The position numbers and the translations under genes are program-made. A stretch of DNA of 63,225 nt, counting the filler, from Octopus bimaculoides (Eukaryota): the NCBI RefSeq assembly GCF_001194135.2. It is 9 parts of 8 records of this genome, joined end to end, with 100 filler letters (N's around TTAATTAATTAA, not from the genome) between each part and the next. Parts side by side here need not be neighbours in the genome. Positions count along the whole stretch, not along the records: positions 21,497 to 42,228 come from NC_068983.1; 8 more parts are not named here. One strand, 5' to 3'. Below, one piece after another: positions 1-63,225 of the stretch. Position 1 is the first letter of the stretch; each line of letters starts with the position of its first letter. The notes under the pieces were generated by a model. That model was not told where the DNA came from. It worked only from the letters and a program-made list of their open reading frames with translations, and ran no database searches.

Positions 1-605
1 GTTGCGAGCATAAATCAGGGACTTATTTAATAGGATAGGGGAAATACTTGCATAGTAATTAGATATATCGAATTGTATAAAAGAAAAGTCTCTCTTACGC
101 TGGATAGAGTTGAACCATATCAAAACGTCCTCAGTATTGACCCATATGCTGAGTGGGATGTGAGGTTTAATTCGTGGAATTACTCCGTCTAGGATAGTCT
201 TACTTAGTCTGCCTATGTCTGACTTAGTAGGGCATATAAGCCTCACTTGTAATTTCTCTGGGAATCCTGTCTTATGGTCCTTAATGGTAATCCATGGTTC
301 CTGGGGGATGAGAGGCTCCGTCCTTTCTAGTAAATTTAGCTTGGTCATAACTTCCTTGATTTTGTTGTTGATTTCTATTAGGTTATCTGATGAAGTAACC
401 TTATATTTTTTGTGGAGTTCCTTAACTTTTTCGCGATTTATATGTATTTTTGTCTAATTATTCCAGTTACCTGTTTTGTCTGCTGGTATGATTAAATTAT
501 CTTCATTTTTTATAGATTTTAAAAATTGTTTTAGTTCATCCAGGTGGTTGTTACTAACAGTTCTGTGTTTTTTTAGTTTGATTTTTTTCTATAAATTCGA
601 AATTT
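1..605 (-). mobile_element. Penelope-like retroelement RT fragment, Naiad/Chlamys-type; runs off the left edge
   Basis: Manual minus-strand translation: ...IIPADKTGN...(local compensating frameshift)...PWITIKDHKTGFPEKLQVRLICPTKSDIGRLSKTILDGVIPRIKPHIPLSIWVNTEDVLIWFNSIQRKRDFSFIQFDISNYYASISPILLNKSLIYARN. KDHK, RLxxPxKSxIG and FDIxxxYxSI motifs are typical of this PLE clade. Not in the ORF track because no stop is reached. Confidence 0.8.
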
Positions 606-827
606 ATATATATATACACACCACCAATACCAAGTTGTAACAATTTTGCTTGGAAATCACAATGGCATGAAACTAAAGTTTCTTAGCTTCATTTTCAATA
701 TAAGACTATATATATAGTTTTATATTGAAACTCTAGCTGAGAGTATATATGTATATATATGCCAGCATAGAATGTAGATGTTAAATGATGATGATATATA
801 TATAAATGCTATATATATATATATATC

Positions 828-1150
828 CACCACATGGCTTAATGGTTAAGGTATTCAATTCATGGTCATAAAGTCTTGAGTTCATTTCATTGGCAGTGTG
901 TTTTGTTCTTCAGCAAGATACTTTATTTCACATTGCTCCAATCCACTCAGCTGGCAAAAATAAGTTGTACTTATAAATCAGAGGGCCAGTCTTGTCATAT
1001 TTTGTGTCACACTGACTCTCCCTGAGAACTACATTAAGGCTATGCATGTCTGTGGAGTGCACGGCCGCTTGCATGTTAACTTCATGAGCAGGTTGTTCTG
1101 GTGATCAGATCAACTGGAACCCTCCTTGCAGTAACTGAAAGAGTAGCAGT
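828..1150 (+). mobile_element. Diverged tRNA-headed SINE: family D head + family C tail
   Basis: Head (gcaagatactttatttcacattgctccaatccactcagctg) matches the copies at 34262-34597 and 57355-57690. Tail (gagaactac...gtctgtggagtgc...catgagcaggttgttc...ggaaccctc) matches the copy at 26106-26488. Confidence 0.7.
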
Positions 1151-1179
1151 TAGTTAAATATGTATGTGTGTGTGCATTC

Positions 1180-1312
1180 GGAAGAGCATCTAGCCACAAA
1201 AAAACATACCAAAATAGACAATGGAGCCTGGTGCAGCCACCCACCAGCCTTACCAGTCAAACCATCCAACTGATACCAGAATGGAAAATGGATGTTAAAC
1301 GAGCATTATGAT
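1180..1312 (+). mobile_element. 3' tail fragment of SINE family E
   Basis: ggaagagcatc...ggagcctggtgcagc...aaccatccaac...gttaaacga is similar to the reverse complement of 3179-3330. Confidence 0.6.
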
Positions 1313-1959
1313 GAGGATACCTGATGATATCAATGATATTCGATTACCAAATGTAGAAATACAGGAAGTCCAAGATGGCTACTGAGAAATAGGTTGTTAT
1401 TGGTTGAGGTGGTCACATGGTAATGTTAAAAGTGAGGTCAGCATTTCAGCAACACTAGGTGCATTATAAAGGTGAATTTCTTGGGCTGCATGGCTGAACA
1501 GGAAGCTGGTGGCATCTTGGTGTCTTGTAAGCCTTTGTCAGGACTTGAAAGCTGACAGAAGCAAGGCTTGCAAGTGTATGTGTATACCAGATGTATGAAT
1601 GAGTGGACGTGGGTTTGTTATTGGCTGTGTGTGTGTGTGCTTGCAAATATATATGCATTAGTGCCAGCTTTACTCATGCATGCACAAATGTCTTTAGGAT
1701 GCATATATAGGTGTGTGTGCATAAGTATGTACATTCTTGTTTTTTTGTATAAACATGCAAGTACATACGTATTTGCTGGAAGAACATATGCATGCATGTG
1801 TTTTTGTCTGGTGTGTGTATACATTAAAAAAGGAAAATACACTCACTTTACATAGTTTTGATATAATTTTTAATATATCGACCGGTTTCGTTTTCGCTAT
1901 TCATGATTTACATGATATTAAGGTTTACTTATTTGAATATGTATTTCGGAATTCTGCTG

Positions 1960-4479
1960 AAAACTACGACTCACAGAAGCACTAACTGACTACAACAACA
2001 AAGATGAATCGCTGGTCAAAAATAGAAGTAATTACCTTCCACATAAGGGTCGGAATAAAACACTGGATGACTTCAGCGACCATGTCCAAAATTTTCCATA
2101 TACTTCCTATAAACGAAAAATTAATTCGAACTTCAACAATCTAGAATGGAAAAATCTAATTGAACTACAAAACGATAAAGACCTGACAATTAAAGAATTA
2201 GACAAAGGAAGTGCTGTAGTCCTGATGGACACAGAACACTATAAAAACCTAGTATTATCCCTACTAGAAAACGAGGTCTTCTACGAAAATGTTATAATCT
2301 ATAAACAACAAAAAACAATGAAAAATCTTGCATCCCTAATACTTTTACATGGAAAAGGCCTGAAAGAAAAAGGAACAGACTACATCACGAACTTTGAATG
2401 TAAACCCAGTCTTTTTTACGGCCTTCCTAAAATACACATGAACAAGGTAATTAATGAAGCCTGAAAACAATCACCAGGCAAATACATAAATATCCAGATG
2501 CCAGAAGACTTAACTTTAAGACCCATTGTAGCTGGCTCAGCCTGTGAAACCCACCATCTAAGCAATTTTCTAGACATCCTACTGAAACCCTTGCTGAAAT
2601 ACATCAAAAGTTTCATTAGAGACGATTTAGACATGCTAGAACACGTACCAAAAACAATTAATGAAGAGGCAATATTGGATACCCTCGATGTTATTAATCA
2701 TTACACCAACATCCCACATGACTATGAAATAGAAGCAATCAAATTCTGGTTAGAACAGTACTCCTGGAATGCATAAATCGGATCTTTATTATTGAATCTT
2801 TAAAGTTTATACTTCAGAACAATTATTTTCTATTTGATGACACATACTATCGTCAGAAATGTGGAATTGCGATGGGAACGAAAGCAGCCCCCATTCTTGC
2901 GAACCTAATAATGGGTTATTTTGAATTCACCTTATATGATTACCCATTCACCTTATATGGTTACCCATTTTACCTTTACATAAGAGAAAATTGGAAAAGA
3001 TACCGGTATGACTGTTTTATCATTTGGAAGGAGAACATCAACAAACTTTTGGATTTCAAATTGACATTAAATGATATAAATGGTAACATTCAATTCACAA
3101 ATGGAATATAACAAAGAACAGCTCCCATTTTTAGACTTCATAATAAAAAAAGTCAACAATCAAATTATAACTGACATCATCATCATCATCATCGTTTAAC
3201 GTCTGCTGTCCATGCTAGCATGGGTTGGACAATTTGACTGAGGACTGGCAAACCAGTTAGCTGCACCAGGCTCCAATCTGATCTGGCAGAGTTTCTACAG
3301 ATGGATGCCCTTCCTAATGCCAACCACTCTGAGAGTGTAGTGGGTACTTTTATGTGCCACGGGCATGAGGGCCAGTCAGGTGGTACTGGCAATGACTTCG
3401 AAACGAATGTTTTTCCACATGCCACTGGCACAAATGCCAGTAAGGCAACGCTGGTAATGATCACTTTTGAATGGTGCTTCTTACGTGCCACCAGCACACA
3501 AACCAGTCAGCTGCTCTCGCAGCAATCACACTCAGATGGTGCTCTTAGCGCACAACTTGCACTGGTGCCAGTCATCGAATTTGCAAATTGACATCTATTA
3601 TAAACCAACTGACTCAAAAGAATATCTCTTCTTCAGCTCATGCCACCTGAAACACATCAAATAAATATTCCTTTCAATTTGGCAAAAATGATTTGCACAA
3701 TAGTGTCTGATAGAACTACTCGGGACCTTTGTCTTTAAGACCTCAAAACAACACTTACTGAAAGACAATATCCACCCTCACTTATAGACGAGGGAATTAA
3801 ACGTGCCAAAAAATAAGATATAAAAACATTAAGAACAACAAAACATAACACCACACCTCATCTCAAAACACTACTGTTTATATCAACACACAACCCCAGA
3901 AACAGTGAGGCATTCAGTACTATTGTGCAAAATCTCCCTTTACTAACTAGAGATCCAAAAATGAATGACATCCTGAAAACGCACAAACTCATCAAATGCA
4001 AAAAGCAACACAAATCGCTAAAGAGACTGCTAACATTTGCGAAGCTGTACAAAACAACCACGAAACCAACGGTTAAAAGATGTGGACACCCAAACTGTGG
4101 ACCCTTCCCCAACTTACTTGAAGGCTCGGATTTCCTTTTCAAACAAGGAGAGAGGTCCACAATTAAAACTAGTTTCACTCATGCCTCTGAGAACCTAATT
4201 TATGTAATAACCTACTCAGGTTGTGGACACAACTATATTGGACAGACGAGTATGACCTTGAGACAGAGAACCACTCTACATAAAGAGCAAATCAGTTTCC
4301 TGCAATACAGGCAAATTCCTCTCAGTGAACATATAGAAAAATGTGCAGATAACATCAAACCAAATTTTACAGTCTTTCCCTTCTACCAGTGCAAAGAGAC
4401 AATTTCTCCACAAGAACGTTTAAATAAAGAAACTTTTTTCATCAAAAAATACAGAACATGTCTTAATATGCACGCATAA
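1960..4479 (+). mobile_element. Degraded Penelope-like element (RT + Cys linker + GIY-YIG), Neptune-like
   Basis: Motifs in order: IKELDKGSAVVLMD, FYGLPKIH, LRPIVAG, TLDVINHYTNIP, GIAMGTKAAPILANL, WKRYRYDCFIIW (degenerate YIDD), DIYYKPTD, CGHPNCGP, then NLIYVITYSGCGHNYIGQT...LRQR...ERLNKETFFI. Several stops and frameshifts. Confidence 0.92.
3179..3588 (-). mobile_element. SINE (family E, 5'-truncated, (GAT)n tail) inserted into the PLE
   Basis: Splits QIITD|IYYKPTD. 7-bp direct repeat TGACATC at 3172-3178 and 3589-3595. Minus strand contains ggaagggcatcc and ends in ...ttaaacgatgatgatg. Confidence 0.85.
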
Positions 4480-4530
4480 CCAACTTTTGTCTTTTCACTT
4501 ATTTCAATTCACGATTACATAACTGTACAT

Positions 4531-4630
4531 NNNNNNNNNNNNNNNNNNNNNNNNNNNNNNNNNNNNNNNNNNNNTTAATTAATTAANNNNNNNNNNNNNN
4601 NNNNNNNNNNNNNNNNNNNNNNNNNNNNNN
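4531..4630. other. Assembly gap with TTAATTAATTAA spacer; recurs near 8667, 21441, 42273, 47862, 53638, 58454 and 61404
   Basis: The same 12-mer sits between N runs eight times and has stops in all six frames; a scaffolding artefact. Confidence 0.95.
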
Positions 4631-4691
<61 letters not shown>

Positions 4692-5439
4692 CATACATAT
4701 ATACATGCACACACTCTCTCTCTCTATATATATAATGTGTGTGTGTGTATATATGTATATATGTATGTATGTATGTATGTATATATGTATGCATGTATGT
4801 ATGCGTGTACAAATAAAACTTACCCATCACATTTAACAAAGTCACGTAAAAGACACATTGTATGCCATAACCCAAGATACACTTTACCGGAAATGATGAT
4901 GTTGCTGCTAATAATTATAATGATGATGATGATGATGATAATAATAATAATGCTAATAATAATAATAATAAACAGATAAATTGGTCACATCTGAAATGTC
5001 TTTGAGAGTAGTTTTCGTTCATGTATGTAAAAGAAATAAAAAAATAGACATTTGCGTGACTATAATTTCGCTAGTGGTTTAAGAATTGTAATAGAACACA
5101 GAGAATGGCTATTACGTCAGGAAATAATGAAATGTAAAACAAAGAAATTAAACTAACTTAGCTATTGAATTTGCAACATGCCACGAATTAATAGAAACAA
5201 GGAATCTATCTGTTAATTCATTTGTAATTAATAGAACGAGATGGATGCGTTTTCAATACTGTAATGACATTAGCATGTTACTAATAGTTTAGAAAAGACA
5301 CGTTTTCTAGAGAAAACAAGCAATGTGAATCTTTAAATATTGTTAAAGTTCGATGCATTTTTAGTGTAGAATATTTGTATTCATGTCATTCAGTACGAAA
5401 CACATTCTTTGTGGTATATTCTTTTATTCTTTTATTCTT

Positions 5440-5643
5440 TTAATTTTTGCAGTCATTTGACTGCGGCCATGCTGGAGCACCACCTTTAGTCGAGCAAATC
5501 GACCCCGGGACTTATTCTTTGTGAGCGTAGTACTTATTCTATCGGTCTCTCTTGCCGAACTGCTGAGTGACGGGGACGTAAACACACCAGCATCGGTTGT
5601 CAAGCGATATTGGGGGGACAAACACAGACAAACAAACATATAC

Positions 5644-5697
<54 letters not shown>

Positions 5698-5850
5698 AAC
5701 TGGCTTCTTTCAGTTTCCGTCTACCAAATCCACTCGGTCGGCCCGAGGCTATAGTATAACACACTTCCCCAAGGTGCCACGCAGTGGGACTGAACCCGGA
5801 ACCATGTGGTTGGTAGGCAAGCTACTTACCACACAGCCACGGCAAATTTT
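5440..5850 (-). mobile_element. SINE family B with internal (AT)/(GT) microsatellite
   Basis: Reverse complement matches 55798-56375: tRNA-like head, ggaaactgaaagaag, microsatellite, ...gctccagcatggccgcagtc. Confidence 0.85.
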
Positions 5851-5940
5851 GGTTTACTTCGCAAATGATGCAATATGAATATTACTATTATCATCATCAT
5901 CATCATCATCATCATTATTATTATTATCATTATTATTACT

Positions 5941-5980
<40 letters not shown>

Positions 5981-6007
5981 GTAATAATAATAATAATAAT
6001 AATAATA

Positions 6008-6170
6008 CACTACAAAATCAACATTCCAGCTTACTGGTATGAACATCATCCTGAGCCAGTCGTTGAAGGTAAAAGTCTCACTATCCTCTGGGATTTTTCA
6101 GTCATCACCGACAGAACGATCCAGGCAAATCGACCAGACATTGTCATTAAAGAGTATGAAGAAAATACTT
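6008..6170 (+). mobile_element. R4/Dong-type non-LTR fragment, restriction-like endonuclease region
   Basis: HYKINIPAYWYEHHPEPVVEGKSLTILWDFSVITDRTIQANRPDIVIKE (ILWDF...RPDIV motif), directly after an (AAT)n tract. Confidence 0.85.
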
Positions 6171-7250
6171 GGAGTAAAGTTTGCTTGCCAATATAACATG
6201 GCAGTCTTCGTTTAGGACGAATGTTGCTGTAATTTAGTCCCAGGTGACATCGTTTCCATCTGGCTATACGACACGATCTGTGTCCTTATATCGTTTTTAA
6301 TATTTTCGTGGGTATTATTGTAAGATCCTTATAGTAGTGTCATCTTTGGTGGAAGCATTCTACAGATGTTTATATTTTGCGAAAAATATGATTCTTTGTG
6401 CTAATACTCTGGTTATAGGACGCATTGTCCCTGAATTTATTGAGGTTGGGTTGTTCTTTAGTGGGGCAAATGTCGATGTTTTCACTTAATGCTATTTTTC
6501 TGTATTACCGAATTTTAATCCACGATCTATGTAGGGTCATCCTCAGGTGCTGACTGTTTTGGTTTGGCCTATGTATTACTCTCGAGACCCTGAGCAACTT
6601 AAGAAATATATTAAGTTTTCCGAAGCACACGTGAATTTGTTTTTCACTGTAAAACGTTGACCCTGTTTGAAAGAGAACTCTGATCCCTCAATTAGGTTGA
6701 CGCATATACCACAGTTAGATCTTTCGCATTTTTTACTGACGGTTTTAATGCTGTTTACGAGTGTGCTTGGGCTTGTGCTGGAAAACTTTTCATTGATTTT
6801 CGTTGTCTTTTCCTCTTTATGGTGGTGTGCGTTTTGAGGATTTGATTCATTCTCTGGTCCTTTTTCAGTAGAAGAATGTTCTGGAAAATGGTGTCGGAGG
6901 CTTCATTGTTTAGGGGGTTGTTTGTAGATATGTGTAGTAGGGCTTTTGTTTGTAAATCCTTCTTCAGTTTGGGATGTCTGAGTTTGTGGTTGTTGTGTTG
7001 TAGGGCATGTTGAAAAACCATATCAATTAGTGATGGTGGGTAGTTCTGCTGATGAGTGTATCCTTTAGCTCATGTCGTCGTGTGTCTTCGGTGTTTGTAT
7101 CAGATGCTATAATACAAATCCTTTTTGCCGCGTTGAAAGGGGTATTCCTTCTAATGTGTCTGGGGTGGCATGTGTTGAAGGGTAGATATTGCTTGGAGTC
7201 CGTGGGCTTATAGTATATGTCTGTTTCTATTTTCTCTATTTTCTTGGGCT
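6171..7250 (-). mobile_element. Second degraded copy of the Neptune-like PLE (thumb + GIY-YIG + 3' end)
   Basis: Minus translation IETDIYYKPTDSKQYLPFNTCHPRHI; ORF 6755-7021 parallels 3850-4030; NCGICVNLIEGSEFSFKQG and YIGQT follow. Confidence 0.85.
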
Positions 7251-7254
7251 ATGA

Positions 7255-7745
7255 GACGGTAAATATGATTCACGTCTACCTTTGTCTACAACATCTTATT
7301 GCAAGTCAGCAGTTTAAGAAATTTTCTATTTTCTTTATTTCATTAGTATTCCAGTTTAAAACATTTAAGTTATAAGTAAGATCTGGAACTGCTAAGGAAT
7401 TTATGACTAACATATGTGCATTTAGCTCAGATCTTCTCTGAACGCCTCGAACGCTCCTATAATACTCCTTCCTAATTTCTCTTATGCTTGCATGCTAAAT
7501 ATCTGATCCTTAATTTATTTCGAGGTAACTATTTATAGGATTGTTGCTACTCAAGTTCGTTTATAATTGTGTCAACACGACTAAATTTGAAGTTCCTAAT
7601 TTCCCTTTCTGTGTCCTCGACCAAACTCCATCTCAATGGCATAGCTTAATGCTTTCAGAGTACGCAATACGCCTTCAAGCCTATCATTGTTTTGGCATAG
7701 ATTTTCTTCTTGCCAATTTTGTAACCATACTCTGTTCTCTTAAGT
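7255..7745 (-). mobile_element. R4/Dong-type RT fragment, decayed
   Basis: Frameshifted minus translation: LKRTEYGYKIG..KIYAK..DRLEGVLRTLKA..IEMEFG..KGKL..YLEIN..IRKEYYRSVR..SELNA..INSLAVPDLTY..LNWNTNEIKKI. Confidence 0.75.
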
Positions 7746-8228
7746 TTATTTTGTAAAGGATATTAGAGCTATGCAAAAAATTAGAGGTGAAAGTGAATCA
7801 ACCTGAAAAATGCCACAGTTGATGCTAATATTGTTTGAAGCTAGTTTTCCATTAAAACGATATAATTGGAGATTGGTGTTCTACAATGACATGTTGTGCT
7901 TCACAAATTTTGAAATTACAGGACAAATTTTGAAGCTGTCCGGCGATTTCAAGATCTTTCAATGCGCTGTGCTGTCAAAAGCTTTTTTGCAATCAATTCA
8001 CGCGGATCTAAGAATTATGGGCTAGTTCTGACAGTTCTGAAGAATCGTGCGATTAAATAAGAGATAATCATTGCATCCATGAGCATCATAGCACCTTTTT
8101 GTTCAGTGGGGAAAATATTGTTCTCTTCCATAAATGAATGTTTTCCCCGTGAAAATAAATGCTAAAATCATTTTCATTGCTGCTGTTGTTGTTGCTGTTC
8201 ATTTATTTATGTATTTATTTCCTTTCTT

Positions 8229-8417
8229 AAGGTGGTGAGCTGGAAGCACAGTTACTGCACCTGGCAAAGTGCTTAGCGGCATTAAGTGCGTCGTTGCATT
8301 CTGAGTTCAAATTCCACTGGTGTCTACGTTACCATTATTCTTTCGGTTTCTGTTAAATCAATACACTCGACTAGCCCCTCCTGCAAAATTTCAGGCTTTA
8401 TGCCTATAGTACAAGGG

Positions 8418-8418
<1 letters not shown>
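8229..8418 (+). mobile_element. Diverged SINE family A copy
   Basis: aaggtggtgagctgg...gcttagcggc...ttctgagttcaaattcc...aaatttcaggc matches the family consensus seen at 21777 and 45825. Confidence 0.7.
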
Positions 8419-8491
<73 letters not shown>

Positions 8492-8622
8492 GTATGGCTT
8501 TCGCTTTGTATTTGTATAAGTTGATTCCAAATCTCACCTAGAGACCTCAAGAGACAAGTTAGAAGTTCAATTCGGTATTATGACTAGGGTACCATATTTT
8601 TGGATTTGCACAGAGAATGTCT
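8419..8622 (-). mobile_element. Probable LINE 3' end with (AAT)n tail
   Basis: Minus strand ...gtctcttgaggtctctaggtgagatttgg...caaatacaaagcgaaagccatac runs straight into a long (AAT)n tract; the 5' side is lost in a gap. The LINE assignment is inference. Confidence 0.5.
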
Positions 8623-11600
8623 NNNNNNNNNNNNNNNNNNNNNNNNNNNNNNNNNNNNNNNNNNNNTTAATTAATTAANNNNNNNNNNNNNNNNNNNNNN
8701 NNNNNNNNNNNNNNNNNNNNNNTATATATATATATATATATGTACATACATATATAGTTATGATATACATATAGGTATACATATATTATAAATATAAGCG
8801 TGTGCATGTGTGTGCGAATTATGTCCACATGTAATATAACTCATTTAAAACATGTGATTATGCATTAGTGTATTTGTGTATCTATCGATAGGCACACATT
8901 CATATACTCAAGTACCCCAGTACACACGAGCACTTAAGATATTTGACTGATTCTGTACATACATGTATAAAAATATCAAAAAAATTTCGTTAGAACTTGT
9001 CACCATCAAATTTAAATGAGATATCTATCAGTTTTAAAGTTAGATGAAAAATTTCTTAGATAATATCTTAAATTTCCATCAAAATATCATATTTTTCTAT
9101 TCCTTCTAAAATTATTCAAATATTTTTTCCTCTCTATTTTAAATTTCTCTATAATTATTTCTTCGATTTTATTTGGTTTTTCAATATTAAATTTTTATTT
9201 CATGCCTATTGTTAATTTTTATGAGAAATTTTCTCATATTTCTTTTATATTGATGCCGTCGAGATGTTTCTCCACCCCTTCTTTAAAAAAAAAATTGACA
9301 AAACAAGTTCGACACTGATAGTTTGGACAAAATTAAATTTTGTTATTTATAATTTTAGACTTGTGGTTCAAACTGAAGCCTCTTACCATTCTAATTATCA
9401 GCAATAATCTGCAAATTATCATAACGGTGCCCAATTTCCGAATAAAAATATTATTAGAATCCAAAGTGGCAAACAACACATTCATTAATGCCAAATGTTT
9501 TGCGTGTTTCGTTTTATTGCTTCTATTTTTAAATAATTATTTTTGAAATTACCAAAAGAGAAGAAATGAAAAACAAAACGCAAAAATGTAAACAATTTTT
9601 CCATGCATTTTTAATCAATGAGAGAATTATGTGAGATAATATTTTGAGTCCAAAATATGCAAGTAGAATATTATTAATGTTAATGCTTTAATTTAGAATA
9701 TTTTCAATAAAATTTATTTAATTTTTTCAACAATATTTTATTTTACCCCAATGTTGTATCCTAATCATACTGAATCTAAAATGGTGAAAAATGTAAAAAT
9801 AGTAGAAACAAAATCTAAATATATAATTTATAAGATTTAAAGTTGAATGAGGAATAATTATGACATTTTCAAAATCACGTAAATTAATTTGGCTTAATAA
9901 TTTCCTTTTATAGTTATAAAGGAAATTTGCCAATTATTATTTAACTTCATATTGGATTATATACTGCTTTTCTTACTTTTCAAATTAGTGTCATGAGGCA
10001 AATACTATAAATAGGCTTTTGACTCGTTGAAGCAAAAATGTGCACGATAAATATGACAATTGCAAGGTTGAAGTAATCTTCATAACGAAAGATTGCTAAA
10101 AAGGAAAGGATATCATACATAAAAAGGAAATATATGAGCAAAAACAGAAGCTTGGAATAAAATCATATACATGCACACACATAACCACTACTCCTGCTAC
10201 TACTACACACACGCATATTCCCATATACACAGAAGGTTATACCAAAAATAATGCAAAAGTGGATATAACCCACCTTCTTTTAAATGACATCGTTCATGTC
10301 AGTGAAGTAATTCTTCGTCAGTATATATTTACAGACCGGTTCATCCCTTCGATTCTACTAGTTGGCAGGAGATACAAGAATGAAAGTTTTTCAATCATTG
10401 GTCAAAGATATCAGATTGAAGGAATCTCAGAATATGTTAAATTCTACCATTCCAGCATTTAACATGCCAGCTACTTTTAGATACTATGCTTGTTGCGAGA
10501 AGGTGGTAGGGTCCTTTCTGTTGGTGAGCGAGAGAAAACATACGATTTGTGTATATCTGCTCCTGGTGGTGTTTTCAATTAAGCCAAACTTAGTTCATTT
10601 GTTCTTCTCTGCCAACTTTTTTTTCTTCTACCATATACCAAGTCACTTTGCATTGTCTGTCAAGCAATAATAATTTTGGTGTGTGTTGAAGGAATCCCTT
10701 CTTCATCAATCTTAGTTAATTCTGGTGTTTACTAGGGTTTCGTTTTTGCCCACACTCTCTTTATTCTAGACATCAATTATCTGCTTTTCAACGAATCAAA
10801 AACTTCTCTAATCTTTGCTGACCGTGCACCATCTACATGCAACCTACATACCACACACCAAATACGAATGTGTGCTTATAAATACAATTCAGAAGATTCC
10901 TCAGTGTCGTCTTGGAATCCTTTTTAACAGGAAACGATCAAGAATTACTAATATTAAGAAAACATCAGCGCAGCACACCACTCAGGAAGAGCTCTCACAG
11001 TTACTCCAAAAGCTTGGTTTCAATATCATTCATGGTTTCTATCTGCAGGTGAAAACACATTTTTAGCATAAATGGAACTGCTTCCCTAAAGATAACTCCT
11101 GTTTAGAGCCACAAGGTGTTTCAGCAACGTAGGCTCTGTGCACTTTTGAAAGTTCACGGTAAACTAAATGTTTCAAGTTAAACCCAAATTCGAGTATGGC
11201 ACCAAAATCTGACATGGCGTTGTTACAACAAACACATGCATTCTACACTATTCAGTAGAAAGCTGCTCAGCTACTTGGCATTCAGTCACTGAATGATACA
11301 CGTCAACCACTTGCCATGGTCATGCTGTCGCCTCTCTCTGCCTTCTGTATGTCCACACTAGTAGCTCATGATTCTCGAAGCTAGATGATCGCAAACTTCC
11401 ACCACGTAGGCTCTCTCTATACACTCAGCTTTTTACCTCTTATCCCTGTTGTTGCGTCGAACATCTCCCGGCATTGCAGCAGCCATTATTCCCTGTCATT
11501 TCCCTGCAGAATATTGACCGTTTGGATATTTACCCGCAAATGCATAAACGAAACTTTACCAATACCAACATAACGGGCCTCACAGAATCTGCAATTGTAA

Positions 11601-12568
11601 TGACCCTTGCCCTTCAGTAATTAATAATGCTACTTATGGAACAATAGCACTAGGGTGATTATTGATGGAAATCCTGTTACAATGATTTCTTTTATTCCTT
11701 TTGTAGATCCAAAAATATACTTCCTGTTATTGATATTATTACTGTAGCTAACATTTAGAACTTATAGCATTCTGTAAAGGTTTTTTAAAAAAGTTTGAGA
11801 GAGAGGAAGTTAACTATAGGATAAAGTTGTTGTTACAAACTGATGATATTACACATCCGTCTCATTTTTGCTATTGCTAGATACTATTGAGTAGTATGTT
11901 GTACAGACATGCAACTGTAAAATTTACTAATACACACCAATTTCTCATTCGGTTTCATGTAAAAAGTGGAAAGCATATATCTATTAAATACATTGTGTCT
12001 GATTGTTATTGTAATACTAAAAGTGAATTGGTTCAGTACATTATTGAGAAATTCTCTGAGCTTGTCTAAAGGTTGACTGGTCACATGCTGACAAATTTTG
12101 AGGCTGCCATCTCTGTAAACACTGAAGTCTGCGTGGTTGAATGTCCTTCGGATAGAACCTAAAACATATAATTCCATAAGCTCACATTACCCAGTCCTAT
12201 AATATAAATAATATAAGCTTATGGGCGCATCAATTAGATCGGTACCTTTTTTAATCAGTCTCTGTGAACAGTAAAGAAATTATAGCGTGCATTAAATCTC
12301 AATTAAAATAATGACCTAAATTTTGTTATTGACTACATTCTCCTTGTTTTATATAAACAGGGACAGACATAAGTTAATGCATTGAATTTTCCTCTCCATG
12401 GAGTTCGCTTACCTAATATTTACAAGTTATTTATAGTTTTATTCGTTTCGAGTTACCAAAAAGAAATTTTATCTCTCTGTATCTATCTCTCTCTGTATCT
12501 CTCTCTCTCTGTATCTCTCTCTCTTTCTCTCTCTCACACACACGCGCGCGCGCACACGCGCATGCACG

Positions 12569-12646
<78 letters not shown>

Positions 12647-13304
12647 ATTTACATACATAATTGTTTCATATATTTTGTTGTATTTCAGGACGTAATTTTT
12701 TTCTTTTTCGCAAAATAAACACACGCACTGTATATTTGTTCTTATTTCAACTCATCTCAATTGTCCGGAAATCTTTCGTCATACTGTTGTGTCGACGCCC
12801 CCGGGCAAAGAAGTAAGATCCCCCAGAACATATAAACAGAGATAGTCTGGCCGTGGTAGGTGTGTTGAGTAGCAGTCGAGTAGCAGTTGTGTAGCGGTTG
12901 AGTAGAGATCATCCGAAGGTGTTAGATAGCAGTAGCGTTGCGACATAACACATACATCTATGACCTCTTCAGCGACACTTTCGCTTTTGTGTGAGTTCCT
13001 GCTCCAATTACTCCATTCTGATCTTCTATGATGTGAAAAGGAAAAGTGTCGCTCAAGAGGTCATAAAGATTTCCGGACACAATGAACATGAGTTAAAATA
13101 AGAACAGTAATAAACGACTGAAGAACAAATATATAATGCGTGTGTTTATTTGGCAAAAAGCCAAAAAAGAAACAAAAAATTTACCATCACGAAATACAAC
13201 AATATCTGTTTCAACACAATTTAACATCAGGAATCTTGCTACACAAATTAATAAATATTTCAGATATACATACACGCAAATATATGTAAAATTTATATGC
13301 ATAT

Positions 13305-13665
13305 CGTGGCATTCCGTCGGTTACGACGACGAGGGTTCCAGTTGCTCCGAAACAGCCTGCTCGTGAAATTAATGTGGAAGTGGCCGAGCACTCCACACTG
13401 TGGAGTGCTCGGGTAGATTCAGCGTGACATAGAGTGTGACAAGGCTGGCCCTTTGAAATACAGGTACAACAGAAACAGGAAGAAAGACTGAGAGAAAGTT
13501 GCGGTGAAAGAATACTGCAGGGTTCGCCAGCACCCCCTGCCAGAACTCGTGGAGCTTCAGGTGTTTCCGCTCAATAAACACTCGCAATGCCCAGTCTGGG
13601 AATCGAAACCCCGATCCTACGACCGTAAGTCCACTGCCCTAACCACTAAGCCGTTGCGCCTCGAC
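13305..13665 (-). mobile_element. SINE family C (tRNA head), with TSD
   Basis: Reverse complement aligns with 26106-26488; flanked by TATGCATAT at 13296-13304 and 13666-13674. Confidence 0.85.
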
Positions 13666-14995
13666 TATGCATATGTATTTATAAAAATTGACATAGGTGT
13701 ATATGTGTGTGTTTATGTATTTATGAGTTTGTTTGTTTGTGAATGTGAATATATGTGTGTGCGTGTGTGTATGTATATAAAGATTTATGTAAAGAAAGCC
13801 ATTACTTAATTCCAATGTAATTTATTCATATATTTACTGAAATTCATCCTAACTGAAATTTAATTAACACTCGATCTCATTAGTAAAGTATTCTATATTC
13901 ATAAGTGACAAGCCATCCGATATATCATAAGAGTACATCTTTGCTGTTTAATAATTTACTGTTTCATTTTCACACAAGCACTTCAGATATCGCGGCAACA
14001 TGTGGAATAGTGGTTAGAGTGTTGCCCTCTGGTACGTGACGTTGTGCTTTGGATTTCTGGATCTGACGATGAGCTTTCTACGCGAGCAAAACAATTTTAC
14101 GTTGTTGTTGTCCGCTCAGTTGGCAAAAATGAATAATCTTTTGACAGACAAGTGTCTCATAGAGACGGTTGATGGAATATATAGGACACAGCGGCCATAT
14201 TTTTGTTCTATTGTTCGCTAAAATGAGTATATTTTATAACAATGGTGGAGGCAGGGCAATGTGGAAATATTCTTGTACTCTGGTTTACACTCAGACTTTC
14301 CATTATGTCCGTCATGATTGTGATCATATCAGTGCTCTCTGTAATAATCGTCAACATAGTTCTCCTATCTTAACATTCCCAAATATATATGATAGACTCA
14401 GCGCGCCAGATTGAAGACATGTCAAAGGATACACTGAATGTAATTTGTAGAACTCTACACGTGCTCCTTTTCGGGTGGACGTCCTGTATCTAGTTCTGGA
14501 AATTATATTTTATAAATCGACAGACTACGCTGATGATCCTGCAGATATTTACTTATGTAAATATTAACAGGTGAAACCATTGTACATAAGTTAATCGTTT
14601 TTATTTAGTATTTTTCATTTGTCTTGCCCTTTTACAGTCTGTTGTNNNNNNNNNNNNNNNNNNNNNNNNNNNNNNNNNNNNNNNNNNNNNNNNNNNNNNN
14701 NNNNNNNNNNNNNNNNNNNNNNNNNNNNNNNNNNNNNNNNNNNNNNNNNNNNNNNNNNNNNNNNNNNNNNNNNNNNNNNNNNNNNNNNNNNNNNNNNNNN
14801 NNNNNNNNNNNNNNNNNNNNNNNNNNNNNNNNNNNNNNNNNNNNNNNNNNNNNNNNNNNNNNNNNNNNNNNNNNNNNNNNNNNNNNNNNNNNNNNNNNNN
14901 NNNNNNNNNNNNNNNNNNNNNNNNNNNNNNNNNNNNNNNNNNNNNNNNNNNNNNNNNNNNNNNNNNNNNNNNNNNNNNNNNNNNNNNNNNNNNNN

Positions 14996-15026
<31 letters not shown>

Positions 15027-15129
15027 AATAATAATTAGAGGAAAGAAATTGCTATCAATCAATTAAAACCAGTGGCTTAGCATATTTAAAAAATCCGATG
15101 ATTAACAATTGTGTTACATACAAAATTAA

Positions 15130-15370
15130 GATAAATGACCACTAAATACATTTCTGTGCCTGTGTTTGTCCCACCGCAATCGCTTGACAACCATGAGGGG
15201 TGGTGGGAATGTGTGTGTATATCCCCGTATCTTAACAGTTCGGCAAAAGCGAAAGATAGAATAAGTACTAGACTTACAAATAAGAATCCTGGGGACAATT
15301 TGCTCGAATGGTTTTTCGGTGGTTCACTGCACCATAGTATTTTGAGGACGACTGCTTCATAGCACTGGGT
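15130..15370 (+). mobile_element. SINE family B 3' half
   Basis: tcgcttgacaacc...gatagaataagtactagacttacaaataagaatcctgggg matches 56190-56300. Confidence 0.65.
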
Positions 15371-16565
15371 GTTAAAATACCTGAAAGTCATAGACAGATA
15401 AGAAAACTAACCTCCAGTCCCACAGAAGAGAGATTGGTGCTGATTTTACGCTATTTTGTGGCTTATCAACATCACGTACCTGGACAGAAGCAACCGTCTG
15501 CACATTTCCTGGGTTGATTTCGAAGCGTGTTCAGCTGAAACACGATGCTTACGAGAAAATATTCCAAATTTCCGTCTAAACATCAAGCTTTTGGTTGACC
15601 CGACTTTAAAGCGAAAGACGCGAAACTTTCGAAACTTGCACAGTAGGACTAAACTCGAAACCACATGGTCGAGAATCGTATTTCTTAACCATAGCCAAAC
15701 CTGCATGTTACATGTTACATGTCCATAAATTGTCTCCGTCTGTGGATGAGTGTAAATGTGTGGGCGTGCGTGTGTGGATTTGTGTGCTCGTATGTAAAGA
15801 AAAAAAGAACCTAAGTATGGAAGTAAATCAGTTACGAATAAAGAAATGAATTCAATAGGTTTTCTGATACCGGGTATTGTCACTGAAAACAGGAAATAAC
15901 ACTGAATACAAATTATTTAATAATGTTACTGGAAAGGAACAGCTACACTGAGCAAAGTGAAACTTTAACAACAGCATCGGAATGGAACAACTAAAATAAA
16001 ATTATAAATATCTGTCTCGAATACCTTAAACAATACTGAAGTGAGCAAGAAACAACTGCGTCAAAAAATTCACCTTCGTTTAATATTCCAGTATCGGAAC
16101 ACTAGTTATTAGAATTATAAAAACAAAATGCAACTTCGTACATATGTTATTCGCATGTCTGTTGTTGTTCTTTCTTCATGTGTATGTGTGTGTGTATCTC
16201 TCTATGTGTGTGTGTTGTGTGTGTGTGTGTGTGTGTATGTGTGTGTGCGTGTGTGCGTAAAAGGAAACACATTTTCTTCTTCCAAAATGTAGGAAACATT
16301 ATTTTCCACTGAACATTTGAATAATTTGCACGGAAAGAGAAGCGATCTCAATGTTTAATAACAGTTATTCATAGAAGCAATTTCTCATATACATACATAT
16401 ANNNNNNNNNNNNNNNNNNNNNNNNNNNNNNNNNNNNNNNNNNNNNNNNNNNNNNNNNNNNNNNNNNNNNNNNNNNNNNNNNNNNNNNNNNNNNNNNNNN
16501 NNNNNNNNNNNNNNNNNNNNNNNNNNNNNNNNNNNNNNNNNNNNNNNNNNNNNNNNNNNNNNNNN

Positions 16566-16597
<32 letters not shown>

Positions 16598-17031
16598 ATA
16601 TGTGTATGTATATATAATGTGTGTATGTATATATATAGACGTATATATATACATAAGCATATATATGTATATTTGCGTATGTATGTATTATGTGTATATA
16701 TATATTCCTACATTCATACATACATACCGCGCCGCGCTTGTTAGTATGTGTGGTTTTGTTTTGAGAATATGTCTGTTTGGGTACGAAAGTTAAGTTTGAG
16801 TTGCTGAACTGCTTCTGAAAACTTTTACATGCGTGTGCTTTCTATAACTGGTATTGTTGCTGATGTTTTGAAGCTCCGGTTTCCGTCCATTATATTATGG
16901 ACACAATATGTGTATATGCGTCACTATACATATATGTGTGTGTGCGTTTGTGTGTGTGTGTGTATGCGTGTGTATATGCGCGTACATGTGTGTGTGAGTG
17001 TGTATTTGGTCATGCTTTTTATGTGTCTTTT

Positions 17032-17068
<37 letters not shown>

Positions 17069-17870
17069 CTATATACTCAGTGTCCTGTGCTTCTGCAGAC
17101 TACAAAAAAATATTTGGGTTGGAATAATTTTCTCCCCAAAATGTACAATTTCTCTAACATCCTATTTGTTATTGTTGAATTGCAAGAAATTATATTATTG
17201 TACATCATAATATTTGAAAGAAAACGAAAGAAAATACACTACCTTAGGATATTTGGTAAAATATCCGTATATTAAACGAATTCGTGTCAAGATTTAAGCA
17301 AAAATGATGGGTATTTGAAATTCGTTTTATATTGAGCGTGTGTATTTTATTGAAAGAAAGGAAAACAGCATAACTGATAAATATGGAAAAACATATTTGA
17401 TCAAATTACTATTGGCAGCGTAAACATTTTCCCCGGCTGCAATTTCTGCGTATGTTGAACTAAAATATTATAATCGAGGCAGCATATTCAATAATTGATT
17501 ATTGGTCATTATACTTTCAAATTCATATACAATGGAATGCTAAAAATGTGTCTTATTTATGTGTGTGTGTACGTGTACGTATATGTATTGGTAATGTGTG
17601 TATCTGTATATATATGAATATATATACACATACATTTACACANNNNNNNNNNNNNNNNNNNNNNNNNNNNNNNNNNNNNNNNNNNNNNNNNNNNNNNNNN
17701 NNNNNNNNNNNNNNNNNNNNNNNNNNNNNNNNNNNNNNNNNNNNNNNNNNNNNNNNNNNNNNNNNNNNNNNNNNNNNNNNNNNNNNNNNNNNNNNNNNNN
17801 NNNNNNNNNNNNNNNNNNNNNNNNNNNNNNNNNNNNNNNNNNNNNNNNNNNNNNNNNNNNNNNNNNNNNN

Positions 17871-17913
<43 letters not shown>

Positions 17914-19022
17914 TGTACATAGATATGTAAATATTACATAAACATTAACGTACATATAAACATACATGCATACATACTCTGAAACAGACGCATGCACACC
18001 ACGTATACAGAGGAATGTGTGTGAATGTGTGTGAGCGTGTTTGTGCGTGTGTGTGTTTGTTCACTATACAGCGGAAGTCAGAATTGAAGTAATGTAGATA
18101 TAAGAAAACATCACATTGGTTTGATTAGAAATGAAATCACATACGTTCTCTACCTATTCTGTGCGGGTAAATGTGAGAAAGGGCCTACTGGGATTATTTC
18201 TACGATCAATAACCCATAGCTACTACTTATAAAAGTAGTTAAGAATTTAGCTAATAATATGGATTCAAATGCAGAAATATACAAATTATGTTCTCCATCA
18301 CAGTTCAAGCTTAGTAAGTGATAAATTATTGCATATATGCTATTCAGTGGAGAAGGAAGCTATATTCGTATTCCCTTCTCTTATGAGGGGTTAAAAAGAC
18401 TCTGAAATAGTTTAACTGAAAGATTTTCTTTACTTATATTTCAATCCAAACTGGCGGTCTATAGTATTTTCCTTTATCTAAGCTCTGTTGATTTATGCTC
18501 CATTGAACATAAAAAAATATTGTGTTAGTAAATGACGAGCCGTTAGCAGTACAAATATAGAAATTGGAATATGTTTTCCACTATGGTACTACCCTGATTA
18601 AGGACAATGTTTTCAGCAGCTTATCTGTGTGTTTCATTAATATGGAACAGGGTGTATGTCTACTTATGTATTTCAGGTAGACAACTTTATATTAATATTT
18701 TTTTAGGGTTCATGTTTTAAATATTTCTTTCCAGCAGGTTGTTTCATGTCATAGTGTTTCTAAATGTGTGATTTGCGACTCATGTTATTATATTCTCGTC
18801 TTCAAATGAAGTGATTCTGGCCCGCATAATACATATATGCTGTAAGTATCATCACATTCCAGAGTTCAGATGTTACTCTTAACCTTCTGTGAAAAAAGTA
18901 GTAATGCATACTTGAAATCTAACTGTATATATGTATATGCACATATATAAATGTATATATATATGTGTGTATAGATGCATAAATACATGCATATGTGTGT
19001 ATTTGTATATTTATATGTATGC

Positions 19023-19077
<55 letters not shown>

Positions 19078-21038
19078 TGCAAATACATATTGAAGGTGAA
19101 ATTTAATGTGTTACGTGATTTTTGAAATAGCTTTATCTAGCTACATTTCTATCTCTTGAAGAAAAGGCTGTGGTGTCATTTAGTAAGAGAGTCGTAGGTT
19201 AAGAATAATTCTTCGTATCTTCTGTCGCGTTGTTCTTTTAATTTTGGATATATAATAGAAAAGATAATGCTTTAGATTTCTTCTCTTGAATAACCACTTT
19301 ATATAGAAGATCGTAAAGCTGAATTATAAATGATCCTATGACACTGCCTTTATGTATACATACATGCGTACATAAATACACACATATAAACATACTTACA
19401 TATGTGTGTGTGTGTGTGTGTGTGTGCGTGTGTGCATGTGTACGTGGGTGCGTGTGTGTGTATGTGTGTGTGTGTGAATGTGTGTGTACGTGAGTGTCAT
19501 TTTGTGTTTGTATGTATACATGTCCGTAATACATGTTTAGTTTTTGTTGTTGCATTTTTGTGCAGAATAATGTGACATAGAAATCTTTGTTTCCATGTTT
19601 CATACCTCTAGGAGTGTCAGTATATTATTCTTTTGTCATATGTTGTCAACAAAAATGAATTCTTTCGTATGAATTACTTCAGCAAATGTTTCCAAAGTTA
19701 GTTCTCGCTCACGGTTAATATAGTAAACAAGTTCAGAAATATGTTTTCTCAAGTATAAACCTCAAAAAAGTCGTGTTTCTCAAGGACATTAACGTACCCA
19801 ATGCTTTAACAATAGTTTGGACTTTAGTTAGGTCAGCGCAAAGAAAGATGTCTGTAATTGTTGTTACATTACATATATGATGCCTGCAGAGTTTAATCAC
19901 TGGTATTGTCTGACTAGATACATTTCAAAGTCCTCACTAACAACGTTTAACATTATAAAAAGTACACATTTGTACAGCTGTCTGATGTATAGGCTGGGAT
20001 TTTGAAGATAAAGTCGCAGGTTTTGTATTGAACTTCAACAATATGACAAGGCCGATAATGAACCCCTTCTGATAAAGCACTGACATAAGTATTAGATCTA
20101 ACAATACTCATGGTGATTAAGTTAAACTTTCATTGTGATATATCACACATAGAAAAAAAAACCCACATCAGCCTATTGCTTAAAGTAATATCTGAATGAC
20201 GTAGAGATTTATCTCTCATAATTTAAGTAAAACCGATAATTATTCTTTCTTTTTATAACCAAGTTTAGCATTTGATGTGATTTGAAACATAGATTTCCAT
20301 CCGTCGTTTACAGAAGACTATATATTTGACCAGAAAAGAAAACAAACAAAAAACAAGACAGCAACTTCGAACACACATACTTAAAATTGTTTTTTTTTTA
20401 TTCATACCTCAGCATTAACCAACGAAGTGTTGAAGATCTGCATGACGAGAAATTGAGATATGCTTTTAATTAGTCTTCTTAATTTCATAATTAATTTCCT
20501 TATGAAATGAATACTTTATATCTTTAAAATCTTATACAAGTCGTACTAACTGAGATTTGTAAATCAAAACATAATTCTGTACACAACAGTGGGAAAAAAG
20601 TAGAAAATTTCTTACATACTATAGCGTAATTTTTAATCTTTTCACTAACAAATAATCTGGTCTGTATTCTTGCTAAAATATAAAATGAAAGGTTTCTCAT
20701 AATCTTATTTGATTAATTCGTAAGAAAGACAGAAGATCACCGAAAGGCAAGATTCAATAGAGATCGTAAAATATGTGCACGGCTATGGTGTAAACATGTG
20801 ACGAAGAACAAATGCAAAAGGATGTCCTCTGAAAACCAAAATTCTATGAAGTTTTATTTCATTATTTTGGCTTTATTTCGATCTTTTTGTCGTATTTAAT
20901 TTATAGAAGGTATAGAAAGAGACAGGATGAACATCGTAGATTAATGTTGGCTGGAGAAAGAAAATGCATTCCTTAGTTATAGTAATGCACACACACACGC
21001 ACGCACGCGCACACGGATATGCACCCACACAAATTATC

Positions 21039-21069
<31 letters not shown>

Positions 21070-21360
21070 CTGTCTGTCTGTGTGTCTGTTTGTCTGTCTC
21101 TCGTGATTACAGTTTTCTAAATTGGAAACTATACTTTGGTCTAAGCTAAAATACCGAGAAGTGGGTTTTGGTCTAAACAGAAAGTAGAACTTAAATTGTT
21201 AAATATATCCGAGTTTCCATAATGGGAAAACTACTGGGTGTAACTCGACATTAGTGGCTAAACCTTCGCATATAGAACCCGAAACAAAGAAAAACATTGT
21301 TTTATGGGGTGTCTATTTACTTATGTCAGGACTGTGTACATATAAACATTATATATAAAC

Positions 21361-21394
<34 letters not shown>

Positions 21395-21552
21395 GTNNNN
21401 NNNNNNNNNNNNNNNNNNNNNNNNNNNNNNNNNNNNNNNNTTAATTAATTAANNNNNNNNNNNNNNNNNNNNNNNNNNNNNNNNNNNNNNNNNNNNTAAA
21501 ACATGAAAAAGGCAAAACTTACAGAGCCGACACGTCTACCGTCCGTCCATAG

Positions 21553-21613
<61 letters not shown>

Positions 21614-21776
21614 TTACGTAGATACAGAGAGTGGTATTAATTACGGTTCGGAATAAAATCCAAAGAATCACCAAAACTAGACGTGGGTATTTTCATACAC
21701 CAAACTTTTCATAAAATCTTCTTCCTCTCTATGAATGTATAATCTTCCAATGTCCTTTAATATGTTTGTAAAAGAG

Positions 21777-22210
21777 AGGTGGCGAGCTGGCAGAATCGTT
21801 AGCACACCGGGTGAAATGCTCAGCGGTATTTCGTCTGCCGTTACGTTCTGAGTTCAAATTTCGCCGAGGTCGACTTAGCCTTTCATCCTTTCGGGGTCGA
21901 TAAATCAAGTATCAGTTACGCACTAGAGTCGATGTAATCGATTTAATCCCTTTGTCTGTCCTTGTTTGTCCCCTCTATGTTTAGCCCCTTGTGGGCAATA
22001 TTTAAATAAGAAACGTTAGCACCTCAGGCAAAATGTTTAGCGGTATTTCGTCTGTCTTTACGTTCTGAGTTCCAATACCGCCACGTTCGACTTTGCCTTT
22101 CATCCTATCGGAGTCGATAAATTAAGTACCAGTTGCGTACTGGGATCAATCTAATTGACTGCCCTCTTCCCCAAAAATTTCGGGCCTTGTGTCTAGAGTA
22201 GAAAAGAATA
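21777..22210 (+). mobile_element. Two head-to-tail SINE family A copies
   Basis: Both carry gttagcac..aaatg.ttagcggtatttcgtctg..ttacgttctgagttc..gcctttcatcct.tcgg.gtcgataaa. Confidence 0.85.
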
Positions 22211-22256
22211 TATTTGTCATAGAAACCCTTACGATTATTTTGAATGTTATACTTAC

Positions 22257-22364
22257 ACCAGCGACGGTATCGTCCATTATTATCAGGTTGACATTTGCAG
22301 GTGAAATTATAGCCTTCACTGATATATACGCCGCCGTTCTTACAAGTCTTATAGCATGGATTTA
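22257..22364 (-). CDS. Exon 5 of WSC-EGF gene: EGF-like module lacking C3 and C6
   Basis: caatAG|TAAATCCATGC...CGCTGGT|GTAAGT; 108 nt, phase 1/1; (V)NPCYKTCKNGGVYISEGYNFTCKCQPDNNGRYRRW. Confidence 0.8.
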
Positions 22365-24211
22365 CTATTGTATAAAAGAAATATAGGTTGCAATTCACAA
22401 TCTCATGTATATTTACATTGGAATAATTGAGGAATTCCATTTTATAAATTTCCTATTTACTGCTTTTACTTATTTTTATTTTTAGAAAATGTGTTTATCA
22501 GATTTGAAAAAAACTCATGAGTTTCCAATTTTTTTTTTTTTTCTACAATAAAAGCATCACTAATTGTTTTTAAGTGTGTAGTGCAAAAGGAAATTGGACA
22601 AAAAATCTGGCCGGAAGTGGGGAGCGGAAATTGATGAACTTTCAAAACTTTTTTTTCATATAAAGGTCCCATAATCATCATTTACAAGGTTGTGTCTAAA
22701 AAAAATAATTGAAAAGTGCGCCGTCACAACGGAGAAAATCCAACCTGTGTGGGTGTACTATTCTGAAAGTCCGCCAAGGCATTATATACATATATATATA
22801 TATATANNNNNNNNNNNNNNNNNNNNNNNNNNNNNNNNNNNNNNNNNNNNNNNNNNNNNNNNNNNNNNNNNNNNNNNNNNNNNNNNNNNNNNNNNNNNNN
22901 NNNNNNNNNNNNNNNNNNNNNNNNNNNNNNNNNNNNNNNNNNNNNNNNNNNNNNNNNNNNNNNNNNNNNNNNNNNNNNNNNNNNNNNNNNNNNNNNNNNN
23001 NNNNNNNNNNNNNNNNNNNNNNNNNNNNNNNNNNNNNNNNNNNNNNNNNNNNNNNNNNNNNNNNNNNNAAAGTAGACTTACTTGCAAAAAAGGACGTGTG
23101 CGTTCAATAATGTAATAATACAAAGAATATATATACATGTATACACATATATATGTACATACTTACATCTACATGTGTATATATATGCATATCAGGGTAC
23201 AGGACGTTAGAACAATGAACTACAGACAACGGAACGAACACATAGGAAAACGGAAAGCCACTTGGAATATTCCTTCATCAGCTGTCTCTGTTCTAACCTG
23301 ACGTTTCCGAAACGTCAGGTATGAAAGTGTACCTTTGATCGTGACCCTTAATTCATCATAAAGATATGTATTGTGAAGTAATGTATCTTAATAGACACTG
23401 TGAAGGAGCACTGGGACCAAACCCTATGATATGAATTAGCTCTATAGTGCATTGTTTAAGAATAATCAAAGATACGTAGTGTGAGCTCGTAGTCTTATCC
23501 ATATAAAGTGCCCAGAGACTGGTTTGTAAGCTTCTAGTAGGAGTTCAAGATGGTCAATATGGAAACGGCTAATTTTGGAAGGGTCAGTATTTTACGCAAA
23601 CAGAAGTTTTTTCTTTTTTTTTTTTGTCGAGGTGTGCTACTTGTCGAGGTGTGCATTGTTATGAAATAGTGTAATTGGGGAACCCACAAAACTGATAGAT
23701 ATCCTTTGAGCAAGGAACCAAAACGATTGGCTATAAATTGTAAGGTGCGAGATCTGGTACTTTGCAAGTTTATGCACTCAGTCACACTTCGCGATTCGAA
23801 TGATGGTCTTGCTGAAGTTTCGTTGCTGAGTAAGGGCCTCCCAGTTTGCATGAATGGGTAAATATCTTCAAGCGTTTTAGGTTGGGTTATTTTCCTGAAA
23901 TACCTAATGCACTTATGAAGGAATCATTCCAAAGACTTGGAGTGTGAATTTAGTTCCGTGGGAAATTTGAAACGAAGTTCCTATAAGGATAGATTCATTC
24001 ACCCTCCTAGTTGTTTCTGATGTAGCCTTGAATACAGGGTATTTGGCATATAATTTCAAAATGTAATTTACTATAACCTGTTTAATTAAGGATCATCTTA
24101 ATTTTTGATTAACGTTCAACCATTTAGCCGATTAAAACCTTGTAATAATCACATATAGGCTTTTAAAAACATATATAAATCAATATAAAATATTAATAAA
24201 CCATAACTAAC

Positions 24212-24335
24212 CAATTTTGTAAAGGCTGCTTGTCCACAAACTTCCGCACATCTGTCTTGACTTGCATTTCATATTACAATTACCGGATTTTTCATATTTG
24301 TTATATTTGTCACTACAAAGACATGCTTTTCCAAA
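24212..24335 (-). CDS. Exon 4 of WSC-EGF gene: WSC domain second half
   Basis: tatgtatgcAG|TTTGGA...AAAATTG|GTTAGT; 124 nt, phase 0/1; FGKACLCSDKYNKYEKSGNCNMKCKSRQMCGSLWTSSLYKI. Confidence 0.88.
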
Positions 24336-24895
24336 CTGCATACATAAATAAAATAGATAATTATATCAAAATAAATTATGATCAGTTAATTAGACAAAGG
24401 GGCAAACGCAAACACAAAGGAAGTTATTGAAACTGAAAAACTTATATGTAAACATATATATATATATATANNNNNNNNNNNNNNNNNNNNNNNNNNNNNN
24501 NNNNNNNNNNNNNNNNNNNNNNNNNNNNNNNNNNNNNNNNNNNNNNNNNNNNNNNNNNNNNNNNNNNNNNNNNNNNNNNNNNNNNNNNNNNNNNNNNNNN
24601 NNNNNNNNNNNNNNNNNNNNNNNNNNNNNNNNNNNNNNNNNNNNNNNNNNNNNNNNNNNNNNNNNNNNNNNNNNNNNNNNNNNNNNNNNNNNNNNNNNNN
24701 NNNNNNNNNNNNNNNNNNNNNNNNNNNNNNNNNNNNNNNNNNNNNNNNNNNNNNNNNNNNNNNNNNNNNNNNNNNNNNNNNNNNNNNNNNNNNNNNNNNN
24801 NNNNNNNNNNNNNNNNNNNNNNNNNNNNNNNNNNNNNNNNNNNNNNNNNNNNNNNNNNNNNNNNNNNNNNNNNNNNNNNNNNNNNNNNNNNNNNN

Positions 24896-24980
<85 letters not shown>

Positions 24981-25389
24981 ATGTATGCATGTATGTATAT
25001 AATGTATATATGTTTATTGAAGATGAAAAACTTCACAAGCTGTTGCTTGGAGTTTCTCGTAATTACTCATCAGACTCGGTTTGATGATCGGTTAAATGAA
25101 ACGCTGAGTAAAAGTTTGTAAAATTTTCAGCTCAAGGAAACAGAATTTTTACTCGTTTTCGGTAGTCTAATACTATTTTCTCAACCCTATTTCATACATG
25201 TGTGCTCATAAGTGTTTAGTAGTCAGTCAGTTAGAAAGGTGTATACGTACATCGCAGAGAGATGTAAGTTGAATTCAACGGGATTTGAACTAATATTTTA
25301 AAAAGACGTATCTAAATGTGATAAGCTATCTTGCTTTACCGCTCTGCTGCTCTGCCTCTCAGTTAGTTTTCGATCAATTTTAATACAAA

Positions 25390-25416
25390 CTAGCGGGACC
25401 CGTGAATATTTCACGG
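25390..25416 (-). mobile_element. Helitron-like 3' terminus (hairpin + CTAG|T)
   Basis: Minus strand: CCGTGAA-ata-TTCACGG hairpin, then gtcccgCTAG followed by T. The 5' end was not located. Confidence 0.55.
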
Positions 25417-26105
25417 AATTGATAGTAAACTTATTGGGTTATTCCTGAAAACTTTATCCAAAAAGCCTGAAAGCCGAGCCTGTATTGTGTCTGTATCAAA
25501 AGCCGCTCATCTGTTCTTTATTGAAAAGTGAAGGAAATTGGAATACGATGAATACTTAATGAACTTTATATATATATATACTTTATATATTTTATGCACA
25601 ATTTTATAGACTTAATACACAGCACTCATAAAATAAATATTCACTCTTATTTTTCCGTTTTTCCCATTAGCAAAAAAAAAATTGCATTTTAAAATTTACA
25701 TGGTCATAATTTCATATCAAGAAAGCAAAGGTTTTATAGTAAAATAATTATTTTATATGTAAAATATAGGGGTTACAATTTCACGGGAGTAAAAATTTAA
25801 TGCAACATGGCATACTCTGAAATCCACATCGTTGGTAACTTATAAGCCAAGGCGATGGGTCAGAGCCAATGCACATTTCAATTTGCGTACAACTTTCAAT
25901 CCATTACTTCTTTGCAGACTATGTTCTTCGTGGAGATTCTCCTTCTTTTTTTTTTCCCTTGTTTGTTAGTGTTGATAACTTTAACTCTCACATTAGATAA
26001 TTTGCGAGTCATTGGAGAATGTAACATATAGCTGACCGCGGCTAGAACGGCCCCGTTTTATCAAAAGTCTGCCCTTGTAATTTAATTATAGTTATTGCAT
26101 ATGAG

Positions 26106-26488
26106 TGGAGGCGCAATGGCCCAGTGGCTAGAGCAACGGACTCGCAGTCATAGGATCGCGGTTTCGATTCTCAGACCGGGCGTTGTGAATGTTTATTGAG
26201 TGAAAACACCTAAAGCTCCACGAGGCTCCGGCAGAGGATGGTGGTGAACCCTGCTGTACTCTTCCACCACAACTTTCTCTCACTCTTACTTCCTGTTTCT
26301 GTTGTGCCTGTAATTCAAAGGGTCAGCCTTGTCACACTGTGTCACGCTGAATATCCCCGAGAACTACGTTAAGTGTACACGTGTCTGTGGAGTGCTCAGC
26401 CACTTGCACGTTAATTTCACGAGCAGGCTGTTCCGTTGATCGGATCAAATGGAAACCTCAACGTCGTAAGCGACGGAGTGCCAACAAC
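26106..26488 (+). mobile_element. Full-length SINE family C with 12-bp TSD
   Basis: tRNA-like head ggcgcaatggcccagtggctagagc...gtttcgattc; ATTGCATATGAG at 26094-26105 and 26489-26500. Confidence 0.9.
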
Positions 26489-26680
26489 ATTGCATATGAG
26501 AAGCGAACGGGAAACTAGTTTCTTTCTAAAGTGAATGGCAAGTTTGGGAAGCGCATACGTTAAGTGATAGGTGATATTAAAAAAACGTGGTTCAATTAAA
26601 AAAGAAATTATTTTTCACCATGCACTCAACATCGCCACCACCACCAACACCACTACCACCATCATTTCTTTCTCTCTCTC

Positions 26681-26779
<99 letters not shown>

Positions 26780-27496
26780 CTTTAATCTCGCCATCATAAC
26801 ATCACCCCTCTGCTAAATCTATATTCCTAACTCTCCTCTACATCACTACCTTCAACTAACCTTTTTAACTACGTAATAAATATTGCGTTCCCCCCTACTA
26901 CATGTCATGGAGGTTTCTCACTCCGTTTTTTCCCTCTCCCTCTTTTACTTTCTCTCTCTTTCTGCCTCACTCTTCACTTTATTCTCTTTCCCTCTCTCTC
27001 TCTTTATTCTTTCTCTTGTTCTGTCGTTCCCTTAAACTAATCACGTGAAAGCGTTACAATTACATTCCGTCTATCTCACGTCATGGACGTTTTTCTCACC
27101 CTCTTTTCTCCCTCTTTTAATCTGTAATCATGTGAAAGCGTTACCGACGGGTTAAGTTACGTAATGATAAGCATTATTATTATAAGATTAATTAACCACC
27201 TGGCCCCGTGCCATCAAAACTGGCGGCTAATTATAGTACTTTATATATAAATATGGATTAAATCAAATTAATACACTTGTCAATGTTATCTAGTGGTTGT
27301 CATTTGGGGCGTGATACTGATCATCGTTTGTTACTGAATAAAACGCTGGTTCACATATACAAACATTCACATACACACACATATACTCACACAGAGTTGA
27401 AATGCTTTCATTACCAGTTTGCCATCACTCCTTCCTTTCTCATTCATTTGTTGTGACGGAGAAAAACACAAGTGTATTATTATAATAGATGTTTAC

Positions 27497-27624
27497 CTGC
27501 AAGCTAGCGTATTTCTCTTTCTTCACACTGCAAATATCTAAGCAACGCTCAACAGAATGTACTTCAGGAGGAGCCCGGTCCCTGGTTCCCATCAGAGAGA
27601 AATCCCTAAAACAGCCAACATATT
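27497..27624 (-). CDS. Exon 3 of WSC-EGF gene: WSC domain first half
   Basis: ctttattttAG|AATATGTTGGCTGT...TTGCAG|GTAAAC; 128 nt, phase 1/0; YVGCFRDFSLMGTRDRAPPEVHSVERCLDICSVKKEKYASLQ (YxGCF...CxxxC...YAxLQ). Confidence 0.9.
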
Positions 27625-27869
27625 CTAAAATAAAGAAATAACGAACAGTTTTAATATTATTTTCTAAATAATATCTAACGCTCTTTTGCTGCGCTTATTG
27701 TATTTAACATTTTAAGTATAGAACACAATCGAATACGAAATCTATTATATTTGTATATATAAATATGTAAATATTATACATTTACAAGAAGGGTGGTACA
27801 TATATACATACATACATACCTACATACATACATACAGGTATGTATTATGTGCGTATGTATGTATGTATG

Positions 27870-28425
27870 TATGTGTGTCATGGTTCAGTTTTATTTTAAG
27901 ATTTCTTACCAACAGAGAAAGAATCGGTTTCTAGCCTAGATTCAAGACACTTTCATTGGAATTTCAACATCAACAACATGGTATTTTTGTGTGTATGTAT
28001 GTATGTATGTATGTATGTACGTATGTATATGTGAAGATTTGTATGTTTTGCTTTATGTATGTATTTTCATGCATATACTTGCATATCTAGACATGCTCGA
28101 ATATATAAAAATGATAAACTTCTGGAAAGTTTTACAGATTTTTACAGTTCCACTGATGGATTGGATCTGTAGTCTTCGAATTAGCAATCTCCTTTCTGGT
28201 TTTGAGACGCCTAATTTCTCACGATTGGTATTTAAGCAGTGTGTTACATATCTCAGGGCCCCAATAATTACAGGTATAAACCTGAACTTGTAATCGGGAT
28301 AAAGTAACTGCAGATTTCTCAATAGTTCAGCATAGGTGTTCTCTTTTTCACTGATCTTCAGCTTTATATTAACATCCGCTGGGCAGCTGATTTCCACAAC
28401 TGTGCAGTTTCTTTTGTCTTCTCTT
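27870..28425 (-). mobile_element. 3' part of an RLE-type non-LTR retrotransposon (R4/NeSL-like), associated with (TACA)n
   Basis: KLCTVVEISCPADVNIKLKISEKENTYAELLRNLQLLYPDYKFRFIPVIIGALRYV...SISGTVKICKTF, followed by a putative 3' UTR; (TATG)n tracts at both ends and internally. Confidence 0.8.
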
Positions 28426-28464
28426 TCTCATCTTATATGTATGTATGTATGTATGTATTATGTA

Positions 28465-28765
28465 GGTAGGTGGGTAGGTGCCCAAAGAAATAGTGTCAGC
28501 TGCTGGTGACGGTGCAACGTCTGCTGTGGCTGTAGAGGCCAACGCTACTGGTTTTTCCTTCGGTTGAGTGTGCTTTTCTTTGGTGGCGAGTTCCTGTTTT
28601 TCTTCTCTTCGCTTCATCCCCTTTCGTAGTATTTGACTTCAACGGGGGCGATCATTTGCGACATTCTCCCATCTGAGGATGTCCAGGTCAAGTGATTTCA
28701 CATCTCTCTTGCAGGCGCCCTTGAAACGAAGATGAGGTCATCCACAAGTTTTTGTGCCGGTGGCA
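28465..28765 (-). mobile_element. RTE LINE C-terminal fragment
   Basis: Minus strand: PHLRFKGACKRDVKSLDLDILRW..VANDRPR.SQILRKGMKRREEKQE; comparable to the C-terminus of the RTE at 62450-62680. Confidence 0.7.
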
Positions 28766-28914
28766 TGTATGTATGATAGTATTCGTAGGACAGTTGACTG
28801 GTGAATATTCCGCCATCTCTAATCTAAATAGATATTAAACTTGGTTTTTTAAAATTTATTTAATATTACCATCAAGTTGTTTATATATATATATATATAC
28901 ATATATATACTTAC

Positions 28915-28953
28915 GGGCATCTTCACTGGCGTGCAGAATGATCACAGGGAAAG
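28915..28953 (-). CDS. Exon 2 of WSC-EGF gene: end of signal peptide
   Basis: ttctttattttAG|CTTTCCCTGTG...GATGCCC|GTAAGT; 39 nt, phase 1/1; (A)FPVIILHASEDA(Q). Confidence 0.85.
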
Positions 28954-29066
28954 CTAAAATAAAGAAACCAGAATGTTAGAAATTAATAGAACGAAAGACG
29001 CGTTCTTTGTGAGAAAATTACTATGAAAACAAGGTCTGTTGTTGAATAGTGGACATTAGATCTTAC

Positions 29067-29106
29067 CAATTATTGCAAGCAGTTTGAATGTTTCCATCTT
29101 GAACAT
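29067..29106 (-). CDS. First coding exon of WSC-EGF gene
   Basis: ATG TTC AAG ATG GAA...ATA ATT G|GTAAGA; MFKMETFKLLAII, phase-1 donor, 113-nt intron to exon 2. An in-frame alternative ATG lies at 29097. Confidence 0.75.
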
Positions 29107-29302
29107 GCTGCTCTGTGAACACCCAGCAAATGATGTAGGTTCATCATATCTCTACATATATATAGAGAAATAGATATGCATATACGTGTGTGTGTGTGTG
29201 GCTTGTGTGCGTGTGTGTCAGTGTAGGCGAGTGTATGTATTTGTATAAGCGTGTATATGGCTTGGATTTTTATACACGTGTATCTCTGTATGTATGTAGG
29301 TC

Positions 29303-29362
<60 letters not shown>

Positions 29363-29384
29363 TATATGTATATATATAATTATT

Positions 29385-29419
<35 letters not shown>

Positions 29420-29836
29420 TATATAATTATTAAATATATATGTATGTTTTATGTGTTTGTGTGTGGACGTGTATGAGTATATATGTGCGTGCATGCATGT
29501 GTGCATGGGTACTGCTGTGCGTCGTTTCTTGCATTGGATTCCTATAAAAGAAAAAAAGAAAGAAGAAAAGAAGAAAATAAACTTAATAATGACAGGTGTT
29601 TTCTTTTTGTCTTAAATCACGTTTGAAAACATTGTCACTATTCATTTCAATTCTTACTAATAATCATCAATATTCTAACACAACGTTCAATAAGTGATCT
29701 GTTGTTTTAACATATTTTTAGAACCTCAACGAATATGTCCACGCCTTACTGCATCTGTTGCCATTTTACTTACTCACGTTCAGGACTTGTTTTCAATCAT
29801 AATACCTAACATAACGACATATCGATATTCTTACTC

Positions 29837-29897
<61 letters not shown>

Positions 29898-30427
29898 GAG
29901 TGAGAGAGCAGAGCATGCCATCAAAGTGACACTGGGTTAAAATATACGAAGCCCATTATACCCATCATGACTACCCGCCTGATAAGGGTACACCAGGCAC
30001 ATGCATCACAACCATATGTGCGCGACATGGTGATCTCATATCAAGATAAACAGCGCATGACCTCGCAGATGGGGCCCAGCTAGAATTTTCTTCAGGCCGA
30101 GTAGCCCATCCCGCTCAAAAGGTCCCTGAATAAGGTTTGTTTAAGGATGCTGAGCAAAACACCTCTCAACACATGGCTATAATGCTCCCCCACTATTTCT
30201 GCTCATGATCAGAGATGCACATATTGTCAGTCACCAAGGGACATGCTCAACTGGCTAAGGTCAAACAACAGACAAGCAAATCTGTGGTATTGAGCAGAAT
30301 ATTTGCTGTAGCCTATCTTTTATACCAAGACAAAACAATGTACATGATAACACTTCCAATCAGTTCAGATGAGAAGCCATGAGAGCCACTGCTTGGTACT
30401 GCATCTGGGAAGTTATTATTATTATTA

Positions 30428-30479
<52 letters not shown>

Positions 30480-30482
<3 letters not shown>

Positions 30483-31280
30483 GTTGGCAGCATCGTCAGC
30501 GTGCCGGGCGAAATGCTTAGCGGTATTTCGCTCCATTCTGAGTTCAAATTCGGCCGAGGACTTTTCATCCTTTCGGGGTCGATAAAATAAATACCAGTTG
30601 AACACTGGGGTCGATTTAATCGACTAATACCCTCCTCCAAAATTGCTGCCCTTGTGGCAAAGTTTGGAAGCTTGAAATTATTATCATTATTCTTAAGGTG
30701 GCGAGCTGGCAGAATCGTTAGCACGCCGCGCAAAATCATTACTAGCATTTCGTCCATCTCTACGTTCTGAGTTCAAATTTCGCCGAGGTCGTTTTTGCTT
30801 TTCATCCTTTCGAGGTCGGTGAAATAATTACCAGTTACGTACTGGGGCTGATGCAATCGACGTTGCTCCTCCTCCAAATTTCAGGTCTTCTGCTTAAAGG
30901 AGATCCTTTTCTTTTTATTTAGTCAGGACATGCTCATATAGTGATTAACGAAAACCAAACGCAGTTACAACATTGGTTTTCCGGAACTTTAGTTTCAAAA
31001 GCCTTTCCGAATTACTGACTATTTCCGAAGCAAGAGTTGTCATCTCAAGACTGAACAAATATCGGTTTCAAATCTTGACCCCAGATCAGTAATTTGGTGG
31101 GGAGGGGCAAGGTGAATGCAATGACCTCAGTGCCCAACTGGTACTTATTTCATCGACCCCAAAAGGATAAAAAGAAAAGTCGACCTAATAGGAATTTGAA
31201 CACGGAACTCAAGGACGGACAAAATGCTTAGCGGCATTTTGTCCGACGTGGTAACTATTTTGCCTGCTCACCACCTTAAA
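30480..31280. mobile_element. Cluster of three SINE family A copies (+,+,-)
   Basis: Family A motifs at about 30480-30665, 30695-30895 and 31085-31280. Confidence 0.8.
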
Positions 31281-31449
31281 TTAAACAAATGATTAAATAA
31301 AATTTGGTACTGACACGTACTCTTTCATTCTTTTACATTTTTCAATCATTCGACTGCGGCCATGCTGGAGCACCACATTTGGTCTAACAAATGACCCCAG
31401 GACTTATTCTTTGTAAGCCGAGTACTTATTCTATCGGTCCTCTTTTAGT

Positions 31450-31885
31450 GGTTAGAACAGCGTACTCGCGGTCGAGGGAACGCGGGTTCGAATCCCAGAC
31501 TGGGCGATGAGTGTGTTTATGAGCGAAACACCTAAAGCGGCTCTGGCAGAAAATAATGGTGAACTTTTGCTGACTTTCTTCGCAACTTTCTCTCACCTGC
31601 TACGGATCGGCGTCCCGTTCAGGTGGGGGAACCTATACGCCAATGAAACCCGGAAACCGAGAAGGAACAAACAACATACATATATTGAAATATTGCATTT
31701 CACATTACTACATTATTTGTTAGCACACCGAGCGAAATGCTTAGCAGTATTTCACCCGTCGCTACGTTCTGAGTTCAAATTCCGCCGAGGTCGATTTTGC
31801 CTTTCCTCCTAAATTAAATACCAGTGAAATCGACTTGTCCCCACCCCCAAAACTTCAGGTCTTATGCCTATAAGAGGAAGGATTA
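31450..31885 (+). mobile_element. tRNA-headed SINE related to family C, followed by a family A copy
   Basis: gtggttagaacagcgtactcgcggtcg...ggttcgaatcccagac...gtgtgtttatgagcgaaacacctaaagc shares the C head; an A copy starts near 31720. Confidence 0.65.
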
Positions 31886-32022
31886 TTTGTCTGCTCTAGT
31901 AAACTTACATCGCAGGAGATACAACAGTCTGGAAAGAGTATCAAAACGTCCAAAACTGGTGAATACGATGGACCTCAATTATATATGCATGCGTGTATAC
32001 TTGCGCGTGTTTGTGTGTCTGT

Positions 32023-32134
<112 letters not shown>

Positions 32135-32504
32135 CGGTGAATGTATGTATTTGCACAAAGGTGTATATTTATATGTATATACCTCTCTGTGAATGTATAC
32201 ATGAATTCCAGTATTTTGATAAGAATGAAGTCTCCGCAAGAACGAAGTTCTACAGGGTGTCCACAAAGTCTGGGTACATGGGGATTAACACATACTTTAA
32301 GAAATTATTATTTCTTTTATTTAATTGTTTATGTTATGATTTTATTTACTCCATGTACCCACATGGTGATTAACACATACTTTAAGATTGTTGAATTCTT
32401 TGGAAAAATCTATTGAGAAATAATCTTTGTTGCAATAGGCACAGAAACTATTATTGTACGAATATTTGGTATACGTTCTAGTTTTTTAACAAGGCTAACT
32501 ATTT

Positions 32505-32880
32505 TGAGTGGACTGGCAGTCGATTGCATCGCCGCCAGTGCTCGACTGGTACTTTATTTTATCGAAACTGAAAGAATGAATGGCTAAGTCAGTCTCGGCA
32601 GAATTCAAGCTCAGAACAAATGGCGCTAAACATTTTATCCGATGTGCTAAGGATTCTGTCAATATTGTTTTCAAATTTTGGTACAAGGCCAGCAATTTCC
32701 AGGAGGAGGTAAGTTGAGTGCATTGACCCCAGTACTCAACTGGTATTTATTTTATTGGCCTCGAAAGGATGAAAGTCAAAGTCGACCATGGCGGAATTTG
32801 AAAGCAGAACGTGAAGACGGACGAAATGCCGCTAAGCATTTCACCCGACGTGCTAACGATTCAGTCTGATTGCTGCCTTA
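32505..32880 (-). mobile_element. Two SINE family A copies
   Basis: Reverse-complement family A motifs (gacgaaatgccgctaagcatttc, gaaaggatgaaag). Confidence 0.75.
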
Positions 32881-34261
32881 GGAATATTCAATATTAACAT
32901 CGGTTTGTCATAATCTATTAGTCTAAGAATATCTTACATTTTTCTTTGAATCCAAAGTCAAAGCAATGTATAAACTATCTTTTTCCACCTGTCTATCACT
33001 ATTGGTTTCTGGTCTTCTGTACTTGTTATTTGTGTATTCAACTTGTTCAAATTTCTTGGCACTCAAAGTTTTTTTTGCAATCCCAAATCTCATGCAGGAC
33101 ATATTTCATTATTTCTCAATTCAAAGGCGGTGTGATGGCAGAGTCTTATTTTATCGACCCCCTTTTGATGACCAGCTGGCAGAAGAGATCAAAGATCTGA
33201 TAAGGTTTGATCCACTGAGAATAAGATAGACTGGGTGTGTCATATACATTTATCCATCATACAAACAATTATTTATCCATTATTCAAACATATTAAAGCA
33301 GTCTTATTCGTAAACATAGTTCCAGATGTTGCATAATGTTTGTTAACGTTCTTTTGTTTTATTGTTCGCTCTTTATTAAATATGGTGGCTCAAACAAAAC
33401 GTGAACAAATTGTAGCATTGAAAATGGCTGGGATAAAGGATTGTAAAATGAAAATGGCAAGTATAAATAGTTAAAGGCTAAAGTGAAAGCAAAGGAGACG
33501 ATTTTGAATTGTAAATATATGTAAAATTGATATTATACGTATGTAACAATCAACCCCTAAATTTTCATCAACCAAGACCTAGAACTTTATATTGTATGAT
33601 AAAATAAATAATGGCTAAATACGAGTATATAAACCGCCCCCAGTATATTAGAAAAACAAAACAGAATATATTGATATTCATAAGCATATGAAAATAATAG
33701 CAGGTTTAATAAAGAACTAGAACAATGTGCAACTTGAATTTAATTTTGCAGTGCTCTGGGCTATGATTTATATTGTATTACAATTCATCATTCAGATTCC
33801 ATGTGTTAGCTTTTGCAATTTAGTAAATTTATCAATAAGGTGGTAAGCAGGCAGAATCGTTACTACGACGGGCGAAATGCTTAGTGCTATTTTGTCTGTC
33901 CTTACGTTCTAAGTTCGATTTTGTATTTCTTCTTTTGAGGTGGATAAATAAGTACCAGTTGAGCAACTTAACTACTCCTGGATATGGGTATAAAAGTTGC
34001 ACACCTCTGCCAAGCCATGTCAGTCCAGTGTGCCAGAGTGCAATCACTAAACCATTATGTTCTCAAGCTCAAATTCACGGCCTCCATATCAGACTGTGGT
34101 TGTTGGAGAGAACATGCTGAGGCCTTCGTCCTTCAGTGGACTGGACACGGGCAAAAGAAAGAAGAAAGAATGTAATTTATCAATTAAAGCTTATGCATTC
34201 GATCGTTATTTTAGCAAGATTGATAGAACAAGAGAAGAGATGACCCAACTCTCCTATCACT

Positions 34262-34597
34262 AAAAAGGTAAAGACCACCTTCGGTCATGAATGACCATGG
34301 GATGATACCTACAAAGTCACCCTCCGAGGCACAAATCCGGGCAAAGTTTTTATGGAAGACCAGCATTCGTTCATGCATACCAGCCTCCTCCTCTCCCGAT
34401 GTTATCGAAGGGAAAGGGAATGGCCGATACAGCTTGGCACCAGTGACGTGGAAACTCATTGCTACAGCTGAGTGAACTGGGGCAACCTGAAATAAAGTGT
34501 CTTGCTTAAGAGCACAGCACACAGCCCTGTTCAGAAATCGAACTCACTACTTCATGTTTGTGAGTCCGACGCTCTAACCACTGATCCATGCGCTGCA
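34262..34597 (-). mobile_element. SINE family D
   Basis: Collinear with 57355-57690; tRNA-like head, aagacactttatttc, cactcagctgtag. Confidence 0.8.
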
Positions 34598-35864
34598 ACA
34601 ATAAGCAATATATTATGGACAACTAAGGATTAAGTACGTACAAGCTGTTACATGAATATCAATACAAAAACTAGGTAAATATATAAAAACACAAACCGTC
34701 AAAATATCTATTGCGTGATTATGAATCGGTATTTATCGGAAATAAACAATCTGCCGGAGTACAAAACACAAGTTTTATATAAATATATATACATTTGCGC
34801 ACGCATGTATGTGTGTGTAAATAGGGAACAGCTTTTCTTTTGCACATATAATATTCAAAAACACGACTATGTTCACGTCTGATTTTTTTTTTTTTTTTTT
34901 TGTATATATTGAAGAGATGTCATAAACCTTTATGAGTTCTTTATGTTGGGTCTGGAACAACAGCGATTGTTAATCCTTTAGTTTGATGTTCCGAGTCTTT
35001 TTTATCGTCTTAATTTTAAAATAAACTATTGTAATGGCGTATTGTCCGTATGTTCTGCATAAAGTTGCAAAAAGTCTTGGCAATAATTTTATAACTGATA
35101 AAACTATTAACTCCGGATTTAAAATTATACACCGTTAAATCCAAATAGATTTCAAGATATGATTTTTTTTAACACTACTTTTATTATTTTTCGTTATATA
35201 TTTTTAAGTGTTAAGCATTTGTGTGTTTAATTTATTTATTGAGTGTTTCTCTATTAGTAAAGTTGCTGCAATTATTCTCATTTATTATGGAATTCGATAT
35301 AAAAATTGATGTGCTGTGAACTAACGTACTACATTATAATGAGTTGAAATGACTCCTTGTTGTAAATGTATTTCTAGCAGCGGGAAGCATCGCCCTTGTT
35401 TGTCTGACGTAGGTATGTGACTTATGAAAATTACATCACTTTGGCTCCTTATGAAGTCCTCACAACAGCGAACAAAAAGAAAGTTGAGAGACATATCCAT
35501 GTAAGAAGTTGCGGTGGTCTTGCAAGGACAATTCTTCATGGAAGCAAAGAGTTAAGAAAAAAGAAGAAACGCAAAGGTAAAAATGAAAGGAAAACTTCAA
35601 AGAATGGATAGGCAAATCCTGCATGGTAAGCTAAGCCTGGCACACAGCTGCGACTGATGGAGAAGATTAGTATATTGTATGTCACAACATCATCGGAAGT
35701 TAAGGTCCCACAGAACCAATGCACACACATACATACTAATAACATGTGTGTGTGTGTGAGTGTGTGTGTGTGTAAGTTTGTGTAAGTTTTGGGATTTGGT
35801 TTTCAAGATTCTTTATGTGAGTTCGTGTATTGAAGCTTATTTTGTTGTGTCTGAGAGGAGGCAT

Positions 35865-36141
35865 TCTCTTTTAGTGCCTTATTATTTAACGCACTCGCCG
35901 GTAAAGTTTCCACTCATTTCCTTAATTTTTCTTAAACTTTTTCACACATAGACCCACACACATAGACCCACACACATAGACCCACACACATAGACCCACA
36001 CACATGCGCACAAATAAACAACGGACAATGTCAACGACTATTGAAAAGGTTGTAAGACGCAGCGAAAATTTTAAAAAATTAATAAGTAAATGAGTGGACA
36101 CTTTATCAGTGAGTTGTTAAATAATAAGGCACTAAAAGAGA
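35865..36141. repeat. About 70-bp imperfect inverted repeat around a 16-bp minisatellite (MITE/foldback-like)
   Basis: tctcttttagtgccttattatttaac...ccactcattt (35865-35930) versus aaatgagtgg...gttaaataataaggcactaaaagaga (36073-36141); (CACACATAGACCCACA) x about 4 inside. Confidence 0.75.
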
Positions 36142-36689
36142 TACATAATACATACATAAAAAAAGAAAAGAAATGGAGCAACAATTAACAATTAGGAGTT
36201 GATCATTGGTATTAAATGGTCATAGTTTAATTATAGTTAAAATAACATTTACAGCTGTTTCAGTTTGTGTTTTGAGGAAAATTTGCATTTATCTCGTTCC
36301 ATGTAACAAACATCGTCAGAATGATTTGGAGTTTATCAGAGGAATGTTGACAGAAGGAAAAAGCAAAAGAAAAAGCAAAAAAGGAAAAAAAGTTCGTTAA
36401 GTCTTTAGACTTGCATTTTTGTTTCCATCTAAAGGTTGCATGTGTGTGTACATTTATTTTAGCTATAATTAATCTATGACCATGATCAACTTCTAATTGT
36501 TAATTGTTGGTCCATTTGTTTTCTTATTTGAATATATTAAACCACAATTTACCATTAAAATTACCAACTACTGTTAACCTTATAGCAAGGCCTATACATA
36601 GTTAGGAAGTACACCAGTAGTGCCTACGGATACATTTATCCCTTGGACGGTTGCATAACATCTAACTCACTCATAACTATCTCTCTCTC

Positions 36690-36761
<72 letters not shown>

Positions 36762-37471
36762 AGTTAATACATACACCACCTACTAGTCACTATTGTTCCC
36801 CACTATTATTCTAAGCCGGAATAGTAGCACCTGCCATGGTCCCAGTTATAAGACAATTAGCATATCATGGAAAAAATTCAGGCACAAAGCCTCACTGCCT
36901 TATGAGTGTTTTAGGAAAGGGAAAGGCTAGGAAGTCAACTTTGACAATTTCGAGGAGCAGAGTCCCCGAAGCAGTTCAGTATCCTCTTTGACACCTTTCC
37001 GGCGAATCCAGGGCAGGTAGAGCACTCCAGCCTGTAAAGCAATTCACCTAAGAGAAGGCAATTCTTATATAAAAACTGCAACCTAATGATAACCGCAGCT
37101 CTCTAAATCCGCTGAGCTGCAGTGATCGGATCTACAAGTCTAAAGAGTGGGAATGGACTGATTCCCACTTTAAAACTATTAAGTCCAGGAAGGAAGAAAT
37201 GATGAGCAGTGCTGAAGATCGGTTTACTTAGCTACATGTAGGCGTATTGCTCTTACTCAATCTCTGGACAGGAAACAACCACCATTATTAGATATGCCTG
37301 TATTATAATGAGTCAAAAATTGTCCGCAGTTTCGTCAAAAGTTACTTTAGGTTAGCTACACTGCTTTCAGCGTTGACGTGCCAAAAGTAATTAGCTGTAG
37401 TAGTTACTTAACCGAAATTTGACCTTGATCGCTCCGGTTTTCTTTTTTTTTGTGTGTGTTATAGAGTAAAA

Positions 37472-38140
37472 ATGGCCGCTCCACTAGCAGTGTGCACCAG
37501 GGAAGAACAGAAATCAAGTGATCCGAATTCTCTGAAGTTGTGTTAGGGGCTGAAATTCATCGCAGGCTTTCAGTACAATACGGGGACTGCGCTCTACTGC
37601 ATAAAATGTGTATAGATGGATTGAGAAGTCTAAAAATGGCCGGACAAAAATGAAACACGAAGAGGGAGAAGGGTGCCTATAACCTCCATCGCTAAAGTGA
37701 AGATTCCAAAAGCTCGAGAGATGGTTTTTGATTTTTTTTTTTAATGCGTAAAAGGGCCTATGCAGGAACATTACCTGGAAAGGGGTCTACAGTTGCCAGT
37801 TACAGTGGAATGTTTCCAACAAATTGAAGCCAGTAATTTGCACCAAACGCCGAGGTCTACCATCAAACAAGTTTTATTGTAGCACGACAATTCACGCCCA
37901 CACCATTGAAACCATTGAAAAATTTTTAGTTGCTGGAACACCCTGAATACACTCCAGATCTCTCCCCTTCCGTTAATCATCTCTTTTGGATCGCTCAAAC
38001 ATCCTCTACGAGATCGTCGATTTGCTGCAGAGAAGAGCAAGGATCGACGCATGAATGGCTGCGTGACCAGCCGAAAGTCTTCGATGGAATAAGCGAGTTG
38101 TGAACCGCTAGAAGTTCATTGAAAATACAGGAGTGAAAAC
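37472..38140 (+). mobile_element. Mariner transposase relic with internal deletion
   Basis: MAAPLAVCTREEQ..GAEIHRRLSVQYGDCAL..WIEKSKNGRT..HYLERG..KLKPVICTKRRGL..(HDN)..LEHPEYTPDLSPS..HL..HEWLRDQPK; many frameshifts. Confidence 0.88.
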
Positions 38141-40712
38141 AAGAGTACATATGGGCGTGCGCATGTGTGCGTGAATGTGAGTACATAAAGTTTTCATTTT
38201 GCTTGCACTGTATTGCAGGACATTCACTTCATCAAATTGGACATAGATTAAAATGATTTCGATGCCTTCTGAGAGTCCCGTATGCTTTTGGTTCGCGTGC
38301 TTTGCTATGGTTGTGTTAATCATATAGTCATGAAGAATCGACCTAAGCTTCTCTCTGAAGTTTACCAATTCTATAATTACTAATATTTCTAACTCTAACC
38401 AAAACTGAAGAGCATTGTCGAATCTAGCTAATACGAAACCGAACATTCTAGTTATTATAACGATATACTGGTTATTTTGTTTTCAAGATATCTCTTTACT
38501 ACTTTCCGTGGTTGTAACAGCTGGTCTGTGTTCTTGTAACGCACTAAAGGGCAGATGTTTCCCAGGGGCTAAATGGTGATATTAAATCTGATGTAAGTTT
38601 AATCAACCTCCGAAGATCAGTCCTTTGAGCTTATGCTTCATCTATCTACTCAATTTCACCCAGAGTATAAAGGTTACCAAAATCACTTCGTAATAACGTA
38701 TTTTCTGGCAGATAAATCGACGTAATATATAATGTAAATATTAAGTGTAAACATCCAAACAGCGACACTGTCTTCCCAGACATGTTGCATTTCACATAGA
38801 ACGTTTTATCTTCCAAATTCATCTTTGCTTATAAGTTGGCCTACTCATTTTAGCTGTAAATTCTGGTCCGAAAACGTTCGACTTGTATGTCGGAAAATAG
38901 TACAGCCTGTTAGTAATTTTAATTAGTAAAAACTTTGGTCTTTTTTTTTTATGCCATTACAAATAAATATATTTGCATGTATTGATATATATTAGTGTAT
39001 ACAACATGTGATACACTCCTGCATTTTGGGAGCGTACGCGCATGTTTCTTATCAATTATGGGGTTTCAACAGATTCTGAACGTGTAAAGTCCATGAAATT
39101 ACAAGTTCGTAAAATATTTTGCAAATTGTGTGATGCATTGTAGATGTGTTATGTGTATGTATAATATACCTGTTGAGTTTAGAACTGCCGCACAAGCGAC
39201 TGAAAGTAAATGTTTGTTATGCGTATTGTTCTTAAAATCAATATCGTATCTTAAATTTATCTTTGTTGGATATGTGGCAAAGTGGACGAGGGAGTTTTGC
39301 TTGAAAATTTGTAGTTTAAATTGTTGTTTGTGCAAAGAGAGGTTTTCTTCCCTAAATTTCAAAATATTTGCTGTTGAAGTTATGCTTTTTAATTTTTCTG
39401 TGATATACATATACAGATTTCATCTACTGCCTCATCCCTTGTACTTGTATTCGCAGAACTTAGATATGATACTCGATTTAATTTGGGTGGGTTGTCGACG
39501 TTTCATGCCATATTAAACAATGAGATTAGCATCTCTTTTACTCTTATCTCTAAACAAACCCAAATGCTGTGTCTCTCGCGTTAAAGGTATTTCCAGTCAT
39601 TCCAATGTGTGTATGTATATATATATATATATATATATAAACAATTTGAAAATCCTATACGATTAGGTGAAAAGCGCTTTATTTAATTTATAAAACATGT
39701 GACATTAATAAAAATCTGTAAATGTACAAACATCCAAATTTCTGAGTACCTTAATTTTTTCCTATAATATAATTTCTGTACATTACCTATAATATAATTT
39801 CTGTACATTATTATATAACTATTTGAATGTATTTTCAAATAGTTATATAATAAAGTTAAGAATAAGGTATGGCAAACACATATTTTCAAATGTATCAATT
39901 AGTTATTAGAAACAATTTAACTGCAAATGCAAGAAATCAACAGCAGCGACAATTTCTAATAACCACGAGAAGATTTTAAAGACGAAAAAATTTTTAAAAA
40001 GAAGAATTTAAAGAAAGACGAAGAATTTTTTTTTAAATAGATATTTAAACTCTTTATTTGTGCTTGTATTTATAATAGTTTACTTGAAGTAATTTAGGAT
40101 ATAGGTCATTCAGAAAAACCTGCAAAATATTGAAAAATGAAAAGCATTAGAAATATTTAAAACACATCGATATTTATCTATATAATATACTTAACGTATT
40201 CCAGGTAATATCCCTTTATGACTATTTCTAAAGAGATTTAAGTGTTATACAAATAAAGATTTTACCCCAGACCTGCTTCTATTGCATAATTCGAATTTTA
40301 TTGCTTGTACGGTGTCATCACAAATCAGTATATTGTTTATAAGTTTCTGTATACTTCAGACTGGCCTATTTGAACTCCTTTCGGAGGTGACACAAGTACG
40401 TAACATTGACAATCCGCACCAACAGTGAAATACGTATCTGTCGCTATCGCAGCTACTTTCGGGACGATTTCTTTTACACCTAGATCTGAAGCATATTTTA
40501 TATGCAATATATTTATAGGGATTTTTCCCGGATGTTAAACATTTTAGAACTGCTTCTGTTCCATAATCAGTATTTATTTACTTCAACGATGCATTAGCAC
40601 ATCTAAGTATAATTATTAAAAATCGCAAAAAAAGTAGAATTAATTCAATTCAAACACAAGGAAACAAGCAAGCTGAGAAATAAACAAAGTGATTCAACAG
40701 TCAAGCAAATTG

Positions 40713-40773
<61 letters not shown>

Positions 40774-40803
40774 GCAGGCAGACAGGCAGACAGATAAATA
40801 GAT

Positions 40804-40866
<63 letters not shown>

Positions 40867-41189
40867 CTAGCCAGCCAGGCAGACATACAGACAACTACAT
40901 TTTATTCCTAAAGATCCTTGAAAGATAAGAAATATGATGATTATCTCGGCTCTACGAGGACGTGCTGATCGTTAGAATACCTTCGATCACAAGTCCACTC
41001 AGTCGAGTGAATTGCGATTAAGAAGAACAATGCAACTGTTAAATAATTAATGCAATTGTTATATGATTGACTAATTTGTTCACAAACTATTAATATCTAA
41101 CTTGATTTTTTAATTGTCTTCACTGTGTGCGGCGTGTAAAGTCCGTCTCAAAATTCACAGTAGAAATACGGCTCCCTAATAATAATCCA

Positions 41190-41395
41190 TTCTACTAGGA
41201 GCACAAGGCCTGTAATTTGGGATACAAGGGACTAGTCGATTACATCAACCCCAGTACTCAACTATTTGTTATTTCATCGACCCCGGTGCGCAACTAGTTG
41301 TTATTTCATCGACCCTCGAATGGATAAAAGGTAAAGTCGATCTCGGCGGAATTTGAACTCAGAACGTAAGGAAGAAAAAATGCCGCTAAACATTA
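41190..41395 (-). mobile_element. SINE family A copy with a short internal duplication
   Basis: Family A motifs; caacta.ttgttatttcatcgaccc occurs twice. Confidence 0.75.
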
Positions 41396-41578
41396 TACCA
41401 GTTTTCCACTTTCAAATGTCAAATAATATCCTTTCTGCTATAGGCAAAAGGTCCGAAATGTTGAGGGAGGGACTAGATGGTTACAGCGGATACACATTCT
41501 GTAAACCCCCGAAAGGCAAAGGGGGCCTCGGTGGAATTTGAATTCACGAATACCCAATAATATCGAGAGTAAACTTAC

Positions 41579-41791
41579 CAACGTATATTGTGTCTTCGTC
41601 ACCATACAAACCATGATGCTTTATAGCACGTTCGAAGATATGACATTGATCTTCAGTAGCTGAATAATCTAATGCACTACATTTCACGGCCAAGCATGTC
41701 TTCTCACATTCCAGTTTTGAGTTAATGTCGTTAACCAATTTTTTATCGTCGCAGGTGCTCAGTGCCGCTCCTTTAATTACATTCTTTTCAC
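41579..41791 (-). CDS. Internal exon encoding a PAN/Apple-like domain
   Basis: gtttcAG|GTGAAAAG...TACGTTG|GTAAGT; 213 nt, phase 1/1, open; GEKNVIKGAALSTCDDKKLVNDINSKLECEKTCLAVKCSALDYSATEDQCHIFERAIKHHGLYGDEDTIYV (CxxxC...C..xY......C pattern). Confidence 0.8.
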
Positions 41792-41822
41792 CTGAAACTA
41801 ATATTATACATATATGTGTATG

Positions 41823-41880
<58 letters not shown>

Positions 41881-42190
41881 TAGACACAGAGAAAGTTAGT
41901 GAATGAGAGAGAAATGGAATAAAAAGAAGGAAAATACACAGAATGTATATATTTTCATGAGATAAAATAGATATATAGTCAACCGGTTTCTCTTTTGCTA
42001 ATCATAACTAAGAAATTAGTTAAAATATTACAATTTTATGGTATCATAAGTTTTCAGTCCATGTTAGTAGTAGCGGGAAAGTTGTTTCGTCAACGAATCA
42101 CTAACTAAATAAATCTAAGGGATGGTAAATAGCAAATTTATATATATAACATATATAATATATATAATATATATAATATAATGTATATGT

Positions 42191-42228
<38 letters not shown>

Positions 42229-43079
42229 NNNNNNNNNNNNNNNNNNNNNNNNNNNNNNNNNNNNNNNNNNNNTTAATTAATTAANNNNNNNNNNNNNNNN
42301 NNNNNNNNNNNNNNNNNNNNNNNNNNNNATATATATATATATATATATACATATATATACGACGGGCTTCTTTCAGTTTCCGTCTACCAAATCCACTCAA
42401 GGCTTTGGTCGGTCCGAGGCTATAGTAGAAGACACTTGCCGAAGGTGATGCATATATTGTTGTTGTTGCTTTTACTGTTGTTGTTATGTCGCTGCTGTTC
42501 AACCCTGATCCAACAGACCAATGATCGAAGACATTCCAACCATGGCAATTTCTTGTTTTCGGACAATGGATTACGTTATCCAGTGTGTGATATCAGCTGA
42601 TGTAGTTAATTGTAGCTGGTTAAACGACAATATACAAGCTCCCTCATTGATTCAACACTCATTCTCATCTTTCTTTCTTTCGACTTGCGTTCTTTCTTTC
42701 CTTCTTCCTTCGTTCGTTCGTTCGTTCCTTTTTTTCCCGCAAATGTATCTTTCATTTCTCTTTTACTCTCTCTTTCTGTCTGTCTCTGTCTGTCTCTCTT
42801 TTCTTCTCTCTCTTTTTCTCTCTCCTTCTCTCTTATTATCCTTTCCTTTCTATGCTGCTTTCTCTCTCTTATATTCTATCCACCAGTAATTACCTCTATC
42901 CAAGCTCCACAGCCATTAACTAATGACAAATCATGCTGCTCACTCTACACCCTCCACTCACCCTCCACTCATCCTACACAACAAGAATGTCCTCCTCTGA
43001 GCTTCCCCTGGTCCTCTCCACCAATAAACACAGCTAACATTCCTGTACCCAGTCCACACAAGCACCTGTTTGACAACGG

Positions 43080-43250
43080 CAAACTTCTCTCCCCTCTTCC
43101 TCTTCCTCGTTCCCTCTTCCTCTTCCTCGTTCCCTCTTCCTCCCACAACTATTACTGCTACTAGTGCTGCTGCTACCGCCACATGTACTACCACTACCAC
43201 CACCATTACCACCTGTACTACTACTACTACTACTACTAAAAGTCAATTAT
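43080..43250 (+). repeat. (CTT/CTC)n and (ACT/ACC)n low-complexity tract
   Basis: Directly visible; source of poly-T and poly-S ORFs. Confidence 0.9.
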
Positions 43251-44214
43251 AAGACGGGTCTCCCCCTTCTGTGATACTATCTGCCAGTACAATTCATTTA
43301 ACGGACATACCACATAAAGGAGATATTAAAATCATCCATTCACGTCCCTAATTTTCTCTTTCTCTCTTTCTCCATCTCCAAACCTTCTCTTTCTCTCTTA
43401 TCTATTCTTTGTCTCTCACTCTCTCACTCCCATTTCTCTTACTCTCTCCCATTTCTCTCATTATCTCTCTTTCGCTCCCACATATTCCCCTTTTCTCTTA
43501 CTCATTAAAACCGCTTTCCTTTTGCTTCTATCATTTCTCACATCCTTTCTCCAATGTTCTCAATGAAATCCAGATCCATTCTCAGACATTCACCAACATC
43601 CATGGACATATCCCAATTGAATAATTAAATCTGCAGATTTTATTGAACATTTCTTCAATAGCAGATAGTTTTAGAGTCTGAGGAAAATGCTCTTAATTAG
43701 GATATTAGTTATGGTCCCAAGGTGGTAGAATGTATGTCTATGTAGCTAGTGGAAGAATTGTCTGGGTTACAGTAGGGTCTATAGAGAGAAGTAGTGAGAT
43801 CTGGAGTTACATCGAGAAAGTTAACCATTATTAGGATCAATTTTATATTCTACAGCTAATGCGAAGTCCGAAGAAAACATGTAGGTGCTTCCTTAGTCAA
43901 CCTTCTAGTAAAACTTATTGATAGATTTTAAAAAGTGCATCGGGATTTTTTAATTAGAATAGAAATGACTCCAAAACAACATCCTAGGATCGATTTTTAA
44001 GAGAGTAATAGTGAGAAGCTTTTTTGTTTTGTTTTGTTGTGATACCGGTTGTTGCTGTCGTCTAGTCTTAGATCAGCCTTGATCGAGCACATCTATGAGC
44101 AAAAGCGTTCCAATCATGATCATCCTTTCTTTCTGTACATCCATGTCTAATTTACTTAAAAATACTATTTATATATTTTCAAGATGCTAGAGTGTAGTCT
44201 GAGGGAGATTTGGT

Positions 44215-44770
44215 TGCTATTGAGCTGGCAAAATCGTTAGCACACCGGGCAAAATGCTTAGCAGCATTTCTTCCGTCTTTTTCCGTTCTGAGCTCAAATT
44301 CTGCCGAGGTCGACTTTACCTTTCGGGGTCGTTAAATTAAGTACCAGTTGAGTACTAGGGTCGATGTAATCGACTATCCCCCTCTCCCAAATTTCAAGCC
44401 TTGTGCCTATAATAAAAAGGATTATAATTTGAATCGTTAGCACGCCGGACAAAATCATTTGCGTCATTACATTCTGAGTTCAAATCCCGCCGAGGACGAC
44501 TCTGCATTTTATCTTTTAAGGGTCGATAAAATAAGTACCCGCGGAGCACTGAGGTCGATATAATCGACTAATACCCCGTTCCAAAATTTCAAGTCTTGTG
44601 CCTATAGCATTATTTGAACAAAATGCTTTGAGGAATTACGTTCGGAGTTTAAATTCCGTGGAAGTCAATTTTGCTTTTGTCCATTTCAGGGTTCCATTCG
44701 AACACTGGGATCGATGAAGTTGACTGCTCTTCCCCAACAATTTCAGGTTTTATGTTTATAGTGGAAACAA
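44215..44770 (+). mobile_element. Three tandem SINE family A copies of increasing divergence
   Basis: Repeated ttctgagttcaaat..gccgagg..ggggtcg..aagtacc..caaatttcaag units. Confidence 0.8.
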
Positions 44771-44984
44771 TTATTTGAGCGACTGGTATCTGGAATACTA
44801 CTAGGTGCTTTACCAGCTGGACATTACAATCAGTGGGATGTCTACTTAAACATTCTGTCGAAGGATACTGAAGGGTAAGAAGTGACATGGAAAGGAAACA
44901 CTTCTGAGCATAAACAAGGACATTCTGAGCGGTCCTTCTGGGAGATTTTGAACTCGTATGTTATGAACAATTTTAAGAAATACA

Positions 44985-45135
44985 TTATTTACATTATTTC
45001 GAACCAAGAAATTTCCCCAAGACACCTGATGAAGGCTGGAGGATATATCTGCCGAAACAAGATGAAGGCAAATATATATCCATCAAATATAAATAATGTA
45101 CATAATTCCTCATCTCTTAAATATAGAACTGTATA
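44985..45135 (+). mobile_element. Solo PLE pLTR-like fragment with partial hammerhead core
   Basis: CTGATGA (45026-45032), a-GGC...GCC stem, GAAAC (45054-45058); stem III and the cleavage triplet are absent. Confidence 0.55.
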
Positions 45136-45824
45136 ATTTTTTTTAAATGTTCTTGATCTGGCAGTGCTGCAGGAAATAACCTCTACAAGAAAGGCTGTGA
45201 CGGAGTCTCTAGCAACTGTCTGAGATACACTCAAGGCAACATAACTTTTCCTCTTAGGACAAGGTTTCAACTTTTTCAAGAATCATTGAATAAAAAGGTA
45301 AGGGTGGAGATGTAAGTGTTCTTCCTCCCACTTCCCATTAAATTTTAAGAAAGACATGTGGCAGTAGCGAAATCAGTGACTAACATGGCCTATTTCGTAG
45401 GCTATTAGCAAGAAGTGGGAGTAGGTACTTGCTTTTGGTGTACCAGGGTAATCCAAAATTTTGTATGGAGTTCCTATATTGGAAATAGAAGAAATGTGTT
45501 TCATGTGTGCCACAATACGTATAAGAATACCCGTCATTGTCGTAGCCTCATCAGTAGCGAGAGAAGAACATATTCTTCACGGTCTTCTGGGTTTAACAAA
45601 GAAATAATAAATACAGCAGAGAGTAGCCTCTGTAATCGCTTTCTCTCTCATGTCAGTGCAACATAATAATGTTCAACTATATTCTGTATATTGTCTGAAA
45701 CAACTGGAATCCATAACATGGTGTATTTGTGTAATTTATATAAAAATCATTCTACACAATCATCAGCTCCTTGCTTTTTTATTGACTGAGAGAACAATGT
45801 CATTTACCCTTAGCATTCCATTTC

Positions 45825-46457
45825 TAAAGGCGGCGAGCTGGCAGAATCATTAACTCGCCGGGCAAAATGCTTAGCAGCATTCCGTTCGTCTGGATTCAAA
45901 TTCCACCGAGGTTGACTTTGCCTTTCATCCTTTCGGAGTCGACAAAATAAGTATCGGTTGAGCATTGGGGTCGATGTAATCGACTAGCTCCTTCCTCCGA
46001 ACTTGCTGGCCTTGTGCTAAAAATTCAAACTAATATTCTATCTCTTTTCTACTCTAGGCACAAGGCCCGAAATTTTGGGGAAAGGGGACCAGTCGATTAC
46101 ATCGACCCTAGTACGCAACTGGTACTTAATTTATCGACCCCGAAAGGATGAAAAGCAAAGTCGATATCGGCGGAATTTGAACTCAGAACATAAAAACAGA
46201 CGAAATACCGCTAAGCATTTCGCCCGGCGTGCTAACGCTTCTTATTTCTTTACTGCCCACAAGAAGGGACAAACAAGAACAGACAAAAGGATTAAGTTGA
46301 TTATATCGACGCCAGTGCGTAACTGGTACTTATTTAATCGACCCCGAAAGAACGAAAGGCAAAGTCGACCTCGGCAGAATTTGAACTCAGAACGTAAAGA
46401 CAGACGAAATACCGCTAAGCATTTCACCCGGCGTGCTAACATTTCTGCCAGCTCGTC
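45825..46457. mobile_element. SINE family A cluster: one + copy tail-to-tail with a - copy, then another - copy
   Basis: + copy 45825-46035; - copies 46045-46240 and 46295-46457. Confidence 0.85.
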
Positions 46458-46644
46458 NNNNNNNNNNTTCACCTTTGCTTTTGTCTAAAGATGAATTTAA
46501 AAGATGGAAAATAGATTTAGAGATGTTGGCAATCGTTATTCAGACAGACTTTTGTTCTCTCTAAGATTTTTCAGTATCTAGTTAAGTATATAAAAATATA
46601 TATATTATGCTATATTATAAATATATATTATATCAAATTATAAA

Positions 46645-47132
46645 TCTATACTAATGAAAGCAAAATTCTGTCTGTCTGTCTGTCTGGGACCACTGTATCT
46701 CTGTCTACATTTGCTCTACATAGACATATTATACCTTTTTGGAATCAAGATGATCCCGAAATTGAAAATCTGCCCTTCATTTGGTTCTTTAACATCCAAC
46801 ATTGGGATCTGATTTAAAGCATTTGGGTTGCTATTTCCAGCAGGTAAAGCTTGGCCGATTAACATCATCTTTGTTGGCGTTTGTCGTTTACGACGAGATA
46901 AGAAATTTGGGACAAATTGGCCAACAGTTGGAATTCATCTTGGGACTGGAACAATCGAATGATTAATTCTTACCCGGCCTTAACCTCTAATAAAACATGA
47001 CAGGGACATCTAGTCATTATAGACGCATTGTTTTCATGCTATTTAGCTCTCTTAGGTTTTAGGCCGCAGGCGCAATTACCCCTCCGCAGGAGCTATCATA
47101 AAAGTCCGCACGGAGTGCGGATTTTAAGCGAG
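46645..47132 (+). mobile_element. Non-autonomous Helitron-like element
   Basis: A|TCTATACTAAT 5' end with (GTCT)n; 3' hairpin TCCGCAC-gga-GTGCGGA (47105-47121); ends GCGAG|T (CTAG variant); A/T target. Confidence 0.7.
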
Positions 47133-47494
47133 TATTAAAATATATCGAAAATTTTGAACTTGGTAGGCGCTAAATTTGAAGGCACTAAATATTTATAACA
47201 AACAAAACATACGACATAAAGATAATTCTCATTTTTCTAATTTTTCTAATATACACACAAAGATCCGGTTATCATCGCTTCACTTTTTACCATTTGCGTA
47301 CTTTTCGTGTTGTGAAATTTTTACCAAAGCTAGATTTATCCGACTATCAAAGTTGTTTTCCATGAGGTAAATTCTAAATATTTTCTTTCTCTGCTTGGAT
47401 TCTAACTGTGTTCAGTAATTGTCTGCAATATGACATTAGTTTCTGATTAGGTTTCCATGCAGCAGCAACAAATAATAATAATAATAATAATAAT

Positions 47495-47688
47495 AATTCT
47501 TTCTACTATAGGCACAAGGCCTGAAATTTTTGGGTAGGGCTAATCGATTACATCGACTCCAGAACTCAACTGGTACTTACTTTACCGACCCCGAAAGGAT
47601 CAAAAGCAAAGTCGACCTCGGCGGAATTTGAACTCAGAAATACCACCAAGCATTTCGTTCAGCGTGCTAACGATTGTGCCAGCTTGCC

Positions 47689-47690
<2 letters not shown>
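47495..47690 (-). mobile_element. SINE family A copy between (AAT)n tracts
   Basis: Family A motifs on the minus strand. Confidence 0.8.
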
Positions 47691-47736
<46 letters not shown>

Positions 47737-47739
47737 TAT

Positions 47740-47817
<78 letters not shown>

Positions 47818-47917
47818 NNNNNNNNNNNNNNNNNNNNNNNNNNNNNNNNNNNNNNNNNNNNTTAATTAATTAANNNNNNNNNNNNNNNNNNNNNNNNNNN
47901 NNNNNNNNNNNNNNNNN

Positions 47918-47954
<37 letters not shown>

Positions 47955-48784
47955 ATGAGATCTTTGGTTTCGATGATCGTGTTAGTCAGCGATGGCAAAG
48001 AAATGAATGTCAGAAGCCGTGTGTGATTGTTCGGTATTTCTTTACTTCTTACTCCTTAGACCGATGTGTGGTCTTTCACCTGTTCTTACAATCCTGCATT
48101 TCGCAGCACCAAAGAAAATGTCTGCCCACTCCATGATTGAGCAAAAATGATCTACTATTTATAATTGCTCTCAAGGAATATTTTAATACAATGAACCTCG
48201 TATTTATAAAATCATTTTGTATAATCATTTGCAATAATCATTTTGGTCACATTCATTTAGTGTTGTGCCCATTTTCAGAATTTATCAGATTATAGGGAAT
48301 CCCTCATTGGATTAAGGCACAATCTCTTCTTAGGTCCACTTGCTGGGTCAAAGTAATACGTATTCATAACTGCTACACAGTCTCTAGATTTTGGTAGCTA
48401 GCAAGCAAGTTAACTAGTTAGCTAGTTAGCAATGTAGACAATTTGTTAGTTAATTAGTCAGTTAGTTAGTTGATTATTAAGTTAGTTAATCGGTTATCTA
48501 GCTAGTTAGTTGTATCTTTAGCTATGTAGCTAATCAATTAACCAACAGAGTATCAATCTAATTAACTAGTACAGTGGCAGGACAGTGAGTTAGCTAGCAA
48601 GTTAGTTAACTAATTAGTTAATTAGCTCTCTAGTTAGTTAGTTTGCTTGACATTGAGTCAGACAGTTGGTTATATCCTCCTATAGAGGAATCGAAACCCC
48701 AATCTTACGGTCATGAATCCAAAACCCTAAACATTAGGCCACGCGCATCCACAAGCACACTCACACGCATGCACATACATTCAC

Positions 48785-48881
48785 ACGGAATATGAAGGTA
48801 TCTCTAAATATATGATTGTAATTATATATATATATATATATATATTACAACCATATACTTAGAGATACCTTCATATTCCGT
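48785..48881. repeat. Near-perfect palindrome centred on (TA)n
   Basis: acggaatatgaaggtatctctaa...gtaat-(TA)n-attac...ttagagataccttcatattccgt. Confidence 0.85.
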
Positions 48882-49035
48882 CTAATTTATTTATTCTATA
48901 AATCACTCATTCATATATATATTCCAGTTATGGTGGCACACATAGACACATATATTTTTCTTCCGAGACAGTTAGAGAGATGCTTTCCTGCCCTTTCACA
49001 CCTCCCACAACTTCCCTCACGAACTTCACATAAGC

Positions 49036-49072
<37 letters not shown>

Positions 49073-49834
49073 CAACACGTTATGAATTTGAAGATCGCAT
49101 CAAACAATTTCACATAAGTAATGAATAATGGATAATTAAGATATATTAGTATTACCCAGAAATGTATATATATGNNNNNNNNNNNNNNNNNNNNNNNNNN
49201 NNNNNNNNNNNNNNNNNNNNNNNNNNNNNNNNNNNNNNNNNNNNNNNNNNNNNNNNNNNNNNNNNNNNNNNNNNNNNNNNNNNNNNNNNNNNNNNNNNNN
49301 NNNNNNNNNNNNNNNNNNNNNNNNNNNNNNNNNNNNNNNNNNNNNNNNNNNNNNNNNNNNNNNNNNNNNNNNNNNNNNNNNNNNNNNNNNNNNNNNNNNN
49401 NNNNNNNNNNNNNNNNNNNNNNNNNNNNNNNNNNNNNNNNNNNNNNNNNNNNNNNNNNNNNNNNNNNNNNNNNNNNNNNNNNNNNNNNNNNNNNNNNNNN
49501 NNNNNNNNNNNNNNNNNNNNNNNNNNNNNNNNNNNNNNNNNNNNNNNNNNNNNNNNNNNNNNNNNNNNNNNNNNNNNNNNNNNNNNNNNNNNNNNNNNNN
49601 NNNNNNNNNNNNNNNNNNNNNNNNNNNNNNNNNNNNNNNNNNNNNNNNNNNNNNNNNNNNNNNNNNNNNNNNNNNNNNNNNNNNNNNNNNNNNNNNNNNN
49701 NNNNNNNNNNNNNNNNNNNNNNNNNNNNNNNNNNNNNNNNNNNNNNNNNNNNNNNNNNNNNNNATATATGTATACATGTCTCTTAAAGGATAGAGCTCAA
49801 AATCAATGCATTGAAGATACTTTATTGCAGCAAC

Positions 49835-49878
<44 letters not shown>

Positions 49879-51219
49879 TGGGTATGAGAGGTAATTGTGT
49901 CAAGTAGACCCAAAGGTGTCACGTAACGATGAGCAAGTGCTATGGACAGACAAATATGCAAAGGACAAATATTTTTCTCCAATACAGAACCAAAAGAGTT
50001 GCTTTTATTCTTGAGGCATAAATTCCTGTGGAGATTCCATTCAGTTTTTCCCTAATGAATTCGCTTAAAAATCATTGGTCAATCTGGGGCTATATCAGAA
50101 TACACATTGCCATAGATCAAGGTCACTTTACCGTATCGGAAATGTTTTTGGTGGGAAACTGGGATCCTTAACCTCACGTCCATGGACAGAGTAAGAACAG
50201 CTAAATTCAGATTAGATTCAGCTTTGATTGCAAATATTAATTGGTTATTCATTTCTGATTTTCATATTGCTCGACAGAGACACAAGAACAAATTCACACG
50301 CAAATCAACGCGCTCGCACATACACACACTCACTATACGCACACACGCACACACACGCACGCACGCAAGCACATAGATACGTACATTGATGCGTATATAT
50401 TGGTATATATTTGAGTCAATATGCGTGTGCGTGTTTGCACGCGTGTGAGTGTGTGTGTGGTGTGTGCGTGTGTGGGCGCACGCATACCATCATTGCACCG
50501 ATATCACCTCTCATCCTCTTTCTGCTCACACAAACACACACGCACACACCAGACATATATATATATATATGTGTGTGTGTGTGTTTGTCTGTGCGCATGC
50601 ATTTGCGTGTGTCTGCATGTGTTAGTGTGTGCATGTGTCATAACCATGTATATATATATGTATATATATATATATATATATATNNNNNNNNNNNNNNNNN
50701 NNNNNNNNNNNNNNNNNNNNNNNNNNNNNNNNNNNNNNNNNNNNNNNNNNNNNNNNNNNNNNNNNNNNNNNNNNNNNNNNNNNNNNNNNNNNNNNNNNNN
50801 NNNNNNNNNNNNNNNNNNNNNNNNNNNNNNNNNNNNNNNNNNNNNNNNNNNNNNNNNNNNNNNNNNNNNNNNNNNNNNNNNNNNNNNNNNNNNNNNNNNN
50901 NNNNNNNNNNNNNNNNNNNNNNNNNNNNNNNNNNNNNNNNNNNNNNNNNNNNNNNNNNNNNNNNNNNNNNNNNNNNNNNNNNNNNNNNNNNNNNNNNNNN
51001 NNNNNNNNNNNNNNNNNNNNNNNNNNNNNNNNNNNNNNNNNNNNNNNNNNNNNNNNNNNNNNNNNNNNNNNNNNNNNNNNNNNNNNNNNNNNNNNNNNNN
51101 NNNNNNNNNNNNNNNNNNNNNNNNNNNNNNNNNNTGGAATACTTTCTGGTTGTAATCACTTGTAAACCTATATATTTATTGTACTTTAGTTCGTAGCGGA
51201 ATGGCGTCGGCCTTCTTGA

Positions 51220-51422
51220 AGATGGTGATGATGATGGTAATGATGATGATGGTAATGATGATGAGGAGGAGGATGAGGTGGAGGAGGAGAAGGAGGAGGA
51301 GGAGGAGAAGGAGAAGGAGGAGGAGAAGGAGGAGGAGGAGGAGAAGAAAACGCACGCGATTATCATGATATGGATGAAGATGGTGAAGATGGTAGTTGTG
51401 GTGATGGTGGTGGTGATATTGG

Positions 51423-51460
<38 letters not shown>

Positions 51461-51620
51461 ATGATGGTGATGGTAGTAGTAGTGGTGGTGATGGGTTTGC
51501 TGCTGATGTTGATGATGATGTCGATGATGATGTTAATTACGATGATGAAGATGATGATGATGGTGGTGGCGGCGGGGGTGGTGATGGTGCTGCTGCTGTT
51601 GCTGATGATGATAATTACAA
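51220..51620 (+). repeat. Compound (GAT)/(GAG)/(GGT) trinucleotide tract
   Basis: Directly visible; gives poly-D, poly-E and poly-M pseudo-ORFs. Confidence 0.9.
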
Positions 51621-51649
51621 TATATATCTATCTATATATATGTTTATCT

Positions 51650-63225: not shown

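What the first reader, a model, noticed from the sequence alone, without database searches (positions are those of the whole stretch)
22257..29106. Hidden five-exon gene for a small secreted WSC + EGF-like protein
The ORF track does not reveal this gene. Five minus-strand segments with GT-AG sites and matching phases (1, 1/1, 1/0, 0/1, 1/1) join into MFKMETFKLLAIIAFPVIILHAS-EDAQYVGCFRDFSLMGTRDRAPPEVHSVERCLDICSVKKEKYASLQFGKACLCSDKYNKYEKSGNCNMKCKSRQMCGSLWTSSLYKIVNPCYKTCKNGGVYISEGYNFTCKCQPDNNGRYRRW. Seen: splice sites, phases and 8 Cys in the WSC part. Known: WSC is an 8-Cys extracellular, often carbohydrate-binding module (Kremen, polycystin-1, fungal Wsc1). Inferred: a compact lineage-specific secreted lectin-like protein, possibly from skin, mucus or a gland. 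No transmembrane exon was found.
Basis: partly seen in the sequence, partly recalled or inferred. Interest (0 to 1): 0.7.

Follow-up and report, generated by a model that had tools for sequence, protein, structure and literature searches.

The report
Annotated octopus WSC gene; fifth exon unproven
The first four exons are a real but already catalogued Octopus bimaculoides gene for a small secreted protein with one sugar-binding-type (WSC) domain, while the proposed fifth "EGF-like" exon fails every test available here, so the finding is mostly ordinary.

Summary
All five minus-strand segments exist at the stated coordinates, with AG/GT borders and the stated phases, and they join into the stated peptide.

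**Exons 1-4: real and already public.** They match RefSeq XP_014776971.1, "WSC domain-containing protein 2-like", Octopus bimaculoides, 108 aa, at 100% identity. That model starts at the second Met. It ends ...LYKIG* by reading through the exon-4 donor (GGT TAG).

**WSC domain: confirmed.**
- Exons 3+4 give a full Pfam WSC match: 42.4 bits against a cut-off of 27.8, profile positions 1-81 of 82.
- So the gap in intron 3 hides no part of the domain.
- The predicted fold matches yeast Wsc1 and Kremen.

**Exon 5: not established.**
- Its only match is Pfam hEGF at 16-19 bits, below the 29.3 cut-off.
- Tyr replaces EGF Cys3. Cys6 appears only by reading past the proposed donor.
- No protein contains it and nothing is homologous to it.
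- It lies across an assembly gap and has no stop or following exon in the piece.
- The exon-4 donor, GTTAGT, is the weakest of the set.

**Verdict.** This is a known gene for a secreted single-WSC, lectin-like protein of about 10 kDa. The WSC+EGF reading is possible, about 25%, but unproven.

The parts
29067..29106 (-). Exon 1: start codon and the first half of the signal peptide. ATG at 29106; second ATG at 29097, which is the one RefSeq uses. Donor TTG|GTAAGA, phase 1.
   Evidence: There is an in-frame stop 15 codons upstream of the first ATG. The sequence from 29097 is identical to the XP_014776971.1 N-terminus METFKLL.
28915..28953 (-). Exon 2: the rest of the signal peptide (AFPVIILHAS) and the start of the mature protein. 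Phase 1-1.
   Evidence: Identical to XP_014776971.1. The strongest hydrophobic window is LAIIAFPVIIL, Kyte-Doolittle 3.1.
27497..27624 (-). Exon 3: N-terminal half of the WSC domain (Cys 1-3). Phase 1-0.
   Evidence: On its own it matches Pfam WSC profile positions 1-45. Local WSC HMM E 2e-7.
24207..24335 (-). Exon 4: C-terminal half of the WSC domain (Cys 4-8).
   Evidence: Local WSC HMM E 2.6e-12. The P0001 C-terminus ...LYKIG. Donor table.
24081..24086 (-). ATTAAA, a candidate poly(A) signal about 120 nt after the TAG. It fits exon 4 being the last exon.
   Evidence: This is a pattern match only, so the role is inferred.
24471..24895 (.). Assembly gap inside intron 3, flanked by (TA)n and (CA)n microsatellite.
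   Evidence: The WSC profile is continuous across the E3/E4 join.
22807..23068 (.). Assembly gap between exon 4 and candidate exon 5. The link between E1-E4 and E5 depends on this scaffold join.
   Evidence: Not testable here.
22233..22364 (-). Candidate exon 5: a Cys-rich, weakly EGF-like open segment, status unproven. Acceptor ...CAATAG|. The second keeps the sixth Cys.
   Evidence: Pfam hEGF 16-19 bits against a cut-off of 29.3. No homologue.

Best explanation
This is the Octopus bimaculoides gene already in RefSeq as XP_014776971.1. It has four exons on the minus strand, 29106 to 24207.

How it most likely works:
- It encodes a precursor of 108-111 aa.
- An N-terminal signal peptide (exons 1-2) sends it into the secretory pathway (inferred).
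- Cleavage near HAS|ED would leave a basic protein of about 88 aa and 10 kDa (inferred).
- That mature protein is essentially one WSC domain, held by four disulfides in a PAN/apple-like fold (exons 3-4).
- By analogy with other WSC domains, it most likely acts as a soluble protein with a single binding site for glycans or other extracellular ligands. Likely settings are mucus, extracellular matrix or humoral defence. The ligand is unknown.

The 3' end:
- The transcript most likely ends after exon 4. The old phase-1 module boundary is read through into GGT TAG, and an ATTAAA lies about 120 nt downstream.
- The 'EGF-like' segment 1.85 kb further on is either a chance Cys-rich open frame or a decayed relic of an ancestral WSC-EGF arrangement. 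That arrangement exists in bivalve proteins.
- That segment has not been shown to be part of this mRNA.
For: Shown:
- Exact 100% identity of E1-E4 with XP_014776971.1, including its C-terminus ...KIG.
- Pfam WSC E 8.5e-11, 42.4 bits against a cut-off of 27.8, over profile positions 1-81 of 82.
- E3 and E4 are the only WSC hits among 879 six-frame segments, and they cover complementary halves of the domain.
- The 8 Cys fall on the near-invariant Cys columns of 19 homologues.
- The AlphaFold model (pLDDT 75.6) matches yeast Wsc1 7pz2 (E 1.3e-5, TM 0.67/0.74) and Kremen 5fwu/5fwt.
- The hydrophobic N-terminus scores KD 3.1 and no later hydrophobic segment exists. The mature part has pI 8.8 and 8 Cys.
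- The donors of introns 1-3 are GTAAGA, GTAAGT and GTAAAC. The proposed exon-4 donor is GTTAGT, with T at +3, and the same T creates the TAG.
- Several family members also end within a few residues of their last WSC domain, for example P0002, P0024, P0051, P0068 and P0098.
- Against E5, see the calls cited in the Against line of the five-exon rival.

From the literature:
- WSC is treated as a carbohydrate-binding module, and fungal WSC lectins are glucan-binding (PMC9252488, PMC5336659).
- A WSC-domain gene is among the upregulated genes for secreted proteins in oyster mantle cells (bioRxiv 10.1101/2023.01.19.524809).
Against: - No transcript evidence could be consulted. The RefSeq model is itself a prediction.
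- Its protein cluster has no member from transcriptome assemblies.
- E5 is the best splice-compatible candidate downstream of E4. It is the only one with a pyrimidine tract plus a GTRAG donor apart from one low-complexity segment.
- E5 carries the EGF hallmark C-x-N-G-G, and it is the only EGF-type Pfam hit among about 300 segments scanned.
- The WSC-to-EGF linker length (14 residues) resembles that in bivalve WSC-EGF proteins.
- No signal-peptide predictor was run and no glycan binding has been tested.
Confidence: 0.62

Rival explanations
1. Exon 4 splices at TTG|GTTAGT to exon 5, giving a secreted WSC + atypical EGF-like protein that continues into at least one more exon beyond the edge of the piece (below 21497) or inside the gap.
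For: - Phase-compatible AG/GT borders, and E5 is the best candidate downstream of E4.
- Phase 1-1 symmetry typical of EGF modules, with either donor.
- The motif CKNGG...C-x-C gives a sub-threshold Pfam hEGF hit, E 0.0016-0.016.
- WSC directly followed by EGF occurs in Mactra and Mytilus proteins with similar linker length.
- E5 GC is 0.41 against 0.36 for the introns.
Against: - hEGF scores 16-19 bits against a cut-off of 29.3, and PF00008 gives no hit.
- Tyr (TAT) stands where Cys3 should be, leaving an odd number of Cys.
- EGF HMMs built from WSC-family proteins rank E5 18th (2.5 bits) and 139th (-0.0 bits) among six-frame segments.
- No homologue or containing protein in 5.8 billion clusters or in the 149 retrieved WSC-family representatives.
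- No stop codon and no next exon. The read-through tail runs into a SINE copy.
- The E4 donor is weak.
- The link crosses an assembly gap.
- The AlphaFold model of E5 has pLDDT 63.6 and no significant fold match.
Confidence: 0.25
2. E5 is a real exon of a different, unannotated gene lying downstream on the same strand, for example a multi-EGF gene whose other exons are in the gap or beyond the edge of the piece. It has nothing to do with the WSC gene.
For: - Phase 1-1 EGF-type exons usually occur in arrays.
- The piece ends 760 nt after E5.
- Another unannotated phase 1-1 module exon (PAN, 41579-41791) shows that this region holds unmodelled extracellular-module exons.
Against: - No protein in the database contains E5.
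- The same weaknesses of the EGF assignment apply as above.
- No signal-peptide or other exon is seen between E4 and E5.
Confidence: 0.08
3. The whole locus is a non-functional gene fragment: a duplicated WSC module from a multi-WSC gene, predicted by software but not expressed.
For: - No transcriptome-derived copy in the protein collection.
- The stop codon sits exactly on an old module boundary.
- The nearest relatives are multi-WSC proteins.
Against: - Four exons are intact with good splice sites, an ATG, a signal peptide, all 8 Cys and a full-length Pfam match with no frameshift or stop.
Confidence: 0.05

Closest known systems
RefSeq XP_014776971.1, 'WSC domain-containing protein 2-like' [Octopus bimaculoides]
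   Same: Identical over exons 1-4 (100%, 108 aa), with the same three splice junctions.
   Different: It does not include exon 5.
Vertebrate WSCD1/WSCD2, the source of the RefSeq name
   Same: They share a WSC domain.
   Different: From my own knowledge, WSCD proteins are type II membrane proteins with two WSC domains and a sulfotransferase-like domain. Here there is one WSC domain, no other Pfam domain and an N-terminal signal peptide. The name reflects best-hit similarity only.
Kremen1/2 WSC domain and yeast Wsc1 sensor domain (PDB 5fws/5fwt/5fwu, 7pz2)
   Same: Same fold. Foldseek E 1.3e-5 to 7e-4, TM 0.6-0.74. Same 8-Cys framework.
   Different: Kremen is Kringle-WSC-CUB-TM. Wsc1 is WSC plus a Ser/Thr-rich stalk, a TM segment and a tail. 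The octopus protein is a free single domain without an anchor, so it cannot signal as these do.
Bivalve multidomain WSC-EGF proteins (Mactra antiquata KAL4222352.1; Mytilus edulis XP_071162416.1; M. galloprovincialis VDI14319.1)
   Same: WSC domains at 28-34% identity to this one.
   Different: They are very large (1686-2816 aa) with many WSC, EGF, SUEL-lectin, VWD and Kringle modules. Their EGFs pass Pfam thresholds and have six Cys. E5 does neither.
Glycerotoxin of the bloodworm Glycera (EGF + two WSC + CCP; PMC5336659)
   Same: A secreted invertebrate protein that combines EGF and WSC modules.
   Different: It is about 150 kDa with a different domain order and a large C-terminal part. No specific sequence relationship was found here.
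Fungal secreted WSC lectins (e.g. Serendipita indica WSC proteins; PMC9252488)
   Same: Secreted, anchor-free WSC proteins that bind glucans. This is the functional analogy I favour.
   Different: They usually have several WSC domains and so several binding sites. They come from a different kingdom, and their ligand (beta-glucan) cannot be assumed here.

Membership tests
WSC domain (Pfam PF01822) | Profile score above the curated gathering cut-off over the full domain | tested here: met
   42.4 bits against 27.8, E 8.5e-11, profile positions 1-81 of 82, spanning the E3+E4 join.
WSC domain (Pfam PF01822) | Eight conserved cysteines | tested here: met
   The mature part has 8 Cys. Seven of them are listed as invariant or near-invariant columns in the alignment with 19 homologues.
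WSC domain (Pfam PF01822) | PAN/apple-like alpha/beta fold as in solved WSC structures | tested here: met
   AlphaFold model pLDDT 75.6. Top PDB matches are Wsc1 7pz2 (TM 0.67/0.74) and Kremen 5fwu/5fwt/5fws, all at probability 1.00.
WSC domain (Pfam PF01822) | Carbohydrate or ligand binding | not testable with these tools
   Needs a glycan array or pull-down with recombinant protein.
EGF-like domain (PF00008 / PF12661 hEGF and relatives), for exon 5 | Profile score above the curated cut-off | tested here: not met
   hEGF scores 16.1-19.2 bits against 29.3. PF00008 gives no hit on the real sequence. Local EGF HMMs give 2.5 and -0.0 bits.
EGF-like domain, for exon 5 | Six cysteines in the C1-C6 pattern (three disulfides) | tested here: not met
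Tyr (TAT) stands at the Cys3 position after C-x-N-G-G-x.
EGF-like domain, for exon 5 | EGF fold | tested here: inconclusive
   The single-sequence AlphaFold model has pLDDT 63.6 and pTM 0.29. Foldseek finds nothing at E<=0.001.
WSCD1/WSCD2 (the RefSeq name) | Two WSC domains plus a sulfotransferase-like domain and a membrane anchor | tested here: not met
   There is one WSC domain and no other domain in Pfam. The only hydrophobic segment is the N-terminal signal-like one.
Kremen | Kringle-WSC-CUB-TM architecture | tested here: not met
   No Kringle or CUB hit in the protein or in about 300 six-frame segments of the piece.
Classical secreted protein | Cleavable N-terminal signal peptide and no other membrane segment | tested here: inconclusive
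   The n-region is MFKMETFK and the h-region is LLAIIAFPVIIL (KD 3.1), followed by HAS|ED. No later hydrophobic window exists. No signal-peptide predictor was available.

The most novel reading that the evidence does not exclude
Exon 5 is genuine. The gene would then encode a WSC domain fused to an atypical five/six-Cys EGF-like module, and the public model would be truncated. Together with the unannotated PAN exon 12.5 kb upstream on the same strand, it would mark a small cluster of fast-evolving, octopus-specific secreted proteins of the PAN/WSC fold class assembled from phase 1-1 exons.
Probability: 0.2. Interest if true: 0.3.

Novelty: already known. Interest (0 to 1): 0.15.

Why it matters
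It matters little beyond annotation hygiene. The gene is in RefSeq and belongs to a large, well-known domain family.

Three small points of value:
- The public name ("WSC domain-containing protein 2-like") is misleading. The protein is a free single WSC domain, not a WSCD-type enzyme.
- The stop codon sits exactly on an old phase-1 module boundary: a T at donor position +3 makes GGT TAG. This is a tidy example of how a single-domain secreted protein can be carved out of a multi-module ancestor.
- If exon 5 were confirmed, the RefSeq model would need extending.

Nobody knows what small soluble WSC proteins do in molluscs, so a ligand screen could be informative. Nothing here makes this copy a priority.

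Tried and rejected
1. Searches for proteins containing or resembling E5. The 5.8-billion-cluster search found no candidate. phmmer against 149 WSC-family representatives found nothing.
2. Genomic or transcript context. Exact look-up of XP_014776971.1 and of the E5 ORF found nothing on record. So no flank beyond 21497 and no transcript evidence could be obtained.
3. AlphaFold plus Foldseek on the E5 peptide gave a low-confidence model and no significant match, which is uninformative.
4. A hypothetical Tyr-to-Cys version of E5 was used only as a diagnostic. It raises hEGF to 22.3 bits and brings PF00008 to 20.6 bits, both still below cut-off. The missing Cys is therefore not the only weakness.
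5. Could the upstream PAN exon be part of this gene? Splicing into a possible acceptor just before the ATG (cacag|AGCAGCATG) changes the frame and runs into a stop in exon 2. This was worked out from the sequences. Rejected; the PAN exon is treated as a separate neighbour.
6. Pfam scan of about 300 six-frame segments for further exons found none, only 6 unrelated noise hits.
7. ARAGORN and Rfam on the piece found nothing.
8. The bacterial promoter/terminator scan was irrelevant for a eukaryote.
9. One broad literature search was badly framed and uninformative. No paper mentions XP_014776971.

Full report
**What is in the sequence**

| Exon | Coordinates |
|---|---|
| E1 | 29067-29106 |
| E2 | 28915-28953 |
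| E3 | 27497-27624 |
| E4 | 24212-24335 |
| E5 | 22257-22364 |

Each internal segment is preceded by AG and followed by GT. An in-frame stop lies 15 codons upstream of the first ATG.

**The two gaps**

- Gap 24471-24895 lies in intron 3 and gap 22807-23068 in the putative intron 4. Both abut simple repeats.
- The intron-3 gap is harmless.
  - The joined E3+E4 peptide matches Pfam WSC from profile position 1 to 81 of 82 (42.4 bits, cut-off 27.8, E 8.5e-11). E3 alone covers positions 1-45.
  - I built a WSC HMM from 300 of the 368 homologous domains found. It hits only two of the 879 six-frame segments of the piece: E3 (positions 21-68) and E4 (63-112). These are abutting halves of the domain.
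- The second gap separates E4 from E5. Adjacency and continuity there cannot be tested with what I have.

**The gene is already known**

- A search of 5.8 billion protein clusters returned one hit at 100% identity. It is XP_014776971.1, [quoted passage not shown], 108 aa.
- It uses the same E1-E2, E2-E3 and E3-E4 junctions.
- It starts at the second Met (METFKLL, ATG at 29097).
- It ends ...SSLYKIG.
- So the piece is O. bimaculoides DNA and the "hidden" gene is a public four-exon model.
- Its cluster has a single member and no transcriptome-derived copy. Exact look-ups found no contig on record.

**The WSC part is solid**

- The eight cysteines lie in columns that are invariant or nearly so in 19 homologues.
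- An AlphaFold model made with that alignment (pLDDT 75.6) has as best PDB matches the yeast Wsc1 sensor domain (7pz2, E 1.3e-5, TM 0.67/0.74) and Kremen (5fwu, 5fwt, 5fws). More remote matches are PAN/apple domains.
- The N-terminus has a charged n-region and a strongly hydrophobic stretch, LAIIAFPVIIL (KD 3.1). No later hydrophobic segment exists.
- The mature part, if cut after HAS, is 88 aa, about 10 kDa, pI 8.8, with 8 Cys. Secretion is inferred, because no signal-peptide predictor was available.
- An exhaustive HMMER search of 1.84 billion representatives gave 1443 relatives. Apart from the query protein itself, none exceeds about 43% identity per domain. Most are multi-WSC proteins. The copy is therefore divergent, or lineage-specific at the level this library can see.

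**Exon 5 does not pass**

In its favour:
- Among 123 open AG..GT candidates of 60 nt or more that enter in phase 1 downstream of E4, only E5 and one low-complexity segment combine a pyrimidine tract with a GTRAG donor.
- It is phase 1-1 with either of two donors, 22257 or 22233.
- It contains C-x-N-G-G and C-x-C.
- It is the only EGF-type Pfam hit among about 300 scanned segments.
- WSC followed after 13-15 residues by an EGF exists in bivalve proteins: Mactra KAL4222352.1 and Mytilus XP_071162416.1 and VDI14319.1.

Against it:
- The only Pfam match is hEGF at 16-19 bits, against a cut-off of 29.3.
- Non-coding segments of the same piece reach equal or better E-values against unrelated families: 6 hits among 149 segments, best 1.5e-4.
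- EGF HMMs built from WSC-family proteins rank it 18th (2.5 bits) and 139th (-0.0 bits).
- Tyr (TAT) stands where Cys3 should be.
- Even a diagnostic Tyr-to-Cys version stays under the cut-offs.
- No protein contains or resembles it.
- It has no stop and no successor exon. The read-through tail enters a SINE copy.
- The AlphaFold model of the peptide is poor and matches nothing.
- The proposed exon-4 donor is GTTAGT, whereas the three confirmed donors are GTAAGA, GTAAGT and GTAAAC. The T at +3 is the same base that creates the TAG stop.
- An ATTAAA lies about 120 nt after the stop.
- Several relatives also end within a few residues of their last WSC domain.

**Most likely account**

- This is a four-exon gene for a small secreted single-WSC protein.
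- The WSC module is a phase 1-1 cassette split by a phase-0 intron. Its 3' boundary looks like a former splice donor that is now read through into a stop.
- This suggests, by inference, descent from a multi-module WSC gene. E5 would then be either a chance open frame or a decaying remnant of a former EGF exon.
- Mechanistically I expect a soluble protein with a single binding site for glycans or other extracellular ligands.
- This rests on analogy with fungal secreted WSC lectins (PMC9252488) and on the general view of WSC as a carbohydrate-binding module (PMC5336659). A WSC-domain gene is among the upregulated genes for secreted proteins in oyster mantle cells (bioRxiv 10.1101/2023.01.19.524809). 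The ligand and tissue are unknown.

**Probabilities**

| Model | Probability |
|---|---|
| Four-exon model | about 0.6 |
| E5 belongs to another gene | about 0.08 |
| Unexpressed fragment | about 0.05 |

**Comparison with known families**

- Membership in the WSC domain family is met on sequence, cysteines and fold.
- Membership in EGF is not met.
- It is not a WSCD1/2-type, Kremen-type or Wsc1-type protein by architecture.

**Verdict**

- The WSC and secreted interpretation is right.
- "Hidden" and "+EGF, five exons" are not supported.
- Novelty: already known. Interest: low.

Noticed in passing
window 41579-41791, minus strand: An unannotated PAN/apple-domain exon. It has AG/GT borders (…AGTTTCAG| to GTTG|GTAAGT) and is phase 1-1. 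Pfam PAN_1 scores 24.9 bits, above the 21.4 cut-off. No protein in the 5.8-billion-cluster database contains it. It lies 12.5 kb upstream of the WSC gene on the same strand, and PAN and WSC share a fold class. It probably belongs to a separate neighbouring gene whose other exons were not found.
   Followed up: partly
window 28053-28397 (and 28369-28617), minus strand, inside intron 2: An open frame '...YKFRFIPVIIGALRYVTHCLNTNREKLGVS...LQIQSISGTVKICKTF'. From memory it resembles the C-terminal tail of invertebrate non-LTR retrotransposon ORF2 proteins. No Pfam hit. Probably a transposon remnant in the intron.
   Followed up: partly
window 21777-21945, 21994-22179, 30528-30644, 30696-30898, 31719-31810, 32676-32886 (inverted), 33859-33950: Multiple copies, 61-86% alike, of one short interspersed repeat (…GTTCTGAGTTCAAATT.CGCCGAGGTCGA…TTTCATCCT…). 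Two tandem copies fill the stretch from about 80 nt below candidate exon 5 (from 22179) down to 21777. The read-through tail of exon 5 is made of this repeat.
   Followed up: partly
window ~26100-26500, plus strand (intron 3): An element with a tRNA-like head (GGAGGCGCAATGGCCCAGTGGCTAGAGCAACGGACTCGCAGTCATAGGATCGCGGTTTCGATTCTCAGACC). It looks like a tRNA-derived SINE. ARAGORN and Rfam call nothing there.
   Followed up: partly
window 40359-40577, minus strand: A 73-codon open segment with 7 Cys (…CLTSGKNPYKYIAYKICFRSRCKRNRPESSCDSDRYVFHCWCGLSMLRTC…), lying between the PAN exon and the WSC gene. No Pfam hit. It could be chance or an exon of the neighbouring gene.
   Followed up: no
window 24896-24990, 26690-26790, 29290-29420, 29830-29900, 31990-32130, 36690-36770, 40650-40900, 41810-41890, 21540-21620: The piece is dense in microsatellites: (CA)n, (GA)n, (TA)n, (TAA)n and (GATA)n. 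Both assembly gaps abut such runs, which probably explains the gaps.
   Followed up: no
L001 (Logan contig SRR9649869_172160, 1959 nt): The best distant relative (P0002, 583 aa) is an intronless ORF of six tandem WSC domains. It shares the 'NCNMKC' motif with the octopus protein. The source organism is not known to me.
   Followed up: partly
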